A stretch of 64,000 bases of DNA, taken from NCBI GenBank assembly GCA_964019335.1, contig OZ025653.1, positions 372,001 to 436,000 on the forward strand, written 5' to 3'. The position numbers and the translations under genes were made by a program. The notes below the pieces were generated by a model. It worked only from the letters and a program-made list of their open reading frames with translations, did no database searches and had not been told where the DNA came from. This DNA is from Diplonema japonicum (Eukaryota; Protista; Euglenozoa: Diplonemea). Positions 1 through 64,000 of this stretch are shown here, one piece after another (position 1 is the stretch's first letter; every line of letters starts with the position of its first letter).

Positions 1-141
1 AGGTGTTGACAAGGGTCCTTCAACAGCCTCTTCAGCAGCATCTGCAACTGAAGCCGTTGGCGTGGCTTCCTGTGCGGGCACCTGCGGTGTGGAAGGCTGC
101 TCGAGTGGCGCACCATCACCTGCTTCAGAGGTTGCGGACAT
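1..141 (-). CDS. N-terminus of a hypothetical protein running off the left edge (MSATSEAGDGAPLEQPSTPQ...)
   Basis: ATG at 141 with the frame open to position 1; coding-like composition; same strand as all other genes. Confidence 0.55.
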   Translation of the reverse strand, partial: MSATSEAGDGAPLEQPSTPQVPAQEATPTASVADAAEEAVEGPLSTP

Positions 142-1121
142 AAGAAGCTACTGCTAATCCTGTAGACGGTAAGCTGAGACAAGGGGATAAGGCAAGTAAG
201 TAAGCAAGTAATAAAGGCTAGCCTTCCATGAGAACGCTGCGGTACAACGCTTCTCTCTCTTCATTCCAAGTAGGCCTCTGGACCCTGTCCACCAGGTACA
301 CCTGCGCCATGACCACGCACACAAACACAAAACAAACCACGAAAACCAACGCGTGTAACTTTGTTTCATTTTTTTTTTCTTCTCCCGCCCTAGCCTCAAC
401 ATACAATATCAGCATCCCCCTGACCTGCCTTCGGTCGCGCTGTCTTTGTCTCAATGTCAACTATCACATCCTTCCGAGCAGCCTCCCTGCTTACCGCTTG
501 ATTCATAGTTACCTTACCTGAGGGTTCATGACAAGAGAAAAAGAGAAGGAATTAAAAAAAAAGGGGGGGAAAGCAATAAGGGGATGAAAGAAAGATTCTG
601 ACAAAGAAAAAAAAAGGGGGGTAAAGGGAGGGGGGAAGTAGTACAACAAAGGAAGAAACGGAGGAATAAAAAAAAGGGGGGGGGGAGGAGGAAGAAAAAA
701 AAAGAAAAAGACAATACTTTTTCTTTTTTTTTTTATCGTCCACCCCTTGACACAGCAATGTATCATACCATACACTATTTAGTTTTCGAAGTAGAAAAAA
801 AAGGGGGGGGGAGGAATTCGTTACTCTATAAAGGAGGAGAAAAGGGGGAGGGAACAAGTGAAGAACATGGAGAAAGGAAGAAGGAAAACAGGGGGGAAGA
901 GAAAGAAAAAGAGAATTAGCTTTTGAAGCGTATGGGACTGGTAATGGCAGAGAGGGGGGGGGGGGGGGAGAAAAGAAGGAGGAACTGAGCCGTGTTGCTT
1001 GTCCGATTCGTTCTTGGAAAAAGTTGAAGAAAGTTCAAGGTGTCGCTCGAAGAAAAAGAAAAATGAAATGGCTTTGGCCCATTGGGCACAGTTACGAAAT
1101 AGCAAAGAAAAACAAAATTGC

Positions 1122-1153
<32 letters not shown>

Positions 1154-1735
1154 GGAGATGTTAGCAAAACGACGAACCAAGAGAACTGAAAACGGAAAAG
1201 TATGTTTTAAAAAAAGAAATGCATCCAGAGTTCTCAAGGAGGGCGCACAGTGACCGTATTATACTTTTTTTTTGTTGTTCTTTCTTATTATTATTTTTTT
1301 TTTTTTTATAGTGGAGGTCTCCAGTTTCAGAGACAGGAAACAAAATGAATATAAAAAAAAAAAAGTACTTTAATTTTAGTATTTTTAGTCGGGACCCATA
1401 ATCCAACCCTTAGACAAAACTGTTTGTCTATGTTGAGCTTCCTGCTTTCATTCCTTTGAATATGAAATGCTGTCACCGAGACTGGCACTCCAAGATTGTG
1501 TATCGATAAAGCTTTGCAATACTAAAATAAATTATGTTTGGATTTAAAAAAAAAATAGCAGAAACAGGGAAACGGAAGCAACAGGAGTAGGGAGAAAGAG
1601 AGAAGGGGATTAAAAAATGTAAAAAAAGAGAAAGAAAAAAAGAGAGAAAAAAAGAAAGTAACAGAAAAGGAAGGAGGAAAAAAAATACCCCGCAAAAAGA
1701 ATGAAAGGATGCGTAAGCTTAAAAAGAAGGAAAGG

Positions 1736-1771
<36 letters not shown>

Positions 1772-2502
1772 TGAAGAAAAAAACCAAGATGCTAGAAGAA
1801 CCAGACACCTTCCAAGGGTGGCCTTTTTTTTTCCCCCCTTATGCAGCTTGTTTTTCTTCTTTTTTCTTTCCCCCTCTTTCCTTTTTTTTTTGCAGCCCTC
1901 ACACTCTTTTTATTTTATTCAGGGGCAAAATAAAATAAAAAATAAAAAAGTTAACAACAACGAGGGGGGAATAATTATAAAGAAAGAGAGGAGGGGGGTT
2001 TTTTTTTTCTCTCCCCCCCCCCCCTTCTCCTCTCTGTTCTCCAAAAAAAATAAAGATACTGAATTGAATAGGATCCTTGTCACTTTCTTTTTTCGTATTT
2101 CTTTTTATTTTCTCCTTCTTATTTCTCTCCCTTCCCCTCTTCAAGCCAAAATCTTGCAAAGGAGAGGCTGCACACACATAATAAAAAAAATACATTTGTC
2201 ACGGAAGATCTTACTTTTAAATATCATTCTTTTTTCGTTTCGTTTCGTGCAAGGGGGGGGGGGGGGGGGGGTTACCATTTATTTCCCATTTTTGTTTGGG
2301 ATTTTATCTTTATTCTCTTTTTTTTTCTTCTCATTCCCACATAAAAAAACCGTTAAAATTGGATATCAAAAAAAAAAGAAAAGAAAAAAAAAAGGCAGTT
2401 TTTTTTTTTTATTCACAAAAAAAAAAAAATAAGGAGGAAAAAAAAAGGGGGATGAGAGGGGGTACAAAAAATCTATTTTTCAAAAAATTCAAAAAATCGT
2501 CT

Positions 2503-3360
2503 TCACCAAGTACTGGCAGTGGGGAAATGGGGGGAATAAATATCCGTGTGGGAGAGGGAGGAACCAAGGGATGCTTGCAGCCGCGACCTTGTAAGAGACA
2601 ACTGTTCTCGAATATTTAGAGATGCTTGGGGTTGTTGTTGAGGCTGGTAGCAGCTCTGCTGTGCAGAGGAAGGAGCCGCCATTGGCTCAAATCGTGATTC
2701 ATCCAAGGGCTTCCTATAAGACGAGGTACTTGGCCTCCTGGCCCTGGGCGGGCACTGTGCGACATCAGCGTGGAACTCATCTAACGATTTCCAAGCAGAA
2801 TTCTTCTTCGTGTTGAGGTTCCAGGTGGGCTTCCCAACCTTAGCATTGCCCCTTTTAGGCATATCTCTGAACGTTGTAGCCCATGAAGTAACTTGTCGAT
2901 TTTGACTGCTCCCTGTTTTCATCATATGCTTAATGACACTGTAGTTCGTTTCTTTGCCGGTTCTTTCTTCTGTGTAGTCGCGTCGCACTGCAGGGGCGTA
3001 GGAGGCGTACGAGTAGTCCTCCTCCTCGGACGAACTTTTGTATTCGCTATTGAATTGTGAGGGTACCGGGACAGGTGCAGGTGCGGTTACTATCTTCTTC
3101 TTCTTCACGGTCCGTGTTGGTGTTGCAACGGGCTTCTTCTTAGCCTGGTGGTGTTGTTTTAAAGTCTCCGCGGGGTCAAGAGAAAAAGCGGCTGGCCTGT
3201 TTGCCTCGTGTCTCAATGCCGCGCCCTCATCGTCATCGTAATACCCGCCGCCTTTAAACTCGCTGGGCTTTAAGAAGTCATCTGCTTTGCTCCCTTCTTG
3301 GAGCTCGTCAGGAAGCAGAGGTGCGGGTGCTACTGGGGGACGCTTTGGGAAGGTAGGCAT
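2503..3360 (-). CDS. Hypothetical low-complexity, probably disordered protein (MPTFPKRPP...)
   Basis: Long ORF; likely ATG at 3360 directly after a poly-A tract, as for other genes here. Confidence 0.75.
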   Translation of the reverse strand: MPTFPKRPPVAPAPLLPDELQEGSKADDFLKPSEFKGGGYYDDDEGAALRHEANRPAAFSLDPAETLKQHHQAKKKPVATPTRTVKKKKIVTAPAPVPVPSQFNSEYKSSSEEEDYSYASYAPAVRRDYTEERTGKETNYSVIKHMMKTGSSQNRQVTSWATTFRDMPKRGNAKVGKPTWNLNTKKNSAWKSLDEFHADVAQCPPRARRPSTSSYRKPLDESRFEPMAAPSSAQQSCYQPQQQPQASLNIREQLSLTRSRLQASLGSSLSHTDIYSPHFPTASTW

Positions 3361-3815
3361 TTTTTTTTTTTTTTTCTTTCTTTTTTTTTTTTTCTTCTTG
3401 CGATGATGAAATTTAGTAAAAATTAAAAAGTAAAAAAAAAAAAAAAAAACAATCAATATCCCCCCCCCCTTTTTTTTAGTTTATTTCCCCCCATTCTCTC
3501 TCCTTCTGACCCCTCATTTCTTTCTTTTCTACTATTGAGGAAAGGTTAACAACGGATCAAAAAAAAATCTTGTGATGATGGGTGGGGTGGGGGGGAGTTT
3601 AACAACTGCCCTCTGTTGCAATCGCAACAGTCTGCTTAGTTAGGTATCGGGTGGTATAAGCCCCCCCCCCCCCCCCCCCCCACTTAAAGAAAAAGAAAGG
3701 GGACAAGGCTGACGGAAAGAAAAAAAATATACAACAGCCTCTTATTCACAACGAATTATAGGGGGGACATACACAACCATGAAGCTTTAATTCATATTTT
3801 GAAAAAAAAAAAAAA

Positions 3816-4275
3816 TAGCTATTTATTGCCAACAAATAATGAGTCATTATTTAACTCGAGTTCCCGAATTTTTGCACGAGGGCCCTGCGGGCCCTCGTGC
3901 TAAAAAACAGTAACGAGTGTTAAATAATGGCTCATTTGGCGGCAAGTAAGTCGTTTTATTTTTTCACTTTTCGTCATTTGAGTCACTCACTCTTCACTGC
4001 TTTCACTGCTGTTTTTTTTTTCACGCAGGTCAGCTTTTTGGGGATTTTCCTAAGGTAATACAGGGTAGCTATTTCGCCGTGGCATTTAAAGTGAACACTG
4101 CACCACCAATGATACGTCGCAACCTAAAGGACACCAACGGTCTTCGGGCCTGGAGCTTTTTCCATCAATAATTCGTGGACGGGCACGCCCCACGAAAAAA
4201 AAAGGGATGCTGTCCCTCATCGGGCTCATAATTTAACTCCGTGTGAGAAATTTGGTAACTTGTGTTAAATTACTT
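3816..4275 (+). mobile_element. Crypton-like non-autonomous element A (hairpin end intact, distal end not found)
   Basis: Starts TAGCTATTTATT. Terminal hairpin has a perfect tip, gcacgagggccc-tgc-gggccctcgtgc (3874-3900). 3930-4091 is nearly identical to element B (13396-13552). Right boundary is uncertain. Confidence 0.75.
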
Positions 4276-4598
4276 ACCCATTTTGGCACCAGCCCCTTTT
4301 TCTTCTCATTCACTCGGTGCAAGTTGCGCAAAAAAGAAAGAAGGAAAAAAGCGAGAGGGAGAAAAGAGGGGAAAGAAAAACACGTGTAATTTGAAGGATA
4401 AGTGTTTCTTTTTTTTTTTTTTTCCCCTCACCATCTCGTTTTTCTTTAATTCATTTTGTTGACATATGCTACCTAATCCCTTTTTTTCACCCTCCCCCTT
4501 ACTTTCTTCCTTTACCAGGAGAAAAAAAAAATAAAAAAGAAGGGATTTTTATGTTACCAGCTCTTTTTTTTTCCTCTTTTTTTCTTCTTATTTTCTTT

Positions 4599-5332
4599 TT
4601 TTATATAACTCCAGTCAGATTTTCAAGGGTGGGAGTGAATATAATATTTCACATTATTTCACGCTTCACTTTTCAGGCTTGTTTTAGGAAGAAAACAGGG
4701 GCAGAAATGAAAATTACTTTATGAGTGAATATAAAGTACTTTATATTCACGCTAGCCCTATTTTCACTGCACAGCAAGGGGTCGGGGGCGAAAACACGGA
4801 AAAGGAATCACCTAAGTGGTAACCACACAGGCCCTTGTTTTGGAAACCCCGGTTCGAATCTGGGAATCTCACTTTTTACGTCACTCAAGGATCTGGTCGC
4901 CTCTCTCAACAGAAGGGGAGAGAGGTGGGCTTGGCAAGCCAGCAGCGGTGACAGCTGCTAGTGGGGCAACCTCAGCAACCCAGGCAGCAGCCCCACAGGT
5001 CCAGACCGAGGTCCTGTCAGCACCCATGGACGCACAGCCCGCACCACACAGGATATGCCTTGACAATCAATATCAACCATAAGCACCCCCAATAAAATTT
5101 GTAACTTGTAACTTGTAACCTGTAACCCCACCCTTTCAAATCTGACTGACGTTAAATAAAACAACGGATTTAGTGAAAATAGATCCGATTTTCACTTGTG
5201 GTGGCATGTTTAACTTGTTGATGTTACTTCACTCGCTTCACGAGCGAAGCGAGTGAAGTCATATACACTCGTTAAACCACTGCCACCACGCGTGAAAATC
5301 ATACGGTCTTATTTTCACTAAATAAATAGTTA
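4599..5332 (-). mobile_element. Crypton-like non-autonomous element C (same subfamily as E)
   Basis: Ends in AATAAATAGTTA, the reverse complement of the family terminus. Hairpin at about 5168-5325; long-range IR 4599-4634 vs 5128-5161; hairpin and IR align with element E. Confidence 0.85.
4806..5095 (+). pseudogene. Possible decayed C-terminal part of a tyrosine recombinase (NHLSGNHTGPCF..GSNLGISL...TININHKHPQ*)
   Basis: HTGPCF is two single-base changes from the YTGHCF box. It is followed by GISL, an Ala/Thr-rich tail and a TININ end. It reads toward the hairpin end, like the remnants in D and E. Confidence 0.4.
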
Positions 5333-5377
5333 AAACTAGCAAGCAACTCTTACTGGGGAGGTGGTACTGCAAAAAAA

Positions 5378-6112
5378 TGGCTATTATTAAATGAAAATCA
5401 GATAGCCTGATTTCACTTGTGGGGTCCCCTTTTTGACGAGTGATTTTACTTCACGAGCGAAGCGAGTGAAATAAAAAAACGAGTCAAAAGGGGACCCCAC
5501 AAGTGAAATCATGCTCTGATTTTATTCAATACTGCATTTTATTTAATGATGAGCTGCTCTCGAAAAGAATTTAGGTGCTAAGTGTGGCTTCGCTGCTGCC
5601 TGCTTGTAGCGGCGCAATGCGCGAGTCTTTACTGAACACGGTACTGGGTTTGGCATGATCAATTCGGCGAATTGATGTTGACGTTTATGTCAAACGTGAT
5701 TCTGTGCAGTGCTGAAGAAGTGGGCTGTGTCGAAGGGGGTAGGGCTGAAGGGGGCGTGGGTTTGATCGAGTGGTAGGTGCAAAACCTCTCTCACTCCTTC
5801 TTATAGGCATTTTGCTTGCCGTTGGAAGCGTGTCTTCCATCACAGCTTTAGCCTCTTTCTCGAGGCTGATGCCCTTGGCTCGCTTCCCGGTCGCCTTCGG
5901 TTTTCTTCCCATTTTGCTAGAAATGACTGTGGGCGTGAAATAAAGTACCTGATTTTCACGCCCAGCAAAATCAGCAACGTTTGGCTTAAAAACATGAGGA
6001 AAAAAATCGATACTTTATTTCACGCCCAGGTCTGAGCGTGAAATAAAATGAAACCTGATTTATATCTTCCGGCCTAAATTCTTTGAGAGAGCTGCTCAGA
6101 ATTAAATTAAAA
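5378..6112 (+). mobile_element. Crypton-like non-autonomous element D
   Basis: Starts TGGCTATTATT. Hairpin tip is ttcac-GA-gc-GAA-gc-GA-gtgaa (5450-5470). Long-range IR 5537-5575 vs 6073-6112; poly-A flanks. Confidence 0.85.
5659..5912 (-). pseudogene. Internally deleted remnant of a Crypton-type recombinase ORF (N-terminus plus C-terminal tail)
   Basis: Reads MGRKPKA...EKEAKAVMEDTLPTASK, then after a frameshift AYKKE*ERF, resembling the LP-x-S-K-x-Y-x3-W-x2-F N-terminal motif I recall for Crypton recombinases. Ends ITFDINVNINSPN*. Confidence 0.55.
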
Positions 6113-6617
6113 AAAAAAAAAAGAAAAGAAAAATCAAAGCGCTACTGGTCCCGGAAAACGAGCCTGCCCAGACAACAGTCTATAGATAACAGGGGGGTTT
6201 CCTTCACTGGGCAGTAACTACTGCATTAGTTTTTGCTCCACTCCATGTCACCACTGCTCTTGGGGGAAAAAAAAGGAGAAAGAAGAATAAGAACGATCTT
6301 TTGAGTCTTCTCCCCCCCCACTTTTCTTTTAATCGCGCAATGGGCCTTGGAGAAAAAAAAAATAAGCATTTCACGCTCTGTTTTTTTTTGGGGGGGGGAA
6401 TAATGAAAAGTTCATACAAATAATAAAAAAAAAAGACGGAAAAGGCAGGGCAAAGAGGTTTCCCCCCTCCTCTGTTCTCTCTCCTCGCCTTTTTCTTTTT
6501 TTTTTCTTTTCTTTTTTTCTTTTATAATACCGTATTTGGGCTCATTATGAAACGGAAAAAGAAATCTTCCGAATCCGATGTGAAAAAGACTTCTTTCCAA
6601 AAAACGGGCCGTGATCT

Positions 6618-6653
<36 letters not shown>

Positions 6654-6795
6654 GGGGGCGCAAAGGGGTGTTAGCAGCCCACACTGACGCCTAACAGGAA
6701 GCAGAAAGAAGAACCGGTTTGCGGCCAGTAAGGAGAATCAAAAAACTGCCGCGTTTTCTTTCGGGAAACTGTAAGTACAAATACGGTATTGAGGC

Positions 6796-6848
<53 letters not shown>

Positions 6849-7283
6849 ATGCACAAAAAAAAAAGGGGAGGAGAAGTTTAATACAGTAAGGATTATACAC
6901 TTAGCAAGGGCATTTCAAAAAACAGAAAATAAAAAAAAAAAAGAGACATTTAAGCAAAATAAAATAAAATAAAAAAAGAAGGGGAACTTCTGACACGACC
7001 TTTTCTCAATTCCTATTGTTGGTTGGCCTGATGCGTAGGTAAGAAAGTAGTGTGGCATTCGGAAAGGGGCAACAAAACAAAACAAAAAAAAACCTCATCT
7101 TCGCCTTGGTTGAGTTTTAGAGTCCCCGCTCACCACGACACAACTACAGTCACTGGAGGGGACGGGGGGTCATCTAAATAAAGAATTCTCTTTGACTTAT
7201 GTCTTTTTGTTATTTCGCACTAGTAACAAAAACCTTTTTTGGGAACAAAAAAGAAAAAACCATTTTCTTAACCCCTGCCCCCA

Positions 7284-7322
<39 letters not shown>

Positions 7323-8009
7323 CCCGTCCCAGTACTATATCCCATTTAACCCGTGACTACACAAAAAAAAAGAGAGGAAAAAAAAAAAAAAAAAAAACTG
7401 GACATCAAGGGGGGAGACAGAAACAAGGGGAAAAGCTTGGGTCCCCTTCCTCCCCCCTTTTTTTTCTGATAGGTTTTCCTCATCATGTGATGCACTGAAG
7501 CACCACATAACTAAGGCATCGATGGTGTGAGACCGACAAGGTGTCGGATCGATACCCCCTACACACTGAAGTGGTATATGCTTGGTCTTGTGCCGGTGTT
7601 TATCCCCGCATATTTTCTTTTTTTTATTTTTATTCCACTTCTTTTTCGACTTACTAAGGCCGCACCCACTAAGGTGGGTTTGGAAGTGTCTCGACCTAAA
7701 TCAGTATGAAAAAAAATGTTCCAATTTAGCGGAAACGAAAAAAATGGTGGCTGCCATCTTTGGCCCATCACTGCCGAGTTATCTACAACCTGAGAGAGTA
7801 CTGACGGTTAAAAAAAAAAAAAAAAGAGGGGTGGTGGTGGGGGAGACAGAGTAAGAAGGGCCTTGGGTCCTGCTGAGAAGTACAGGAGTTCCTTCTTTTT
7901 CTTTTTTTTTTTCTCTTTTTCTAAAGGAAAACTGGGGGAGTGGGAAGGGAGTTTTTTTTTGAGAATCATAAAAAAGAAAAAAAAAATAATAATAATAATA
8001 AAATAATAA

Positions 8010-8879
8010 CTATTTTATAAGCGATCTCCAAATCAATATCAGATTCTCAATACCCGTCACAAACCCGTCTTCATGGTTCCCTTCTTTCCACGGTATGTCA
8101 TGAGAAGTCACAATGCCAGGAGGGAGGGGAATACACTTCGCGAGATCAATGAGCCAGAGATTGGCGGAGGTAGAATCGAGGACAAAGAGAATAGAAGCGC
8201 CTATCATCTCGTGCGAGGCGAAGAAGGGTGAGTTACCTAAGGCTTCACTGAAGGATCTGAGCCGTGAGAGAACCTGCATGACAAGCCTGTTCCGTACTTC
8301 TAAAGAATACTGGCTTACTTCATTCAACGTGGTCTCAAACACCTTACGCACGTCTTCTTCTTGCCTTAAGAACTGCAGTGGCACACCAACTGTTGCTTCA
8401 CACCCGACAACCCCATCCACTCTGAACCCGAGAACTGATGTTGATGACAATGCTTCTCGTGCTGTCATGTATCTCAGTTTTGTGACTTCCCCACGGTCTT
8501 TCTCATCCGGGGACGGAAGGTGGTCCCCCAGTTTCATCATTTTTGTAAACAGGTCTTTTCTTGGTTTATTGCTGCAGCACTCGGACTCTAAGAATGTGCG
8601 CGTGCCTACCTTGCAGTCCATCACCACAGGGGACTCAAAGCCGTCGGTTACGTTTCCAAGCATGAGATACTTCTCACCTCCTTCAACGTTGATTTCTCCC
8701 TCCCCCAGGTACTCCGGGCAGAACGGCCTCAGAGGATCCTTCTGCACTTTTATGTAAGCTGCAACCTCTGTGTCCACTGCCTTCTTCAACACAACCCCTT
8801 TGCTGTCCACCTTAAACGCACCGGTGTGTCCATGTGCACAGACATCCATTGCACGCACACTGTCTTTTATGATTTTCAT
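8010..8879 (-). CDS. Inositol polyphosphate kinase (IPK family, IP3 3-kinase-like)
   Basis: PxxxDxKxG motif (PVVMDCKVG), GASILF (SSLL-like) and IDLA motifs. Confidence 0.92.
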   Translation of the reverse strand: MKIIKDSVRAMDVCAHGHTGAFKVDSKGVVLKKAVDTEVAAYIKVQKDPLRPFCPEYLGEGEINVEGGEKYLMLGNVTDGFESPVVMDCKVGTRTFLESECCSNKPRKDLFTKMMKLGDHLPSPDEKDRGEVTKLRYMTAREALSSTSVLGFRVDGVVGCEATVGVPLQFLRQEEDVRKVFETTLNEVSQYSLEVRNRLVMQVLSRLRSFSEALGNSPFFASHEMIGASILFVLDSTSANLWLIDLAKCIPLPPGIVTSHDIPWKEGNHEDGFVTGIENLILIWRSLIK

Positions 8880-9295
8880 TTTTTTTTCCCCCCTCGCTCT
8901 CGACTTCTTTGAGTGTGTACACGGGGTATCCCTTTCCTGTCAATGTATTGTATTGGGTGGGAAAGCGGGAAAAAAAAAAAAGGAAAAAAAGCACAAAGAC
9001 AATTCTTTTTTTGAAGAAACGGGTTTTAAGAAGGGTTCCTCCCGGGGAGGGGGTCGAAAGCAGAAAGATATAAATAAATAAATAAAAACATTAACAAAGG
9101 GAAGGGTGGCGGTCATCAGCTGTCAACAAAATTGCCGGCAAATTTAATAAAAAGTAGGGTTTGGGGGATGACCTCCGAGAAGCGGGATAAGTTACGTACA
9201 GGGTTGTATACAAATAAGGGAAAAAAACAATAAAAAAGATATTATCAGGATGTCCTAGACAGGTTACTTACTTAACTAGAGGTTACTTACTTAAT

Positions 9296-10504
9296 TTATG
9301 TCTCTGCCATTTTCTCATCCTCATCCTCATCCTCAGGGTCATCTGCCTCGTCCGGTTTTGCTGTCTCTGTACTGGAGTCTTGCAAGCAAGTCGGAGTGTT
9401 CATGCGGCTGGCATCACGGGGCGACGCTGTGCGGCAAGTGGGGTAGGCGGGTGCAGGTGCGTTGGTGGTGGCATGCGCGACGCTGTGCAGTGACCACCCT
9501 GCGAGGAGCGAGAGGAGCAGCAAAACAAACACCATATGGAAAGTGTAGGTGGGCCTCTCAGGGTCCTTTTGGTAAGCACCCCCATCCCACTGCAGCCAGT
9601 GCTTCGTCCTGTCCGGGTCCACTTTCCTTTTCGCGTTTTCCATCACCTTCGCCTGGACGGTCTGCGCGTGTGCTTCCCTGCTCTCTGTGACCAACGGGTA
9701 CGCCCCGCCGTTTACGAGATCGCCCCCGCCCCCCTCGCACCACATCCCTATCAGCGACGGTGCGCTGTAGATCCACCCCGTGGTGTCCATTTCGTTGTTC
9801 AGCCGCCACCGTCCTGCTTTCAGGTACAACAGGTTTGGGCCGTTCTTGAAAGCAGCCTCGACGCTCTCGTGCACCCCTGGTGCGACACGCAGGTACACCC
9901 CATTGACTTCAGCACGCCCTGCGCCTTCGACAGTGACGGCAAGGGGGATGGCCTTAAAGGTGGACCTGACGGGGCTGATGTGCTGTGGCACGGGCTGCAG
10001 AAGGGGTTGGGGCTGCACTGACGGGACCTCAGCAACGGGTGGGGAGACGAGAAGAGACTTAACCGGGGCGGCTTCGGGTGGCGTGGGGGGGACGGAGAGG
10101 GGCGACACTTGCGCCACTGCAAGAGACTGAACACGCGGGGGGGAAAGGTGCTTGGGCGCACTCGGTGCAACAGGGACACTGGTGTGGAGCGAGGAGTGAG
10201 CTGCAGGCATGCTCCTTGACGGTGTCTTGGAGCGCCTGTAGGAAGGCGACGTGGGCAGCCTGCTCATAGGGCGACCCAGCACCCCGGAGCGAGGGGTCAT
10301 CGGCCTCGAGGCTGGTGGGGTGCTGCCCCTACGTATCCTCCCGACGGAGCTTGGCCTTGGGGGAGGAAGGCGGGGCGGTGATGGCATCCTGCTACTCACA
10401 AGGTTCAAAAGCTCTTGTTCTCTCCGTGCACGCTGCAGCTCTGCATCCTTCAGCGCCTCCTGTGCAGAGTGCATCGCAAGGTCATGTCGAAACCCCGACG
10501 GCAT
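9296..10504 (-). CDS. Hypothetical Pro-rich membrane protein with one beta-rich 'NGxY' domain and a TM helix near the C-terminus
   Basis: 402-aa ORF; hydrophobic segment FHMVFVLLLLSLLAGWSL. Confidence 0.8.
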   Translation of the reverse strand: MPSGFRHDLAMHSAQEALKDAELQRARREQELLNLVSSRMPSPPRLPPPRPSSVGRIRRGSTPPASRPMTPRSGVLGRPMSRLPTSPSYRRSKTPSRSMPAAHSSLHTSVPVAPSAPKHLSPPRVQSLAVAQVSPLSVPPTPPEAAPVKSLLVSPPVAEVPSVQPQPLLQPVPQHISPVRSTFKAIPLAVTVEGAGRAEVNGVYLRVAPGVHESVEAAFKNGPNLLYLKAGRWRLNNEMDTTGWIYSAPSLIGMWCEGGGGDLVNGGAYPLVTESREAHAQTVQAKVMENAKRKVDPDRTKHWLQWDGGAYQKDPERPTYTFHMVFVLLLLSLLAGWSLHSVAHATTNAPAPAYPTCRTASPRDASRMNTPTCLQDSSTETAKPDEADDPEDEDEDEKMAET

Positions 10505-12853
10505 AGCTAAGCCCTATCGCCCTGTGGTGACTATGTGACAGAATAAGAGAATTAACAGTCTTTCCAAATACCATACAACGTAGCGTGGGGTAGGAAAGAA
10601 AGGTAAGAACTCGGGGAGGGGAGGGGGAGGGGGGGGTGATAACGGATTTGGGATCATTATGTACTGTGAAGAGTTCCAAATTGGGTCAAATATCCGAAAA
10701 AAGTACATAAGTTTCTCAGTACGTAAATGCAGTACATAATAATCTCAAATCAGGTATTTTAAAACGCCATTTTAGAACGGGTTTTCTTTTCTTTCTTTCT
10801 TTTTTTTTTTCCCCCTCTCATTAACTAACAAAATAAGGATAGGGGTGGTGTGGGGATGGAACTAAGAGGTACAGTACAACAGACCGACCTTAAAAAAAAA
10901 ACCTTTTCTTTTTTTTTTCTCCTCCCCTTCATCCTACTTTAGCTGTTTCCTTTTTCTTAAAAAGAAAAATAAATCCACTTAATAGTACTTACTTTACAAG
11001 CCATTAAAAAAAAATCACTCTTTGACATTTTTGATTCATTATTCACATTCTGGTGGGGATTAAGGGGGGTGGGGGAGGAAAAGAAATAATCAGATTTAAA
11101 AAAAGGGATCCTTTTCCGAATTAGAAAGGAGAGTCCTTTTTTTTTTCCAATGTTGTAAGGTATGGCTTCAAGTACCTTCGTCGGAAATTTTCCAACGGGG
11201 AAGGGAGAGGGGGGAAACTAACTTCTTTGGGGTTGCTGCGTATTTTCTTTCGGGAAAAAAAAAAAATTCATTTCGGTACTTGTGAGGAAAAAGTTTTTTA
11301 TTTTTATTTTTTCCTCGGTCCCAAGAAAAGCCATAGTAACCCCCGAGGACATGGGTCCTCTTATGGAGGTGAGCCGAAAATCTTCTTCACCCGACGGGGG
11401 GGAGGTCAAAAAATGAAAACCTCCGAGAAAGTTTACGCCGATTTGACACCTTTGTAAAAAAGAAGAAAAAAGAAAAAAAAAATCACTATGATTGGAAACG
11501 AAGTGGTCAGCAACGGCCCACAAAAAAGAAAAAAAATGGGGCTTTGATTGCAACACTAGGTGGCGTTAAGCGTGCAATGAAAGAAACTGATAGATTTCGG
11601 TGTGCGGGTGCTCACCGTTGAATAAAAAAAAAAGCTTTTGCATCACATTCAGAAACATATATTTCCAACCTCTTTTGCTTTAACCCTCAAGCAAGGTGTA
11701 CCGGGTAAAGCTAAGAAGCTAAAAATTTATTTCGCACCTTTTTTCTCAACTCCATTTAAAGCTTTCCCTCTACATTTTTTTTCCCCCTTTTTCTTTTTGC
11801 TACGCTCCCCCCCCTCTTTTATTCCATGCGTGCGTTAATATGTTACGAATTTCGATCCAATAAAGTGGTTATTTGTAAACACATAACGGCTTTCCACAAT
11901 ATTTTTCTTTCTTTCTTTTTTTTTTTTCCCTCTTTTTTTTGACAACAAATAGCAAGGGTTTCAGTTTTCTTTTTTTTTTTTTTGAAGTGACGGGAAAAGG
12001 AAAAAAAAAATAGATCATATCCTCCCCAGTGTGTAGGGGGGTGCTCACCTTCATGCTGCGAGGGGGGACTCTCGCCTTCTGCTTTGAGGGGCACCTCAAG
12101 GTACTGGTTATAATAATAATACTTAGAAAAAAAAAAAGAAACTAGTTATACAACACAATTCACTGTGATGACTACTGCTTTGGATGTCGGATAAAAAAAA
12201 TAATAAAATAAAGAAATAGGGTATCATATCCCTTTTTTTTCCCTCTTTTTTTTCTTTTTTCTCTCCTATTTTTTTTTTTTCTTTTTTTGTAATATCATCT
12301 GATTTCAGAGATTTAAGAGGGGTTGCATTGAAGAAGAAAAGAGGCGGGGTGGGGAGAGAGGGAGAGAGCAGGAGACAGGTTCTTTTTTTTTTTTTTTTTT
12401 TTTTTTTTGCGTTTTTTGTTCTCTCCTTCTTGTTAGTACCCATGAAGAAAAGAGAAGAGTCAAATGAGGGGAAACAAAAAATTTCATTTTTTTTTTTTTT
12501 TTTCTTCTTTCACCACCCCCCCGCGTGACGGCATACTGCATTCTTTGAACTTTTGTTGAGGTGTGGTATGGCGGCGATGTTTAAGGGCAAATCCAACTTG
12601 AGGACCACCCCCCTAGGGGCGGGGTCCATCTCGTGAAATGCTCCTTTTCTGGAGCCTCGCATTGCGTTCCGGATACGGATATTGGCGTCTAACGAATACA
12701 GTTGATGCGGCCTCTCTTCAGCCTGTCCTGGGCCTCTCGAGGCGAAGATGGGTTTCTTTGCAAAGGCTTATCGCGGCTTTCTCTCCTAGATCTACGTGGT
12801 TGTCTTCGCTAACTGTGACTCCGAAAAAAAAAAAAAAAAATGAGGAAAAAAAA

Positions 12854-12884
<31 letters not shown>

Positions 12885-13035
12885 CGTTTTGGTGCTTTTT
12901 TTTTTTTTTTTTTTTTCCTTTTTTTTCTTCTTCTTTCGATTCTCAATCTTCCCTAATTGTGTTCGATATAATACAGCACCCGATTGTCAAACAATGGCTA
13001 AAAAAAAGGAAGGTGACATTTAATGTGATTGAGAT

Positions 13036-13072
<37 letters not shown>

Positions 13073-13369
13073 CCCACTGTTCGAGCGGTTTGTACAACCC
13101 CAATGACCCACCAAAAAAAAAAAAAGAAATCGAAAATAAAGAATAGGGTGGAGAAGCATTTGTTCATTTAGAAGTATCTTTTTTAAGGCTAATCTTCTTT
13201 AAGGCTCGTAAAAAGGGAAAGGGGGGAGAGAGATGAAAAAAAATGGGGGAAAAAAAAAACTAGACATTTCGAAAACATGGTTTGCGTTTTTTTTTGCATT
13301 CACCGACTAGCGTTGGGGTCACCTCTTCTGTCCCCTTTCGTGGAGCACCGGAAAGGAATTATAAAAAAA

Positions 13370-13852
13370 TAACTATTTATTGCCAACAAATAATGGCTCA
13401 TTTGGCGGCAAGTAAGTCGTTTTATTTCACTCTTCGTCATTTGAGTCACTCACTCTTCACTGCTTTCACTGCTGTTTTTTTTCACGCAGGTCAGCTTTTT
13501 GGGGATTTTCCTAAGGTAATACAGGGTAGCTATTTCGCCGTGGCATTTAAAGGGGAAGTAAGGCACTTATTCCCACTTTTAAGGGCTGGAATGGCCTCAG
13601 ATGGCCAAAAATAGTCAAAATACCCCCACCCCAAAAAAATTTTTCAAGGGGTTGGGTGCATTTTTTTCCACGACAAGACCCATTTTTTCACTCTGAAGGG
13701 CCATTATTTAACTGCAAAATCTCATTATTTAACTAGTTAAATAATGGCGATTTCGCGTTAAATAATGGCCGTTTCGCGTTAAATAATGGCCATTTCGCGT
13801 TAAATAATGAGGCCCCTAGTGAGTGAAGAAAATGACGAAGAGTGAAATAAAA
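13370..13852 (+). mobile_element. Crypton-like non-autonomous element B (subfamily of A; hairpin core deleted)
   Basis: Starts TAACTATTTATT. Perfect 23-bp IR 13420-13442 vs 13830-13852, extended across a GA/GA mismatch. High identity to A; A-tract flanks. Confidence 0.85.
13736..13809. repeat. 21-bp tandem repeat (GTTAAATAATGGCnnTTTCGC, about 3.5 copies) inside element B
   Basis: GTTAAATAATG at 13736, 13757, 13778 and 13799. Confidence 0.9.
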
Positions 13853-14057
13853 AAAAAAAAGCAACCCAAACAACACGCACACGAACGCCAAAAAAAAAAA
13901 AAAAAAAAAAAAAAAAGGAAATTGGCAGCAAACTTAAAACTTACTTAGGAAGAGAAAAAGAAACGAAATAAAAAGCAACAAAAAAAAAAAAAAAAAGGGT
14001 AGGAAGGAAAGGTGGCAGGATTGGTTTCTCTTTTTTTTTTTCTTCTCGTTCAACATT

Positions 14058-17000
14058 TTAAATCACAAGCTCAGCGAGCATAGTAGCACTCCGTTTCGGC
14101 AAAGGAATGGAAGGAGTGACAGGGGAGGGCGTATTGAGACAGGAAGAGCAGAGCACGTAAGCACATTTCGTGCAGCCAAAGGCCTGAGCAGAAACGTGAA
14201 TATTCCACGGGGAACCCCTACAACGGTCGCAGTGAGTACCCAGTGAAGGGGTGGCAAGGGGCTCAGTTATATGCCCCAACGGGCAAGGGAGCAAAGCAGA
14301 CGTCAAGCAAGCAGTCGAATCAGTCACCGTCCACCTTCCGGACACCCCGCGTAGCAGCCATCCGCTGGAACGAAGCAGGACCTCTAACCCCTGCTGACCG
14401 CCGTGCACGACTCTAAATGATGCAGCCGCACGGCACTCCTTCCTGCTCACCTTGATGTCCACCACGTTGCTCAGCCGCGTGACCAGCCGCTGCGACACGG
14501 ACGCCTTCAAAGCCGATATCAACCTCTCAGACGACAGCATCGGGCACTCCCCCTGCAGCATCAGCAGGCACGTCACATCATCCTGTTCTGCGTCGACTGT
14601 AGGCACCGTCCTCATCCTAGGCACGCTGTTCCACGTGCCCACCATGCTGACGCGTGGGCTCCTGCGTGGTGTGTACCGTCTGACAACAGAGGGCTGCGAG
14701 AAGACATTCTGGGGTAGACCCACCACGATGTGCCCCAGTAGCACCATGACACCGGCAGTTGCAGCACTGGCTGTTTTGCTCATTTCTCGGCACTCCAGCC
14801 ACGCCACCACGTCACACGTCAACGCAGACTCAGCACCACGCATAACGTCGTTCATGTACCGCCCCGCACCTGCACGCGACAGAGTGTGCTGCAAGATGCC
14901 CTCTCCACCGTTCCCAGCGATGCTGAGCCCGTTCATATAGGTCGCAGCACCACGAATCGAGCCGTGCTGCTGCACGAGGCACATTCTGATTAGCTCCTTT
15001 ACAGGAGTAGCCACCCGCCAGCTGGCTGCTGCGGCACCGAGTACAATGCAGGCAGCAACGAGCTCCTCAGATGGCTTGAAAATAATTTCGCGACTAGACC
15101 TCCAGCTCTTTCTGCAGGGTGTCCTTGTAGGTGTAGATGTGGCGGATGTGCCAATGGGGGTGATGCTAGGTGTCAGCCCTGGTGTCGAAGTGGGTCCCGG
15201 TGTCCTCCAGTGCTCAGGCACTTCTAATTGGATCTCATCAGGCCGGCGACACACCTCTGCCTGAGGTTCAGAGACGGGCAGCAGAGGAGGGGGGCGATGG
15301 AGGCGGGTGCGCCTCACTTGGCGTGGTATGCTGCTGTTTCGTGACAGACTCAACAGTGTGACAGAAGGAGTCAAGCCTTGCAGCGAAAATTGCGACACTG
15401 GTGTTCTGGGCACAGGTAAAGAAACACAGGCTGTTGCATTATCGATACAGGCAGCAGCGATAGCAGCAGACAGCACGGACACAGCAAGAGCTCTTCTCGA
15501 GGACGCAACCTCCCACGCCAACAGTCCCGCAGCCTCCGCGATCCCCATGCTGCCCCTTTTGTCAACTGTGACGTCAGGCTCCTTTAAGGCAGTTACCTCG
15601 TCCTTCAGGCGCTGAAGTGCTTCTGCTACTCTTGGAGACAACTTGTCGTTTGGTGCATCACCCAGGGCAGTGTCGCTGGGTGTCGTAGCCTCAGGTGTTT
15701 CGAGTGCTTCAATCCATTGCCTTACACGCGAGAGGCGTACCAACGTTGTCTTGTCGTCAGCACCCATTTCCCTGAGCTCTGTCTCGATCAACCTCAGGAC
15801 TGCTCGCTTGCGTTGTTCAGCAACTGGTCCAAGTTGTGACTCGCTAGAGGTGCTCTTGCTGTGCTTCGACCCCTCTTGTGACGCACTGTCTTGGTTACTG
15901 CGCGTGTCTGACGTCTTTTCCTCATCTGACGGCACCAACACGCTCTGCTCCATGGGGATCATAAGTGACACCTTCTTCTCCTTCGTCTCGTCATCGGACA
16001 CGTTGCTTTTTGCGGGCTGCAGGCCCATCTCAGACACGCTGCCTGCAGTGAAGATGCTCCGCGTCAAATTCAACTTGTCGTCTTCGTCCTCGTCCACCTC
16101 CTGCACGTCAATCACTTCCACAGCAGGTGCTTCTTTGACTATGGCCTGCTTTTCTGGTTCATCTGCCTTCACATCTTCAATAGGGCTGTACTTCCGCACC
16201 CAGCGCCTGCGTCGCACGCAACACGTCGGTCCCCTCTTTTTCTGGAACTTGAAGTGCACACCGTGATCGGGGAAATCGCTCGCGAAAGTCCACCCCTCCT
16301 TGCCGGCACCTTCCATGTCGATGAACCAGTCACCATCCCACTCGCAGTCTTTGGGCGGCTCAACCATGTCCTTTTTAAACATGCCTCCTTTTCCGTTTTT
16401 TCTCGACCAAATAGGTCGGTCTGTGGGCAACATGGTTGTACCAAAACCCTTTACTGGCAGCCATCTTTGGTTTTCGTATGTTTCACAAACGCCAGACCCT
16501 ACTGCACGCAACTTCTTCACTTCCGTAACGAGTTCTTTGACGCGCTGCTGGAGTGCCTCCTCGTTGGATCCCATCGTGCCCAAAGGCAGCACTGCGATGT
16601 CAGCCATGGGCTTCCAGCTGCGTGGCGCACCAGGCTTCGTGTGTTCGGCTACGGCCCATCTCGGAACCTGGTGTGGGAGGTTGCCCATGTTCGGTTCCGT
16701 GGAGCGGATACCCGCAGAGCCGTGTGCCATGCCTGCAGCGTGTTCAGTGAATTGCCAATGGCCGTGTGTCCCGCAGTAGATCCTCTTGTCGTCCAGCTTC
16801 CATATGGGGAGGTGGTTGTGCTTCTCTGTCTCTGCAAGTTCGAACTTCCCGTTGTACTTTGGGATCGCGGGGCACAGCACGTCAAGGGTCTTCGGTGCGT
16901 TGTGCACCATCTGCCTAGAGAGGGCCTCTTTCATCTCGTCCACACGGGCAGTGGTGCTGCGCAGCGCGTTTCCCATAGATGTCCCCACGTCCACCACTTC

Positions 17001-17720
17001 GATATTGATCTCTCCAGGCACCCAGCTCTTGCGGACGGCACATGCTATCTTCCAAAATTTCAAATTGTAAGGCAGCTTGCTAGGGTCACACGGTTCCGAT
17101 TTGATAAACTTTTTCTCTTTACCGCTCACGAAGTCGGACAGCGCCCAGTGCGTTTCCTTTGTGTCGTACCACAAGCGGAAGGTGCTGTATGCCCAGCAAG
17201 GCTGCCCGTCGATGAGGTCCACGAGGTCGTACAGGCCCTGCGAGTGGGGCTTGTGCCTACAAGAGAAGTACAAGCGTGTTTTGAATTCCACTTTGATGAG
17301 TGGAAGCTGTGGTGTAGGGACCCATTCCTTGCGCTTCATGTTTGCAACCTTCCACGCTTTCATGGAGTAAGGGGGCTTCCCTCCGTGCGGCTCGCTGGAC
17401 TTTAGTAGTCCAGGGAGCCCGCCTGCCTGCTTCATCCCAGGGTTGTCGCAGATCATGTAGTGCATGTTCTTCCCATCCGCATATGTGTACACCCTGCAAG
17501 GGCCAGGGGAGGCTACAGAATATCCAAGCCTTGGGTCGATAGGCCCCGCCCACACCGGCAGGCCCTCATGCCTGCATCCCTCTAGACGAACGTACACACC
17601 CTGAAGCTCCTTAATATCCACGCAGCCCCTGTTCACCCGTTCGGACCCCCAGCACGACCTCACGTAGAGTCGCACATGGTTCTCAGATGCTAGAATGCGT
17701 GATTCACTACGGCCTGACAT
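14058..17720 (-). CDS. Large protein with three N-terminal beta-rich repeats, a DysF (dysferlin/Pex24-like) domain and a C-terminal Cys-rich finger
   Basis: YENQRW...WFID...EGWTFA.DF...VRRRRWVR is the DysF signature; likely start MSGRSES at 17720. Confidence 0.85.
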   Translation of the reverse strand: MSGRSESRILASENHVRLYVRSCWGSERVNRGCVDIKELQGVYVRLEGCRHEGLPVWAGPIDPRLGYSVASPGPCRVYTYADGKNMHYMICDNPGMKQAGGLPGLLKSSEPHGGKPPYSMKAWKVANMKRKEWVPTPQLPLIKVEFKTRLYFSCRHKPHSQGLYDLVDLIDGQPCWAYSTFRLWYDTKETHWALSDFVSGKEKKFIKSEPCDPSKLPYNLKFWKIACAVRKSWVPGEINIEVVDVGTSMGNALRSTTARVDEMKEALSRQMVHNAPKTLDVLCPAIPKYNGKFELAETEKHNHLPIWKLDDKRIYCGTHGHWQFTEHAAGMAHGSAGIRSTEPNMGNLPHQVPRWAVAEHTKPGAPRSWKPMADIAVLPLGTMGSNEEALQQRVKELVTEVKKLRAVGSGVCETYENQRWLPVKGFGTTMLPTDRPIWSRKNGKGGMFKKDMVEPPKDCEWDGDWFIDMEGAGKEGWTFASDFPDHGVHFKFQKKRGPTCCVRRRRWVRKYSPIEDVKADEPEKQAIVKEAPAVEVIDVQEVDEDEDDKLNLTRSIFTAGSVSEMGLQPAKSNVSDDETKEKKVSLMIPMEQSVLVPSDEEKTSDTRSNQDSASQEGSKHSKSTSSESQLGPVAEQRKRAVLRLIETELREMGADDKTTLVRLSRVRQWIEALETPEATTPSDTALGDAPNDKLSPRVAEALQRLKDEVTALKEPDVTVDKRGSMGIAEAAGLLAWEVASSRRALAVSVLSAAIAAACIDNATACVSLPVPRTPVSQFSLQGLTPSVTLLSLSRNSSIPRQVRRTRLHRPPPLLPVSEPQAEVCRRPDEIQLEVPEHWRTPGPTSTPGLTPSITPIGTSATSTPTRTPCRKSWRSSREIIFKPSEELVAACIVLGAAAASWRVATPVKELIRMCLVQQHGSIRGAATYMNGLSIAGNGGEGILQHTLSRAGAGRYMNDVMRGAESALTCDVVAWLECREMSKTASAATAGVMVLLGHIVVGLPQNVFSQPSVVRRYTPRRSPRVSMVGTWNSVPRMRTVPTVDAEQDDVTCLLMLQGECPMLSSERLISALKASVSQRLVTRLSNVVDIKVSRKECRAAASFRVVHGGQQGLEVLLRSSGWLLRGVSGRWTVTDSTACLTSALLPCPLGHITEPLATPSLGTHCDRCRGSPWNIHVSAQAFGCTKCAYVLCSSCLNTPSPVTPSIPLPKRSATMLAELVI

Positions 17721-17867
17721 GGCATGACTGGTGTTTTTTTCTTTTTTTTTTTCTTTTTTTCTTAATTCTCTTCCCTCCTTTAGGTTTTTTTTTTTTTTTT
17801 TTTTTTTTTTAAACAAGGAATGTTTTTTTTTCTTTTTTTTTTTTCTCTTTTTGTGTCATTGCTCCAT

Positions 17868-18457
17868 TTAAGGATTCCACTCTTTTATCAAAGATTCTAG
17901 TATGAGGTCGAAACGTTCTACACGAATAGGCTGCCCGATCCCAAACTGGTCCACCTCGTAGAAAGGGTTCTTGAGAACGTAGTCAGTGTACCGGACATAG
18001 ACAGCTTCCAGGAACTGGGTGGGTTTTCTCACATTTTTTTTTCTTTTTTTTTTTTTCGCATACAGCCGTGGCGTTGTGGAAACTGCTCTCAGTGGAGCAC
18101 AGGAATTTTATCCCGGTTGCGCTCTCGAAGCAGAAAAATTTAAACCCGTCAGCTTCAATAACTTCAATACCACCGCACTCGCCTGGAAATAGGGTGGGAG
18201 GGGGGGGATGAATGACAAGAAACATACCTGGTATTTGTGGTGCGAATTCCTTACTAATGGCATGCATCCCATGGAACATGCCGCTAATCTTTAACAAAGC
18301 GTTCACTTCCAACTGCGCTTTTCCAACAAAATCCTTTTTTTTTTTTGTTTTTTTTTTTTTTTTTCTTCGCCCACCATTATCATACCTTATTATACACCAG
18401 TCCACCAGATTTATTTATAATCCACAATGAGAAGATATTCGCTTTATTATGCGCCAT
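17868..18457 (-). CDS. TRAPPC4: TRAPP complex subunit Trs23/TRAPPC4 (sybindin family), 4 exons
   Basis: Spliced product reads MAHNKANIFSLWIINKSGGLVYNK|DFVG...FHGMHAIS...|...F.SATGIKF...|FLEAVYVRYTDYVLKNPFYE...QPIR. GT-AG introns at 18334-18385, 18183-18227 and 18015-18063. Confidence 0.92.
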
Positions 18458-18612
18458 ATTTTTATTTAAAAAATCTTTTTTTTTGTCGTCCGCCCCCCCC
18501 CCCCCCCCCCCCCCTACTTTTTTTTTGTTCTCCCTTATTTCTTCACACCTCAATATTTAAGAAAAAAGAACGAAAAGGGTGCGAAAATATAAAAGAAAAA
18601 TGGGATCAGGGG

Positions 18613-18643
<31 letters not shown>

Positions 18644-19122
18644 GAGGGACAATTTTCCTTTTTTTTTCTTTTGAAAAGAAAAGACGGGAAGAACTGGGAA
18701 AGAGGAGGGGGGGGGGGAAAAGAAGAAAGAGACTGTTTTTTTTAGAAAGAATTTAGTTTGTATCTCTTTATTTCTGCGTTCTCGAAGATGACGATGGATC
18801 TGAGAATGCTAATCTTTTTCTTTATTCCATATTCCGCGGGTTTGCCTCGTTTAAAAAAAAATTCTCACAGGGAGGAGAAATAAAAAAGAAACTCGATAAT
18901 TCATGTGCGAGACATCGGAAGCCGAGGGGTGGCGCCCTGCACGAAGAAATGAAAACAAAAGAAGTAATAAGATGCTTTCAAAAAAAAAAAAAATGTAATC
19001 TTTTTTTCTTCTTTTTCTTTATCACTCAGAAAAAAGTAACTTCATTCGAGTGAAAAAAAAAGGGGGGGGAAAAAAGAATGGCGAAAAGCAAACTATACTA
19101 TTTCTTAAAAAATAATACACCC

Positions 19123-20394
19123 TTACTTCATCTGGACCTGCCCCTTGAAAGTGTTGCAGTTAAGGACGACGCTAGCGTGTTCAAACTCACGGGTGAACAC
19201 ACCTTCAGATGTGGAATGGCAGCTAGAAACAGGCGCACCGTAATTGGTGTCCATTTCCTTAGGGCGCTTGATGACAGGCTGGAGGGGGTCGAATTCAGCG
19301 CCCACTGGCCACGACATCCCCCAGATGCCTGCTCCTGCGTAAGCGTAGGGGCCACGCATGAGGAGGAAGGCAGCAATGTCTTCAGTCAACTGAGGCAGCG
19401 TAGTGTTGTTGGGCCCATGCATCTTAAGCCCGAAGATGAGCGGAAGGTCCTGGTACTTCGGGGTACCGCATGCCTCCGTCAGCATGGCTTTGCATGACCC
19501 GCTCTCCAGCAAGACAGGCTCTGCATTGGCGTTGGCCTGGCCAGGGATCAGCGACCACGTGTACCCCTTTGACTTCACAATCGCCTCCTGCGAAGCCGTC
19601 ATCGTGGTCAGCCACTCCTTCGTGATGCTCTCGATGTCCTGGTCAGTCAGACCCATGTCCACCTGCGAGTACCTGTTGATCTCGCTGGGCCCCTGCACAG
19701 GGTCGGAACACGAGCCATTGATGATGTTCGAGCACCAGTAGTCATCGATGAAGACACCGTCGATGTCAGGGTGCCCGACACCTGTGGCGCCCATGATGAA
19801 CTCGTTGACAAGGAATTCACGCAGCATGGTCCCGTTGCGGTGGTCCCACAGGTACTCCCCGCAGGGGTTCTTACCGCAGTCGCACTGGTCGATGCAGGCA
19901 CCATCGGGATGCGGGTTGCTGGGCGTCGGGTGTTCCGGAGTCTGCTCCTGGTCGTGGTAGAACTTGCTGCACTGCCCCGCCGTGCACGCAGGCACGTGGT
20001 ACGTCCCGTTCGGGCCGTCTTTGAACTTCAGGAACCACCCGCTGTACGCAGGGTCATCGAGCTTCACACGGACGCTGGTGAACCAGGGCAGCGCCTTTAC
20101 GAGGTTCCTGTAGGTGAAAACGTTGCTCGCAGGGTTCAGTTTCTTCGTGTTCACAGCCTGTGTCACGAGCCTCTCCTCGCAGTCCATGGGCTTCTGGTTC
20201 GCCCACTGTGCCTTGGCGTTGCTCCAGTCGTAGCTGCAGATGCCCCACTGCGCACCTAACTTGGGGTCGTACCACCCGGACATGTTGCACGCCATCTGGA
20301 TCGACGACATGCTCATGTTGTAGGTCGCTGGCCACGTGGGGTTCTGGTAGGGCAGGAAGCCCACCGCAAGCATCATGCTCAACTGAATCATCAT
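19123..20394 (-). CDS. Secreted putative glycoside hydrolase-like protein (TIM-barrel type, GHL15-like)
   Basis: Signal-like N-terminus MMIQLSMMLAVG; DGVFIDD motif; C-terminal VFTREFEHASVVLNC; high GC3. Confidence 0.65.
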   Translation of the reverse strand: MMIQLSMMLAVGFLPYQNPTWPATYNMSMSSIQMACNMSGWYDPKLGAQWGICSYDWSNAKAQWANQKPMDCEERLVTQAVNTKKLNPASNVFTYRNLVKALPWFTSVRVKLDDPAYSGWFLKFKDGPNGTYHVPACTAGQCSKFYHDQEQTPEHPTPSNPHPDGACIDQCDCGKNPCGEYLWDHRNGTMLREFLVNEFIMGATGVGHPDIDGVFIDDYWCSNIINGSCSDPVQGPSEINRYSQVDMGLTDQDIESITKEWLTTMTASQEAIVKSKGYTWSLIPGQANANAEPVLLESGSCKAMLTEACGTPKYQDLPLIFGLKMHGPNNTTLPQLTEDIAAFLLMRGPYAYAGAGIWGMSWPVGAEFDPLQPVIKRPKEMDTNYGAPVSSCHSTSEGVFTREFEHASVVLNCNTFKGQVQMK

Positions 20395-20949
20395 TGTGGC
20401 GTGTCTTACCTGTGGTGATGGGAGAGTCTTGTGGGATAAACTTTTTTTTTTTGCGGGAAGGAGCGAGATATTAAAAATAAAGATGACCCCACAGGGGATG
20501 TCACAAGGGGAGGAAGGAAGTTGTTGCACTTCAAATGAAAAAAATAAAGCAGAAAGGGAGGAGAAGAATAAGAGCCAGCTAGATTCAAGGAAATATTTTA
20601 GAGTTCATGGAGCCAATGGAAAAACAAAGAAAGTGAAAAAGATTGTGGGGAAAAAAAAAGAGAGGAGGAAGGAAAAAAAAGGGAACAAGAAGAAAGCCAC
20701 GCAGGGGGGAGGGTGGTTTTGCTTCCTTTGCCTTTCTTTTGTCGTGTCTCCCTCTCTTTTTTCATCTTTTTTCCACAACCGTCTTCTTCATATGTCCTTC
20801 ATAGAGTCCTGCCTCCTGTTTTACGGCGACACGTCACCAGTCAAAAGGATTAGTAAGGAAATACAAGTTTTGGGAATATGTTGTAACCGAACTTATGCCG
20901 GGTAGACTTTATTTGTTTCGGACCGGGGAAAATTATAAGAATAAGATTA

Positions 20950-21052
20950 CTGTAAAACAAAAAATCATCGAAAGATAAAATGTCCGTACCGCCGAAACAT
21001 TCGGTGATTTTATCTTCCAGACATTTTATCTTCAGCGGTTTTTGTTTTACAG
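20950..21052. mobile_element. 103-bp MITE with a TA target-site duplication (Tc1/mariner-type)
   Basis: TA|CTGTAAAACAAAAA...TTTTTGTTTTACAG|TA; imperfect TIR extends to about 33 bp; empty TA site in the paralogous spacer at 22413-22414. Confidence 0.9.
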
Positions 21053-21119
21053 TATTATTTTTTTTTGCTCAAGTGCTTTTTTCGGCTCAACATATTCCCG
21101 AATCAGGAAAATAATAATA

Positions 21120-21153
<34 letters not shown>

Positions 21154-21194
21154 AGTTCACATGTCATTTTATACGCTCAAACAATGAGAAGAGA

Positions 21195-21788
21195 TCAGAA
21201 CAGCCTGTTGATCTCCTCAACACCAGCCCTCAGGGCTCCTTCCGCATCCTTGGCCGTGTCTTCAGCACGAATAAAAGTAATATCCGTGAGGCCCACGAAA
21301 CCGAGAAGCTGTGTCAGATAAGGTGTGAGGGTGTCGTATGGCTTGCCTGCGTAGGCACCACCACTTGCGACAAGAACGTAGACCTTCTTCCCCTTGAGGA
21401 GACCTGCGGGGCCTGTTGCGGTATAGCCGAAGGTAACCCCAGCACGGAGGAGGCGGTCAATCCAAGCCTTGAGGGTGGACGGGACTCCAAAGTTGTACAT
21501 GGAGACGGACAAGGCAAGGACATCTGCGTCTTGTACCTCCTTGATGATTTCATCGGACACCGCCGCAAGTCGTTTCTGTTCTGCCGTCCGCTCCCCTTCA
21601 GGAACACTCCATGCCCCCATCTCTTCACTGCTCAGGTGGGCGAGAGGCTTCGCCCCCACGTCGCGAATGGTGGGCTTCACACCCCCACCCAGCTGCGATA
21701 GGAACGCCTCTGCAAGCCTGTTCGAGCACCCCTTCTCCCCGTTCATGCTGCTCTTCACAACAAGTACCTTCTGCATTGTCTTCGACAT
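21195..21788 (-). CDS. azoR: FMN-dependent NADH-azoreductase (AzoR/AcpD, flavodoxin-like), copy 1
   Basis: MYNFGVPSTLKAWID, AGVTFGYT..GP.GLL and ASGGAY motifs. Confidence 0.92.
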   Translation of the reverse strand: MSKTMQKVLVVKSSMNGEKGCSNRLAEAFLSQLGGGVKPTIRDVGAKPLAHLSSEEMGAWSVPEGERTAEQKRLAAVSDEIIKEVQDADVLALSVSMYNFGVPSTLKAWIDRLLRAGVTFGYTATGPAGLLKGKKVYVLVASGGAYAGKPYDTLTPYLTQLLGFVGLTDITFIRAEDTAKDAEGALRAGVEEINRLF

Positions 21789-21953
21789 CTTGGGGATGAG
21801 TTGGGTTGGAAGAGTCTTGTGGATAAACCTTTTTTTTGTAATGGATTATGCGGTGGGGGGGGGGGGGTGAAAAGGGAACGGGATATATAAAAATAAAGAT
21901 GACCCCACAGAGGATGTCACAAAGGGAGGAAGGAAGTTGTTGAACTTCAAACG

Positions 21954-21988
<35 letters not shown>

Positions 21989-22524
21989 TAAAGCAAGGGC
22001 GGAGAAGAATAAGATCCAGCTAGATTATTTAAAGGAAATATTTTAGAGTTCATGGAGCCAATGGAAAAACAAGAAAGTGAAAAAGATTGTGGGGAAAAAA
22101 AGAGAAAAGAAAATAGAAAGACTAAACACGCCACGTAGGGGGGAGGGTGGTTTTTGCTTCATTTGCCTTTCCTGTTTCCCTTCTTCTTTTCATCCTTTTT
22201 CCACAGCCGTCTTCTTCTTGTCCCTTCATAGAGAGTCCTGCCTCCTGTTTTGCGGCGACACGTCACCAGTCAAAAAGGAAATAAAAGGAAAAAAAAAAAC
22301 ATTTAAGAGTACCTGCGGTGTGTAGCAGGACGCGAAAGAATTGGGAATATGTTGTAACCGAACTTATGCCGAGTAGACTTTATTTCGGACCGGAGAAATT
22401 ATAAGATTAGATTATTCTTTTCTTTTTGCGGGGCTTTTCTCGGTTCAACATATTCCCGAATAAGAAAATTAAAAAACAACTTGACTTCACATGTCATTTT
22501 GTACGCTCAAACAATGAGAAGAGA

Positions 22525-23121
22525 TCAGAACAGCCTGTTGATCTCCTCAACACCAGCCCTCAGGGCTCCTTCCGCATCCTTGGCCGTGTCTTCGGCACGA
22601 ATAAAAGTAATGTCCGTGAGGCCCACGAGACTGAGAAGATTTGTCAGATAAGGTGTGAGGGTGTCGTATGGCTTGCCTGCGTAGGCACCACCACTTGCGA
22701 CAAGAACGTAGACCTTCTTCCCCTTCTTGAGGAGACCTGCGGGGCCTGTTGCGGTATAGCCGAAGGTAACCCCAGCACGGAGGAGGCGGTCAATCCAAGC
22801 CTTGAGGGTGGACGGGACTCCAAAGTTGTACATGGAGACGGACAAGGCAAGGACATCTGCGTCTTGTACCTCCTTGATGATTTCATCGGACACCGCCGCA
22901 AGTCGTTTCTGTTCTGCCGTCCGCTCCCCTTCAGGAACACTCCATGCCCCCATCTCTTCACTGCTCAGGTGGGCGAGAGGCTTCGCCCCCACGTCGCGAA
23001 TGGTGGGCTTCACACCCCCACCCAGCTGCGATAGGAACGCCTCTGCAAGCCTGTTCGAGCACCCCTTCTCCCCGTTCATGCTGCTCTTCACAACAAGTAC
23101 CTTCTGCATTGTCTTCGACAT
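22525..23121 (-). CDS. azoR: FMN-dependent NADH-azoreductase, copy 2
   Basis: Identical to copy 1 except an inserted Lys and QLLGF->NLLSL near the C-terminus. Confidence 0.92.
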   Translation of the reverse strand: MSKTMQKVLVVKSSMNGEKGCSNRLAEAFLSQLGGGVKPTIRDVGAKPLAHLSSEEMGAWSVPEGERTAEQKRLAAVSDEIIKEVQDADVLALSVSMYNFGVPSTLKAWIDRLLRAGVTFGYTATGPAGLLKKGKKVYVLVASGGAYAGKPYDTLTPYLTNLLSLVGLTDITFIRAEDTAKDAEGALRAGVEEINRLF

Positions 23122-23457
23122 CTTGGGGATGAGTTGGGTTGGAAGAGTCTTGTGGATAAACCTTTTTTTTTTTGTAATGGATTATGCGGTGGGGGGGGGG
23201 GGGTGAAAAGGGAACGCAACATGCAAACTCCGCACGAGAACCGCTGGTCCTTGTTGAATAAGGAGGATGCCGTACTAGAACGACCAGGACATGCCTCGGG
23301 ACTCCACTCCTCAGGTGCTGTCCTTCAGACACTACTCGACTAATATTTTTCCGTTTTCAAAAGAGCGTGTCTTGTCATGTAAAAAAAGAAAAAGAAGAAA
23401 AAAAAATCACGTGTAATTTAAGAAAAATTGTGTTAATTCGTTCCTCCTCCGGTTCAT

Positions 23458-24264
23458 TCATAGACAGCTGCAGGGCCTAGGCGGTTTTGGGTTCTCCCAT
23501 GATATTATCTCACCGTTGCAGGCTGCGCAGTAGAGATCGTCCCACCACGCACCCCCCTTACTCATGGCAGGGCATTTCACGCATTTCTTGGTGCGGTTGA
23601 GACAACGCCGGCAATGGTAGGGCTGCCGTCCAAGGGGGATCCAGGCAGGCGGGAGAGGTTCGTGCAAAGTCCTGATATGTCTGCACCAGCTGCAGTATGC
23701 AGGGCCGTAATCAGTGTCGGGGCTGAAGACAATGGGATTGGTAGCTAGAGAGGTGAGAAGAGTGATGTACTCAGAAAGACGAATATCGCCTGTGACAGCC
23801 TCAATGTTCTCTTGTTCCAGGCTGAACTGGCCGTTCTTGCGGAGACACCGTAAGAGGCTCCCATTGGGTAGCATCTCTTCCGTTGCCAAGCTGTTGAATG
23901 CTTCAGCTGCAAAACCCTTCTCCGCTTCTGTCAAGCTCCCCACAAAACCCTTTCGAACAATGAACACAGCAAACAAATGGACAAATTGATCGGCTGAGAA
24001 CAACGCTGGGTGGTATTTTTCGTCTTTCAGTGCACTATAGTACCCCTCCACCTCTATACACAAACCCTTCAGTTCCTCTCTTTCGAATTTCACCCCCCTG
24101 TGTTCACATGCCAATCGAAAAGGCTTCTCGATCTCCCCCAGCGTCAGGAGCCCTATGTCATCTGGGTCGCACTGTGCGTAAAGTATTTTATAATCCTCTT
24201 TTATACTGTTATTGAAAACCTTTCCAGGATCTACGTCCTGAGGGGCCGCTTTTGGGGCCCCCAT
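23458..24264 (-). CDS. Hypothetical protein with degenerate EF-hand-like motifs and a C-terminal Cys-rich Zn-binding region
   Basis: DPDDIGLLTLGE; multiple CxxC pairs. Confidence 0.75.
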   Translation of the reverse strand: MGAPKAAPQDVDPGKVFNNSIKEDYKILYAQCDPDDIGLLTLGEIEKPFRLACEHRGVKFEREELKGLCIEVEGYYSALKDEKYHPALFSADQFVHLFAVFIVRKGFVGSLTEAEKGFAAEAFNSLATEEMLPNGSLLRCLRKNGQFSLEQENIEAVTGDIRLSEYITLLTSLATNPIVFSPDTDYGPAYCSWCRHIRTLHEPLPPAWIPLGRQPYHCRRCLNRTKKCVKCPAMSKGGAWWDDLYCAACNGEIISWENPKPPRPCSCL

Positions 24265-24977
24265 TGTTGTGTAATATGGCCCTTTTTTTTGTTTGTTTGT
24301 TTGTTTTTTTTTTTTTTTTTGTTGAGGATGGTGTGTTGAGAAGAAAACAGAATATAAAAAAAAAAAAAAAATATGGCACTAAGGGTAGATGACGGATAAA
24401 TAAAGCAAGGAAGAGAAAAAAAAAATAAGAAAAAAAAAAAGAAAAAAAAAAGGAAAAAGGAAAAATAAATGGCGTTGTGGAATAGAAAGAAGCAAAAGGA
24501 AAGAAAAGAAAAGAAAAGTCGCCGTGATGGACGAAAAAGCAAAATATTAGCTGATCCCAACACGCAAGAAGGGGGGGGGGGGGGGGGGTTGTGAATCGTA
24601 GAAAAGCTGCAATTTCTTCATGCAAACCCTTATGCGGTCAACAGGAGGAGGTGGATGTTTAGCAATGGCACACCAAAAATTACCCCTGAAAAACAAATAG
24701 AACCAAACCACACACAGGATATTTTCTTCTTTTTTTTTTTTGAAAAAAAAAAACCATTGAGACGAGAGAAAAAAAAAAGAACAAAACAAAAAAAACAAAA
24801 AACTAACGTCACCACAAGGGCCTGAGCATAATAAAAAAAAAGGGTAACTCGCAGCATAAGCCATTACTAATTTTCTTTCCACCCCCCTCCCCCTCCTCAT
24901 TTTTACTTCTTCGGTGGTTGGATGTTTAATTCCTTGATCTTGTAGGTGGGTTTTTTTATTATTATTTTTTTTTTTTT

Positions 24978-25688
24978 TCATACCCGTTTGTCCAATTCTT
25001 CAGCCTTGGACAGTGAACTCTCGGCCCTTTCAGTGATGATCTTACGAGCAGCCTCACCCTGCGTGAGTGGAAGGAGTTCCACAAGCATTGTAACCACTTC
25101 TTGATGACACTCCTTCGTTTTAAGAAGGTTCCCTCGGCCCTCATAGATTTTAGCTAACTCCAGAACTTTAATCGCAGCGTCATAAAGCCCACGAACCTTC
25201 CCACTGCAGCTTTGCCCGTCCCACCCGGAGGACGGTGTGGTGGTGGTGGTAGTAGAGGAAGCGACTGGCTTGACAATAGGTTTGAGAGGCGGTGTTGCTG
25301 AGCTAGCAGAAGCCTTCAACCGCCTTTTGTTTCTCTTAATCCCATCCATTCTATCACTGTACTGAGTGATGTGTGCTTGCAGCTTCTCCCGTGCGACATC
25401 TGACGTCTGCTTCTTTTGCATAGCTTGCAATGCATGGACAGTGCTTTCATATAATCTTAAAGCCTTATCAGTATCTCCTTGCCTGTCTGCGTCCACCGCC
25501 ATCATCCCCAACGTCCTCATTTTTTCTTCTTCTGTCATGGCTGCAGGCTGCTGTACTGGTGGATTCTGGTATTGATCCACCACACCTACCGCCATCCCCA
25601 TTGGAGGCGCGCTCGGCAACGGTCCATCAGGACCCCACCCGTTTGGATACGCTCCTTCAACACCCATGTTATCTCCTTCAGCACCCAT
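24978..25688 (-). CDS. Tandem MIT-domain protein
   Basis: AVDADRQG...ALRLY...QYSDRM segment and a second A...E..G...ERAE...KAEEL segment. Confidence 0.8.
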   Translation of the reverse strand: MGAEGDNMGVEGAYPNGWGPDGPLPSAPPMGMAVGVVDQYQNPPVQQPAAMTEEEKMRTLGMMAVDADRQGDTDKALRLYESTVHALQAMQKKQTSDVAREKLQAHITQYSDRMDGIKRNKRRLKASASSATPPLKPIVKPVASSTTTTTTPSSGWDGQSCSGKVRGLYDAAIKVLELAKIYEGRGNLLKTKECHQEVVTMLVELLPLTQGEAARKIITERAESSLSKAEELDKRV

Positions 25689-25979
25689 TTCTTTTTTGAA
25701 GAACTTCTTTTTTTTTCTTTTTAATACTGCAAGGTGGACAAGAAAATGTACGAAGTAGGGTGTAAAAAAAAAATTCTTTTTATATAAAAGGCATTACTTC
25801 ATTTCTAAGATCTAACACTATAATCACAGTTAAAAAAAAAGGTGGGGGGTGGGAATCCCCTCTACTAAAAGAACATCTATAACAAAAATCTCCTTTTTTT
25901 TTGCTTTGTTTGTTTTTTTTTTTTTTTTTTTTTTTTTTTGTACATAAATATTACACCTCCCCCGGACCTTAATATTTGA

Positions 25980-27914
25980 TTAATCATAACCAAAGGTATG
26001 GGTGCTCGATCTGCTACTGACTCGGCTCGCGGTGGTTGGGTTTTTTGCGAGGCTGACCTGGCAAGGGGTAAACAAAGAAAAAAACAATTCAGAAACATAC
26101 AGAAGCAGCGATAGTGCTAATATACCCAGGGGCGCTGTGGATTTTAGGTTGGAAGGTGCAACATTTCATGTCGTCATCTTCCCTTCTCTTTCTTTCAACT
26201 TCTAAGTGGTGGGTGCGTTGCTGCGTCTTGGCCTTAGCCCACTGGATGTACCCCATTGGGTCAGACTTGACAGAAACCTAAGGGTGCGCGTGGGGGCGAA
26301 AAAAACACTTTTTTTTTTCCATACCTTGCTCTTGATCCCAATATCGGCATTGTGGTGCCGCAAGGAAGGGGAAAAGGTACAGTTATCAAGCTCTTTGTCA
26401 TGCCGTTCTCTGGCGCCCCTTTTCCGTCGCTCTTCTTGCCTTTCCATGTCGCCGTAAGAAAGTTCTTCTGCCGTCCTCGGCCGCAAGGATCTTGCTGACG
26501 GTGTGATCTTCGGCTTGAATGAACACTCCTCGTCCACCCGCCCTTGCTGCTTCTCTTGTAACCGGGTTTTCCCTCTCCGTTCTCTTAACTGCTGGTCCGA
26601 TTCCAGCCGGTCAAAGAAATCCATGCCCCCCCTGCTCTCTACGATTGCTTTGCTCTTCTTGTTGATATCCGGTTTGAACTCGTGGTTCGAAGGGTCGTTC
26701 GCCTTCAGATATTCCATTTTCTCCAACCGTTTGTGTTCGTGTTCTTTCACCCTGTCCAAGAAGTCGTCATCCCCCTCCACCGCCTGCCTGGTGCCCTGCA
26801 TGTCGGAGTCTTCGTAGAACCACCTTTGATGCCTTTTCTGTTCTTCGTTCCGTGTGACGGGCACCGAGAGCCGCTCAAAGGCGTCGATTTCCAAGTACCC
26901 CTGTGCAGTGGCCGGGTGGTAGCTGTTGATCCTGGGCCTGAATGTACATTCTTCATCGCTCGCCTGAACGGACCGCCTGCTGGACGCAGTCGAGACCGAA
27001 GTGTTGTTCCCCGACAGGTATCTCGGCTCCACGTGCTCCGTCCATTCGTTTCTGTTAAGATGCGGCTGGAACGTGCAAGCCTCGGACTCTGCGGCCTGCC
27101 GCTTCTTCCTCTCGGTATCGAGGCTCGTTTCTGTGTGCTTCTTCGCCTGATAAAGCCTGTCCACAACATCGGTGGACTGCACCTTTGGCGCACCATTGAA
27201 TCTGTTGATAGACGGCTTGAATGAGCACCGTGCTTCTTCTTCTTGCAGTCTGCGCTGTCTGAGGTTGTCGAGTTGGTTCTCTTTATTCTGCTTCCACATC
27301 TCAGTACGGCTATAGAGACCTGCTACTTTAGAGCTGCTGGGTGCAGAGGGGGCTGAGGTGTGGGCAGTTGTGGTTGGTTCCTCTTTCGAGGCTTTGCCCT
27401 CTGCGAGGCGTTCCTTCAGCATCGCCTCGTACTCGAGGACGGCAGGTGCAGAAGTGTGGCTAGAGGTACTTCTAGGGGCTGGGTTCGTTGCAGCAACGGG
27501 TGGCTGCTCGTTGCGCGCGTCCCAGCTCTTCTCTAATTGACTTTGTAAGCTTCGCAGCTTGGCGGCATGGGACTGACTTTGGTTGTGAACCTGGGAGTGG
27601 TTTTGGTTGTGAACTTGAGAGTGGCTCTGGTTGTGAACCTGGGAGTGGCTTTGGTTCTGACTCATGAAGCTAGTGCTGCTGGTGGTCAAGTTTGTTGTCT
27701 CAAAACCAGACGGCTGCTCCATCAGCTTCTGGTAAGCAGTCTGCTGCTGCTTCCGCTTTTCTTGCACTTCCTCTGGGGCTGCCTCTTTCCAAAGCTGCGC
27801 CACCAACCTGTTGACTTCATCTGACTGGTTCCTCTCGGGGCTCAGGCCGGTCCGCTGCCATGCGTTCAGCCCTTCTGGCGTGGGTATTGGCCCATTGTTG
27901 CGCCCCCGATGCAT
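25980..27914 (-). CDS. Hypothetical coiled-coil protein with repeated ECTFKPxIN-like motifs, 3 exons
   Basis: About seven CxFxPxI repeats. Removing introns 26278-26324 and 26058-26100 restores another repeat (CCTFQPKIH) and gives a stop at 25980. Confidence 0.8.
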
Positions 27915-28004
27915 CCCTGTTGTGGGTTTACAAGTGGTAACAATAGCTAGTTCCCAACTACTAATAAAACATCCGCACACTGCAACACTGATCGTAATGT
28001 TACG

Positions 28005-29194
28005 CTACAGTTCGAACATTTGCACGGCTGCTCCCTTTTTACGCTCTTTAAGCTTCTGTTCTTGCGCCTCCCTGCGTCGGTGTTGTGTGTGTCACCTCTT
28101 CCCGCATACCTCTCTGCTCTTCTTGCCTGCGACTCCTCCTTTCTCTTCGCCACCATCTCTGCCGAGAAGATGGGTCTCTCGACCTCCCCGTCCCATGGCT
28201 CGTCGCTGAGTGGAGTGTTGTAACAACATGCTGTGCATACCGTGCATCGTGCTCTGCAACGTCTTTTCTAGTGAAGGCTTCCCATGACTCGCCTTGGAGC
28301 TGGTCCCAGATCCAGGGCTGTCTGTGCATGAGCTTGCCCTGGGCTTCTCGTCTGGTGTAGTCTTGGTAGAGAGGGTCCCAGTGTACCTGAAGTTAGTTGA
28401 CACAAAACAAATAAAATGTAAAAATCATACGTTAAGAAGCTCGCAGTTCTCTTTGGTGGCAATGACAGCCAGCCTGTTGGGATGGAGGTCCATCCGGAAC
28501 TGCTCGTGGTTGACGGCCACAACGTCATTCTCCTCACCGAGACCTGGGATGGCCTCTCGGAGGATGCAGTAGGTGAGCCCCCAGTGGGCAGGGTGAGGGT
28601 CGTGTGGGTGCTCCATTCCCCTTTCAATCCAACTCGCTTGGTCGGGCTTCCTGTACAGCACAGCTGTGGATGTCTCCTGCTTCACACTCGTAAGGGACCA
28701 AGGGTCTCGCGGGATCAGCGCGTACTCGTACCTTTCCTTGAACTGTGTAAGAGGTGCGTCCTCTGCAACAGGGCGTGGCCATGTGGTCTCAGGTCTAAAA
28801 GGATTTCTTGCGTCGTATCGAATCTCCGGTCCAAACACCTCGTGCTCCCTCCGTTGGAACTGCCTCGCCCACTTATTCTTAAGCATTTTTGTTTTGTACC
28901 CTTCACCCCTTCGCCACAGGTGCAAGCAGACAGGCTCAAGATCGTTCGAAGTACGGCGTTTCCTGTTTTTTTTCCCCTTCTATTTGAATGGTGGAACACA
29001 CATACCAAATTGACCACTGTCTCCAGCTTAAATTGAAGTCGATCGGTTTGATATTAGCATCAGCTGTTGGTGAATGTAAAAAGAAAAAGGGGGGGGGGGG
29101 GGATAATACTTTTTTTGAACGATAGTTGTTGCAGCCTACCCGGCGTCACATTCTTCCCCGATTCTATCCCTGGCCGCACGAACGATCGTGACAT
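28005..29194 (-). CDS. Mitochondrial ribosomal protein bL9m-like with long extensions, 6 exons
   Basis: L9 N-domain-like YCILREAIPGLGEENDVVAV...LHPNRLAVIATKEN. GT-AG introns at 29064-29109, 28963-29005, 28387-28430, 28206-28240 and 28072-28109 give a single open frame. Confidence 0.78.
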
Positions 29195-29494
29195 CTTTTC
29201 TTTTTTTTGTCTCTCACCCTGGGGCCCCTCCGTTGACCCCTTCCTGTATGGTTTCTTTTGTTACACAACCGTTTTAACGGGGGAGGGGAAAAAAAACAGA
29301 GTTCTTATGGGGGAAGGGGAGAATAACAAGGGCTTTAAAAAAAAAAAAAGATAATTGTGGAGTTTTCTTTGCATTTTATTCCCTTCCCCCAGGGCTATGT
29401 TGGCAAGAAACAGGGAAACCTTTTCCCGTACCCGTTTCCTTATTTTTCAGATACTTAAAAAAAACCCCCCCCTTCTTATTTATGTATTTTCTCC

Positions 29495-30490
29495 TCAAAC
29501 CTCATCGATATCCTTCTCTTCTACTTTAACGGTTTCTTTATCATCCTTCCCAGAGGCCTCTTCTTTCTCTTCATCTTTCTCCTCTTTCTTCTCATCTTTC
29601 TTCTCGTCTTTCTCATCTTTCTCGTCTTTCTTCTCTTCTTTCTTCTCATCTTTCTCTTCTTTCTCTTCCTCCTTATCTTCGCTTGACTCGCTTCCCTTCT
29701 TTGCATCTGCAGAAGAGTCAGACTCCGAGTCTTCGTTTTCAGCAGCACGCGAGAAGTGCTTTTTAAATGACTTGTCCAAGTGTCGTTTGCTGACGACATT
29801 GGGGTCGAGGTTAGCGGTGAGACGGTCCAGTCCTTTTCTCTCCGCCTTGATGTGCTTTACGTAGGTGTCATGCTCTTGTTTGATTTCGGCATCAACAATG
29901 GGAGCAATGGTGGAAATGTTGGACTCGGCAGGCCAGAAGACCTCAAGGGGAAGCACCTGTTTCATTTTATTTCCCCTTTCCCCAAAACACACCTCTGTCT
30001 GTATCTTCGCCTTTCCCTCCAACAACTCCGACTCCGCCAGGAACCCCTCAAGCGACGCAAAAATAGTTTCATTCTGAGCCGACGTGTTGTACAAGACTAA
30101 GGATCGGTACTGCGATCCAATTTCATCGCCCTTTTTTATTTTTTTTCTTTTTTTTTTTTAAATCCAAACCTGAGCGTGCATGGAAGTGGGGTCGTGTCCA
30201 TGCCAGAACACACTCATTATGCCCCGAAGTGGCTGATCCGCCTCTGTGTAGGTGATCTTGATGACCTCGGCGTGGCCGGTCTTCCCCTTCATCACCGATC
30301 TGTAGTCGGGCTTCTTGAAGAAGCCGCCTGCGTACCCTTGTTCAATGGAGCCCAGTTTGAGTTTCCCGCTGTCCTCCGCTTCTTGGAAGGTCTTCTTGGC
30401 TTTGAAAAAGCAACCCATGCCGAGAACAACCTCGTCTGCCGCAACCGCCGCCGCGCAACAGACGAGCACCGCAAGCAGTTTGTACACCAT
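29495..30490 (-). CDS. MsrA-like protein with a signal peptide and acidic/Lys-rich tail, 2 exons
   Basis: GMGCFF, GYAGG, TGHAEVI and HDPT...Q|GDEIGSQYRS motifs; intron 30131-30169 joins two ORF-track ORFs. Confidence 0.85.
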
Positions 30491-30566
30491 GTTTTTTCTT
30501 GTTCACAAACCCTTTTTTTGGGGGGGGGTTGAGTGGGGTGAGAATTATATATAAAAAAAAACCTTC

Positions 30567-31724
30567 TTAGGAACTTCGTCCCCCGAAAATACGTGCGCTC
30601 TCAATCCTAACGGCGTCCCTTCTACCGACGATTTCCTTGTCTATCCCAGCGGCTTTGTACGCTGCTTGCAGGCCCTCAACGATCGCGGGTGTCTCTGATC
30701 GGTTGTGCGCATGAAGTGCAGTGCGCACAGCGTCCACGTACGATACGTCCTTACAGTTCACGCAGATGTTAATCAGATGACGAGCGTGGGCTGTCGTGAA
30801 GGGCACTCCTAATGAGGTTAAAGCTTCGAATAAAGAAAACGCGTATTGGTAGAAAAACCGTTGCTCCTGCGGGTCATGTTGGAAGTAAAGGGCTGCCTCC
30901 GAACAAGAGGAAAATATTTGCCGGGAAAGCTCCACTGAGGGCGCGCTGAAATCCCCGAGAACCGCAACAGCATCACGATACGCGTGCAGTCGTGACAGGG
31001 TTTCGCAAGCTGCGGAGCCGATCCTTTCGTCGCTGACGCTTCCTTTGTAGATGTTCAAAGCAGTTTCGGGTGATTGGCAAGACCATAGTAACCCAAGTCG
31101 GTAGAGGACAGTGTTGCGGTCCCATTCCCAGATTGTAAAATGTTGCTCCATCATATTCTTCGCCTCGTCTTGTGTGAGTAACGTAACGATGTCTTTCAGG
31201 GTGGTGTCGAATGGGGCGGTGCCCCCTAGTGCTTCCAGTGCTGCATTTGCATTTTTTTTGTGAATGGCGAGGCCTCTGGACAATGCTTGGACTGCGTGCG
31301 GGCTTGGGTCTAGATTCGTGTTCAAAAAGAGACAGGTTACCTCCTTGTACAATTGTTCGTTTTTCACGATTCTCAAGAGAAGGGTTCCAAAGGTCCCGTC
31401 AGATGGGCATCCACCTGCGTCTAGTAGTTTTCTCAGCATTTCAACGGCTTTGTCTATCTGTCCGTTGTGCTGGTGATTTTGTATTAACAAATCGTAGCAT
31501 CGGCTGCCCATTTTGTATCCTTGGCTTTCCAGTTTTTGAACTATTTTTGTTAATTCTCTTGTCGACTTTGTCCTGTGAGGCTCCAAGAGCTCGTAACACT
31601 CGCCATCTTCATAAATGCCTATGTTTTGCGTTTTCAAAAAACTCGTCGTTCCTTTCTCTTCCTTCACAGGCCTTCCTCTTAGTATCTCGACAATATTCTC
31701 TACTGCCCTTCTCCTCTTCAGCAT
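30567..31724 (-). CDS. Pentatricopeptide-repeat-like protein, probably mitochondrial
   Basis: CYDLLIQ...GQIDKAVEML...G..P...TF PPR-like motif; Arg-rich N-terminus. Confidence 0.7.
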   Translation of the reverse strand: MLKRRRAVENIVEILRGRPVKEEKGTTSFLKTQNIGIYEDGECYELLEPHRTKSTRELTKIVQKLESQGYKMGSRCYDLLIQNHQHNGQIDKAVEMLRKLLDAGGCPSDGTFGTLLLRIVKNEQLYKEVTCLFLNTNLDPSPHAVQALSRGLAIHKKNANAALEALGGTAPFDTTLKDIVTLLTQDEAKNMMEQHFTIWEWDRNTVLYRLGLLWSCQSPETALNIYKGSVSDERIGSAACETLSRLHAYRDAVAVLGDFSAPSVELSRQIFSSCSEAALYFQHDPQEQRFFYQYAFSLFEALTSLGVPFTTAHARHLINICVNCKDVSYVDAVRTALHAHNRSETPAIVEGLQAAYKAAGIDKEIVGRRDAVRIESARIFGGRSS

Positions 31725-32186
31725 TTCTTTAGTGGCATTTCGTTTGATCTTTTTTCTTTTTTTTTCTCTCGCTCTTTTCTTTTAAGTGTCTTGGGAAGGG
31801 GGATCAGTGCAAACGGAGGAGAGAAAGAATGAAGTGAAATGAAATGAGTTAGACATTCAATTAGCGTTTCTTCCCCTTTTTTTTTGGTTTCTTTTTCTTT
31901 TTTTTTTTTTCGCATCCAGTTGTAAGAAGCCCATGGTACAGGTTCTTTTTTTTTAATATGAGATATTTGAAAAATGAAAAAAAACTTTTCTTCCCATTTT
32001 ATCGTTTTTTTTTCTCTTTTTTTTTCTTCTTGTTTTCTTCGCCTTTCCGTTTTTTTTTTTTTTTTTTCATTATCACTCAAAATTTCAAAGGGAAAAAAAA
32101 AAGGGTAGGTATTTGGAGAGGGAAATATAACATCTTTTTTTTTTTTTCTTTTTTTTTTTTCAATTGAAGTAAAATGGCAACAACCA

Positions 32187-33077
32187 TCACAGTTTGCTGA
32201 TTTTGTACATCGTGCCACCAGCAGCGGTGAGCACCGACATCAAGGCAAAAACAGCATGGATCTGTAAGTGGGAATACCAGTTGAGGTTCAGTCCCAACAC
32301 CGACGACAAGGCCACAGTCCCTCGTACAAAACTGTTGTTCAACGGCCCGAGAACACCTTCGTAGTGAAAACCAGGAAGCGGGCTGAAAAGTTCTTTCTTG
32401 ACACCGGTTTTGGCCACAACGTGAGCTGTCATCCAGAGGGTCAGCCCCCATAAACGGAAGCCATAATCATCTGTGATATCTTTTGCATTGGTTCGCTCTG
32501 TCAGAGGGAGATCGATAGCAGGAAAGGCTACATGGTCGATTCCAAAGATACCCAAGGCCATCCACATCTTCCTTTCGACGAAAGGCTTTTTCTCGCCTTG
32601 TTTGAACGGTTCTGGCCATCGCACACATGATTTTGCCTTCTCCTTTGTAAAATCAGATATTTTAGCCCATCCCACAGCCGATATCTCGCTGTCATTTAGA
32701 ACCAACGCGGGTGTTTCGTCAACAGTTTGGTGGTACACCATACAGGACACAGACAGTTCCTTACCGGCTGTTCTGTCGTCGATCCTTCCTAGGTATTCGT
32801 ACCCGTTGTGAAGGTTCAGGCCTATCTCCTCCAGGACCTCCCTCTCGGCTGTTTCTCTGATGTTTTTGTCGGTTTTGTCCTTCTTCCCTCCTGGGAAGGC
32901 CACCTGACCGCTCCACCTGTCGCCCGCGTTCGTTGCCCTGAGGATGAACATCATTTCCAACTCGTCCTTCCCTCGCAATATACACGCAACACCTGCCCGC
33001 CTTTCCGTTGGCCGTATGACCGGTTTCTTCTGCAGTCCCGTCTTTAGAACCTCCAGCATGGTTCGCTTTCCACTCAT
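32187..33077 (-). CDS. Nudix hydrolase, CoA pyrophosphatase type (NUDT7/8/PCD1-like), with C-terminal PTS1 SKL
   Basis: ILRA...WSGQVAFPGG plus Nudix box TAEREVLEEIG; LWGLT; ends SKL. Confidence 0.9.
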   Translation of the reverse strand: MSGKRTMLEVLKTGLQKKPVIRPTERRAGVACILRGKDELEMMFILRATNAGDRWSGQVAFPGGKKDKTDKNIRETAEREVLEEIGLNLHNGYEYLGRIDDRTAGKELSVSCMVYHQTVDETPALVLNDSEISAVGWAKISDFTKEKAKSCVRWPEPFKQGEKKPFVERKMWMALGIFGIDHVAFPAIDLPLTERTNAKDITDDYGFRLWGLTLWMTAHVVAKTGVKKELFSPLPGFHYEGVLGPLNNSFVRGTVALSSVLGLNLNWYSHLQIHAVFALMSVLTAAGGTMYKISKL

Positions 33078-33238
33078 TTTAATTTTTCTCTTTTCTTTTT
33101 TGTTTTGTTTTCACCCTACGGTTTCTCACGAGGTATAAATTGAATTTTTCGGGGGGGTTCGTCTTCTCACTATTCTTTTTTTTTTATTGTCTCATTTTCT
33201 TTTCAGTCAAAACTTTTCTTCTTTATTCTTTTCTCTTT

Positions 33239-34552
33239 TTAAAGATCTGTCGGATAATCCACTGCAGGCTCGATGGAGTCGGCGGGCGATATGAACTTCA
33301 GAAACAGCCATATGAAATGATCGATCGCAGTGAGGCCCGCACAAATGACCCCGTACACCCTTCCAAGAGAGAGGCCCATATAGATCCGATCAGGGAGGGA
33401 CGCAGGAGAAGCCGTGGCCACCTTGTTGTAGACAGCAATAGTCCGTTTCGTCACATCATTCCAATTGTACATGTCGGCGATGCGTGCGTGATGGTCCCAT
33501 GGGACCACTGACCGCACTTGCGATATGGCCTGCGTCACACAAGCCGCAATGGAACGAGGGTCAGGTTCAGCTAAGATCAACATGTCGTGAGGCATGACTT
33601 CGGGAACACCGCCCACACGTGTGGACACAACAAGGTGCCCACATGCTGCTGCTTCGATGATGGCGATGCAGAAGGCTTCTGTTAATGATGTGTTTACGAA
33701 CACCTGCCCACGCCTCAGCACCCCGGGTACGTCTTCGTGTTTAACTTCTCCCAACAACTCTACTCTTCTATGCAAATTGTTGCGCTCCACCATTTGCTCG
33801 ATCTGCAGACGTCGCGGGCCATCTCCCCCTATCACCCACCGCACGCCTTTGTGTTTTTTGCATATCATCGGGATCACATCCGCAAGCAGATCTGCTCCTT
33901 TGCGGTACACCAACCGTGTGATGGCGACGATGGTGATGGGTGTGTCTTGTAGAATAGACCCCCACGTGCCTGAGGATGGTGTGGGTTTGAACTTGTCGGG
34001 GTCTGTTGCATTCGGGATCACCGACACCTTTGAGGGTTTTATCTTCGCACGCAGCACAGTGTTCTCACGACAGGTGTGCGAGACACAGATGACTTGTCCG
34101 ACATTTGTGAGGGACCATTCGAGCACCTTGTTGATGTGGATAGACGCAGCATCGGCAAAACCGAAAAGAGAATGGTCCGTGAACACGGTGGGGATGCCCA
34201 TTGTGGTGGCATGGAACATAGCCTCATGGCACATGTTCGACGTGGTTTGATGCCCATGCACAATGGTCGCCTTTTCCCTGATAAATATCTGCCGCAACAA
34301 CGGGAACATGCCGTGCACTGTTGGGAGCGTCACCGTTCCAGGGGGGAGCCTGACGGCGTACAACGGGCAGTAATAAACTTTAACACCGTTTGTGATCCAC
34401 CGTATGCCCTGCCTGTCCCCGTATGCCCTCGTAACAATGACCACCTTGTGCCCTAACTTCACAAGACACTGCGACAAGTTAAAGATGTGAATCTCTACAC
34501 CACCGAATCCTGGGTAGAAGAAGTCCGACACGATGCATATGTGGTGCCGCAT
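33239..34552 (-). CDS. PIGA: GPI-GlcNAc transferase catalytic subunit PIG-A/GPI3
   Basis: SDFFYP..GGVE.HI, TVFTDHSLFGFAD and NTSLTEAFCIAIIEAA motifs. Confidence 0.96.
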   Translation of the reverse strand: MRHHICIVSDFFYPGFGGVEIHIFNLSQCLVKLGHKVVIVTRAYGDRQGIRWITNGVKVYYCPLYAVRLPPGTVTLPTVHGMFPLLRQIFIREKATIVHGHQTTSNMCHEAMFHATTMGIPTVFTDHSLFGFADAASIHINKVLEWSLTNVGQVICVSHTCRENTVLRAKIKPSKVSVIPNATDPDKFKPTPSSGTWGSILQDTPITIVAITRLVYRKGADLLADVIPMICKKHKGVRWVIGGDGPRRLQIEQMVERNNLHRRVELLGEVKHEDVPGVLRRGQVFVNTSLTEAFCIAIIEAAACGHLVVSTRVGGVPEVMPHDMLILAEPDPRSIAACVTQAISQVRSVVPWDHHARIADMYNWNDVTKRTIAVYNKVATASPASLPDRIYMGLSLGRVYGVICAGLTAIDHFIWLFLKFISPADSIEPAVDYPTDL

Positions 34553-34721
34553 TGAGCATCCCTGGGTGTGTTAACAGTGATTGGCCCCCGCTGAATAAAA
34601 GAACCCCTTTCACAGTACATGGACAGTCTTCGATCTTTTCATGGTTCGCAGGGAACCTCTGTCTTCTATGGTGTCCTCCTGCGGGTGGGTGTTATAATAT
34701 ATTATTGCAATTCCCCTATAT

Positions 34722-35864
34722 TCACACCTGTAACTTAGCAACAGGCATTTTTTTGTTGTTTTGCAGATGCCGCTTTATGGCGTCACCGATTACATCCCTT
34801 TTTTTAGGCGCGGCTTGTGTCTTCATTTTGGTCTTTCGTTTCTCGACGGCTTTCTTCTCGGCTTCTAATAGCTTCTTAAGCAACGCTGGTCTGCAAGCTG
34901 CGAGGGTTCGCTTGTAACGGTTTTTCGCCTCTGCTCGCATCGTTCTGCTCTCCTTCCGCTCGCCTTCCTTTCTCAACAGCTTCGAGTACGCAATGAGAAG
35001 CTCTGATGAGACTTGTTTCTGGTCCAAGGCGTTCTTGTAAAGCCGGCGGGCGCGTTTCGTTGCGTTATGAGAAACGTAAACCTTCATAAGCTGTGCAGTG
35101 GCTTGCCGGTTAAGAGGAAGGCCTTGTTCAAAGCACTGCATGACCGCGAGTTCTGCAGTGTCGAAGTTTTCGCTGATGTTTGGTGAGTTCGCGCAAGCCT
35201 GTAGGAAATAGAAGTAAGACTCCGCGGTGAGATCAATTCCAGATTTCTGCATCCGGAGGAAAACATCCGCAACACCGGGAAGGTCTCCTGCCTTGCCGTA
35301 GACAGAAAGAAACTGGTTCCATATGAGTGGGCTGGCGTCTATACCTTCGTGTTCAAGGAATGACATCAAAGACTCAGCTTTGTGCCTAGCTGTCTCAGAG
35401 TACATCAGACATTTCTTCAGGACGGTTAGAACAGTCTCTTCGTCAGGTAGAGTACCGTCCAACACCATGAAATCGAACACGACCCTGCAGTTTGCGTATG
35501 ACCGCTGGGACCGTAGGAGCTGGGAGTAAACCTGCGCGTCGGGTTCTACACCGGATGCAACGCACGCATCAAAGAGAGTCTGTGCAGCCTCCTGCGTCGT
35601 GCTCAGTTTCTTTTTTCTTTTATCCGCTTTTGGCAGGTACGACAGTGCAGCTGACCATGATTTCGTCCATACTTGGTGTCCCTCACTTTTCATCTCATCC
35701 AAGACCTTTTGTAAACCCTGTACTGCGTTCTTCCCCTTCACTCCTTCCTTCAACATGCCCGGGAACACCTTCTCTTGCATATACGCAGCTACTTGTGTAT
35801 CACCCATCTTTGCCGCATCGCTTGACCCCCATCTTGATCCCCACTTTAAGCTACGACGTAGCAT
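34722..35864 (-). CDS. Pentatricopeptide-repeat protein, probably mitochondrial
   Basis: Several PPR-like motifs (GVEPDAQVYSQLL; IWNQFLSVYGKAGDL..V...M...G); MLRR presequence-like start. Confidence 0.8.
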   Translation of the reverse strand: MLRRSLKWGSRWGSSDAAKMGDTQVAAYMQEKVFPGMLKEGVKGKNAVQGLQKVLDEMKSEGHQVWTKSWSAALSYLPKADKRKKKLSTTQEAAQTLFDACVASGVEPDAQVYSQLLRSQRSYANCRVVFDFMVLDGTLPDEETVLTVLKKCLMYSETARHKAESLMSFLEHEGIDASPLIWNQFLSVYGKAGDLPGVADVFLRMQKSGIDLTAESYFYFLQACANSPNISENFDTAELAVMQCFEQGLPLNRQATAQLMKVYVSHNATKRARRLYKNALDQKQVSSELLIAYSKLLRKEGERKESRTMRAEAKNRYKRTLAACRPALLKKLLEAEKKAVEKRKTKMKTQAAPKKRDVIGDAIKRHLQNNKKMPVAKLQV

Positions 35865-36172
35865 TTCTCCTTTTAAATGATCGGTTTTCTTTTTTTAGGG
35901 GGGAAGCGGCTTTTTGGTGGGATTTCTTTTTTTTTTTTAGGGTGGGCGAAACGGGCGAATTAAAGAAGAAGAAGAAAAAAAAAAAAACCGCAACAATCTT
36001 ACCTTATAGCGGTGGTCAACGGGGCTCGACCCGACTTTTTCTTCTCTTCTTCTTTTCATTCTTTCCGAAAAAGAACCCTGAGTTGTCTTTACAATACAAA
36101 CTCATCTCTCGCCCATATAGACGATGGGGAAGCTCCACTTGTTGTTAATACATAAGAAATGGATATTACATT

Positions 36173-36206
<34 letters not shown>

Positions 36207-36461
36207 GCAGGATGGAATAAAACATGGAAGAGAAAAAAAAAAACTTTTCTTTTGAAACAATATCTAGCAGCGGGGAGAGAGAACAAGGCATGGGCCAACT
36301 GTACAGGTTTTCCTGGTTTACCTTTAACTTTCTCCTTTTTTTTTCCCCTCTTTTTTTTTCTTCTGGAAAAAGAGCGAATAACGATTCTACAACAGCAAAG
36401 GACACACACCCAGCAGGTCAGTCAAGACTCGGGAGGAACCGAGCGTTCCGTCTTATAGTAA

Positions 36462-36616
36462 TCATGGTTGTATTCTGAAGCCTTCAGACTCCGATGAAGA
36501 ACTGTCGATATCGCTGAAGGTGCTCAGCGTGTAGAGGTGGTTGGAGGGGTCGTCAGAGGGAGGGGGCTGGGGAGGTTGATAGTGATCATAGAGAAGCGGT
36601 TGCTTCAAAGAGTGTT

Positions 36617-36647
<31 letters not shown>

Positions 36648-37424
36648 TTGCACTTGCTGAACGGGTGTCGGGGTACGCGTGCTCCGAGGCTGGTACTGAG
36701 AGGGAGGAGGAATAGGCTGCGCTCCAGGAGGAGCGCGAGGCGGCGGGTCTTCAAGCGCAATTAATAACGGAGCTTGGGTCCCACCCACATCGTACCACTC
36801 CCTTGTACAGTCTGGTGTTTCCTTCCCTGCATGCGGTGCTGCCGATGTAACAAATGCCCGTCCCGCTTCAAAATCCTTCATGTCATCTGTGATCCTCCAA
36901 AACCCATCAGGCGAGCTGTAAACCCATCTTTCCGGTGCCCTTCTCTTCCAAGTGGGAAAGCCGTTAACACAATGCGGGGTGATAATGTACAAACCTTCGT
37001 TGTTTGAGAATTGCTGGTCTGGGCATGTTATCCGAAGGGCCTCAGGGGTTGCCTTTCGTGGAGCCACGCTTACCACACCTTCTGAAAGTACAGACGGGGC
37101 GCACACTGTACTTGCAGGCGGTCCCGGTTCCGACTCCTTGTCCATGCTCGCCATGGACTGCTCACCGCGGTTTTTAGCCCGCGGCGGGGGCGGGCCACTG
37201 GACCGCGTCCCTTCTCCGTTCTTCGAGCACATCACGAACCACAGCGCGCAACACCCTAATGTCAACAGCACAAACCCGATCAACAGCAACACGAACTCAA
37301 AGCACACAACGTCTATCCCCAAAAACGTAAAGTCACACCACTGGTCCGATGTATCCAACGGCGGGGCGGACAGCGTGCTTGTCAGGGTGGGGGTCGTCAC
37401 ATTGCCCTCTGTCCTGTTGCTCAT
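36462..37424 (-). CDS. Hypothetical single-pass membrane protein with one beta-rich 'NGxPxW' domain and a polyQ tract
   Basis: TM segment FVLLLIGFVLLTLGCCALWFVM; the domain resembles the repeats in the 14058-17720 gene. Confidence 0.8.
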
Positions 37425-37582
37425 CCTGCTATGCGGTGTATTGACGGGTTACAAAAAACTAAAAACACGATTTGATAAGCGGAAGGGCGGGGGTTGGGTA
37501 CAAAAAAAAATGGGGGTATTTTTTTTTTTTTGATTTTTCTTTTTTTTTTTTTGATTCAAACACTATGTTAAACCTTAACAGC

Positions 37583-38347
37583 TTATTCCCTGTTCTTCTG
37601 ACCACCACGGTGGCGGCCGGTCCTCCTGGCGGCGATCAGACCGGACTTCTGGCCGGGGGGGCAGGCACGCTGCACGGTGGTGGGGTGACCAACGTGCTGA
37701 TGGTTACCACCACCGTGAGGGTGCTCCACCGGGTTACGGGCAACACCTCGGATGGTAGGCCAGCACTTACGCTTAGCCTTGGCGGCGTAGTGGGCAGCAC
37801 CAGCCTTGAGGAGGGGCTTCTCGGTACGGCCACCACCAGCGATGATACCGATCATGGCACGGCAGTTCCAGGAGATGGACTTCTTCTCACCAGATGGGAG
37901 CTTGATCCTGGTCCTCTCCTGCTCGGGAAGGTGCGAGATCACAATGCAGTACTCACCAGAGGCACGGGCAATGGAGCCACGGTCACCAGTCTTCAGCTCC
38001 ACGTTGCACACAATGGAACCCTCAGGTACCATCTTGAGGGGAAGGCAGTTCCCGATAGCAAGCTCAGCACGCTTACCGCAGTACAGGAACTGACCGGTCT
38101 GCATACCCTCGACAGCGATCATACGGGCCTGCATCCTCTTGTACTTGTACGGGTGGCGGAACTGCACAAGGGCAATGGGGGCACCACGGCCTGAGTCGTG
38201 GACAATCTGCCTGACAGTTCCCTTCACGAAACCCCTCCTCTCACCGAAGTCAAGAGGCCTAAGCTTGGCGGCACCTTTACGCTTGTGGGTGTGCGCAGTG
38301 AAGATGCTACCGGCACCCTTACGCTGAGCCAAGATACACTTACCCAT
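37583..38347 (-). CDS. RPL8: 60S ribosomal protein L8/L2 (uL2)
   Basis: [33 protein letters not shown] and GLIAARRTG motifs. Confidence 0.98.
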
Positions 38348-39027
38348 TTTTTTTCTTTTTTTTTAAAAACTTGGAGATCCGCCGTCTGTTTTTGTTTTTT
38401 TTTTGTAATCGTATTTTAAAAAAGGCAAGGGGAACCCGGCATAAAAAACTCAAAGTGCAGGACAAACCCCCTCATGGAGGGCCGCCCTTGTGGAAAAAAA
38501 AAATGAAGAAGGCCTAACGAAAAGAAAAAAGAAAGGGGAAAAAAAGAATAGCATTGTTGCATAACAGAGGAAAGAACCAGAAGGAACAAAAAAACCACAA
38601 AAGATGAAGAGAAAAAAAAAGAAAATGAAAAAGGGGGCGAAAACAAATAGGTGGGTTTAGAAAGGGTAAGGGGTCTGGGCTAATAAACTGATACAACTTT
38701 GTTTTTTTTTTGTTTTTTTTTTAAAAAAAAGAAAGAAAAAAAATCATTCTTTCTACAAAAGACTGCCCTTTTTTATTATTATTATTTCTTTTTAAAAGTG
38801 CTCTGTCTTTAGAATCTTCTTTTTTTTTCTTCTTCCCTATTTCACTTCATTTCTTTTTCTTTTTTCCTTTTCTGGTTCTCACCCACCACAAAAAAAAAAA
38901 AAAAATGGAATCCCATACAAAAGTAAGTCAAAAGAATTCATAGACTTACATAAGAAACAGAAGGGCACCTGTATTATATATTTATAATCAAAAAAAAAAA
39001 CTTTTTTCACATCATGAGCATCCCCAT

Positions 39028-41559
39028 CTAACCGTAGGTATAATCATGCCATGTAGGGGTGTTGTAGTCAAGGGCAGTTGGCTGCGCTGCAGGGGTGTTG
39101 CGAGAATGTTGCAGAACATGAACACCAATAACTCCAGAGATGCAGAGGAAGAGAGAGACGGCGAGGGCGGCCCACCACCCTGTAGCGGATGAGGGTGGGG
39201 GTGGGGGCGGGATCGGTACATGTACAACAGTATTTTTTGCAGTCGGGCCCAGTTCGACAGGAGCATGGACTCCACGAAGAACATCAGGGCAGAACACACC
39301 ACGGCATGCTTCCTTTGTGCTGTTCGCCTCGCACATTACACCGTCTGCACACACAGCATCCTCCCAGACAAGCCCCCCTTGGCACTTCCCGCATGCCGTT
39401 ACAGATGAAACGCCCTTACAGTACCTTACCTTTTCCTCCTCAGTGCATACTTCCATCATTGCGTCCTTGTAGCTCACTATCCCAGCGCATATTTTCTCCT
39501 TCTGCTTCGAACGGGCATCAAAACAATTTTTCTCATGTGCACACGCGGACCCCATTCCACTATAGTACCCCACCAAGCTCGTGAGGTACCCCGGCATACA
39601 TGTCTCCACAGAGGAGCATCTCACAGATTTAAATCTTGCGGTGTTACCAACAGTCTCGTAGGCGTCCCACGGTTCGTGCGTTGGTCCGTGGGAGCAGTAT
39701 TGTTTTCCCGTGACGGGGCCGGTGGCCATGATGTAGTCGGGACCCAGACAGTTGCAGAGATCGAGTAGGATATCATCCTGTTCCTGTGGGTCCGCTGTGC
39801 AGGGGGCGCTGACCTCGCACGGTACATCGGCACACATCACGTCGTTCACTTGTGTGCACCCCTCACTGCTGTCGACAGTGCGTGCCTCGTTCGAGTCCGC
39901 ATTGGCGCAGCACAGCATGTGAGGGTTGTCTATCTCGCACACCCTGCACATCTCGTGGTGTGTGAGGGGGATGCGGTCCAGAATGTCAGGACAGAAGTAC
40001 CCGCTGCACTCCTCACGGGAAACCACCTCTGAACAGATTGTCCCAGTCACACATATAGTGTGATTGTGAAGGAGCCCTATACCGTTGGGGCATGCTAGAC
40101 ATGCCGAAGCAGTGGCCTCGGCATTGCAGTATTTTCGCGACTCTTCCGCAGAGCACTTCTTGCCGTTCATGTCATAGATCGTCTCCGTGAAGCACGCATC
40201 GGCAAGGTCCTTCTCCCTAATGGTGTCGCATTCTCTGACGTCCTGGCACTCGGCAGGCAGCGACTGGACGTACAAAGCGTTGTTCAGGGCACTTTTCGCC
40301 TCGCACCTGGCGAGCTGTTGGCATGTCACCGCCTCGAAGGTCCTCGTCTTGAGACGGAGATCCCACACATTGTCATTCCAATACCCACCTCTGTTGAGGG
40401 ACACACATACGTAGAACCCGTTCTGCTGTCTAATCAGCCGGTAGTCTTCGCCGAGACAGTCGCAAAGTTCTTTTATGATAACATAGCTTTTCGCGGTGTA
40501 GACTTGACTCTCCTGCGCAAAGGCATACTGACAGGCTGTGCTGGAGGAACACGGCACAGAGGGACAGAAGTTGTCCCCTTGTGCAGTGCACTGCGACTCG
40601 TCGGCAACAAGTTTGTACGAATTGTTATAAGCGCAGCACAGCTCGATGGGCTGTGTTGCTTCGCACTGCGAGCAGAGCTCAGACGAGGTGAACAGGTGGT
40701 AGGGAGGGACGACGGGGGGGTAGGCTTTGATCGCCTCGGAGAGGGTGGGGCACCACTCACCTCGCTCGTTGTTTAAAACGGCTTCACACTTCTGTTGCGC
40801 ATAATCCTCGGTGGGGTCCTTCACTTTACAACTATGTGAGTAAGCACAGACCGAGGCAACAGGCGCCTCACCGGGTGCTTCTGCAATGGCACCATACCCC
40901 GCGCAGTTGTTACAGTAAACAGCTTTCGTCTCGGGCTCGCAGATCTTCTGATTCTGGGCACTAGAGCATAGGTTGGACTCTGAGTCGATGATTGTGAAAG
41001 GAGCCTTGAATAGACATTCAGCCATTGCTGCGACAAGTTTGTTTTGAGTGCATTGGTAGTAAGAGTTGCATGAAGTGAGGTTTTTGACGGAAAGCCAGAG
41101 CTTGGCGTCGTCGTAGGCTTGCACGGCCATGCAACGGGCGAGCTGATCACATGTCGCAAAAGTGTAGCGAAGCGTGTTGGTTTCAATGTAAAATGAGCGA
41201 GAAAGGGGAGGCGAGAGATCAGCTCTGTGCACGCACTGAAGAAAGCCTTTCAGGTCGGTGGTTACAGCATAGGAGTCACCCATGCAAGAACAAAAGCGTC
41301 GGGTGTCTTCGTCTCGGAGACCTTCGGTGTCGATGAACATTTCGATGATTTCTTGCGCGCACTGTGGTGACTGCATGCATTCCCTTCTTCTGCAAAACAG
41401 CACGCTGGCGTTGTTGCATTCTTTTTGCGCCCCCACTGTCCACGCCTTTTCATCATCTACACACCATAACTCCGCCGGTCGTGCCGTTTCAGCTTGGATA
41501 CATCGGTCATCCCTTGACAGACCTGTCACTCCAAGTGCAACCAACCCCCATAAAAACAT
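39028..41559 (-). CDS. Cys-rich type I membrane protein with three internal repeats
   Basis: Signal peptide; three repeats of C.C(L/M)G.DY...G...C; Pro-rich linker, TM helix and short Tyr-containing tail. Confidence 0.85.
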   Translation of the reverse strand: MFLWGLVALGVTGLSRDDRCIQAETARPAELWCVDDEKAWTVGAQKECNNASVLFCRRRECMQSPQCAQEIIEMFIDTEGLRDEDTRRFCSCMGDSYAVTTDLKGFLQCVHRADLSPPLSRSFYIETNTLRYTFATCDQLARCMAVQAYDDAKLWLSVKNLTSCNSYYQCTQNKLVAAMAECLFKAPFTIIDSESNLCSSAQNQKICEPETKAVYCNNCAGYGAIAEAPGEAPVASVCAYSHSCKVKDPTEDYAQQKCEAVLNNERGEWCPTLSEAIKAYPPVVPPYHLFTSSELCSQCEATQPIELCCAYNNSYKLVADESQCTAQGDNFCPSVPCSSSTACQYAFAQESQVYTAKSYVIIKELCDCLGEDYRLIRQQNGFYVCVSLNRGGYWNDNVWDLRLKTRTFEAVTCQQLARCEAKSALNNALYVQSLPAECQDVRECDTIREKDLADACFTETIYDMNGKKCSAEESRKYCNAEATASACLACPNGIGLLHNHTICVTGTICSEVVSREECSGYFCPDILDRIPLTHHEMCRVCEIDNPHMLCCANADSNEARTVDSSEGCTQVNDVMCADVPCEVSAPCTADPQEQDDILLDLCNCLGPDYIMATGPVTGKQYCSHGPTHEPWDAYETVGNTARFKSVRCSSVETCMPGYLTSLVGYYSGMGSACAHEKNCFDARSKQKEKICAGIVSYKDAMMEVCTEEEKVRYCKGVSSVTACGKCQGGLVWEDAVCADGVMCEANSTKEACRGVFCPDVLRGVHAPVELGPTAKNTVVHVPIPPPPPPSSATGWWAALAVSLFLCISGVIGVHVLQHSRNTPAAQPTALDYNTPTWHDYTYG

Positions 41560-43230
41560 CCTTGAGTAGTTGCAATGTAATACAACGTAAAAAAAAAAAA
41601 AAAAATAAAAAATAAAATAAAGGGAATAATAAAACGAAGGTAAAGAATTTTTTATGGGGTATATAAAAAAGAAAAATCAAGACGGGGGGGGGGGGGGGGG
41701 GGTTGTTGGTGATTATAGCGTATTTGTCATCACTGTTTTTTTTATTTTTATTTTTTTTTTAGATATAAGTACCTTGGCCTTTTTTTTTTCGGACCTTCGG
41801 GTAAAAAGGAAATAAAAAAAAAAAAAAAAAAAAAAAAGGAAAGGAAAAATCCAACCGAAATCATAAAAAAATTTAAAAAAAAGAAGAAAAAAAAGAGAAA
41901 ATTCCGTAAGCGCTTGCCCCCCCTCTTGTTGATACTCAAAAAAAAAAAAACACTCTTTTCCCTTCGTTTCTCTCTTTTTCTTTGTTGATTCAAGCTTCCT
42001 TTTTCTTTTTTTCTTTTTTTTTTCTTTCCTCCGCGAAGCAGCAGCTCTTCGCGGCCCGTTATGTTGTGCATTTGGAGGGGATACCAAATTATTCGAGGGG
42101 AGGGGGGAAAAAAATAGAGTGCACTCGCAACTTGACCATAAGAAAAAGGGGGGATAAAAAAGAAGTCCGCCAAATGATGGGGAGAAGTGCTAGCAACAAC
42201 CCTGTGAAGAAGAGAAAAAAAAGCCCCTAAGTGTGCGCATTCCAAGAAGAGAGAGAGGAGAAAAAAAAAACAAGAAATGTTGCAGTGCACTAGTCAGAGG
42301 AGGAGAGATCGAGAAAAAAAAAAGGAAAAAAAAAGAGACATGTTTGCATGTTGTTTGCAAGGCGAGCCTCCGAAGGGGGAAAAAAAAAGGGGAGGGGAAT
42401 GAAACATCTGTGAACTCATTTGGAGGAGAGGAGGGGGAGTATTTAAAAAAAAGATTTTTTTTGTTCTTTTCCCGTTTTCTGTAACTTCTTTTCCACCCCT
42501 TTGTATCTTTTTTTTTTTCCTTCTTTTTTTTTGATTCTACTATTTCTTTTCTTCTTTTATTCTTCTTTCCCTTTCTTTTCGCTTCCCTTGACCACCCAAT
42601 ATGGGAATCAAGTCTCGCTTTGTTGGGGGAGGGGGGGGAAACAGAAAAAAAAGAAAAAAAAAAGAAGTTAAAAAAAAAAAACCAAGTCTGTCATGCAAAA
42701 TGTGTACAATGACAAACATGTAGGACAAAAAAAAAAAAAAAAAGAGGGGAAAAAAAAGAAGTAAAGGGGCGTTGAAACCATGGAGGGTGAAGGGCATTGT
42801 CCATTTGGAAAAAACTCCTTTTTTCAAAAATGACATTCCACCGGGTGGGAGAGAGAGAGGCCACAAAGGAGCAATCTGGAAACAAGAAGAAATAGAAAAA
42901 TTACGTTTTATTTTTCTTTTCGAAAAATTAATTCTTGACAACCGCTTCTTTTTTCCCTTGTTCACCGTAGAAAAATTCTGTTCTCCGCAGTGTCTCGGGG
43001 GAAAAAAGGGGGGAGGGAAGCTCAGAAGAGTAAAAAAAAAAAAAAATAAATAAAAAAAGAATAAAAAAAGGAGGGGCCGCGTTCATTCGTTTTGGATTCA
43101 TAAGAAGGTTTTTGGGGTTTTCTCCTTCTTCCTCCTTCCTTTTCCCTCCTTCACTCCTCTCTCTCTATCTTTTCTATATTTACCTCCATGTTCTCGGGAT
43201 TTTTTTTTTTTTAATTTAGTACAAAGAAAC

Positions 43231-45131
43231 TCATTCCCACCTGTTGGGCTGGGACTTGATGAGGTCCTCAGACGCTCTGTCGGAGTACTTAGCGAAGTTG
43301 CTCTGTTTTTTTTTTTTTTTTTTTTTTTTTCCCTTAAATTCCCCCCTTCCCTTCCCACAAACCTGGAACATGTCCGTAAGGTCATTCAGAGTCTTCTTGT
43401 ACTGGTCAAGGCTGTCCCATGTCTTCCAGGGGAAGAGCATGTCCTGAGGGACATCGCTGTTGGGGATTTCCTGTGGCGAGAGGTTTCATATTTCTTCTCA
43501 ATCAATACCTTAGGGATGAGAAGACCAGTCCCAGGCATGGCTTCAAAGTCCACCTTCGCAAGGGTGTTGTCGTTGATAGCCGTGACAATGGACCTGGTGT
43601 ACTTCAGCTTCATACGGCTACCGGTGCCGTACTTGCCACCGGTCCAGCCGGTGTTCACAAGCCAGGCCTGCGCGCCGGTGCTCTTCATCTTCTCAGCAAG
43701 CATCTCAGCGTATTTGCAAGGGTGCCACACCAAGAAGGGGCCACCGAAACACGCCGAGAAGTTCGGCATGGGTTCCTTGACGCCCTCCTCAGTTCCTGCA
43801 ACCTTTGCGGTGTACCCGCTGATGAACTGGTACATGCACTGCTCAGGGGTCAGCTTGCTGACGGGGGGCAGAACACCGAACGCGTCGCATGTCAGCAGCA
43901 CAATGTTGTCCGGCTGCCTGCAAACAGCAGGGATCTTCGCGTTGGGGATGAAGTGCAGCGGGTACGCGCACCTGGTGTTCTCCGTGATGGTCTTGTCAGT
44001 GTAGTCGATGCTCCTTTCGCTCTCATCGATCACAACGTTCTCCACCACTGCACCGAACCTCACAGCGTCGTAGATCTCCGGCTCCTGCTCCCTCGACAGC
44101 CCGATGCACTTCGCGTAGCACCCACCCTCAATGTTGAAGACACCCTCGTCGTGCCACACTGTAGTTTCCTTATTTCATTCACCTTGTCACATACCATGCT
44201 CATCGTCACCGATGAGGTACCTCTTGGGGTCCGCAGACAGCGTGGTCTTTCCGGTCCCGCTGAGACCGAAGAACAGTGTGGTCCTCCCTGTCTCCATGTC
44301 CTCGTTACAGCTGCTGTGCAGCGTCAGGAGGCCCTTCTTGGGCATCTGCAAGGGGAAATATGCTATGGTTTTTTTATATCATACCAAATACATCATAACA
44401 GTGAGGATACCCTTCTTCATCTCACCTGCGTACTGGGTACCGAGGATCACCATCTCGGCCCTGCCGAAGTGGATGGAGACGGAGGTGGACGAGGACATCC
44501 CGGCGACGTTCCTGTTGCAGGGGAAGGTGCCGGCGTTGTAGATTGTGAAGTCAGGCGAGCCGAAGTTGGCAAGCTCCTCCTCGGTGGGACGGATCAACAT
44601 GTTGTTCATGAAGAGCGCGTGGTAGGCCCTGGAGCACATGATACGGACCTTGATCCTGTGCTTCTCGTCCCACCCGGCGAAGGCATCAACGACGAAGATC
44701 CTCTCCTGAACGTTCAGGTAGTCGATGGCACGCTCCCTGTTAAGCATGAAGGCCTCCTCTGTCTGCTTGAAGTTCACGGGGCCCCACCACACGTCGTCCT
44801 TGGAGGTGGGTTCCTCAACAACCCTCTTGTCCTTGGGCGAACGGCCGGTCTTGAGACCACTGTAGGCAGCCATGGCACCAGTGTCGGTGATGATGGTGCC
44901 CTTCTCGTACTTCAGGGCGTACTCGTACAGCTTGGGGGGTGCTGCGTTGTGGATCACCTCCTGCTCTCCGCAAATACCAAGGTCCTCCAAGTTCTTCGCG
45001 GCACCACCACCGCTGGGGTACGCCTTGAACCCCTCAGGTGCACCAGTCGGTGCAGAGGTCGCCATCGTCGACGACACGACGGAAGGGCGTGCCCTCTGGC
45101 TCTCAGCAGCTTTCTGGGGTGACTCGGCCAT
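43231..45131 (-). CDS. pckA: Phosphoenolpyruvate carboxykinase (ATP), 5 exons
   Basis: [35 protein letters not shown] and NIEGGCYAK motifs. GT-AG introns at 44346-44384, 44159-44194, 43471-43508 and 43303-43362. Confidence 0.96.
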
Positions 45132-45243
45132 CTTGCTTACTTACGAAGACTGCAATGCGGTAAAGAAACTGGCAACACAAAAAAACTTTTTAAATAAAAA
45201 AATTTAACGTTTTCCTTTTTTTCTCTTCTTCTTTTCCTATTCC

Positions 45244-46239
45244 CTACGGGTTGATCTGAATCCTGTTGCCGCCAACGTTTTGCTTGTAAAGGAAAACAGC
45301 CGCGGCAAGGTCTTGGATGGCCAACCCGAGCGATTTGAACAACGTGACGTCTGCTGGAGACGAACGGCCGGACAGGGGGGGCGAGGAAAGCAGCGTACCG
45401 ATGTCGGCTTTAATATGAGAGGGGGTGATGAGCCCGGATTTCAGAGGGTTGAGGATGTCACCTGGCTCCTTAAGACAGGATTCTTTAGAGTCTGCAAATA
45501 GGAGAGAACGCGCAACGAGCTCTGGAGACACCTCCATTTGAGGAGGGGTGCATCCCCCGACTGCATTAATATGTGCACCGTCCTTGACCCATTCAGACTG
45601 GATAAGAACAGAGGTTGACGGTGTGAGGGTGCAGATGATATCTGCTGTGCTGACAGCTTCCTGTACCGTGTCGTGACACGTGATTTCAACAGGTTTTTCT
45701 TCCCATTTCTTCTTGAATTTTAACATGTTTTCTTTGGTCCGGTTCCAAATTCTCACTTTTTGTATGGAAGGCCTCACGAGAAGCATGGACTCTAAGTGTT
45801 GGTCTGCCTGCACACCGCAGCCTATCAACGTGAGTACTTCAGAATCTTCACGAGAAAGAAGTTTAGTAGCAACACCCGATGCAGCAGCAGTACGGATAGC
45901 AGTCACCATCCCTGCGTCGACAATGCCAACCAGTTTCCCGTGGTTCCCTTCAAAGAGCGTTACTACACCTTGGTGTGAATGATGACCTTCTTTTGAATTC
46001 GCTGGGTAAACTGTTATGACCTTGTTCCCCCCGTAGCTCTCTCCGTCTACCTCGAGGTACGACGGCATCGAGGCAAGAATACCGACTTTATTCTCTTTCA
46101 GTGGCATTTTATACCCGAATCGGAGGGGCATGTCACCTGTCCCCCCATGTAGGGCTCTGAAAGATTCTTCAACAACACCTATACAATCCCTCATGGAGAG
46201 GTGGGCCTTCACTTCATCTGCGGTGATGATGACTGTCAT
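45244..46239 (-). CDS. Ornithine cyclodeaminase / mu-crystallin family protein
   Basis: TAIRTAAAS, IGCGVQA, GAHINAVG and LFKSLGLAIQDL motifs. Confidence 0.93.
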   Translation of the reverse strand: MTVIITADEVKAHLSMRDCIGVVEESFRALHGGTGDMPLRFGYKMPLKENKVGILASMPSYLEVDGESYGGNKVITVYPANSKEGHHSHQGVVTLFEGNHGKLVGIVDAGMVTAIRTAAASGVATKLLSREDSEVLTLIGCGVQADQHLESMLLVRPSIQKVRIWNRTKENMLKFKKKWEEKPVEITCHDTVQEAVSTADIICTLTPSTSVLIQSEWVKDGAHINAVGGCTPPQMEVSPELVARSLLFADSKESCLKEPGDILNPLKSGLITPSHIKADIGTLLSSPPLSGRSSPADVTLFKSLGLAIQDLAAAVFLYKQNVGGNRIQINP

Positions 46240-46439
46240 ATTCTTTTTTTTTTTTTTTTTTTGTTTCCTCTTTTGCCCTTGTTGGAGAATGAGTGCAACA
46301 GCAAAAAAATTTAAAAAAAAACTTTTTCTTCTTCTTTTTTTTTTTTTAAACCCCTGGTGAAGGGCAAAAAGAAAAAAAAAAAGAGGGGAAATATATCAGC
46401 CGTTAGTACAACACTGGAAAGAAAAGAAAAAAAAAAAAA

Positions 46440-47546
46440 TCACAATTTCGATTTTTTCTTCCCCGAGAGAACCGCTTCGGGGCTGAGGATTATCTTGCCA
46501 AACTGGTTGCCCTGCCGCATTCTATCTATCCCCTCGTTGACCTTTGATAGGCTCATGACGGTATCGACAATGGGAACAATTTTCTGTTTTTTTCTTTTTT
46601 GAATTTCCTGACATAAAAATACCTGTTCATTCACCAACCGAAGCATATCTGTGAACTCCTGAGGGGAGCACATTGCAGTACCCTTTACGTCAATGTTATT
46701 CAGGAAGATGTTCGCCATGACAAACGGCTTCGAAGCCCCTGCGGTGGATCCATAAGAAACCACCCTCCCTCCCGACTTCATCATCTTGAAGTATTGGTTG
46801 AGACCGGTACCGCCAGCTCCATCGATTACACAATCGAAACCACCTGTGTCTTTTTGAATACGCTTCTTAAGGGTTGTTTCCCATCCTTTTGTTTTGTAGT
46901 TCACGCCGAACGTAGCTCCCAGTGAAACAGCTTTTTTCAATTTTGTTTCTGAACCAGATGTGACGTAAACCCTGCATCCCAAGGACACGGCGAATTGCAA
47001 CGCGAATAAAGCAACCCCACCACCGATTCCAGTTATCAAAACAGCATCACCCGTACTCACCTCACCTTTAGTGACAAGCGCTCTGTATGCTGTTCCACCA
47101 GCAAGGGGTAATGCTGCTGACTGATCGGGGGTGAGATGCGAAGGGGATTCTCTTAGATTCTCGATGGGTACTTTAATAAACTCCGCGAAGGTGCCGTCAA
47201 CAGGCATCCCTAAGATAGTGAAGGATTTGTCAGAAGCGCGGATTGAAGGCCCCCACGACATGGAAGGGTCGATGACAACACCCTTACCTTGCCATGAGAC
47301 GTCTTGCTGGTCGGAGACTGCCACCACAACACCACACCCATCGCTCCCAAGGACGCTGCCGTACTTCATGCGTGGGTAGAGGCCCATGGTCATCCAGTTG
47401 TCCCTGTGGTTCAATGCTGCGGCTTGGATCCTAACAAGCGCGTCCCTTCTCCCGCTCAGCAGCGTCGGTATCGGTGCATCGCTTACCACTTTCACGACAT
47501 GCTTGTCGTCCTTTCCTTTTTCGCTGAGGAGACGCACCGCCTTCAT
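46440..47546 (-). CDS. MDR-family (QOR-like) oxidoreductase with PTS1 SKL; probable in-frame intron at 46584-46622
   Basis: AAALNHRD, LGSDGCG, LITGIGGGVA and QFGKIIL motifs; ends SKL. Confidence 0.92.
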   Translation of the reverse strand: MKAVRLLSEKGKDDKHVVKVVSDAPIPTLLSGRRDALVRIQAAALNHRDNWMTMGLYPRMKYGSVLGSDGCGVVVAVSDQQDVSWQGKGVVIDPSMSWGPSIRASDKSFTILGMPVDGTFAEFIKVPIENLRESPSHLTPDQSAALPLAGGTAYRALVTKGEVSTGDAVLITGIGGGVALFALQFAVSLGCRVYVTSGSETKLKKAVSLGATFGVNYKTKGWETTLKKRIQKDTGGFDCVIDGAGGTGLNQYFKMMKSGGRVVSYGSTAGASKPFVMANIFLNNIDVKGTAMCSPQEFTDMLRLVNEQVFLCQEIQKRKKQKIVPIVDTVMSLSKVNEGIDRMRQGNQFGKIILSPEAVLSGKKKSKL

Positions 47547-47701
47547 TATCTTTTTGTGTAATTCCCCCCCCCCCCCTTTTTTTCTTTTGTTTTAAGCAAA
47601 ATCAAAACAAAAAAAAAAAAAAAAACAGGGAGTGGAGGGGAAAATCTATAAAAGAACCTATCTAGAACGATCCATCTGTTGTTTTCTTTTTATTATTATT
47701 A

Positions 47702-49114
47702 TTATTGGGGGTTCATACCGCCATGTTGCGACTCCTCTTCTTCGGTTTCTTGCCTCGAAGCCATCGAGTTCGCCGCCAGGATATTTTCCCGGTTGTCGTA
47801 ATTGAAGAACGCGCGGTGGTCAATGAGGATGGACAGTACGATGTTCATCTGACCGCAGTTGAGGAGGTCTGTGTAGTTGATGCGGTCTGGTGAAGAAGGG
47901 TTCACCATATCAAAGATCTCGTGTGTGATTTCTTCCGGCGTCACGGCCATGAGATTGGACTCCGAGAGCTTTTGGCTGAGCTCCTTGGCGAAGAGAAAAA
48001 CATGCGCGCGGGCTAAAAACCCGTAATCGCCGATGTCGAGAGCTTTCCAAATGTACCGTAGAGCTGGTTCAGAGGAGGTGTGCTCAGTGGCAAGCACGAA
48101 GTCTAGGTATTTTTTGAAATCGATTTCGTCCTCGTAATTCAGAGTCGGGTACAGCTCGAAGATTCTTGTTATAAACATTGGAGAAAACGATGAATTGTTG
48201 TACGAGCTCATCTCTTCTACGGACAGCATTCCGTCCCAATTTGCATCCAGCTCCACATAATGTTGGTACACCCTGTACATGATTTGAAACGTGAACCAGT
48301 TATCCATCAAATCCTCCGGAACATCGCCTTCCAGCCCGGGCTCCGGTGCAGTTCTGTCAAGGACGTACAATTTCATGAACTCCAGCAGAACGTTTGACTT
48401 CATCAACGTGTTGATTAAAATTCTACCGGAACGCATCGGGTCGAGGAAGAAGAAGAATTTTCGAACAGCATGGCATTTGTAGAATGACGTGTAGTGACTC
48501 TCCATAAAGGTCTCAATGTTTCGGACTGTCCGAAGATGCGGCATCATTTCTTCTACAAACCGCTCTAAATCAGACTCTGTCAAATACCCATCACCGATGG
48601 AGTCGCACAGTTCCAGCTTTATTCGAACATTATGTAAAATACACTTTTTATTAACATGTGTGAATATTGGAGTGGCGGGTGTTTTATTCTCTGAACTCTG
48701 GCCCCTTTCTGCCAGAAAAAACATGTGTGGGGTCATGAAAACGTTGTTATGGTAGTCCGCTTTTGCAATAACTCTCAGAGAAGCTGCTTTGTAGGCACCG
48801 TATGATTTAAGCATCATTTCTTCGCCTTCTTTCAGACACGCGTCGTTCAGTGTCCCCCATGTTGTGCTTGATTCGGGTGTGGTTTTCTGTATTTTCTCTA
48901 GGATGTACTCTCGTTCTTCTCTTTGCATCTTCCGGCCGAGCTCTGAAACCGGTTTAGGGCATATTCTTGGTATCACCCCTTTCTCCCCTGCGGCCGGGCG
49001 TCCCTCTGACCAGTCGTGGAAACCCGAATCGGGTTTTTCAGTTTTTTTTTGAACATTTTTTGTTGGTGGGATTGGGTTGTTAACGTACTTTTTAACTTTA
49101 TTCGTCCATTCCAT
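47702..49114 (-). CDS. PPP2R3C: PP2A regulatory subunit B'' gamma (PPP2R3C-like, EF-hand)
   Basis: AVRKFFFFLDP...G.I, ELDANWDGMLS and EIFDMVNP motifs. Confidence 0.88.
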   Translation of the reverse strand: MEWTNKVKKYVNNPIPPTKNVQKKTEKPDSGFHDWSEGRPAAGEKGVIPRICPKPVSELGRKMQREEREYILEKIQKTTPESSTTWGTLNDACLKEGEEMMLKSYGAYKAASLRVIAKADYHNNVFMTPHMFFLAERGQSSENKTPATPIFTHVNKKCILHNVRIKLELCDSIGDGYLTESDLERFVEEMMPHLRTVRNIETFMESHYTSFYKCHAVRKFFFFLDPMRSGRILINTLMKSNVLLEFMKLYVLDRTAPEPGLEGDVPEDLMDNWFTFQIMYRVYQHYVELDANWDGMLSVEEMSSYNNSSFSPMFITRIFELYPTLNYEDEIDFKKYLDFVLATEHTSSEPALRYIWKALDIGDYGFLARAHVFLFAKELSQKLSESNLMAVTPEEITHEIFDMVNPSSPDRINYTDLLNCGQMNIVLSILIDHRAFFNYDNRENILAANSMASRQETEEEESQHGGMNPQ

Positions 49115-49410
49115 GTGTTTTTTTTTTTTTTTTTTCCTTCCCCCTCTTAGGTTCGCGGTTTTGTCATGATAGGGGGACGGGAAAAACAAGATTTAAAAAA
49201 AAAAAAAAAAAGGAAAAGGAAAGAAAAATGGGATAAAACAGGGAAAAAAAAGGGGGAAAGAAAGAGGGGGTCATTCCCCCCTCCTTTTTTTTTTCTCTTC
49301 TTTTTTTTGTTTTGGCTTTTTTTCCCCTTTTCCTGCATCAATAAAAAAAAAAAAAAAAAAAAAAAAAAACATTTGTTGAAAAAAAAAGATGGGGTGAGGG
49401 GGCGAAAAAT

Positions 49411-50416
49411 CTAATCTTCAGGAAGCCGCGGAGGTGGTTTGGCTAGACCACATCGGAGAACAGGTTTGCGCAGACCTTTTTTTAAAAAATAAAATAAAAA
49501 CCACAAAATACCTGCAGTGGGACGCGAATATCTTCCCTTGGGGCCTTCACCAGGAGAAAGCGAGGCCCCCTTTCGAAACCGTGTTCCGAGTGTGGGCTTG
49601 ACAACTGCATTAGGTGACGAAGCTGCAGTGGGAGACAGGGCCGCCTTAGTTGGGGGCGATGCGGAAGGAGCCTCCTTTGCTTTCTTACCCGCTTTCTTTG
49701 TTTTACCCTTTTCAACCTCTTTCGTCTCTTCCTTTTCCTTCACCTGAGGTTTTTCAGGTTTTTCATCAACAACGTCCTCAGATGATGAGTCGCTGTCTTC
49801 AACAACGTTTTTCTTTGTTTTTTTCGCGGCCGGTTTTGCCTTCTTCTTGCCATCCTTGCAGGATTTGCATAGGGAGTAATCGCAATCTTTCTTGCAAACA
49901 TACATCTTTTCTTTTGGTTTTGACTCTTCTTGGCAAGCGTCGCATGTGTATTTCCAGCCGTCCTTTGTGTGCGATGGGACGAGTTTGAAGTCATGTTGGC
50001 AGTCCTCTGAGGGAGGGGGTTCAGAGGATGTGGCATCGCCAGGTTGCTGGCTGCCAGATGATGAGGAGGATTGAGAAGCTTTGTAAGAAGATTCGGACGA
50101 TGCCGCCCTTCGCTTTTTCTTTTTTGGAGGTGGTTGTCGCTGGCCTACTGACTCGCTGTCGCTGTCCTCCACTGGTGGCCGTTTCCGTGTCTTGCCGTTG
50201 TTGCCCGGCGGTGCTTCGTCCTGAGAATCCAGCATCAACTGGTTGTCGGTCTCGCTTTTCTTTTCATCATCTGCTGTTCTATCAGCTTTGCACAATTTAC
50301 ATTTTTTCGCACTGGCCGTGTTTAGATACGTGCAGGAAACGCACGGCCATTGTCCTTTCTGTGTTTTTATTTTTTTTTATTTTTTTAAAGAACGGTCAAA
50401 ATACCTTTGGCGGCAT
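49411..50416 (-). CDS. RanBP2-type zinc-finger protein with a second Cys-rich finger, 3 exons
   Basis: MPPK|KGQWPCVSCTYLNTASAKKCKLC matches W-x-C-x2-C-x3-N-x6-C-x2-C; introns at 50359-50404 and 49476-49511. Confidence 0.82.
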
Positions 50417-50672
50417 TTTTTAATACTCTTTTCCTCCCCCCTCCCTTCCCTCTTTTTTTTTTTTTATGCCGCCTGTGGGTGGTGGTGGGGGCTTGCTTGG
50501 TACGATAAAAAAAAAAAAAAACTCAACAGAAAACTTCTTTATCCACATTCTTCATCGGTTTTTTTTTTTTTTTTCTTTTTGAAACTGAATAAAAAAAAAA
50601 AAAAAAAAAAAACAAGAGAAAAAAAAAAATGAACTCTCCTCCAGTTTGAGACTCACACAATGTTGTGAAGAA

Positions 50673-51379
50673 TAGCTATTTATTAAGTGAAAATAAGATA
50701 GCATTATTTCACGCGTGGTGGCAGGGGGTTTAACGAGTAGGGATCTTAGTTCACTCGCTTCGCTCGTGAACTAATATCCTGTTTACTTCACGAGCGCAGC
50801 GAGAGAAAAGTAAAAAGCTACGAGTTAAACCTGCCACCACAAGTGGAATAATGCTCTTATTTTCACTAATACGTTGTTTTATTTAACAAGAGCCGGGTTT
50901 GAAAGGTGGGAGGTTACAGTGAAAAGTAGGATTTGGGTTACAGGGTGTGGGAGATACACCGTCGCTAAATTTCAGTTTGTGCGACTCTTTGTCCTCATCC
51001 CGCTTGCAAACATGCAAGCTGCATATGCCTGACGCACTATGTTGTAGGGGTCGCTGAATTCCATTCAGATACTCTTTCATTTGTTTCTGACTAAACACCA
51101 AAGCTTTTTTTCACCTCATGGACTTCTTCAAAAGAAGTGCAACCCTGGGAAAGCTCTGCATTTTTTTACCGAAGTTTCGTTGGATGATGTAACTTGCCCT
51201 AAACCTAGGTGAAATAGGTGAAATTAGGCCCAGGAGTGAAATAATGTTACATTATTTCACGCTCGAACATTATTTCACTCGTGGGCCTAATTTCAAGGTA
51301 ACTGGGAGTGAAAATAAAGCTGGGAGTGACATTGAGTAAAATCTTATTTTCACTCCCACCCTTGAAAACCCGGCTCGAG

Positions 51380-51389
<10 letters not shown>
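50673..51389 (+). mobile_element. Crypton-like non-autonomous element E with a Y-shaped terminal hairpin
   Basis: Starts TAGCTATTTATT. Two-armed hairpin; IR 50877-50911 vs 51354-51389; carries a tyrosine recombinase fragment; poly-A right flank. Confidence 0.9.
50961..51194 (-). pseudogene. Frameshifted central fragment of a Crypton-type tyrosine recombinase
   Basis: Stitched across frameshifts it reads SYIIQRNFGKKMQSFPRVALLLKKS/HEVKK/ALVFSQKQMKEYLNGI/SDPYNIVRQAYAACMFASGMRTK/ESHKLKFSD, which contains the YR box-I pattern G-x-R-x2-E-x3-L. Confidence 0.75.
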
Positions 51390-51432
<43 letters not shown>

Positions 51433-52121
51433 ACCCGAGCAAAAACAATGTCACCAAAAGTGCCACGTCGCGTTTTGCCACGAAGCAAAAAGAAGAAGGG
51501 AAAAAAAAAAAAAGGAAGTAAGTACTGCTGTAAAAAAAATTAAAAAGGAGTAAAGGAGAATAAAAAAACTTGAAGGGAAAAAAAAAAAGAATTTTTTTTT
51601 TCTCCTTCAGTTCCCGATTGTCCTAATAGGGTGAAGCAGAAAAAGAACAATTGCACAAAAAGAAAGAAAGAAGAAAAAAAAAGTCGATGTCACATGCAAA
51701 CTCCGCGCGAGAGCCGCAGGTCCCTAGAAGAAGGGGAGGGGGTATGGTCAAAAAAAGAAATCAAGAACAAGAACTGAAGCGCAACAAATAAAAACACGGG
51801 AGCGAAGTACGGGACACGCCTATAGGCATCGCATCACAAGACAGGAAGAGAAAAAAAAATCAAACTAATGGAACCAAATGACTCACCTCCTATTTCTATT
51901 TATTCTCTATTGTTCTTCCTTCCCCTCCCCCTAAAAAAAAAAGAACCAACGTGCTTCATTACATTGTTTTTCTATTATCAGGGAAGGCTTTTTCTATTCT
52001 TTTTTATTTTTATTATTATTAGTTTTTTTTTTTTTTTTATATTTTATTTTTGAAAAAAAACAATCTTCTGCATCTGGGTGCCGAAAGAAGCCTTCAAAAA
52101 GAGGGTCGGGAGCGGGCCAGC

Positions 52122-52182
52122 TCATGGAGCTGGCGTAGGGGGTATAGGAGTAGTTGCATTGATTCCGTCAGTGTTCTACATT

Positions 52183-52218
<36 letters not shown>

Positions 52219-53144
52219 TCCCTTCAACATACCCCAGAGCCTACGTCATTTGGATTGACAAGTTTCAAGACAAAAGCAGTAAGAAGGAGAAGCATCATGA
52301 TGATAAATACACAAAGAAAGCACCTATCACGGGACCGCTGTTTTTTTTTCCAAAAAAAAAAAAAAAAATCACACACATTTCGCGCAAAAGAATATATTTC
52401 CCTCCTGGCCTGCTTCAGCTGCACGTCCAGTAAGTTAAGATCTTCCGAAATTTGCATCTCAACCTCCGCCTGTTTCTTAAGATCAACAGTGATATCCGCG
52501 GCAATATTGTTGGTCTTCGCGGTTATAGCCTCGGAGTGATGCAACGATTTTATCCCGTCCTCTTGTATTTTTATCGCCTTGTCCTGCACCCCAACGGCGG
52601 TCAACCCTTGAAACCCCGATGCCTCATTACCGGAGTGTCCGTAAGGATTGTTGCTAGGGGTGTAATTGTCTAAACCTCCATAAGGTATATGTTGAGGGGC
52701 GGGAGCCATTCGCCCACGTGGGAGTTGCTGCGGAACAGAATTGTTTTGATCGAAAAGTTTCCGCCTGTTGGCGTCAGGATCGTCAGAGGGAGGTGCTTGG
52801 AAAGTCGGCTTCCTCATGGCCCGGACCTTCATCATACTTATTTCCTCTGCGCCTTTCAACTGAGATGAAAGTTTGCTGAAATCATTGTTGAATTCGGACT
52901 CCTTCCCTTTATACGCGCTGAATTTCATGTAACCCGCAATGGCAACATCCAGTTCCCTGTGTGCTCGTTTTGCGTTTTCCATCTGCGTATTCCGTGCCTG
53001 ATCGCTTTGCACGTCCACCAATGCCGAAATCGCATTCTCCAAGTGATATTTTGCACTGGCTACTTTCACCTCCCATATCTCACCCGTCTCATCTTTTCTC
53101 GTCCCCTCCGATTGTTTGAGGGTGCCTTTCACTTTCCCCCACAT
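52122..53144 (-). CDS. Qb-type SNARE (NPSN/Vti1-like), 3 exons
   Basis: C-terminal SNARE heptads with a central Q, then RDRCFLC and a TM helix; introns at 52338-52376 and 52176-52232. Confidence 0.75.
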
Positions 53145-53547
53145 TTTTTTTTTTTTTTTTTTCTTGGCGGGGAGATGTTTTTAGAGGACAAGAATATATG
53201 GAAAAAAAAAAAAAAAAAGAGGCTGGGAGGAGGAGAAACGGTCTATTAAGAAAAAAAAAAAAAGGCTGGAGGAAAAGAAGAAAAGAAAAAAAAGGGGGGT
53301 AAAACAAAAGAAAACTTTAAAAAAAAAAAAGAAGGAAAAAAGAGGTTTCGGTGCGGGGTATACAATGGAAGGGAGCAAGAAAAAAAAAAGAGACATTTAA
53401 GGGTACCTGCGGTATGTGGCAGGATGGAAAAAAGAAAAAGAAACAAAAAAAAAAAAATAATAAGGCAAAGGAGGCCAGTGCTGGTGGCGCTCTGCAAGAA
53501 AAAAAAGGAAATATTTTCGGTCTTTTTTCTTTTTTTTCCCCCCGAAG

Positions 53548-53596
<49 letters not shown>

Positions 53597-53773
53597 CAAG
53601 AAGGAGGACAGAGGTGGAGAAAACAACGGGGATAAAGAACATCAAAAAGTACAATTGACTTTTTTTTTTTTTTTTTTTATTTCATTCCATTTTTTCTTTC
53701 CCTTTCACTCTTTGCTTTATAAAAGAGGGATTCACAAATGGCCTTTTTTTTTTCCCCCCCCAAAAAAAATTGT

Positions 53774-55569
53774 TTAGTACCCCCTTCTGGTCGGCGACCT
53801 GTACCGGCTAGAGTTAAGGGGGCTCTGGCTGTTAGCAAGGGGGCTGTGAGGGCTGTGAGGACTTGCTTTGTAAGGGCTGGAAGCGGGAGAAGAGATATTG
53901 TGTCCAGCAACGACAACGACGGGGGTGTTGCTCGAGATGTTGTGGGCCACGCCGCACATGTCTGCAAGAGCAGCTAGACGGGGGATCTCGTCCTTGGCCA
54001 TGTCCGCCAAGGGCATCACAGCCCCCGTTTGGTCGTACATAGCACTGTTACTGTAGCGCAGGCTGGTCACAATTGCTTTCTCATCGTTGATGATCTTGAA
54101 GAGCCTCAGCTTGCCATGTTCGTCCTCGCCTACTTTGAAGCGAATCATGCTCCCCACGCCATGGCGTGGGTGGGACCCCTCACGTGATGCTGACACAGAC
54201 TTCCTTCTCTCCCCTTCGGGGCTCGTCGCTCTTAGCATCTTCCCAAGCATCCCTTTCGTCTGATGCAGCTTAACATGTGCCTCCCATCCCACACCAGCAC
54301 TTGACAGGATCGCCTCCTGTGCCCTCTCCAGCTTTTGCGACAGAAGTGTGATCGATGCTTCCTTTTCCGTCACCACCTGCTTCAGCCTGTTCACCTCGTG
54401 CGTCGCTTGCGTGTCGTACCGGACCTCTGTTCGCACCTCGCCCACCCTCACCTTGGGCGGTGAAGGGCCGTCGGAGTGGCTGGTCGCATGCGACGCTATC
54501 CTAACAGGTGTCGTCCCAGGCTCTGCACGGCGTGCCGCTTCCCTCGCCATGGCAAGCTCCTCCTCCAGTTCATGGATACGTTCCTGTTGTGGGTTGTTGA
54601 AAATAAAATAACATAACATACATCTCTCTCGGCAAGGGCCTTTGAATCGTGGTGTACGGGAGTCGAGATGTCGTGTGTGTCTTTGTGGTGCGACTTCTTC
54701 GCTTTCTTGCTGGCCTCTGCTTTCCACTTCTTGGCTTCATCCTGAGACTTCTTCAGCTCGGTCTCAAGTTCCTTCACCTTGTGTGCCTTCTCTTTTAGAT
54801 CCTCCTGGAGTCGGTGGATCTTGTTCTCCTGGTTACCAGAAGCCATGAGCCTCTGGAGAGACTCGATCTGCGCTTTCAGTTTATTGTTTTCGTCGGCGAG
54901 GTCAAGCTGAGGGGCGCTGTACGCGGTGTGCTGGCTCCTCACACTCTGAACCGTGCTGTTTGCGCGGGACGGAGGCCTGCTGCCATGTTCACTGAGAGCC
55001 TCCTCGATAGCGATCTCTGGGTCGGGCCCAGCCGAGATCGCACTGGCCTGACGAGAGAGGTTGGTGGGGGCGCCTACCGTCTCGCTCGCCTTGCTATGAA
55101 CACTCGCCTGTGACCCCTTCCTGGAGATGGCCTGCGCTGTCGCTTCTGTCTTCCCGCTCATGCTCACAACAGACTTGTCGAGCTGGTCATTGGTGGCTGT
55201 CCCTGCAACAGACTCCTTAAGCACAGGGCTTTCCTTCCTTCCGGGTGCTTCCAGCGACTGCCTCTGCGAACGCTTTGCTCCAAATGGGCTGCTGCTGTCG
55301 GCTGCTGATGTGACCGACGCGCCCCTGTCCTCCGTTGCCTTCGACAGGAAAGGGGACTTCAAACCAGGCGACGGGCTCTCCGTCTCTCTCTTCGACGCGA
55401 AGGAGGCCGACTTAGGGGGTTTGTCGTCACCCGCAGACCCCTTCAGGAAGGGCGACTTCGGAGGCTTATCGTCCGCCTTGACGAACGGCGACTTCGGCTC
55501 AGGGGCAGGGCTGTCCTTGCCGGCACCGCCCACCTTCTTTAACGTCGCTCCAAACGGGCTTTCGGACAT
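53774..55569 (-). CDS. Hypothetical Ser/Pro-rich coiled-coil protein (KSPF repeats), 2 exons
   Basis: Intron 54584-54621 joins the two ORF-track ORFs (..AERD|ERIHELEE..). Confidence 0.8.
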
Positions 55570-55646
55570 GTTGCTGCCGGTAGACCTGTGAGCATGGGAA
55601 CAGTAACTCGCAAAGAAAAAAAAAAACAAAATCAACATGTGAACAT

Positions 55647-56429
55647 CTAAATGTCAGGACTGGCATCGGAGGGCGCCGTCGGTGTCGCAGGGGTGTCGGG
55701 CTGCTCTGGGGGCATAATGCAAAGAGGAGCAGAATTGGTTCTGAGAGGAGGCGGGGGAAGCCCGCGACGGAGAGGAGCAAAATACAACTCAGAGCGTATG
55801 GGTGGAGAAGGCTGTGGGATTTGCCGTTGGCTAGGCAAGGGGGGCGGGGTAGGACGTGGCGGAGGCGAGTGCGGCAGAACCGCGAGACGTGTGGCGACTG
55901 CAGTGGGAGTGGAAGTATGGTAGGTGGCTGTGGTCTCCGGAGGACATAGCTGAGAGGGGTAGCAGACGGTGACGAGGATCTCAGTGTCCTGTGTCTTCAT
56001 TGTAGCGTGCCGTGCCATCACAACATCGTCCATGGTGCTGATGTCTAGGTCCTGGACTTGCAGAACTACCCCGCCTTGCCGTACACCAGCCCTCATGGCT
56101 GGGCTCCCCCCACCCACCCCGTGCACCATGACACGCCCACCCTCGTTCTTGCAGTACAGACCCCACACAATGTCGTACCTTTCCAGCCGCAAGAGGTACT
56201 GCACTACATGCTCGACACCACCCCCCGCATGTGTCCTCTCGGGAGAGACCAGCCCTGCTCTCTCAGGACTGGCAGAGCGGGGCTTGATACTGCTTTGCCT
56301 AGTCGGTTTCTCGACTCTATTTGGGCTCGCAATGCTCCCAACAAACATAGGCCCCTGAACAGCTGGCGAGCCAAGCGACATGCGGTCACTGGGGTTCAAT
56401 GCAGGAGTCTGAACGGGAAGGCCGCGCAT
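55647..56429 (-). CDS. PDZ-domain, Pro-rich protein
   Basis: WGL...VHGV..GSPA.RAGV..G.V...V PDZ pattern. Confidence 0.75.
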   Translation of the reverse strand: MRGLPVQTPALNPSDRMSLGSPAVQGPMFVGSIASPNRVEKPTRQSSIKPRSASPERAGLVSPERTHAGGGVEHVVQYLLRLERYDIVWGLYCKNEGGRVMVHGVGGGSPAMRAGVRQGGVVLQVQDLDISTMDDVVMARHATMKTQDTEILVTVCYPSQLCPPETTATYHTSTPTAVATRLAVLPHSPPPRPTPPPLPSQRQIPQPSPPIRSELYFAPLRRGLPPPPLRTNSAPLCIMPPEQPDTPATPTAPSDASPDI

Positions 56430-56579
56430 CGCCCTAACACCCCACTCTGCAAGGGTGACTGCATGGACGAAACAAAGTAGCATACAAGTGAAACACTTAT
56501 GAAACACAGTTAGAAAGAAAAAAAGAAGCTTGGTAGACAGAAGGGGGAAAAAAAACAAACAAAACAAAGGAGCGAAAAG

Positions 56580-57390
56580 CTAGGAAATGGTGAGCACACA
56601 CAGTATCACTAAAACCACCACGAGAAGGGCAATACAGGCGTACTGTCGCTTCGTGCTCATCTGTGAGTGTGTTATTTTTTCTTTTTTTTCATCCAAATCT
56701 CCTACCTTCTCAACAATTTTGTCGACTTTTTTGTTCGTTTGCCGCATCCTGTCTGTGACTGCCTCAACCTTTCCTGTCAATTTATCGAGCAAGGTGTCCT
56801 GGGTTTTAATCTCTTCGTTGATGGCCCCGCTGACTTCCTTCACACGGACAACAGCGTGGCTGAGTTGCTGTTGTGTGTTAACGTTTTCAATTTTTTTGTA
56901 TTCATACCTCCAGTTCCTCGTTCTGCCGCATCATTGCGTCGTCTTGCTCCATCAGAAGCTGTTCCACCTCGTCCCCGCCCTCAGGTGCCAAGCTGTCCTT
57001 CATGCTGTCGATGTTCTGGCTCTGTTTTTGCCTCGGCAAGGTTTCCTTCAATTTATTCAGCATCTCCGTTGCGGATTTTACAAATCTACACCTTGCAGCA
57101 TACTCCTCCTCCGTGAGTTTGAATCGCTCTAGGTTCCCGCTTATTATCTCCACCGTCTGTGACAGGTCCTCCAGGTCCTCCTCGATGACTGACAGATTCC
57201 TCTTTAGCTCTCTTCGCTGCCTTCCGTAATCGCTATTGTCCTTATTATTATTATTATTATTTTTTTTTCTTTCCCCGAAAGGGGGGAGGGGGGAAAATAC
57301 CTCGCCTATCGCCTTCAGTCTATTCAGACTGCCACTTGCATTTTCCAGTTGAACTTCAAGTTCGTTTTTCGCACTGTAATACGGATCCAT
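56580..57390 (-). CDS. Syntaxin-6/Tlg1-like Qc-SNARE, 4 exons
   Basis: DPYY...DLEDL..TV...N..RF.L...E...R Syntaxin-6 N-domain, SNARE motif and C-terminal TM; introns at 57241-57300, 56868-56907 and 56661-56705. Confidence 0.88.
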
Positions 57391-57646
57391 TTCTTTTCTC
57401 CTCTCTTTCTTTTTTTTTTTTCGTCTTCTTTTTTAGTGTGTGTTGTGTCTAAAGGAGAAAATACCAGTTGCACCGACCAACAAAAAGAGGAAAAAAGAAA
57501 ACTCCATCAGCACCCCCCTCCCCTTTATGACCGATCGGCATCTTCACTTTTTCTTTTCTTGTCACCGTGTAGAGAAAGGGGAGGGGGGGGGGGGAGACGG
57601 CACTGTTTAAACACCAAACATTGTCAGGTTGGTGGGCTCCCATTTC

Positions 57647-58367
57647 CTATTCTTCTTTCATTCCTTCCTTGAAAATAGTGGCCCTCATAGTCACCGAGAT
57701 CCGCAGCTCCGTGACCGGGATGACCCCATGGTAAAAGGGCCAATTTCTCATTTCGGACTGCATCATGAAACACATCCCGGGGAACTCTGTGGGTTCAATT
57801 TCAGGCGCAACCTGGTCCATGGTGAGGGAGGACCCTGGCTTGGAATCATTTCTGCAGGATTCATATTTTTTTTTAATTTTTTTTTTTTCTTTCGTACCTT
57901 TGCCAAAAGATTCCTTTCTTTGTTACATCAGGTTTGATGACCACACCGAAAACAGAATCTCCAAAGTAGAAGCACCGTTTGGGGTCTTCTGCACGATCGT
58001 AATGCGGGACGATGCTGTCACTTGTGTGGTAAATAGTGATTATAATATTGTCAAGATCTTCAGGTTTTGTAAGATGCCCTCTCTTCGAGTCGACTGACTG
58101 TTCGTTGAACAAATTGAAAACCTCTGTCCTCAGGGCATGTACCTCTTCGGGTATGCCGTTCCACCTCTTCTCGCCCTCTTCCAGTTTTGCAAAGTCCCAT
58201 CCGTAGTTTATTGTGTTCCTCCCGGGTCTTTCCCCCGCAGTGTCGCTCTCCTCCCACCGCTTCGAGCTGTCCTTCACTTTCTCCACCAGCGTTGCCACGT
58301 TTTTTATCGTGTTTTCTTCGATCCTTCCAACGAATAACCCTCTTTTATCTACTTCCTCAGCTGGCAT
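57647..58367 (-). CDS. AlkB-like 2OG-Fe(II) dioxygenase, 2 exons
   Basis: HxD (PHYD), HGV and RISVTMR motifs appear once intron 57852-57897 is removed. Confidence 0.85.
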
Positions 58368-58926
58368 TTTTCTTTGTTTTTTTTTGTTGCTCGTCCCTGT
58401 ATCATTTGAGGGGGTATAAAAAAAAGGGCAGAAAAAAAAAGGGAAAAAAAAAAGGACCCTTTCTTCTTAGATTTCACCTTGAGATCGCTCTGTTTTACAA
58501 AAGGAGGCGGGAAACCCAAGAAAAAAAAAAAAAAAAAAAAAGAGAGAGAGAAGAAAGAAAGAAGAAGAAACCTCTCAGATATCTGCACGGAGAAGAAAGA
58601 AAGGGTAAAAATACGTAGATTTTCACACATACGAGTAGTCAAGATCACGCAGGAAAAGAAACAAAGAAAAAAGAAGAAGAAGAATATGTGAAGACGGAAA
58701 AAGCACTCTGTCACCACTCCCTCTTTAAAGCTCAAGAGTAAAAATACACACGAAAAGTAATGGAGAGAAAAAAATAGGAAAGAAACAGACTGAAAGCCTC
58801 TCTTTCTCACTCTCTCTTTGCAACGTTTACAAGCCACAAATGAGCGTTAGAAGGACGGAAAAGGTGACACGTAATTATAATAAAAAAAAAATCTTTTTTT
58901 TTCTTTTGTAAATATTCTTCTTCAAA

Positions 58927-60210
58927 TCACGCAGCGACACCGAAACCGCTGACTGCGGCGCCCTGCGAGGTGAGGAACTCAGGCTGGAAGGCATTGACCT
59001 GGTACTTCCCAGCAGACATGTCGTAGGTAGCAATGGCCCACTTGTGCTCATCAGGACCGACCTCAATGACCAGAGCACCATAGGTAGTGCCAGCTTGGCC
59101 TGCTGCAACGTATCCCAAGGTACCGATCTTGTTGGAAGCAGGGGCATGCGCGTTGGGCAGCGCAGCCAGCACAGTGGAGGTACCGTTGAGGGACCACCTC
59201 ACCATCTGGAACGAATGGTCGCCCTTTGCAGCGGGTGCCAAAGAGATAAAATCGTTGGAGTTCTGAATCCTAGTGAATGTGTAGTAGAACTGCGAGTTGG
59301 CAGCGTTCGCAACATTAGCCCACTTCGCTGTGGATGGCAGCGGCCCAGTCAGATTGAACGACCCGAGCCCAGGGTTGCTCCCGGTCGTAACCGTCTGGAA
59401 GCCCAGCCTCTGTACTGTCGTCCCATCCAAAGCAATGCCGCTGATGTACCCCGCGTAGTATGCAGCACTGGCCTCCCCCGACCCCCTCACGATGCTCCCC
59501 GCAACCACCGTCGCACCCGTGTCGACGTTAACAGAATGGAAGGTAAAGGTCTCGCCCTTCAGGATGGAGAACACGAACTTGTCGCTCTCCAGGTGGTACG
59601 CAAACCCGACAGGGTACCCATTCACCTTTAAGGTCTTCGCTGTGGAGGACCCGGTGGCGGGGTTGATGCTGTACAGCGTGACACCACCGTCAGCTTTCCC
59701 ATCCACAAAGTGGAAAAGCGACCTCTTACCGTCGAAGGAAAAGGTCCTCGTTGACTCACCGTAGAGGGAGGTGTACCATGTGGCGGCAGGGCCGGTAACT
59801 TCCTTTTTGGTGATGTGGCCTGAAGCAGCGATGGTGAGTGATTCAAGGTGGTTGCTCAGACCAGCAGTGAAAATGGCGAACATGTCGCCAGAGGCTGTGA
59901 AGGGAGTGTGGTGGTTCAAGGCAGGGCTTGTTCTCTTCATGGCAAGGGGGTTCCTTGTCTCGATAAGGCGCTGCCATGGCTTGGCAGGGTCGCAGCAGCC
60001 GACGCTGCCCACAGAGCACCCCACCGTCCACTTCGGGCAGCACCTCGCTGGGAAAACCGTACCAGGTGTGTCTTGCACGCAGATCGACTCCGCATTGACA
60101 CAGCACGCGTACCCAGAGTTGTCTTGGCAGCATGTCTCGTCCTGCGTGCAGCCGCAGTCAGCGGAGGCCGCCACCAAAAGGCTCAGCAACACAACAGTCA
60201 TTTTCATCAT
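58927..60210 (-). CDS. Secreted protein with an N-terminal granulin-like Cys-rich domain and a probable beta-propeller
   Basis: Signal peptide; TCC...YACC...C...RCCP...C...CC; beta-strand-rich remainder. Confidence 0.75.
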   Translation of the reverse strand: MMKMTVVLLSLLVAASADCGCTQDETCCQDNSGYACCVNAESICVQDTPGTVFPARCCPKWTVGCSVGSVGCCDPAKPWQRLIETRNPLAMKRTSPALNHHTPFTASGDMFAIFTAGLSNHLESLTIAASGHITKKEVTGPAATWYTSLYGESTRTFSFDGKRSLFHFVDGKADGGVTLYSINPATGSSTAKTLKVNGYPVGFAYHLESDKFVFSILKGETFTFHSVNVDTGATVVAGSIVRGSGEASAAYYAGYISGIALDGTTVQRLGFQTVTTGSNPGLGSFNLTGPLPSTAKWANVANAANSQFYYTFTRIQNSNDFISLAPAAKGDHSFQMVRWSLNGTSTVLAALPNAHAPASNKIGTLGYVAAGQAGTTYGALVIEVGPDEHKWAIATYDMSAGKYQVNAFQPEFLTSQGAAVSGFGVAA

Positions 60211-60765
60211 TTTTTTTAAATAGTTTTTTGTTCGTCTTTAATGCGGTAGGTAGGAAAAAGGAAAAGGGGAGTTTAAAAAAAAAAAGAAAAGAAGAAGAAG
60301 AAAAAAAACCAAGAAGAAGGAGCTTCAGACAGACGGTAGTTAAAAATAGGGAGTGATGGAAATAATTTGGAGAAATACAATAACAAGAACAAAATGTTTT
60401 TTAAGGTGGTCGGAGAATAACTAATATAAAAAAAAGAAGAAAAAAAAAGGCTGCCATGATGAAAAGCAGAAGAAAGAGACGAATAGCAGAAACAGAAGAA
60501 AAACAAAAAAAAGAGTGGAGAGAAGGGTCAAGACACGGTTAATTAAATTGCTTTAAAAAAACAACCCGAGGGGGGGGGGGGGGGATGAAAGGTGGTTAGC
60601 ATTCTTTTTTTTAAAAAAAAAAGAATACACCTCACCTTTGCACAAAGAACGATTCTTTTTTTTTTAAGCCGACCTTTCCCTTTTGAGCAACTCCTTTTCG
60701 GGGGGGGGGGGGGGGGGTAGAAAACATATTAAAACCTGAAATAATAAATTTTTCTTGAGACCTGC

Positions 60766-63700
60766 TTACACAGTGCGGGCTTGCCGGAAAGCTATCTCGT
60801 CGCGGATCAGCCTGTTCATGGTGTTCACACGCCTATCCGTCACCACAGGCTTACGCACTGTTGGGGGTGTGTAATTCAGCAGTTTAAATGCGTTTTGAGG
60901 ACTGTGCTGGGACAGCATCGGCTCGTAGACAGTTGGTGCAACCCGAACGGGCTTTCTCACAGGCGCCTTGAAGCCCTGCTTCGGGGAGGGAATAGGCGCA
61001 CCTGTTAGCTTACAGAACACTACGTTGATATCCTCCAGCTCTTGGACAACCTGCTTGACAGGCGGCCGACTCCTCACAACTGGGATCTTCACAGCAGGGA
61101 CTTTCGGTTGGATTGCTTCTTTTTTTTCCTCGACTTCGCCTACAACAAGCCTCCGCCGGACTACCTTCTGGGGCACGGTTTCCTGTTTCTTCACACGCTG
61201 TGCTTTCAGTTCCCTGACAAGTTCCATGCAAGCAGAGCTTTCCAGGCTTGACCTCCTGATGGTAGGCACTACGTCCAGCACGGCCTCACCTTGCAGCACG
61301 TTGTCGAGGTTGTCCCTTGGTAAGGCCACCTTTGTCGGCAACAGGTTGCTGTCTTTCCTTGTTAAAGACGCGCTTGTTTCAGCCACGCACAATTGTTTCG
61401 TCAAAAACGCGACTTGTTCTTGCAACCCTTTGTTCTTCGTCTCGAGCCCTTGTACAGCCTGCTGCACTGAAGACGGTGACACCCACTCGCTCATCTTCTT
61501 CAACCCCTCAAGTGCATCGTGCTTCATATCATACCCCGTGTCTTCAATATGCGCAGATTTATACCCTGACACCACCATCCCCTGAAGGGCATGTTCCTGC
61601 GACAACAACAGGTCCGTCAGCTTCTGGCGTGCGTCCCGTTTCGCTAGAGACCACTTCTCAACTTCAACTTCAAAGGATTTGACTCTGTTCGCATAGTACA
61701 GGGAACCGGCTGTGTTATTATTGCACTTCCTCAGTAGCACCCTGCTCCCGACGAGGCTTATCTTGCTCTGTGTCTCGCATTGCCGTGCCTTCTCTTCGCT
61801 GCGTACTATGGCCTCAATGGACTTTGCTTGCTCCCCCACTACCGTGCGCACCTTCTCGTACACATCCGACCGCCTCAGGCTACCCTTCGGAGAATTTTCA
61901 AAATCGGCAGAAAGGTTCCCGGAAGTGACCAGATTGCCTGGTATCTGCGGGATTGTGTTATCCAAACCCGGAGAAGGCGCTGAAAATCCGGTGAAGTCGC
62001 TGAGCTTCAGCTGATTGAGTAAGTTCTTGAGGAACTCCTTGACAGATATCGTCTGCGTCCTAACCAGGTGTGGTATACTCTTCATTTCCGCCTTCATCCG
62101 CCGCACCTGCTTTAGAACAGCACGCAAGGCTTTCAAAAATGTCTTTTTACTAGTAGCGGAAGCATCTGTGTGGAGAGCCTCAGGAAACGGGGATTGAGTT
62201 GCGGTCAGAAGTGGCGATATGGCCTCAACCTCTTCTAGATGCGCAGAGAATTCCCACGTAGAAGGGTTAGCGGCGAGGCTATTGATGGCTCGCTGCAGGC
62301 CTGTAGTGCCTGTGACCTTTTTCCCGTTCACACCAAGCAGCTTCATGCCCCTGAGGATGCCCACCTCACTCGCTAAGGACCTCGGCACCACATCTGCCAC
62401 TGTGAAACCCTCGCCGTCGCCCCGCCAGTTGATTCCCAGCTGCTTCGTACCACCTTTAATTTCGAACACCAACGTGCCGACCTTCTTCTCGAGAGGTTTC
62501 TCTTCTTTGATTGCGGGTGACTGCGGTGGTTTAAGCTCCTTCATTGTGTTCTTGATGATGCTCCTGAGTAGCGCAGCACCACCGGGCGGCTCCCCATTCA
62601 AGGAGTCTTCCGGGTTCAAAAGTGAACTTGAAGAAGCTCTGGACGCCGGCTGTTGCTCGTCACGTACTAGCTCCTGAAGGACTTGCTTAAGATTCTCTTC
62701 AGACAGTTCCGAGCAGCTATCGAAGCCCACCCTCGACTGCAGCAGACGACGTAGCACCGCATTCTCCTTGCGTTCTATCTCAAGAGTTTGAGTATCAAAG
62801 GAGGGCTGTAGACACGAAAACCCTGAGTCAAAACTTGATGGCCTCAGAATAGGCGATAAACACCTGCCCTCAGACCCTCGCCGGATTCCAGACCCTTTCC
62901 TACTAGACGACTCGTCATCAGAAGGTGCCGCACTGTAGGCAGGGGACACTGACGCTGACCTGATTTTCTTTGATTTCCTCCTCTTTTTTTGGTCTTTAGA
63001 GGGTGTTACTAGTTGCCGCAAGAGCTTCAGTTCCTTACTTTGTTCATCAACCTTCATTTTGAGCTCGTCGCACTTTATCTCCGTCTTCAGCCGCAAAGCG
63101 TCGGATGTTGTGAGTTCAACATTCGCAACATGTGCCTCTACAGACCGCACTTCGAGCGACTCGGTGAGTTTTTTCACGTGTGCTCGCGTCTCTGTCAATT
63201 CTGTGCGCAACTTCTGGACAGTGACAGCTGGAACAGAGGATTGGTCGGCCTTGTCCTTTAGCCGCTGTGCCCGCACCTTCGACTCTATTTGACGTGTCTC
63301 TTTCTCATCGTGATACTGCTTCTCGGTGTGCAGTAGTTTCTCAGTCAACAGCTCCTTTGCCTCTATAACGTCTCTAAGTTCTCCTTTCGTCTTGCGCACA
63401 GCCGCCTCCAGCTCGCCCACTTTCCTTTTACAAGACTCCACATTTGCATTTGCATTCTGCTGCAGTTCCAGCATCTTGTTCTGCATGCGCTGCTCGCATT
63501 GTGCAAGGTCCGCATTGCGTTGTTTTGTCATTTCCTTCTGCGCCTTCTCCCTTTCTTCTTTGACTTGCTGTAGCAGCTTCTCTCCGTAAACACGTATGTC
63601 CTCGCGTATCGAGTCGTAGAGTTTCACGTACTCCTCACCCTGTGCCACGGCGGCGCGTGTTTGCCTTCTCTCCCCCGTTGCTGTGACTGTGGCCCTGCTC

Positions 63701-64000
63701 AGATTTCGTATCTTCGTTTTACCCATTTCTGCAACATTCTTGATGCACCCTAAGTACTTGTCAGCGAGTGCAGTGTTTCTTTGGTTGGGGTTCTCCTGCA
63801 CACTCTGTGACATGTACATGTCGCACCATTGCTCCATCTGGTGGAGGTCGCTCATGACTTCCTTGCAGCATGCGTTCCAGTCCTTCAGCATCTCGTTGCG
63901 TGCATCGATGGTCTCGGTGAGGGATGCAATCCCCTTCTTGGCGTTGTCAAGTTGGATGGCTTTTTGGTTCTGCGTGCGCCGTAACGCGTCATCCTTGGAC
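60766..64000 (-). CDS. Large coiled-coil protein with a PDZ domain (5' end beyond the window)
   Basis: Frame stays open to position 64000; LGINW...V.DV...SLA...GI..G..L..VNG PDZ pattern. Confidence 0.85.
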   Translation of the reverse strand, partial: SKDDALRRTQNQKAIQLDNAKKGIASLTETIDARNEMLKDWNACCKEVMSDLHQMEQWCDMYMSQSVQENPNQRNTALADKYLGCIKNVAEMGKTKIRNLSRATVTATGERRQTRAAVAQGEEYVKLYDSIREDIRVYGEKLLQQVKEEREKAQKEMTKQRNADLAQCEQRMQNKMLELQQNANANVESCKRKVGELEAAVRKTKGELRDVIEAKELLTEKLLHTEKQYHDEKETRQIESKVRAQRLKDKADQSSVPAVTVQKLRTELTETRAHVKKLTESLEVRSVEAHVANVELTTSDALRLKTEIKCDELKMKVDEQSKELKLLRQLVTPSKDQKKRRKSKKIRSASVSPAYSAAPSDDESSSRKGSGIRRGSEGRCLSPILRPSSFDSGFSCLQPSFDTQTLEIERKENAVLRRLLQSRVGFDSCSELSEENLKQVLQELVRDEQQPASRASSSSLLNPEDSLNGEPPGGAALLRSIIKNTMKELKPPQSPAIKEEKPLEKKVGTLVFEIKGGTKQLGINWRGDGEGFTVADVVPRSLASEVGILRGMKLLGVNGKKVTGTTGLQRAINSLAANPSTWEFSAHLEEVEAISPLLTATQSPFPEALHTDASATSKKTFLKALRAVLKQVRRMKAEMKSIPHLVRTQTISVKEFLKNLLNQLKLSDFTGFSAPSPGLDNTIPQIPGNLVTSGNLSADFENSPKGSLRRSDVYEKVRTVVGEQAKSIEAIVRSEEKARQCETQSKISLVGSRVLLRKCNNNTAGSLYYANRVKSFEVEVEKWSLAKRDARQKLTDLLLSQEHALQGMVVSGYKSAHIEDTGYDMKHDALEGLKKMSEWVSPSSVQQAVQGLETKNKGLQEQVAFLTKQLCVAETSASLTRKDSNLLPTKVALPRDNLDNVLQGEAVLDVVPTIRRSSLESSACMELVRELKAQRVKKQETVPQKVVRRRLVVGEVEEKKEAIQPKVPAVKIPVVRSRPPVKQVVQELEDINVVFCKLTGAPIPSPKQGFKAPVRKPVRVAPTVYEPMLSQHSPQNAFKLLNYTPPTVRKPVVTDRRVNTMNRLIRDEIAFRQARTV

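Follow-up and report, generated by a model that had tools for sequence, protein, structure and literature searches.

In the integron attC site and the attP site of CTXphi, two imperfect inverted segments fold on one strand, the recombining joint lies in the intrastrand duplex beside a mismatched region, and the structure is kept while the sequence drifts. DIRS1 carries an internal complementary region (ICR), an internal segment complementary to both termini, which could splint them on a single strand. For Cryptons and other eukaryotic recombinase-only transposons, mobility is, to our knowledge, inferred by analogy, and we know of no end structure or substrate that has been defined; neither do we know of CGAG blocks or GNA mini-hairpins as parts of transposon ends. 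The Cryptons described so far possess no TIRs and no long repeats, and carry only direct repeats of 4-6 bp at their ends (PMC3212892).

Here we describe a small, previously undescribed transposon of a marine diplonemid; no report of such elements from Euglenozoa was found in the literature searched. The window analysed, a stretch of 64,000 nucleotides, is nuclear DNA of Diplonema japonicum with long homopolymer runs, its open reading frames (ORFs) lying mostly on the minus strand, and holds the following elements:

3816-4092, plus strand: element B1, palindrome end of the B subfamily
4597-5332, minus strand: element C, of a related subfamily in reverse orientation; on the element plus strand, its inverted repeat (IR) carries GA/GA and its apex TC/TTC/TC
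5378-6116, plus strand: element D, non-autonomous copy of a tyrosine-recombinase (YR) transposon, ends set from 30 copies
13370-13861, plus strand: element B2, non-autonomous B copy with the palindrome centre deleted; IR CATTT-GAG pairs with AGA-AAATG
50673-51389, plus strand: element E, with two inner palindrome mini-hairpins, one TC/TTC/TC and one GA/GCA/GA on the plus strand

Element D has lost internal sequence and belongs to a superfamily of Crypton-like DNA transposons that measure only 0.7-1.7 kb and fall into subfamilies B to G; their sole protein is a tyrosine recombinase coded opposite to the TAGCTA...AAAA orientation. The superfamily resembles Cryptons in its small size, in the single PF00589 ORF with a full catalytic set, and in having no reverse transcriptase. 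The D family differs from them in possessing a palindrome (about 150 bp) at one terminus and an IR (30-50 bp) in subterminal position, in its conserved terminus TAGCTATTTATT, and in inserting in A-tracts.

As in attC and CTXphi, the inverted segments of the D superfamily are imperfect and their predicted fold, rather than the sequence, is conserved. Those systems, however, are bacterial and their strand choice is set by extrahelical bases, whereas the marks in the D superfamily are tandem G·A pairs, and half of its structure flips between strands. As with the DIRS1 ICR, both termini find their complement in one uninterrupted internal stretch in the predicted fold of subfamilies B to G, but DIRS elements make their single strand by reverse transcription and have long ITRs, whereas the D superfamily has a recombinase ORF only, without reverse transcriptase. 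With parvoviruses (AAV) and poxvirus telomeres the D family shares an imperfect terminal palindrome in two inverted forms, at about 1:1 on the level of the assembly, and the two inner arms of the E-type palindrome recall T-shaped ITRs. These viruses have linear genomes and rely on HUH nickases or on telomere resolution, whereas the D superfamily uses a tyrosine recombinase; unlike parvoviruses, it is palindromic at one end only, and its inner and outer segments flip independently. By enzyme and genome, the D superfamily belongs neither with attC/CTXphi, nor with DIRS, nor with the parvoviruses. Its C-GA-G pairs and GC-GAA-GC or GC-GCA-GC tips are identical to the motifs of CGAG-block and d(GCGNAGC) hairpins, which have been described in a repeat of a human promoter, in the origins of ssDNA phages and in engineered oligonucleotides.

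Element D and its copies

Copies of D were found at about 45 genomic loci, with 83-95% identity. The plus orientation was defined as 5' T(A)GCTATTTATT ... AATTAAATAAAA 3', and the ends, as determined from 30 copies, were 5' TAGCTATTTATTAAATG and ...CAGAATTAAATAAAA 3'. At this locus the 5' terminus was as follows:

5378-5389, plus strand: 5' terminus of D, TGGCTATTATT at this locus, family consensus TAGCTATTTATT

The terminus TA[G/A]CTATTTATT was common to all six subfamilies B to G (at least six subfamilies are known), and the 3' end of all subfamilies was AATAAA followed by an A-run. The A-runs on both sides and the 3' AATAAA prompted a reading as SINE or retroposon. This was rejected because the autonomous relatives code for a tyrosine recombinase only, because the 5' end is sharp and identical across subfamilies, and because many copies have no A-tail past their own AAATAAAA.

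Recombinase of the autonomous relatives

The genome contains at least 31 matches to PF00589 (tyrosine-recombinase family), several of which adjoin the same kind of terminus. Four autonomous B-type copies, 1.66-1.70 kb long, code for recombinases 99% identical to one another; intact and this similar, they mark the family as recently active. In three of them the ORF extends over all 426 aligned residues and codes for about 437 amino acids on the strand opposite to the TAGCTA-to-AAAA direction, while the frame of the fourth copy, L051, has 429 aa and an alignment of 415 residues. The B-type ORF L054:2321-3634(-) matched PF00589 with 36.1 bits (cut-off 27.1). The B-type recombinase keeps R201, H308-x-x-R311, W334 and Y343, which are invariant among its homologues. 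Copies of the F subfamily, about 1.4 kb long, have the same layout and a related recombinase gene, which is interrupted by stops or frameshifts in each of the four copies read. A single ORF is present in each autonomous copy of B and F, and reverse transcriptase and RNase H are lacking. The clusters nearest to the B-type recombinase in a protein atlas were eukaryotic recombinases with DUF3504 or ALOG domains, a lead only on a Crypton kinship of the recombinase. Only four distant protein homologues were found elsewhere, and the palindrome was absent at four metagenome loci coding distant relatives of the recombinase.

Within D itself, an ORF remnant is located where the recombinase gene starts in the autonomous relatives:

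5685-5912, minus strand: ORF remnant of D, 75 codons, starting MGRKPKATGKRAKG

The preliminary description of this DNA had spoken of a recombinase ORF in D. No significant similarity to recombinases was detected for these 75 codons, the D copy having lost the gene, and the recombinase orientation of D was taken from autonomous B and F. Element E showed weak minus-strand similarity to the F-type recombinase.

Terminal palindrome and long-range inverted repeat

The ends of D are composed of a terminal palindrome, an IR arm that follows directly after it, and the matching IR arm at the 3' end:

5385-5531: terminal imperfect palindrome, 147 nt with arms of about 70 nt, from a foldback alignment
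5437-5440, plus strand: left half of the outer CGAG block, C-GA-G, partner 5480-5483
5452-5468, plus strand: palindrome apex CAC-GA-GC-GAA-GC-GA-GTG, a CGAG block stacked on the d(GCGAAGC) mini-hairpin 5457-5463
5480-5483, plus strand: right half of the outer CGAG block, partner 5437-5440
5537-5575, plus strand: IR-L, internal arm, GA at 5548-49 and 5562-63, central T 5555
5930-6048: subterminal small inverted repeats built from GCGTGAAAT motifs (repeat family D9)
6073-6111, plus strand: IR-R, 3'-terminal arm, GA at 6085-86 and 6099-6100, central T 6093

The 39-nt arms of the D IR are 85% complementary, and the mismatches follow in the order T/T, GA/GA, T/T, GA/GA, with GA 5548-49 opposite GA 6099-6100, T 5555 opposite T 6093, and GA 5562-63 opposite GA 6085-86. 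Each of the subfamilies B to G has a long-range IR, which always starts with TTTTATTT paired with AAATAAAA. Measured from the end, every subfamily has a purine·purine mismatch at about 12-13 and/or 25-26 nt, while the flanking sequence differs. The GA/GA of the IR is on the strand opposite (antisense) to the YR gene throughout the six subfamilies and in every D copy. In the subterminal small inverted repeats at 5930-6048, GA/GA mismatches were absent; their GCGTGAAAT repeats are probably recombinase-binding sites.

The pairings quoted in the preliminary description for B, C, D and E were all present in the sequence. Among them, TTT-GA-AAG pairs with CTT-GA-AAA in the IRs of C and E, and TAAC-GA-GTAG pairs with CTAC-GA-GTTA in the E stem. 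Covariation had also been claimed for the IR core of C and E. Four of the eight core positions do differ and all four differences are compensated in the other arm, a pattern in which base pairing and a shared protein-recognition sequence are not separable.

For a survey of mismatches, the left and right arms of the palindrome, and the internal arm and the 3' end, were aligned in all six subfamilies. About 20 of some 29 two-by-two internal loops in palindromes and IRs were 5'-GA/GA or its flipped form TC/TC, as against 2/144 expected by chance for each random tandem mismatch. By this count chance is excluded as the source of the excess, even with homologous sites collapsed to about six independent ones, and the earlier view that the IR mismatches are non-random is upheld. 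Within the palindromes the context of GA/GA was always C-GA-G, the published 'CGAG block'. The apex core was common to subfamilies C, D, E and F, with GC-GAA-GC or GC-GCA-GC as the tip, and the tips of B and G were GGGCCC-GCA-GGGCCC. The apex loops were GAA or GCA, mostly closed by C:G; GCC or GCG occurred in single copies. Perfectly paired variants were found in the outer block (D_L007 and E_L018) and in the inner block (B_W and B_L053), showing that elements can persist in the genome without the mismatches. As a strand marker, single mismatches of G·T versus A·C gave no bias in the stems surveyed.

That GA/GA and d(GCGAAGC) are very stable ssDNA motifs, as had been stated, is documented. NMR of CGAG blocks shows that their tandem G:A pairs are sheared and that the DNA hairpins they form are stable (PMC10085684). 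For GCGAAGC, a melting temperature of 76.5 C and resistance to nucleases are given, and hairpins with a TTC loop are without that nuclease resistance (PMC13037366). The GCA loop is dependent on the C:G closing pair (PMC3201870).

Inversion and deletion within the palindrome

Aligned copies of D differ by inversion of palindrome segments. One form of the outer segment is GAC-GA-GT-GAT on the left and ...AAA-AC-GA-GTC on the right, and the other form is its exact reverse complement; the 11-nt tip GAGCGAAGCGA occurs in both orientations, independent of the outer segment. Flip/flop states were read solely from the genome assembly. The genome-wide exact-pattern counts for D and F were anchored on the asymmetric outermost arm, so that the orientation of each counted copy is known:

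D left outer block: GA on the plus strand in 6 copies, TC on the plus strand in 6
D right outer block: GA on the plus strand in 10 copies, TC on the plus strand in 5
D tip (apex): GA on the plus strand in 7 copies, TC on the plus strand in 8
F outer block: GA on the plus strand in 16 copies, TC on the plus strand in 0
F tip: GA on the plus strand in 2 copies, TC on the plus strand in 8

The D tip and the D right outer block were found in each of their four possible combinations. Copies of B and E also vary in tip orientation, and all four flank states were seen in B, the flip states of C, E and B resting on few copies. The outer blocks of B, C, E and G have GA on the plus strand, except in the repaired E_L018 and the mutated C_W. 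IR-R was flipped in 0 of 30 D copies, and the IR arms never flip. The occurrence of the hairpin tip, and in D of the outer block as well, in both orientations is a new observation.

According to the preliminary description, the GA-bearing strand in C, D and E is the one opposite to the recombinase ORF, and one strand is dedicated to folding. This rule holds for the long-range IR of all subfamilies and, with the same two exceptions, for the outer blocks of every subfamily but D; it fails for the tips and for the D palindrome. Already within the window, the apex of C and the first inner hairpin of E read TC/TTC/TC, and genome-wide GA/GA is no commoner than TC/TC at the D tip and at the left D outer block (about 1:1 each), an outcome that the preliminary description had named as counting against its proposal. 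With the tip, and in D the outer block, in both orientations, the GA strand is not fixed there.

In a tree of the non-palindromic D body, flip states were scattered within a shallow clade, indicating that flipping is fast relative to substitution. In addition, about 10 of 30 D copies have lost the palindrome centre through symmetric deletions, which run between short direct repeats. Flips and symmetric centre deletions are what hairpin formation in vivo produces, and together they support intrastrand folding. The proposal that the ends are built for intrastrand folding of DNA thus gains support from the flips, the centre deletions and the recurrence of the plan in six subfamilies.

Predicted folding of the joined ends

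In a DNA fold model the palindrome gave −46.9 kcal/mol on the plus strand and −48.9 kcal/mol on the minus strand, with z about −14 for both. When the last 60 nt were joined to the first 180-270 nt, a single long hairpin was predicted for B, C, D, E, F and G, in which the IR stem runs on into the palindrome stem and the end-to-end joint adjoins an internal loop of TA[G/A]CTAT. As the palindrome is followed by an internal arm complementary to the 3' end, one strand of joined or juxtaposed ends can form such a single hairpin. The hairpin plan, the mismatch type and the tip are constant in the six subfamilies, while the stem sequences have diverged.

Comparison of top- and bottom-strand energies with DNA nearest-neighbour parameters was discarded as a strand test. 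Both strands fold alike, the model having no terms for these motifs, and for this reason the strand argument rests on the biophysical literature.

In a duplex circle, the junction AATAAA-TA[G/A]CTA-TTTATT is a near-perfect palindrome with inverted arms and a spacer of 6-7 bp, the usual layout of a recombinase core site (PMC3212892). In the folded form, unlike the duplex junction, the helices on both sides of the joint are direct repeats.

Possible role of folded ends

From the sequences compared, the view that the mismatches are a selected, structure-specific feature is supported, and selected intrastrand folding of the DNA is likely. With stable-hairpin motifs at the ends, and with a tip that about half of the copies carry in flipped form, self-folding of the DNA in the cell is probable, though not always on the single strand proposed in the preliminary description. 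A role as a single-strand substrate for the recombinase, in the manner of attC or CTX, is possible by analogy. Taken as a whole, the explanation that we prefer, to which we give an even chance, is a Crypton-like transposon with ends kept by selection for DNA self-folding that is used by the recombinase. Selection would keep the features of the ends because the DNA folds on itself during the life cycle of the element, either as an excised or exposed single strand or as a cruciform on a small circle, and the recombinase would probably use this fold to bring the ends together and to recombine them into A-tracts. The IR half of the hairpin would be strand-specific, its purine·purine mismatches being always antisense to the recombinase gene. 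The palindrome half would not be strand-specific, and the frequent inversion of its tip, and in D of its outer block, would be the signature of hairpins formed in vivo. More tentative, and by our estimate rather unlikely in its full detail, is the proposal of a eukaryotic tyrosine recombinase acting on self-folded DNA, with joined ends splinted by an internal segment into a long hairpin and stiffened by CGAG/GNA motifs; the principle of attC and CTXphi would here be united with a tip in flip and flop as in parvoviruses. This proposal, if true, would also suggest that the ICR trick of DIRS arose before recombinase elements captured reverse transcriptase.

The features of the ends may instead belong to an ordinary double-strand cycle of the Crypton type, with a duplex circle and a recombinase acting on the junction AATAAA-TAGCTA-TTTATT and on A-tract targets. 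The palindrome and the IR would then bind protein at arrayed sites, as TIRs or arm sites do, the GA dinucleotides, lying in direct orientation, would do no more than distinguish the arms or block harmful arm-to-arm recombination, and the flips would be spontaneous hairpin-associated micro-inversions without function. Small inversions of 4-50 bp at hairpins are indeed common spontaneous events in plastomes (PMC12371153). The near-perfect palindrome of the junction in every subfamily, with its canonical site layout (PMC3212892), is what keeps a double-strand cycle with an accessory palindrome a serious rival; motifs of the GTGAAAT type recur in both ends, the C/E covariation is equally expected from shared protein recognition, and both strands fold equally in the energy model. 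This cycle leaves unexplained why GA was used as the asymmetric dinucleotide in about 20 loops of differing context, why the context C-GA-G is so strict and the GNA tips are closed by C:G, and why both ends find their complement in a single unbroken internal segment; on balance we regard it as doubtful. Were the ends to do nothing but bind protein, it would still have to be explained why CGAG blocks are used so strictly.

Self-folding might also be confined to the strand antisense to the recombinase gene, which would be the sole substrate, as are the attC bottom strand and the CTXphi (+)ssDNA. The tandem purine·purine mismatches of the IR lie on that strand in six subfamilies and in all D copies, as does the GA of the outer blocks in 16 of 16 F copies and, except for E_L018 and C_W, in B, C, E and G. 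However, GA and TC are balanced on that strand in the D outer block (6:6) and nearly so in the D apex (7:8), TC outnumbers GA in the F apex (2 GA to 8 TC), the mini-hairpins at the apex of C and in the first inner hairpin of E, both within the window, lie on the other strand, and with five or six lineages only, shared ancestry could explain the IR bias; so strict a version is improbable. As for a folding RNA in place of DNA, whether a plus-strand transcript or a read-through RNA, tandem sheared G·A pairs in the C-GA-G context are also stable in RNA, and the plus strand ends in AATAAA and an A-run. The plus strand is nevertheless antisense to the sole gene, flip/flop is an event of DNA, none of the sequencing runs recorded as RNA contained the region, and an Rfam search returned no family near its gathering score. 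The tips, moreover, are three-base GNA loops closed by C:G, a stability motif specific to DNA (PMC13037366, PMC3201870), rather than GNRA or UNCG tetraloops, and RNA is highly improbable as the folding molecule.

Ends with documented ultra-stable ssDNA motifs make the preferred explanation, DNA self-folding used by the recombinase, a concrete and cheaply testable hypothesis, and the family supplies many natural variants of the ends, flip, flop and repaired. If true, it would link bacterial folded-ssDNA recombination, DIRS retroelements and Cryptons.

Insertion in A-tracts

The 5' end of D abuts an A-run in about two-thirds of the copies, and among the 30 copies either an A-run or unique DNA follows the 3' end. 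Copies L002 and L010 were inserted directly behind the A-rich 3' end of another element. The sharp 5' edge, the fuzzy 3' edge in A-runs and the fixed orientation to the A-rich strand fit strand exchange inside an A-tract, and so do the occasional insertions behind another element's A-rich 3' end. As the flanking A-runs vary in length, a short terminal direct repeat is not readable. Elements in head-to-tail tandem would point to the integration of circles; genome-wide, a single D-to-E junction was the only case found. Copy L054 has a 17-bp flanking direct repeat, which the transposon reading does not explain. When viewed in the orientation of the recombinase sense strand, the elements sit in T-tracts. 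Elements B, D and E point in the same direction as the neighbouring long ORFs.

Autonomous copies and the predicted joined-end junction

Recent activity of the Crypton-like tyrosine-recombinase family was judged from four autonomous copies of subfamily B at loci elsewhere in the genome (L051, L054, L055, and L056). The recombinase is 99% identical among them, with an ORF of about 437 aa in three copies and a 429-aa frame in the remaining one; the A-tail differs in length from copy to copy, and the palindrome centre is GA..GCC..GA, collapsed, or deleted. From these sequences the family looks recently active. One of these copies has a direct repeat at its flanks:
L054:2126-3834 (G000:C36), intact autonomous B-type copy
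The 17-bp direct repeat AAAGGGGGACTTGAGAA, which starts directly after a T-run, is present on both sides. It resembles a long target-site duplication, an outcome not predicted by recombinase integration into an A-tract. The same copy adjoins telomere-type 8-bp repeats and a LINE.

When the 3' and 5' ends are joined, the sequence predicted for all subfamilies is AATAAA(A)-TA[G/A]CTA-TTTATT. The predicted joint is a near-perfect palindrome of 18-20 bp with a spacer of 6-7 bp, resembling in layout the canonical recombinase core site. At every integrated left junction having an A-run, AAATAGCTATTT is kept.

Variation of element ends

The palindrome centre is missing in about one-third of D copies; the deletions are symmetric and run from one short direct repeat to the other (CTGATTT, for example), a pattern typical of slippage across a hairpin:
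L012, L014, L015, L019, L021, L024, L026, and L028-L030, D copies without the palindrome centre

The F-type long-range inverted repeat is 48 nt long with a single mismatch, C-GA-G / C-GA-G, and in each of the four copies read, stops or frameshifts interrupt the recombinase gene of about 320 codons. An additional, degenerate subfamily, H, was also detected, its copy in L053 lying tail-to-tail with a G-type copy:
L052, L053, L060, and L061, F-type copies of about 1.4 kb
L053:5880-6100, minus strand, subfamily H, terminus TAGCTATTTAATGCC

Clustering and landing sites

Within 2.3 kb of the window (3816-6116) lie B1, C, and D, three elements that each belong to a different subfamily. Outside the window, head-to-tail pairs were found, the second element directly behind the A-rich end of the first:
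L002, D then E
L010, C then D

Read in the recombinase sense, B, D, and E (window 3816-6116, 13370-13861, and 50673-51389) lie within T-tracts and in the same direction as adjacent minus-strand ORFs; C is the exception. Host polycistronic transcripts might be the source of element expression. Intergenic stretches of the window contain very long pure homopolymer runs, and such runs are the preferred landing sites of the family:
6619-6650, about T32
6797-6850, about A50
51386-51431, about A45
3664-3682, about C20

What the first reader, a model, noticed from the sequence alone, without database searches (positions are those of the whole stretch)
50673..51389. Crypton-like tyrosine-recombinase DNA transposon family in a probable euglenozoan, with complementary recombinase fragments in different copies
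Seen in sequence: five elements (A 3816, C 4599-5332, D 5378-6112, B 13370-13852, E 50673-51389) share a TRRCTATT(T)ATT terminus and a terminal hairpin. B, C, D and E also have an asymmetric inverted repeat and an A-tract at the far end, with no evident TSD. E holds a frameshifted fragment with the YR box-I pattern (SGMRTK/ESHKL) preceded by KK-x2-VF and PY-x-VR. D holds the probable ORF N-terminus and C-tail. C may hold a decayed YTGHCF box plus the tail. All three remnants read toward the hairpin end. Established: Cryptons are eukaryotic DNA transposons encoding tyrosine recombinases, while the trypanosomatid YR elements I know (VIPER, TATE) are retroelements. Inference: these are deletion derivatives of an autonomous Crypton-like element. 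I am not aware of one described in this lineage, and the family assignment rests on recalled motifs.
Basis: partly seen in the sequence, partly recalled or inferred. Interest (0 to 1): 0.9.

Follow-up and report, generated by a model that had tools for sequence, protein, structure and literature searches.

The report
Hairpin-ended tyrosine-recombinase transposons in a diplonemid
The 717-base repeat is a worn-out, shortened copy of a small DNA transposon that moves with a Cre-like tyrosine recombinase, a kind I found no report of in this protist lineage, and it has an unusual conserved DNA hairpin at one end.

Summary
E (50673-51389) is one of at least 30 full-length copies (80-93% identical). 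It is a double-deletion derivative of a ~1.6-kb element (three copies on contig C69) whose only gene is a tyrosine recombinase (YR), there frameshifted. Sister families include an intact 378-aa YR (Pfam PF00589; model best matches Cre) in ~1.66-kb copies up to 99.7% identical at the DNA level.

All families share this order: A-tract flank | TRRCTATTTATT | 120-185-nt imperfect hairpin | inner inverted repeat | YR gene reading toward the hairpin | family-specific 9-10-nt repeats | right end ending in AAA. There is no target duplication. A contig from another sample skips one intact copy, resuming at the first base after the 12-nt terminus.

The host is a diplonemid, very probably Diplonema japonicum, whose transcriptome holds an intact YR of one family.

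By the operational definition these are Crypton-like elements. Placement among named Crypton groups could not be tested, and DUF3504 is absent.

New here: every hairpin keeps strand-specific CGAG/CGAG tandem G·A mismatches, and the apex loops flip between copies.

Other first readers of this scan noted the same system elsewhere in this genome.

The parts
50673..51389 (+). Element E: non-autonomous copy, a double internal deletion of the ~1.6-kb E-type YR element
   Evidence: At least 30 full-length copies at 80-93% identity. Blocks 1-273, 288-517 and 529-717 are collinear with L057:2683-1081.
50673..50684 (+). 12-nt terminus TAGCTATTTATT shared by all families; with the flank's AAA it forms the palindrome AAATAGCTATTT
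   Evidence: 593 genomic matches to TRRCTATTTATT against 13 for the control. Junctions of 30 copies.
50686..50867 (+). Composite imperfect hairpin (long stem plus two apex arms)
   Evidence: -57.4 kcal/mol, z = -12.7. Conserved across 28 copies.
50734..50737 (+). CGAG, 5' half of the conserved tandem G·A 2x2 internal loop (partner at 50821-50824)
   Evidence: The same CGAG/CGAG loop is present in the E, D, A/B and G-type hairpins. CGAG outnumbers CTCG on this strand.
50821..50824 (+). CGAG, 3' half of the tandem G·A internal loop
50741..50779 (+). Apex arm 1: 14-bp stem around an 11-nt centre, TCGCTTCGCTC here and inverted to GAGCGAAGCGA in other copies
   Evidence: (I14).
50782..50814 (+). 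Apex arm 2: stem around GAGCGCAGCGA (contains GCGCAGC), inverted in other copies
50874..50912 (+). Inner inverted repeat (IR-L), a reverse complement of the right end. Together with the preceding AATACGTTG it looks like a degenerate inverted copy of the end-to-end junction.
   Evidence: I2, I10. The same layout is seen in the B, C and D families.
50946..51200 (-). Frameshifted remnant of the YR gene (end of the N-terminal domain through box I Arg, ...ACMFASGMRTK/ESHKLKFSD)
   Evidence: tblastn against E-type and other YR ORFs. 98 genomic matches to the intact 84-aa frame.
51209..51353 (.). Right subterminal block: six of E's nine GTGAAA(A)TAA-type motifs, in both orientations, including the palindrome 51219-51295
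   Evidence: 9 motif copies in E against 0.016 expected. I1. Only sub-threshold miRNA-like Rfam hits.
51353..51389 (+). IR-R and right end ...CCCGGCTCGAGTTATATAAA(A)
51390..51432 (+). Flanking A-tract (target)
3816..4091 (+). Element A: truncated left part (terminus, hairpin, IR-L) of a B-type derivative
   Evidence: 85% identical to L042:1056-1283. Hairpin with a CGAG/CGAG loop.
4599..5332 (-). Element C: non-autonomous member of a family related to E (terminus TAACTATTTATTTAGTGAAAATAAG); keeps only the ...TININHKHPQ* tail of the ORF
   Evidence: 89.6% identical over 402 aligned bases to a copy at L031:3070-3471.
5378..6112 (+). Element D: 735-bp non-autonomous family (about 30 copies cover most or all of the 735 bp at 76-97%), variant terminus TGGCTATTATT; remnants of the ORF start (MGRKPK...) and tail (FDINVNINSPN*)
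13370..13852 (+). Element B: deletion derivative of the intact ~1.66-kb B-type element; hairpin apex deleted
   Evidence: 88-94% identical to the ends of L042, L043, L045 and L037.

Best explanation
E and its neighbours A-D are members, mostly internally deleted and non-autonomous, of a superfamily of compact (~1.6-1.7 kb) DNA transposons in a diplonemid genome. Their only gene is a two-domain, Cre/Xer-like tyrosine recombinase.

Shown:
- the repeat families and their sharp ends;
- the YR gene with a complete catalytic set;
- E as a deletion derivative of a YR-coding element;
- insertion into A-tracts without target duplication;
- an allele in another sample that lacks one intact copy;
- transcription of one family.

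Inferred: the recombinase excises the element as a circle in which the right end (...AAA) abuts TRRCTATTTATT. It then integrates by site-specific recombination between that junction and an AA(A)-containing A-tract. The short A run therefore appears on both sides, which is the Crypton model. The family-specific 9-10-nt repeats in the hairpin arms and the right subterminal region are the likely recombinase-binding sites. The hairpin is a conserved cis element whose role is open. The window's E copy is an old fossil: its family's known recombinase genes are broken.
For: Copies and ends.

YR remnant in E.

E-type ~1.6-kb element: it has GMR, GHSYRRS and INEY boxes in three frames, and E is collinear with it.

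Intact B-type ORF: 378 aa in copies that are 99-100% identical at the protein level, and 99.7% at the DNA level for L042 versus L043. It matches PF00589 at 4.8e-9. R142, K169, H249, R252, W275 and Y284 are invariant or nearly so in 40 homologues. The AlphaFold model has pLDDT 85.8 and best matches Cre over 316 columns (E 1.9e-11), then XerH and IntI. The element holds no second gene.

Target: flank A at -1/-2 in 94-97% of 78 insertions, and right ends stop in AA(A).

Empty allele: an X8 contig joins L043:650-738 to 2432-2647, and 2431 is the last base of the terminus.

Transcription: P0001 from the D. japonicum transcriptome is an intact YR, 95-97% identical to genomic copies.

Motif repeats: 9, 6 and 6 copies against less than 0.02 expected.

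Related YR-only proteins sit on 1.1-2.0-kb contigs, and the few with organism names come from animals.

The Crypton model, a short terminal motif matched in the target, was confirmed in Chlamydomonas (PMC9977147).
Against: - No circle junction or excision footprint was seen. Only assembled contigs could be laid, which hide rare forms.
- The 31 letters inside the empty-allele contig could not be read, so the right-hand crossover point is not fixed.
- One intact copy (L042) is flanked by a 17-bp direct repeat, which a simple conservative crossover does not predict.
- Kojima and Jurka found no terminal repeats in animal Cryptons, whereas these elements have inverted repeats and a hairpin.
- The core site (binding elements and overlap) could not be defined from sequence.
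- Every sampled E-type, and L031-type (G-type) genomic YR copy is broken.
Confidence: 0.8

Rival explanations
1. Same YR elements, but recombination or replication goes through a folded single strand. In this reading the hairpin on the strand beginning TRRCTATTTATT is the functional substrate, like integron attC or CTX-phage attP. Alternatively it is a second-strand origin for a single-stranded circle, rather than a duplex accessory site.
For: Every family keeps symmetric CGAG/CGAG tandem G·A loops on one strand at about 42 and/or 60-63 nt from the terminus, although the surrounding stems differ. CGAG outnumbers CTCG about 1.6- to 14-fold on that strand, depending on family, in the 84 hairpin modules scanned. 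Between families, stem changes are compensatory (E AAAATAAG/CTTATTTT against AATATAAG/CTTATATT). Distant relatives in other organisms also have rows of tandem purine mismatches on one strand. The apex arms contain GCGNAGC, and their centres invert in place, which suggests the arms extrude. IntI is among the structural matches.
Against: There is no direct evidence for single-stranded intermediates. There is no orientation bias of E copies relative to flanking ORFs (23 against 20). Imperfect palindromes are also simply more stable in duplex DNA. Two CGAG motifs in direct orientation could be read by a protein on duplex DNA. The apex loops occur in both orientations, so that part is not strand-specific.
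Confidence: 0.2
2. The compact elements are retroelement derivatives. They would be copied by the RT of the VIPER/DIRS-like elements in the same genome and then integrated by YR, with the inner inverted junction acting like a DIRS internal complementary region.
For: YR+RT elements exist in this genome (L038-L040). The inner junction after the hairpin resembles an inverted copy of the joined ends.
Against: The compact elements carry their own intact YR and no RT. Their YR gives no BLAST match to the L038-L040 YR. Homologues elsewhere sit on 1.1-2.0-kb contigs with no room for an RT.
Confidence: 0.04
3. Helitron2/Helentron-like or other HUH rolling-circle element (asymmetric terminal inverted repeats, a hairpin near one end, no TSD).
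For: The end architecture is superficially similar.
Against: Full-length relatives with the same ends encode only a YR. No Rep/helicase is present in the 1.6-1.7-kb elements.
Confidence: 0.01
4. A MITE of a DDE transposon, or a poly(A)-tailed retroposon (SINE-like).
For: Short non-coding copies, an A-tract at one end, and one copy with a 17-bp flanking repeat (L042).
Against: There is no TSD in the other copies examined. The A-tract lies on the side where the ORF starts, so it is not an mRNA tail. If the 31 unread letters in the empty-allele contig comprise the 21 nt of adjoining flank plus about 10 T, the A-tract pre-exists in the target. The autonomous partner encodes a YR.
Confidence: 0.01

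Closest known systems
Cryptons (YR-only eukaryotic DNA transposons; Goodwin et al. 2003; Kojima & Jurka 2011, PMC3212892; active CryptonF-1_cRei, PMC9977147)
   Same: The single gene is a tyrosine recombinase, with no RT and no TSD. A short sequence at one terminus, here AA(A), is matched in the target. Non-autonomous deletion derivatives outnumber autonomous copies.
   Different: These elements have a 12-nt conserved terminus, a 120-185-nt hairpin with conserved G·A mismatches, subterminal repeats and an asymmetric inverted repeat. The Crypton descriptions I read mention none of these. The target is an A-tract. There is no DUF3504 or GCR1_C domain. The host is a diplonemid. Phylogenetic placement was not tested.
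Cre/loxP, XerH/dif and IntI (simple two-domain tyrosine recombinases)
   Same: The predicted fold matches Cre over both domains, and the catalytic R-K-H-R-W-Y set is complete.
   Different: 16% sequence identity. The gene is eukaryotic and transposon-borne. The core site is undefined.
Integron attC and CTX-phage attP (folded single-strand YR substrates)
   Same: An imperfect hairpin whose strand-specific mismatches are conserved while the stems vary.
   Different: The hairpin is much longer. No single-strand evidence exists. The crossover lies about 13 nt outside the hairpin, at the terminus.
DIRS1 / VIPER / TATE (YR retroelements; VIPER and TATE are the YR elements reported so far in Euglenozoa, PMC6681497)
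   Same: They encode a YR, lack a TSD, and have an internal sequence that mirrors the joined termini.
   Different: The diplonemid elements have no RT/RNase H and are about 1.6 kb, and their YR is not closely related to the genome's own YR+RT elements.
Helitron2/Helentron
   Same: Asymmetric terminal inverted repeats, a hairpin near one end, and A/T-rich insertion sites without TSD.
   Different: Those elements encode a Rep/helicase (HUH) and use rolling-circle transposition. Here the gene is a YR.
Parvovirus/AAV terminal repeats (resemblance only)
   Same: A T-shaped composite hairpin with small arms found in alternative 'flip/flop' orientations.
   Different: Here only the 11-nt arm centres invert, each on its own. 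The hairpin is internal to a chromosomal element, and no Rep is present.

Membership tests
Tyrosine recombinase superfamily (Phage_integrase, PF00589) | Pfam domain above the gathering score | tested here: met
   B-type 36.7 bits and L044 41.9 bits against a cut-off of 27.1. 32 genomic matches, best 71.4 bits. 40 of 40 homologues match.
Tyrosine recombinase superfamily (Phage_integrase, PF00589) | Catalytic R-K-H-R-(H/W)-Y residues | tested here: met
   R142, H249, W275 and Y284 are invariant. K169 and R252 are at least 90% conserved in 40 sequences. The E-type has GMR, GHSYRRS and INEY.
Tyrosine recombinase superfamily (Phage_integrase, PF00589) | Two-domain Cre/Xer-like fold | tested here: met
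   pLDDT 85.8. Cre 3crx_A at E 1.9e-11, TM 0.59/0.67, 316 columns.
Crypton (operational definition) | A DNA transposon whose only enzyme is a YR; no RT or RNase H | tested here: met
   The 1.66-kb L042 element holds one 378-aa YR ORF and nothing else of 100 aa or more, except an antisense frame inside the YR ORF.
Crypton (operational definition) | No TSD; a short direct repeat shared by one terminus and the target | tested here: met
   AA(A) lies before the terminus and at the right end in 94-100% of copies, with no longer repeat. One exception is L042.
Crypton (operational definition) | No terminal inverted repeats or long repeats (as described for known Cryptons) | tested here: not met
   An asymmetric inverted repeat of 33-39 nt, a terminal hairpin and subterminal repeats are present.
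Crypton (operational definition) | Excision as a circle and site-specific reintegration | tested here: inconclusive
   An empty-site contig was seen. No circle junction appeared among the joints shown, but only contigs were available.
CryptonA (animal group and its domesticated derivatives) | YR region recognised by DUF3504 (PF12012) | tested here: not met
   No DUF3504 hit in the ORFs or in 40 homologues. The best genomic hit is 18.6 bits, below the cut-off, and lies elsewhere.
CryptonF/S/A/I clades | Phylogenetic clustering of the YR with reference Crypton sequences | not testable with these tools
   No Repbase references were available. The nearest Atlas clusters are eukaryotic YR-only proteins (Arthropoda 0.98, some with DUF3504 or ALOG).
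DIRS/VIPER/TATE retroelements | RT/RNase H encoded with the YR | tested here: not met
   Absent from the compact elements and present only in the separate L038-L040 elements.
Helitron2/Helentron | Rep (HUH) plus helicase gene | tested here: not met
   Full-length relatives encode only a YR.
Folded-ssDNA YR substrates (attC-like) | Strand-specific conserved mismatches in an otherwise covarying hairpin | tested here: met
   CGAG/CGAG loops in all families. Compensatory stem changes between families.
Folded-ssDNA YR substrates (attC-like) | Recombination of a single folded strand | not testable with these tools
   Needs biochemistry or strand-specific detection of intermediates.

The most novel reading that the evidence does not exclude
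These are the first eukaryotic tyrosine-recombinase transposons whose essential cis element is a folded single DNA strand. In this reading the long hairpin, with its conserved tandem G·A (CGAG/CGAG) mismatches and GCGNAGC mini-hairpin arms, is recognised in single-stranded form, either as an attC/CTX-like recombination partner or as the second-strand origin of a single-stranded circle. The module also appears to be ancient: distant relatives in other organisms carry a similar hairpin.
Probability: 0.2. Interest if true: 0.88.

Novelty: new variant of a known kind. Interest (0 to 1): 0.62.

Why it matters
The YR elements reported so far in Euglenozoa are retroelements (VIPER, TATE). The only DNA transposon reported in kinetoplastids is Merlin. 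The D. papillatum genome paper lists only unclassified transposon-like ORFs (TATE-, MULE- and Helitron-like).

This system adds a YR-only DNA transposon superfamily to that lineage. It has roughly 600 ends in 62.5 Mb, near-identical intact copies, transcripts, and a site that is occupied in this assembly but empty in a contig from another sample.

It is also unusually easy to read for a Crypton-like element. It has sharp ends, a defined target (an A-tract), candidate binding repeats, and a 378-aa Cre-like enzyme. That makes the poorly understood Crypton mechanism testable, and possibly usable as a small eukaryotic recombinase with its own site.

The conserved strand-specific hairpin features raise the question of single-strand recombination in a eukaryote. 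A-tract targeting also matters for this genome, whose intergenic regions and introns are A-rich.

Tried and rejected
- The search for homologous proteins with the intact YR returned nothing. The exhaustive profile search was needed.
A single-protein query gave two contigs.
- The DUF3504 search was negative.
- I suspected that overlapping termini (AATAAATAGCTATTTATT at C14 and C17) were head-to-head element pairs sharing a TAGCTA crossover. They are single insertions whose flank happens to be AATAAA, so that idea was dropped.
- A test for orientation bias of E copies relative to flanking ORFs found none (23 against 20).
- I looked for circle-junction joints in laid contigs and saw none among those shown.
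- A first regex count of arm orientations was unreliable and was redone on the alignment.
- Rfam gave only sub-threshold miRNA-like hits on the palindromes.
- I could not define a canonical core site (two inverted binding elements around a 6-8-bp overlap) at the joined ends from sequence alone.

Full report
**What is at the coordinates**

Window 50673-51389 reads, left to right:
- an A-rich flank, then TAGCTATTTATT;
- a long imperfect palindrome (50686-50867);
- a 33-39-nt segment (50874-50912) that is the reverse complement of the far end;
- about 250 nt of decayed coding sequence;
- a block of GTGAAA(A)TAA-type repeats in both orientations;
- the end ...CCCGGCTCGAGTTATATAAA(A), followed by a 40-odd-base A-tract.

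A is truncated at about 4091. B has lost the top of its hairpin. C lies in reverse.

**It is a repeat family with sharp ends**

E has at least 30 full-length copies in the 62.5-Mb assembly at 80-93% identity. Aligning their junctions puts the left boundary at T/AGCTATTTATT and the right boundary at GAGTTATATAAA(A) in almost every copy. D has about 30 copies that cover most or all of its 735 bp, at 76-97% identity. The 12-mer TRRCTATTTATT occurs 593 times in the genome against 13 for the reversed control. It heads several families whose next bases differ: AAGTGAAA (E), GCCAACAA (A/B), CCGGGGCA (here called G-type, the L031 family), TAGTGAA(A/T) (C and relatives) and AAATGAAA (D-like).

**The coding remnant is a tyrosine recombinase**

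In other E copies the internal frame is open for 84-87 aa. It aligns at 34-36% identity (E about 1e-9) to recombinase ORFs elsewhere in the genome, including box I (ACMFASGMRTKESHKL against ACMFSGGMRACEVVSM). The window copy carries frameshifts and a stop.

A genome search with that peptide found three identical ~1.6-kb copies on contig C69, plus a truncated one on C102. These are collinear with E in three blocks, so E arose by two internal deletions. The C69 copies encode the whole recombinase (GMR, GHSYRRS, INEY), but in three frames, so it is broken.

**Intact relatives**

The A/B family has ~1.66-kb copies (L042, L043, L045, L037). L042 and L043 are 99.7% identical at the DNA level. The 378-aa ORFs in L042, L043 and L045 are 99-100% identical. 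The ORF reads toward the hairpin.
- It matches PF00589.
- R142, K169, H249, R252, W275 and Y284 are invariant or nearly so among 40 homologues.
- An AlphaFold model (pLDDT 85.8) is most similar to Cre over both domains, then XerH and IntI.
- The element has room for no other gene.

A PF00589 scan gave 32 genomic matches. Among them is a separate YR+RT (VIPER/DIRS-like) element, L038-L040, which is not closely related.

**Host**

The best match of a profile of these recombinases among 1.84 billion proteins is a 285-aa protein from the Diplonema japonicum transcriptome (EukProt). It is an intact G-type recombinase, 95-97% identical to genomic copies. A 39-nt spliced-leader-like sequence lies next to L042. 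I recognise it as euglenozoan from memory only.

**Relatives elsewhere**

The profile search gave 9,358 hits at E of 0.001 or better, and 172 at 1e-30 or better. The best-scoring hits are mostly 300-450 aa. Those looked up mostly sit on contigs of 1.1-2.0 kb, and the few with names are animal hypothetical proteins from a firefly and a coral. All 40 tested carry PF00589, ten also carry an N-terminal SAM-like domain, and none carries DUF3504. The protein atlas places the ORF nearest to eukaryotic YR-only clusters: arthropods first, with some cnidarian and mollusc clusters that carry DUF3504 or ALOG.

Two contigs of a distant relative (30% identity to the B-type ORF) show the same order of hairpin, inner repeat, gene and outer repeat. 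There the gene reads away from the hairpin.

**Target and boundaries**

In 78 distinct insertions the flank is A at -1 and -2 in 94-97%, and A at -3 to -6 in 77-83%. E's right end stops in AA(A) and usually runs into more A. Apart from this shared A run there is no duplication.

Logan contigs from another sample (run X8) include one that joins L043:650-738 to 2432-2647. The element's terminus ends at exactly 2431. This allele lacks the intact copy, and it fixes the hairpin-side boundary. The 31 letters between the two matched parts could not be read, so the other boundary is only approximate.

The first base of the terminus is T in about 91% of copies and A or C in the rest. This suggests the crossover straddles it.

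**Mechanism**

These facts fit the Crypton model. In that model the element is excised as a circle, and a short terminal sequence recombines with a near-identical target. The model was confirmed for an active Chlamydomonas Crypton (PMC9977147; PMC3212892). Here the shared sequence is the A run.

This step is inferred. No circle junction was seen, and only assembled contigs could be laid.

The family-specific 9-10-nt motifs occur 9, 6 and 6 times in E, B and D, against less than 0.02 expected. They lie in the hairpin arms and in the right subterminal region. They are the obvious candidates for recombinase binding.

**The hairpin**

It folds strongly as DNA: E at -57.4 kcal/mol (z = -12.7) and the B-type at -41.9 (z = -8.1).

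1. In E, D, A/B and G-type hairpins the predicted fold contains one or two symmetric 2x2 loops, 5'-CGAG-3' opposite 5'-CGAG-3'. They lie about 42 and/or 60-63 nt from the terminus (D's second lies at 77), while the stems around them differ between families. On the strand that starts with the terminus, CGAG outnumbers CTCG about 1.6- to 14-fold depending on family. A perfect palindrome would give equal numbers. Between families the stems change by compensatory substitutions.

2. E's apex has two arms, TTCAC-N11-GTGAA, whose 11-nt centres contain GCGAAGC or GCGCAGC. Among 11 two-armed copies the centres are inverted in place, independently: RR 4, YR 3, YY 3, RY 1. R stands for the purine-rich orientation on the terminus strand and Y for its reverse complement; the first letter is arm 1. 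From memory, d(GCGAAGC) is a very stable DNA mini-hairpin, and loop inversions of this type mark hairpins that extrude in vivo.

3. The segment after the hairpin is a degenerate inverted copy of the joined ends in every family.

These points suggest, but do not show, that a folded single strand is functional.

**Rivals**
- An HUH or DDE partner is excluded by the coding content.
- A retroposon reading is contradicted by the lack of TSD, by the ORF running away from the A-tract, and, if the 31 unread letters of the empty-allele contig include about 10 T, by an A-tract already present at the empty site.
- RT-dependence in trans is unlikely.

**Unexplained**

L042 is flanked by a 17-bp direct repeat.

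**Novelty**

I found no report of YR-only DNA transposons in kinetoplastids or diplonemids, and no report of hairpin-bearing Cryptons. Other first readers of this scan flagged the same system in other windows of this genome. None of the notes returned carried a follow-up check.

Noticed in passing
L038, L039, L040 (G000:C74:84573-88007, C114:137502-140936, C25:460679-464113): A separate GC-rich element family with a YR ORF (about 545 aa open frame) and, in L040, a downstream RT-like ORF (393 aa). It looks VIPER/DIRS-like and is not closely related to the compact elements.
   Followed up: partly
L042:985-1055 and 2717-2740: A 39-nt spliced-leader-like sequence (reverse strand) lies directly beside an intact B-type element. 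That element is flanked on both sides by AAAGGGGGACTTGAGAA, a 17-bp direct repeat not seen at other copies.
   Followed up: partly
L042:1-880 (start of contig C36): A long tandem repeat, read as MRVCGFAGL... in all three forward frames, lies near the contig start. It was not examined.
   Followed up: no
window 50741-50814 and the same region of L001-L030: The 11-nt centres of the two apex arms of the E hairpin are inverted in place, independently, among copies; all four combinations occur. Many copies have instead lost the region between the arms.
   Followed up: yes
L101:290-520 and L102:30-200 (contigs JAAUXV010002448.1, JAAUYM010029031.1): Distantly related YR elements from another organism have a long hairpin with a row of tandem purine mismatches on one strand. 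They also have inner and outer inverted repeats (TTTAACATCATGACTGCCCTTATTT), but the gene reads away from the hairpin.
   Followed up: partly
L010 (G000:C52), right end of the E copy: The E right end abuts the left end of a C-type element directly (...TTATATAAAA|CTATTTATTTAGTG...). The neighbour's first bases are replaced by A, so elements insert at each other's A-flanked termini. In L007 an E copy sits at the A-rich right end of a D element.
   Followed up: partly
L023:1391-1440 (G000:C94): An E copy truncated at position 111 abuts a sequence that looks like a tRNA gene (GGGGCGTTTAGCTCAGTGGAAGAGCGCC...). It was not checked with ARAGORN.
   Followed up: no
window 51219-51295: A second palindrome (30-nt arms, 97% complementary) is built from the GTGAAATAA repeats. 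It gives only sub-threshold matches to miRNA-precursor models.
   Followed up: yes
window 1-64000: Most of the ORFs of 200 aa or more (27 of 38) lie on the minus strand, and most plus-strand ones overlap them, which is consistent with one long polycistronic unit. The intergenic regions are full of long A, T, C and G homopolymer runs.
   Followed up: no
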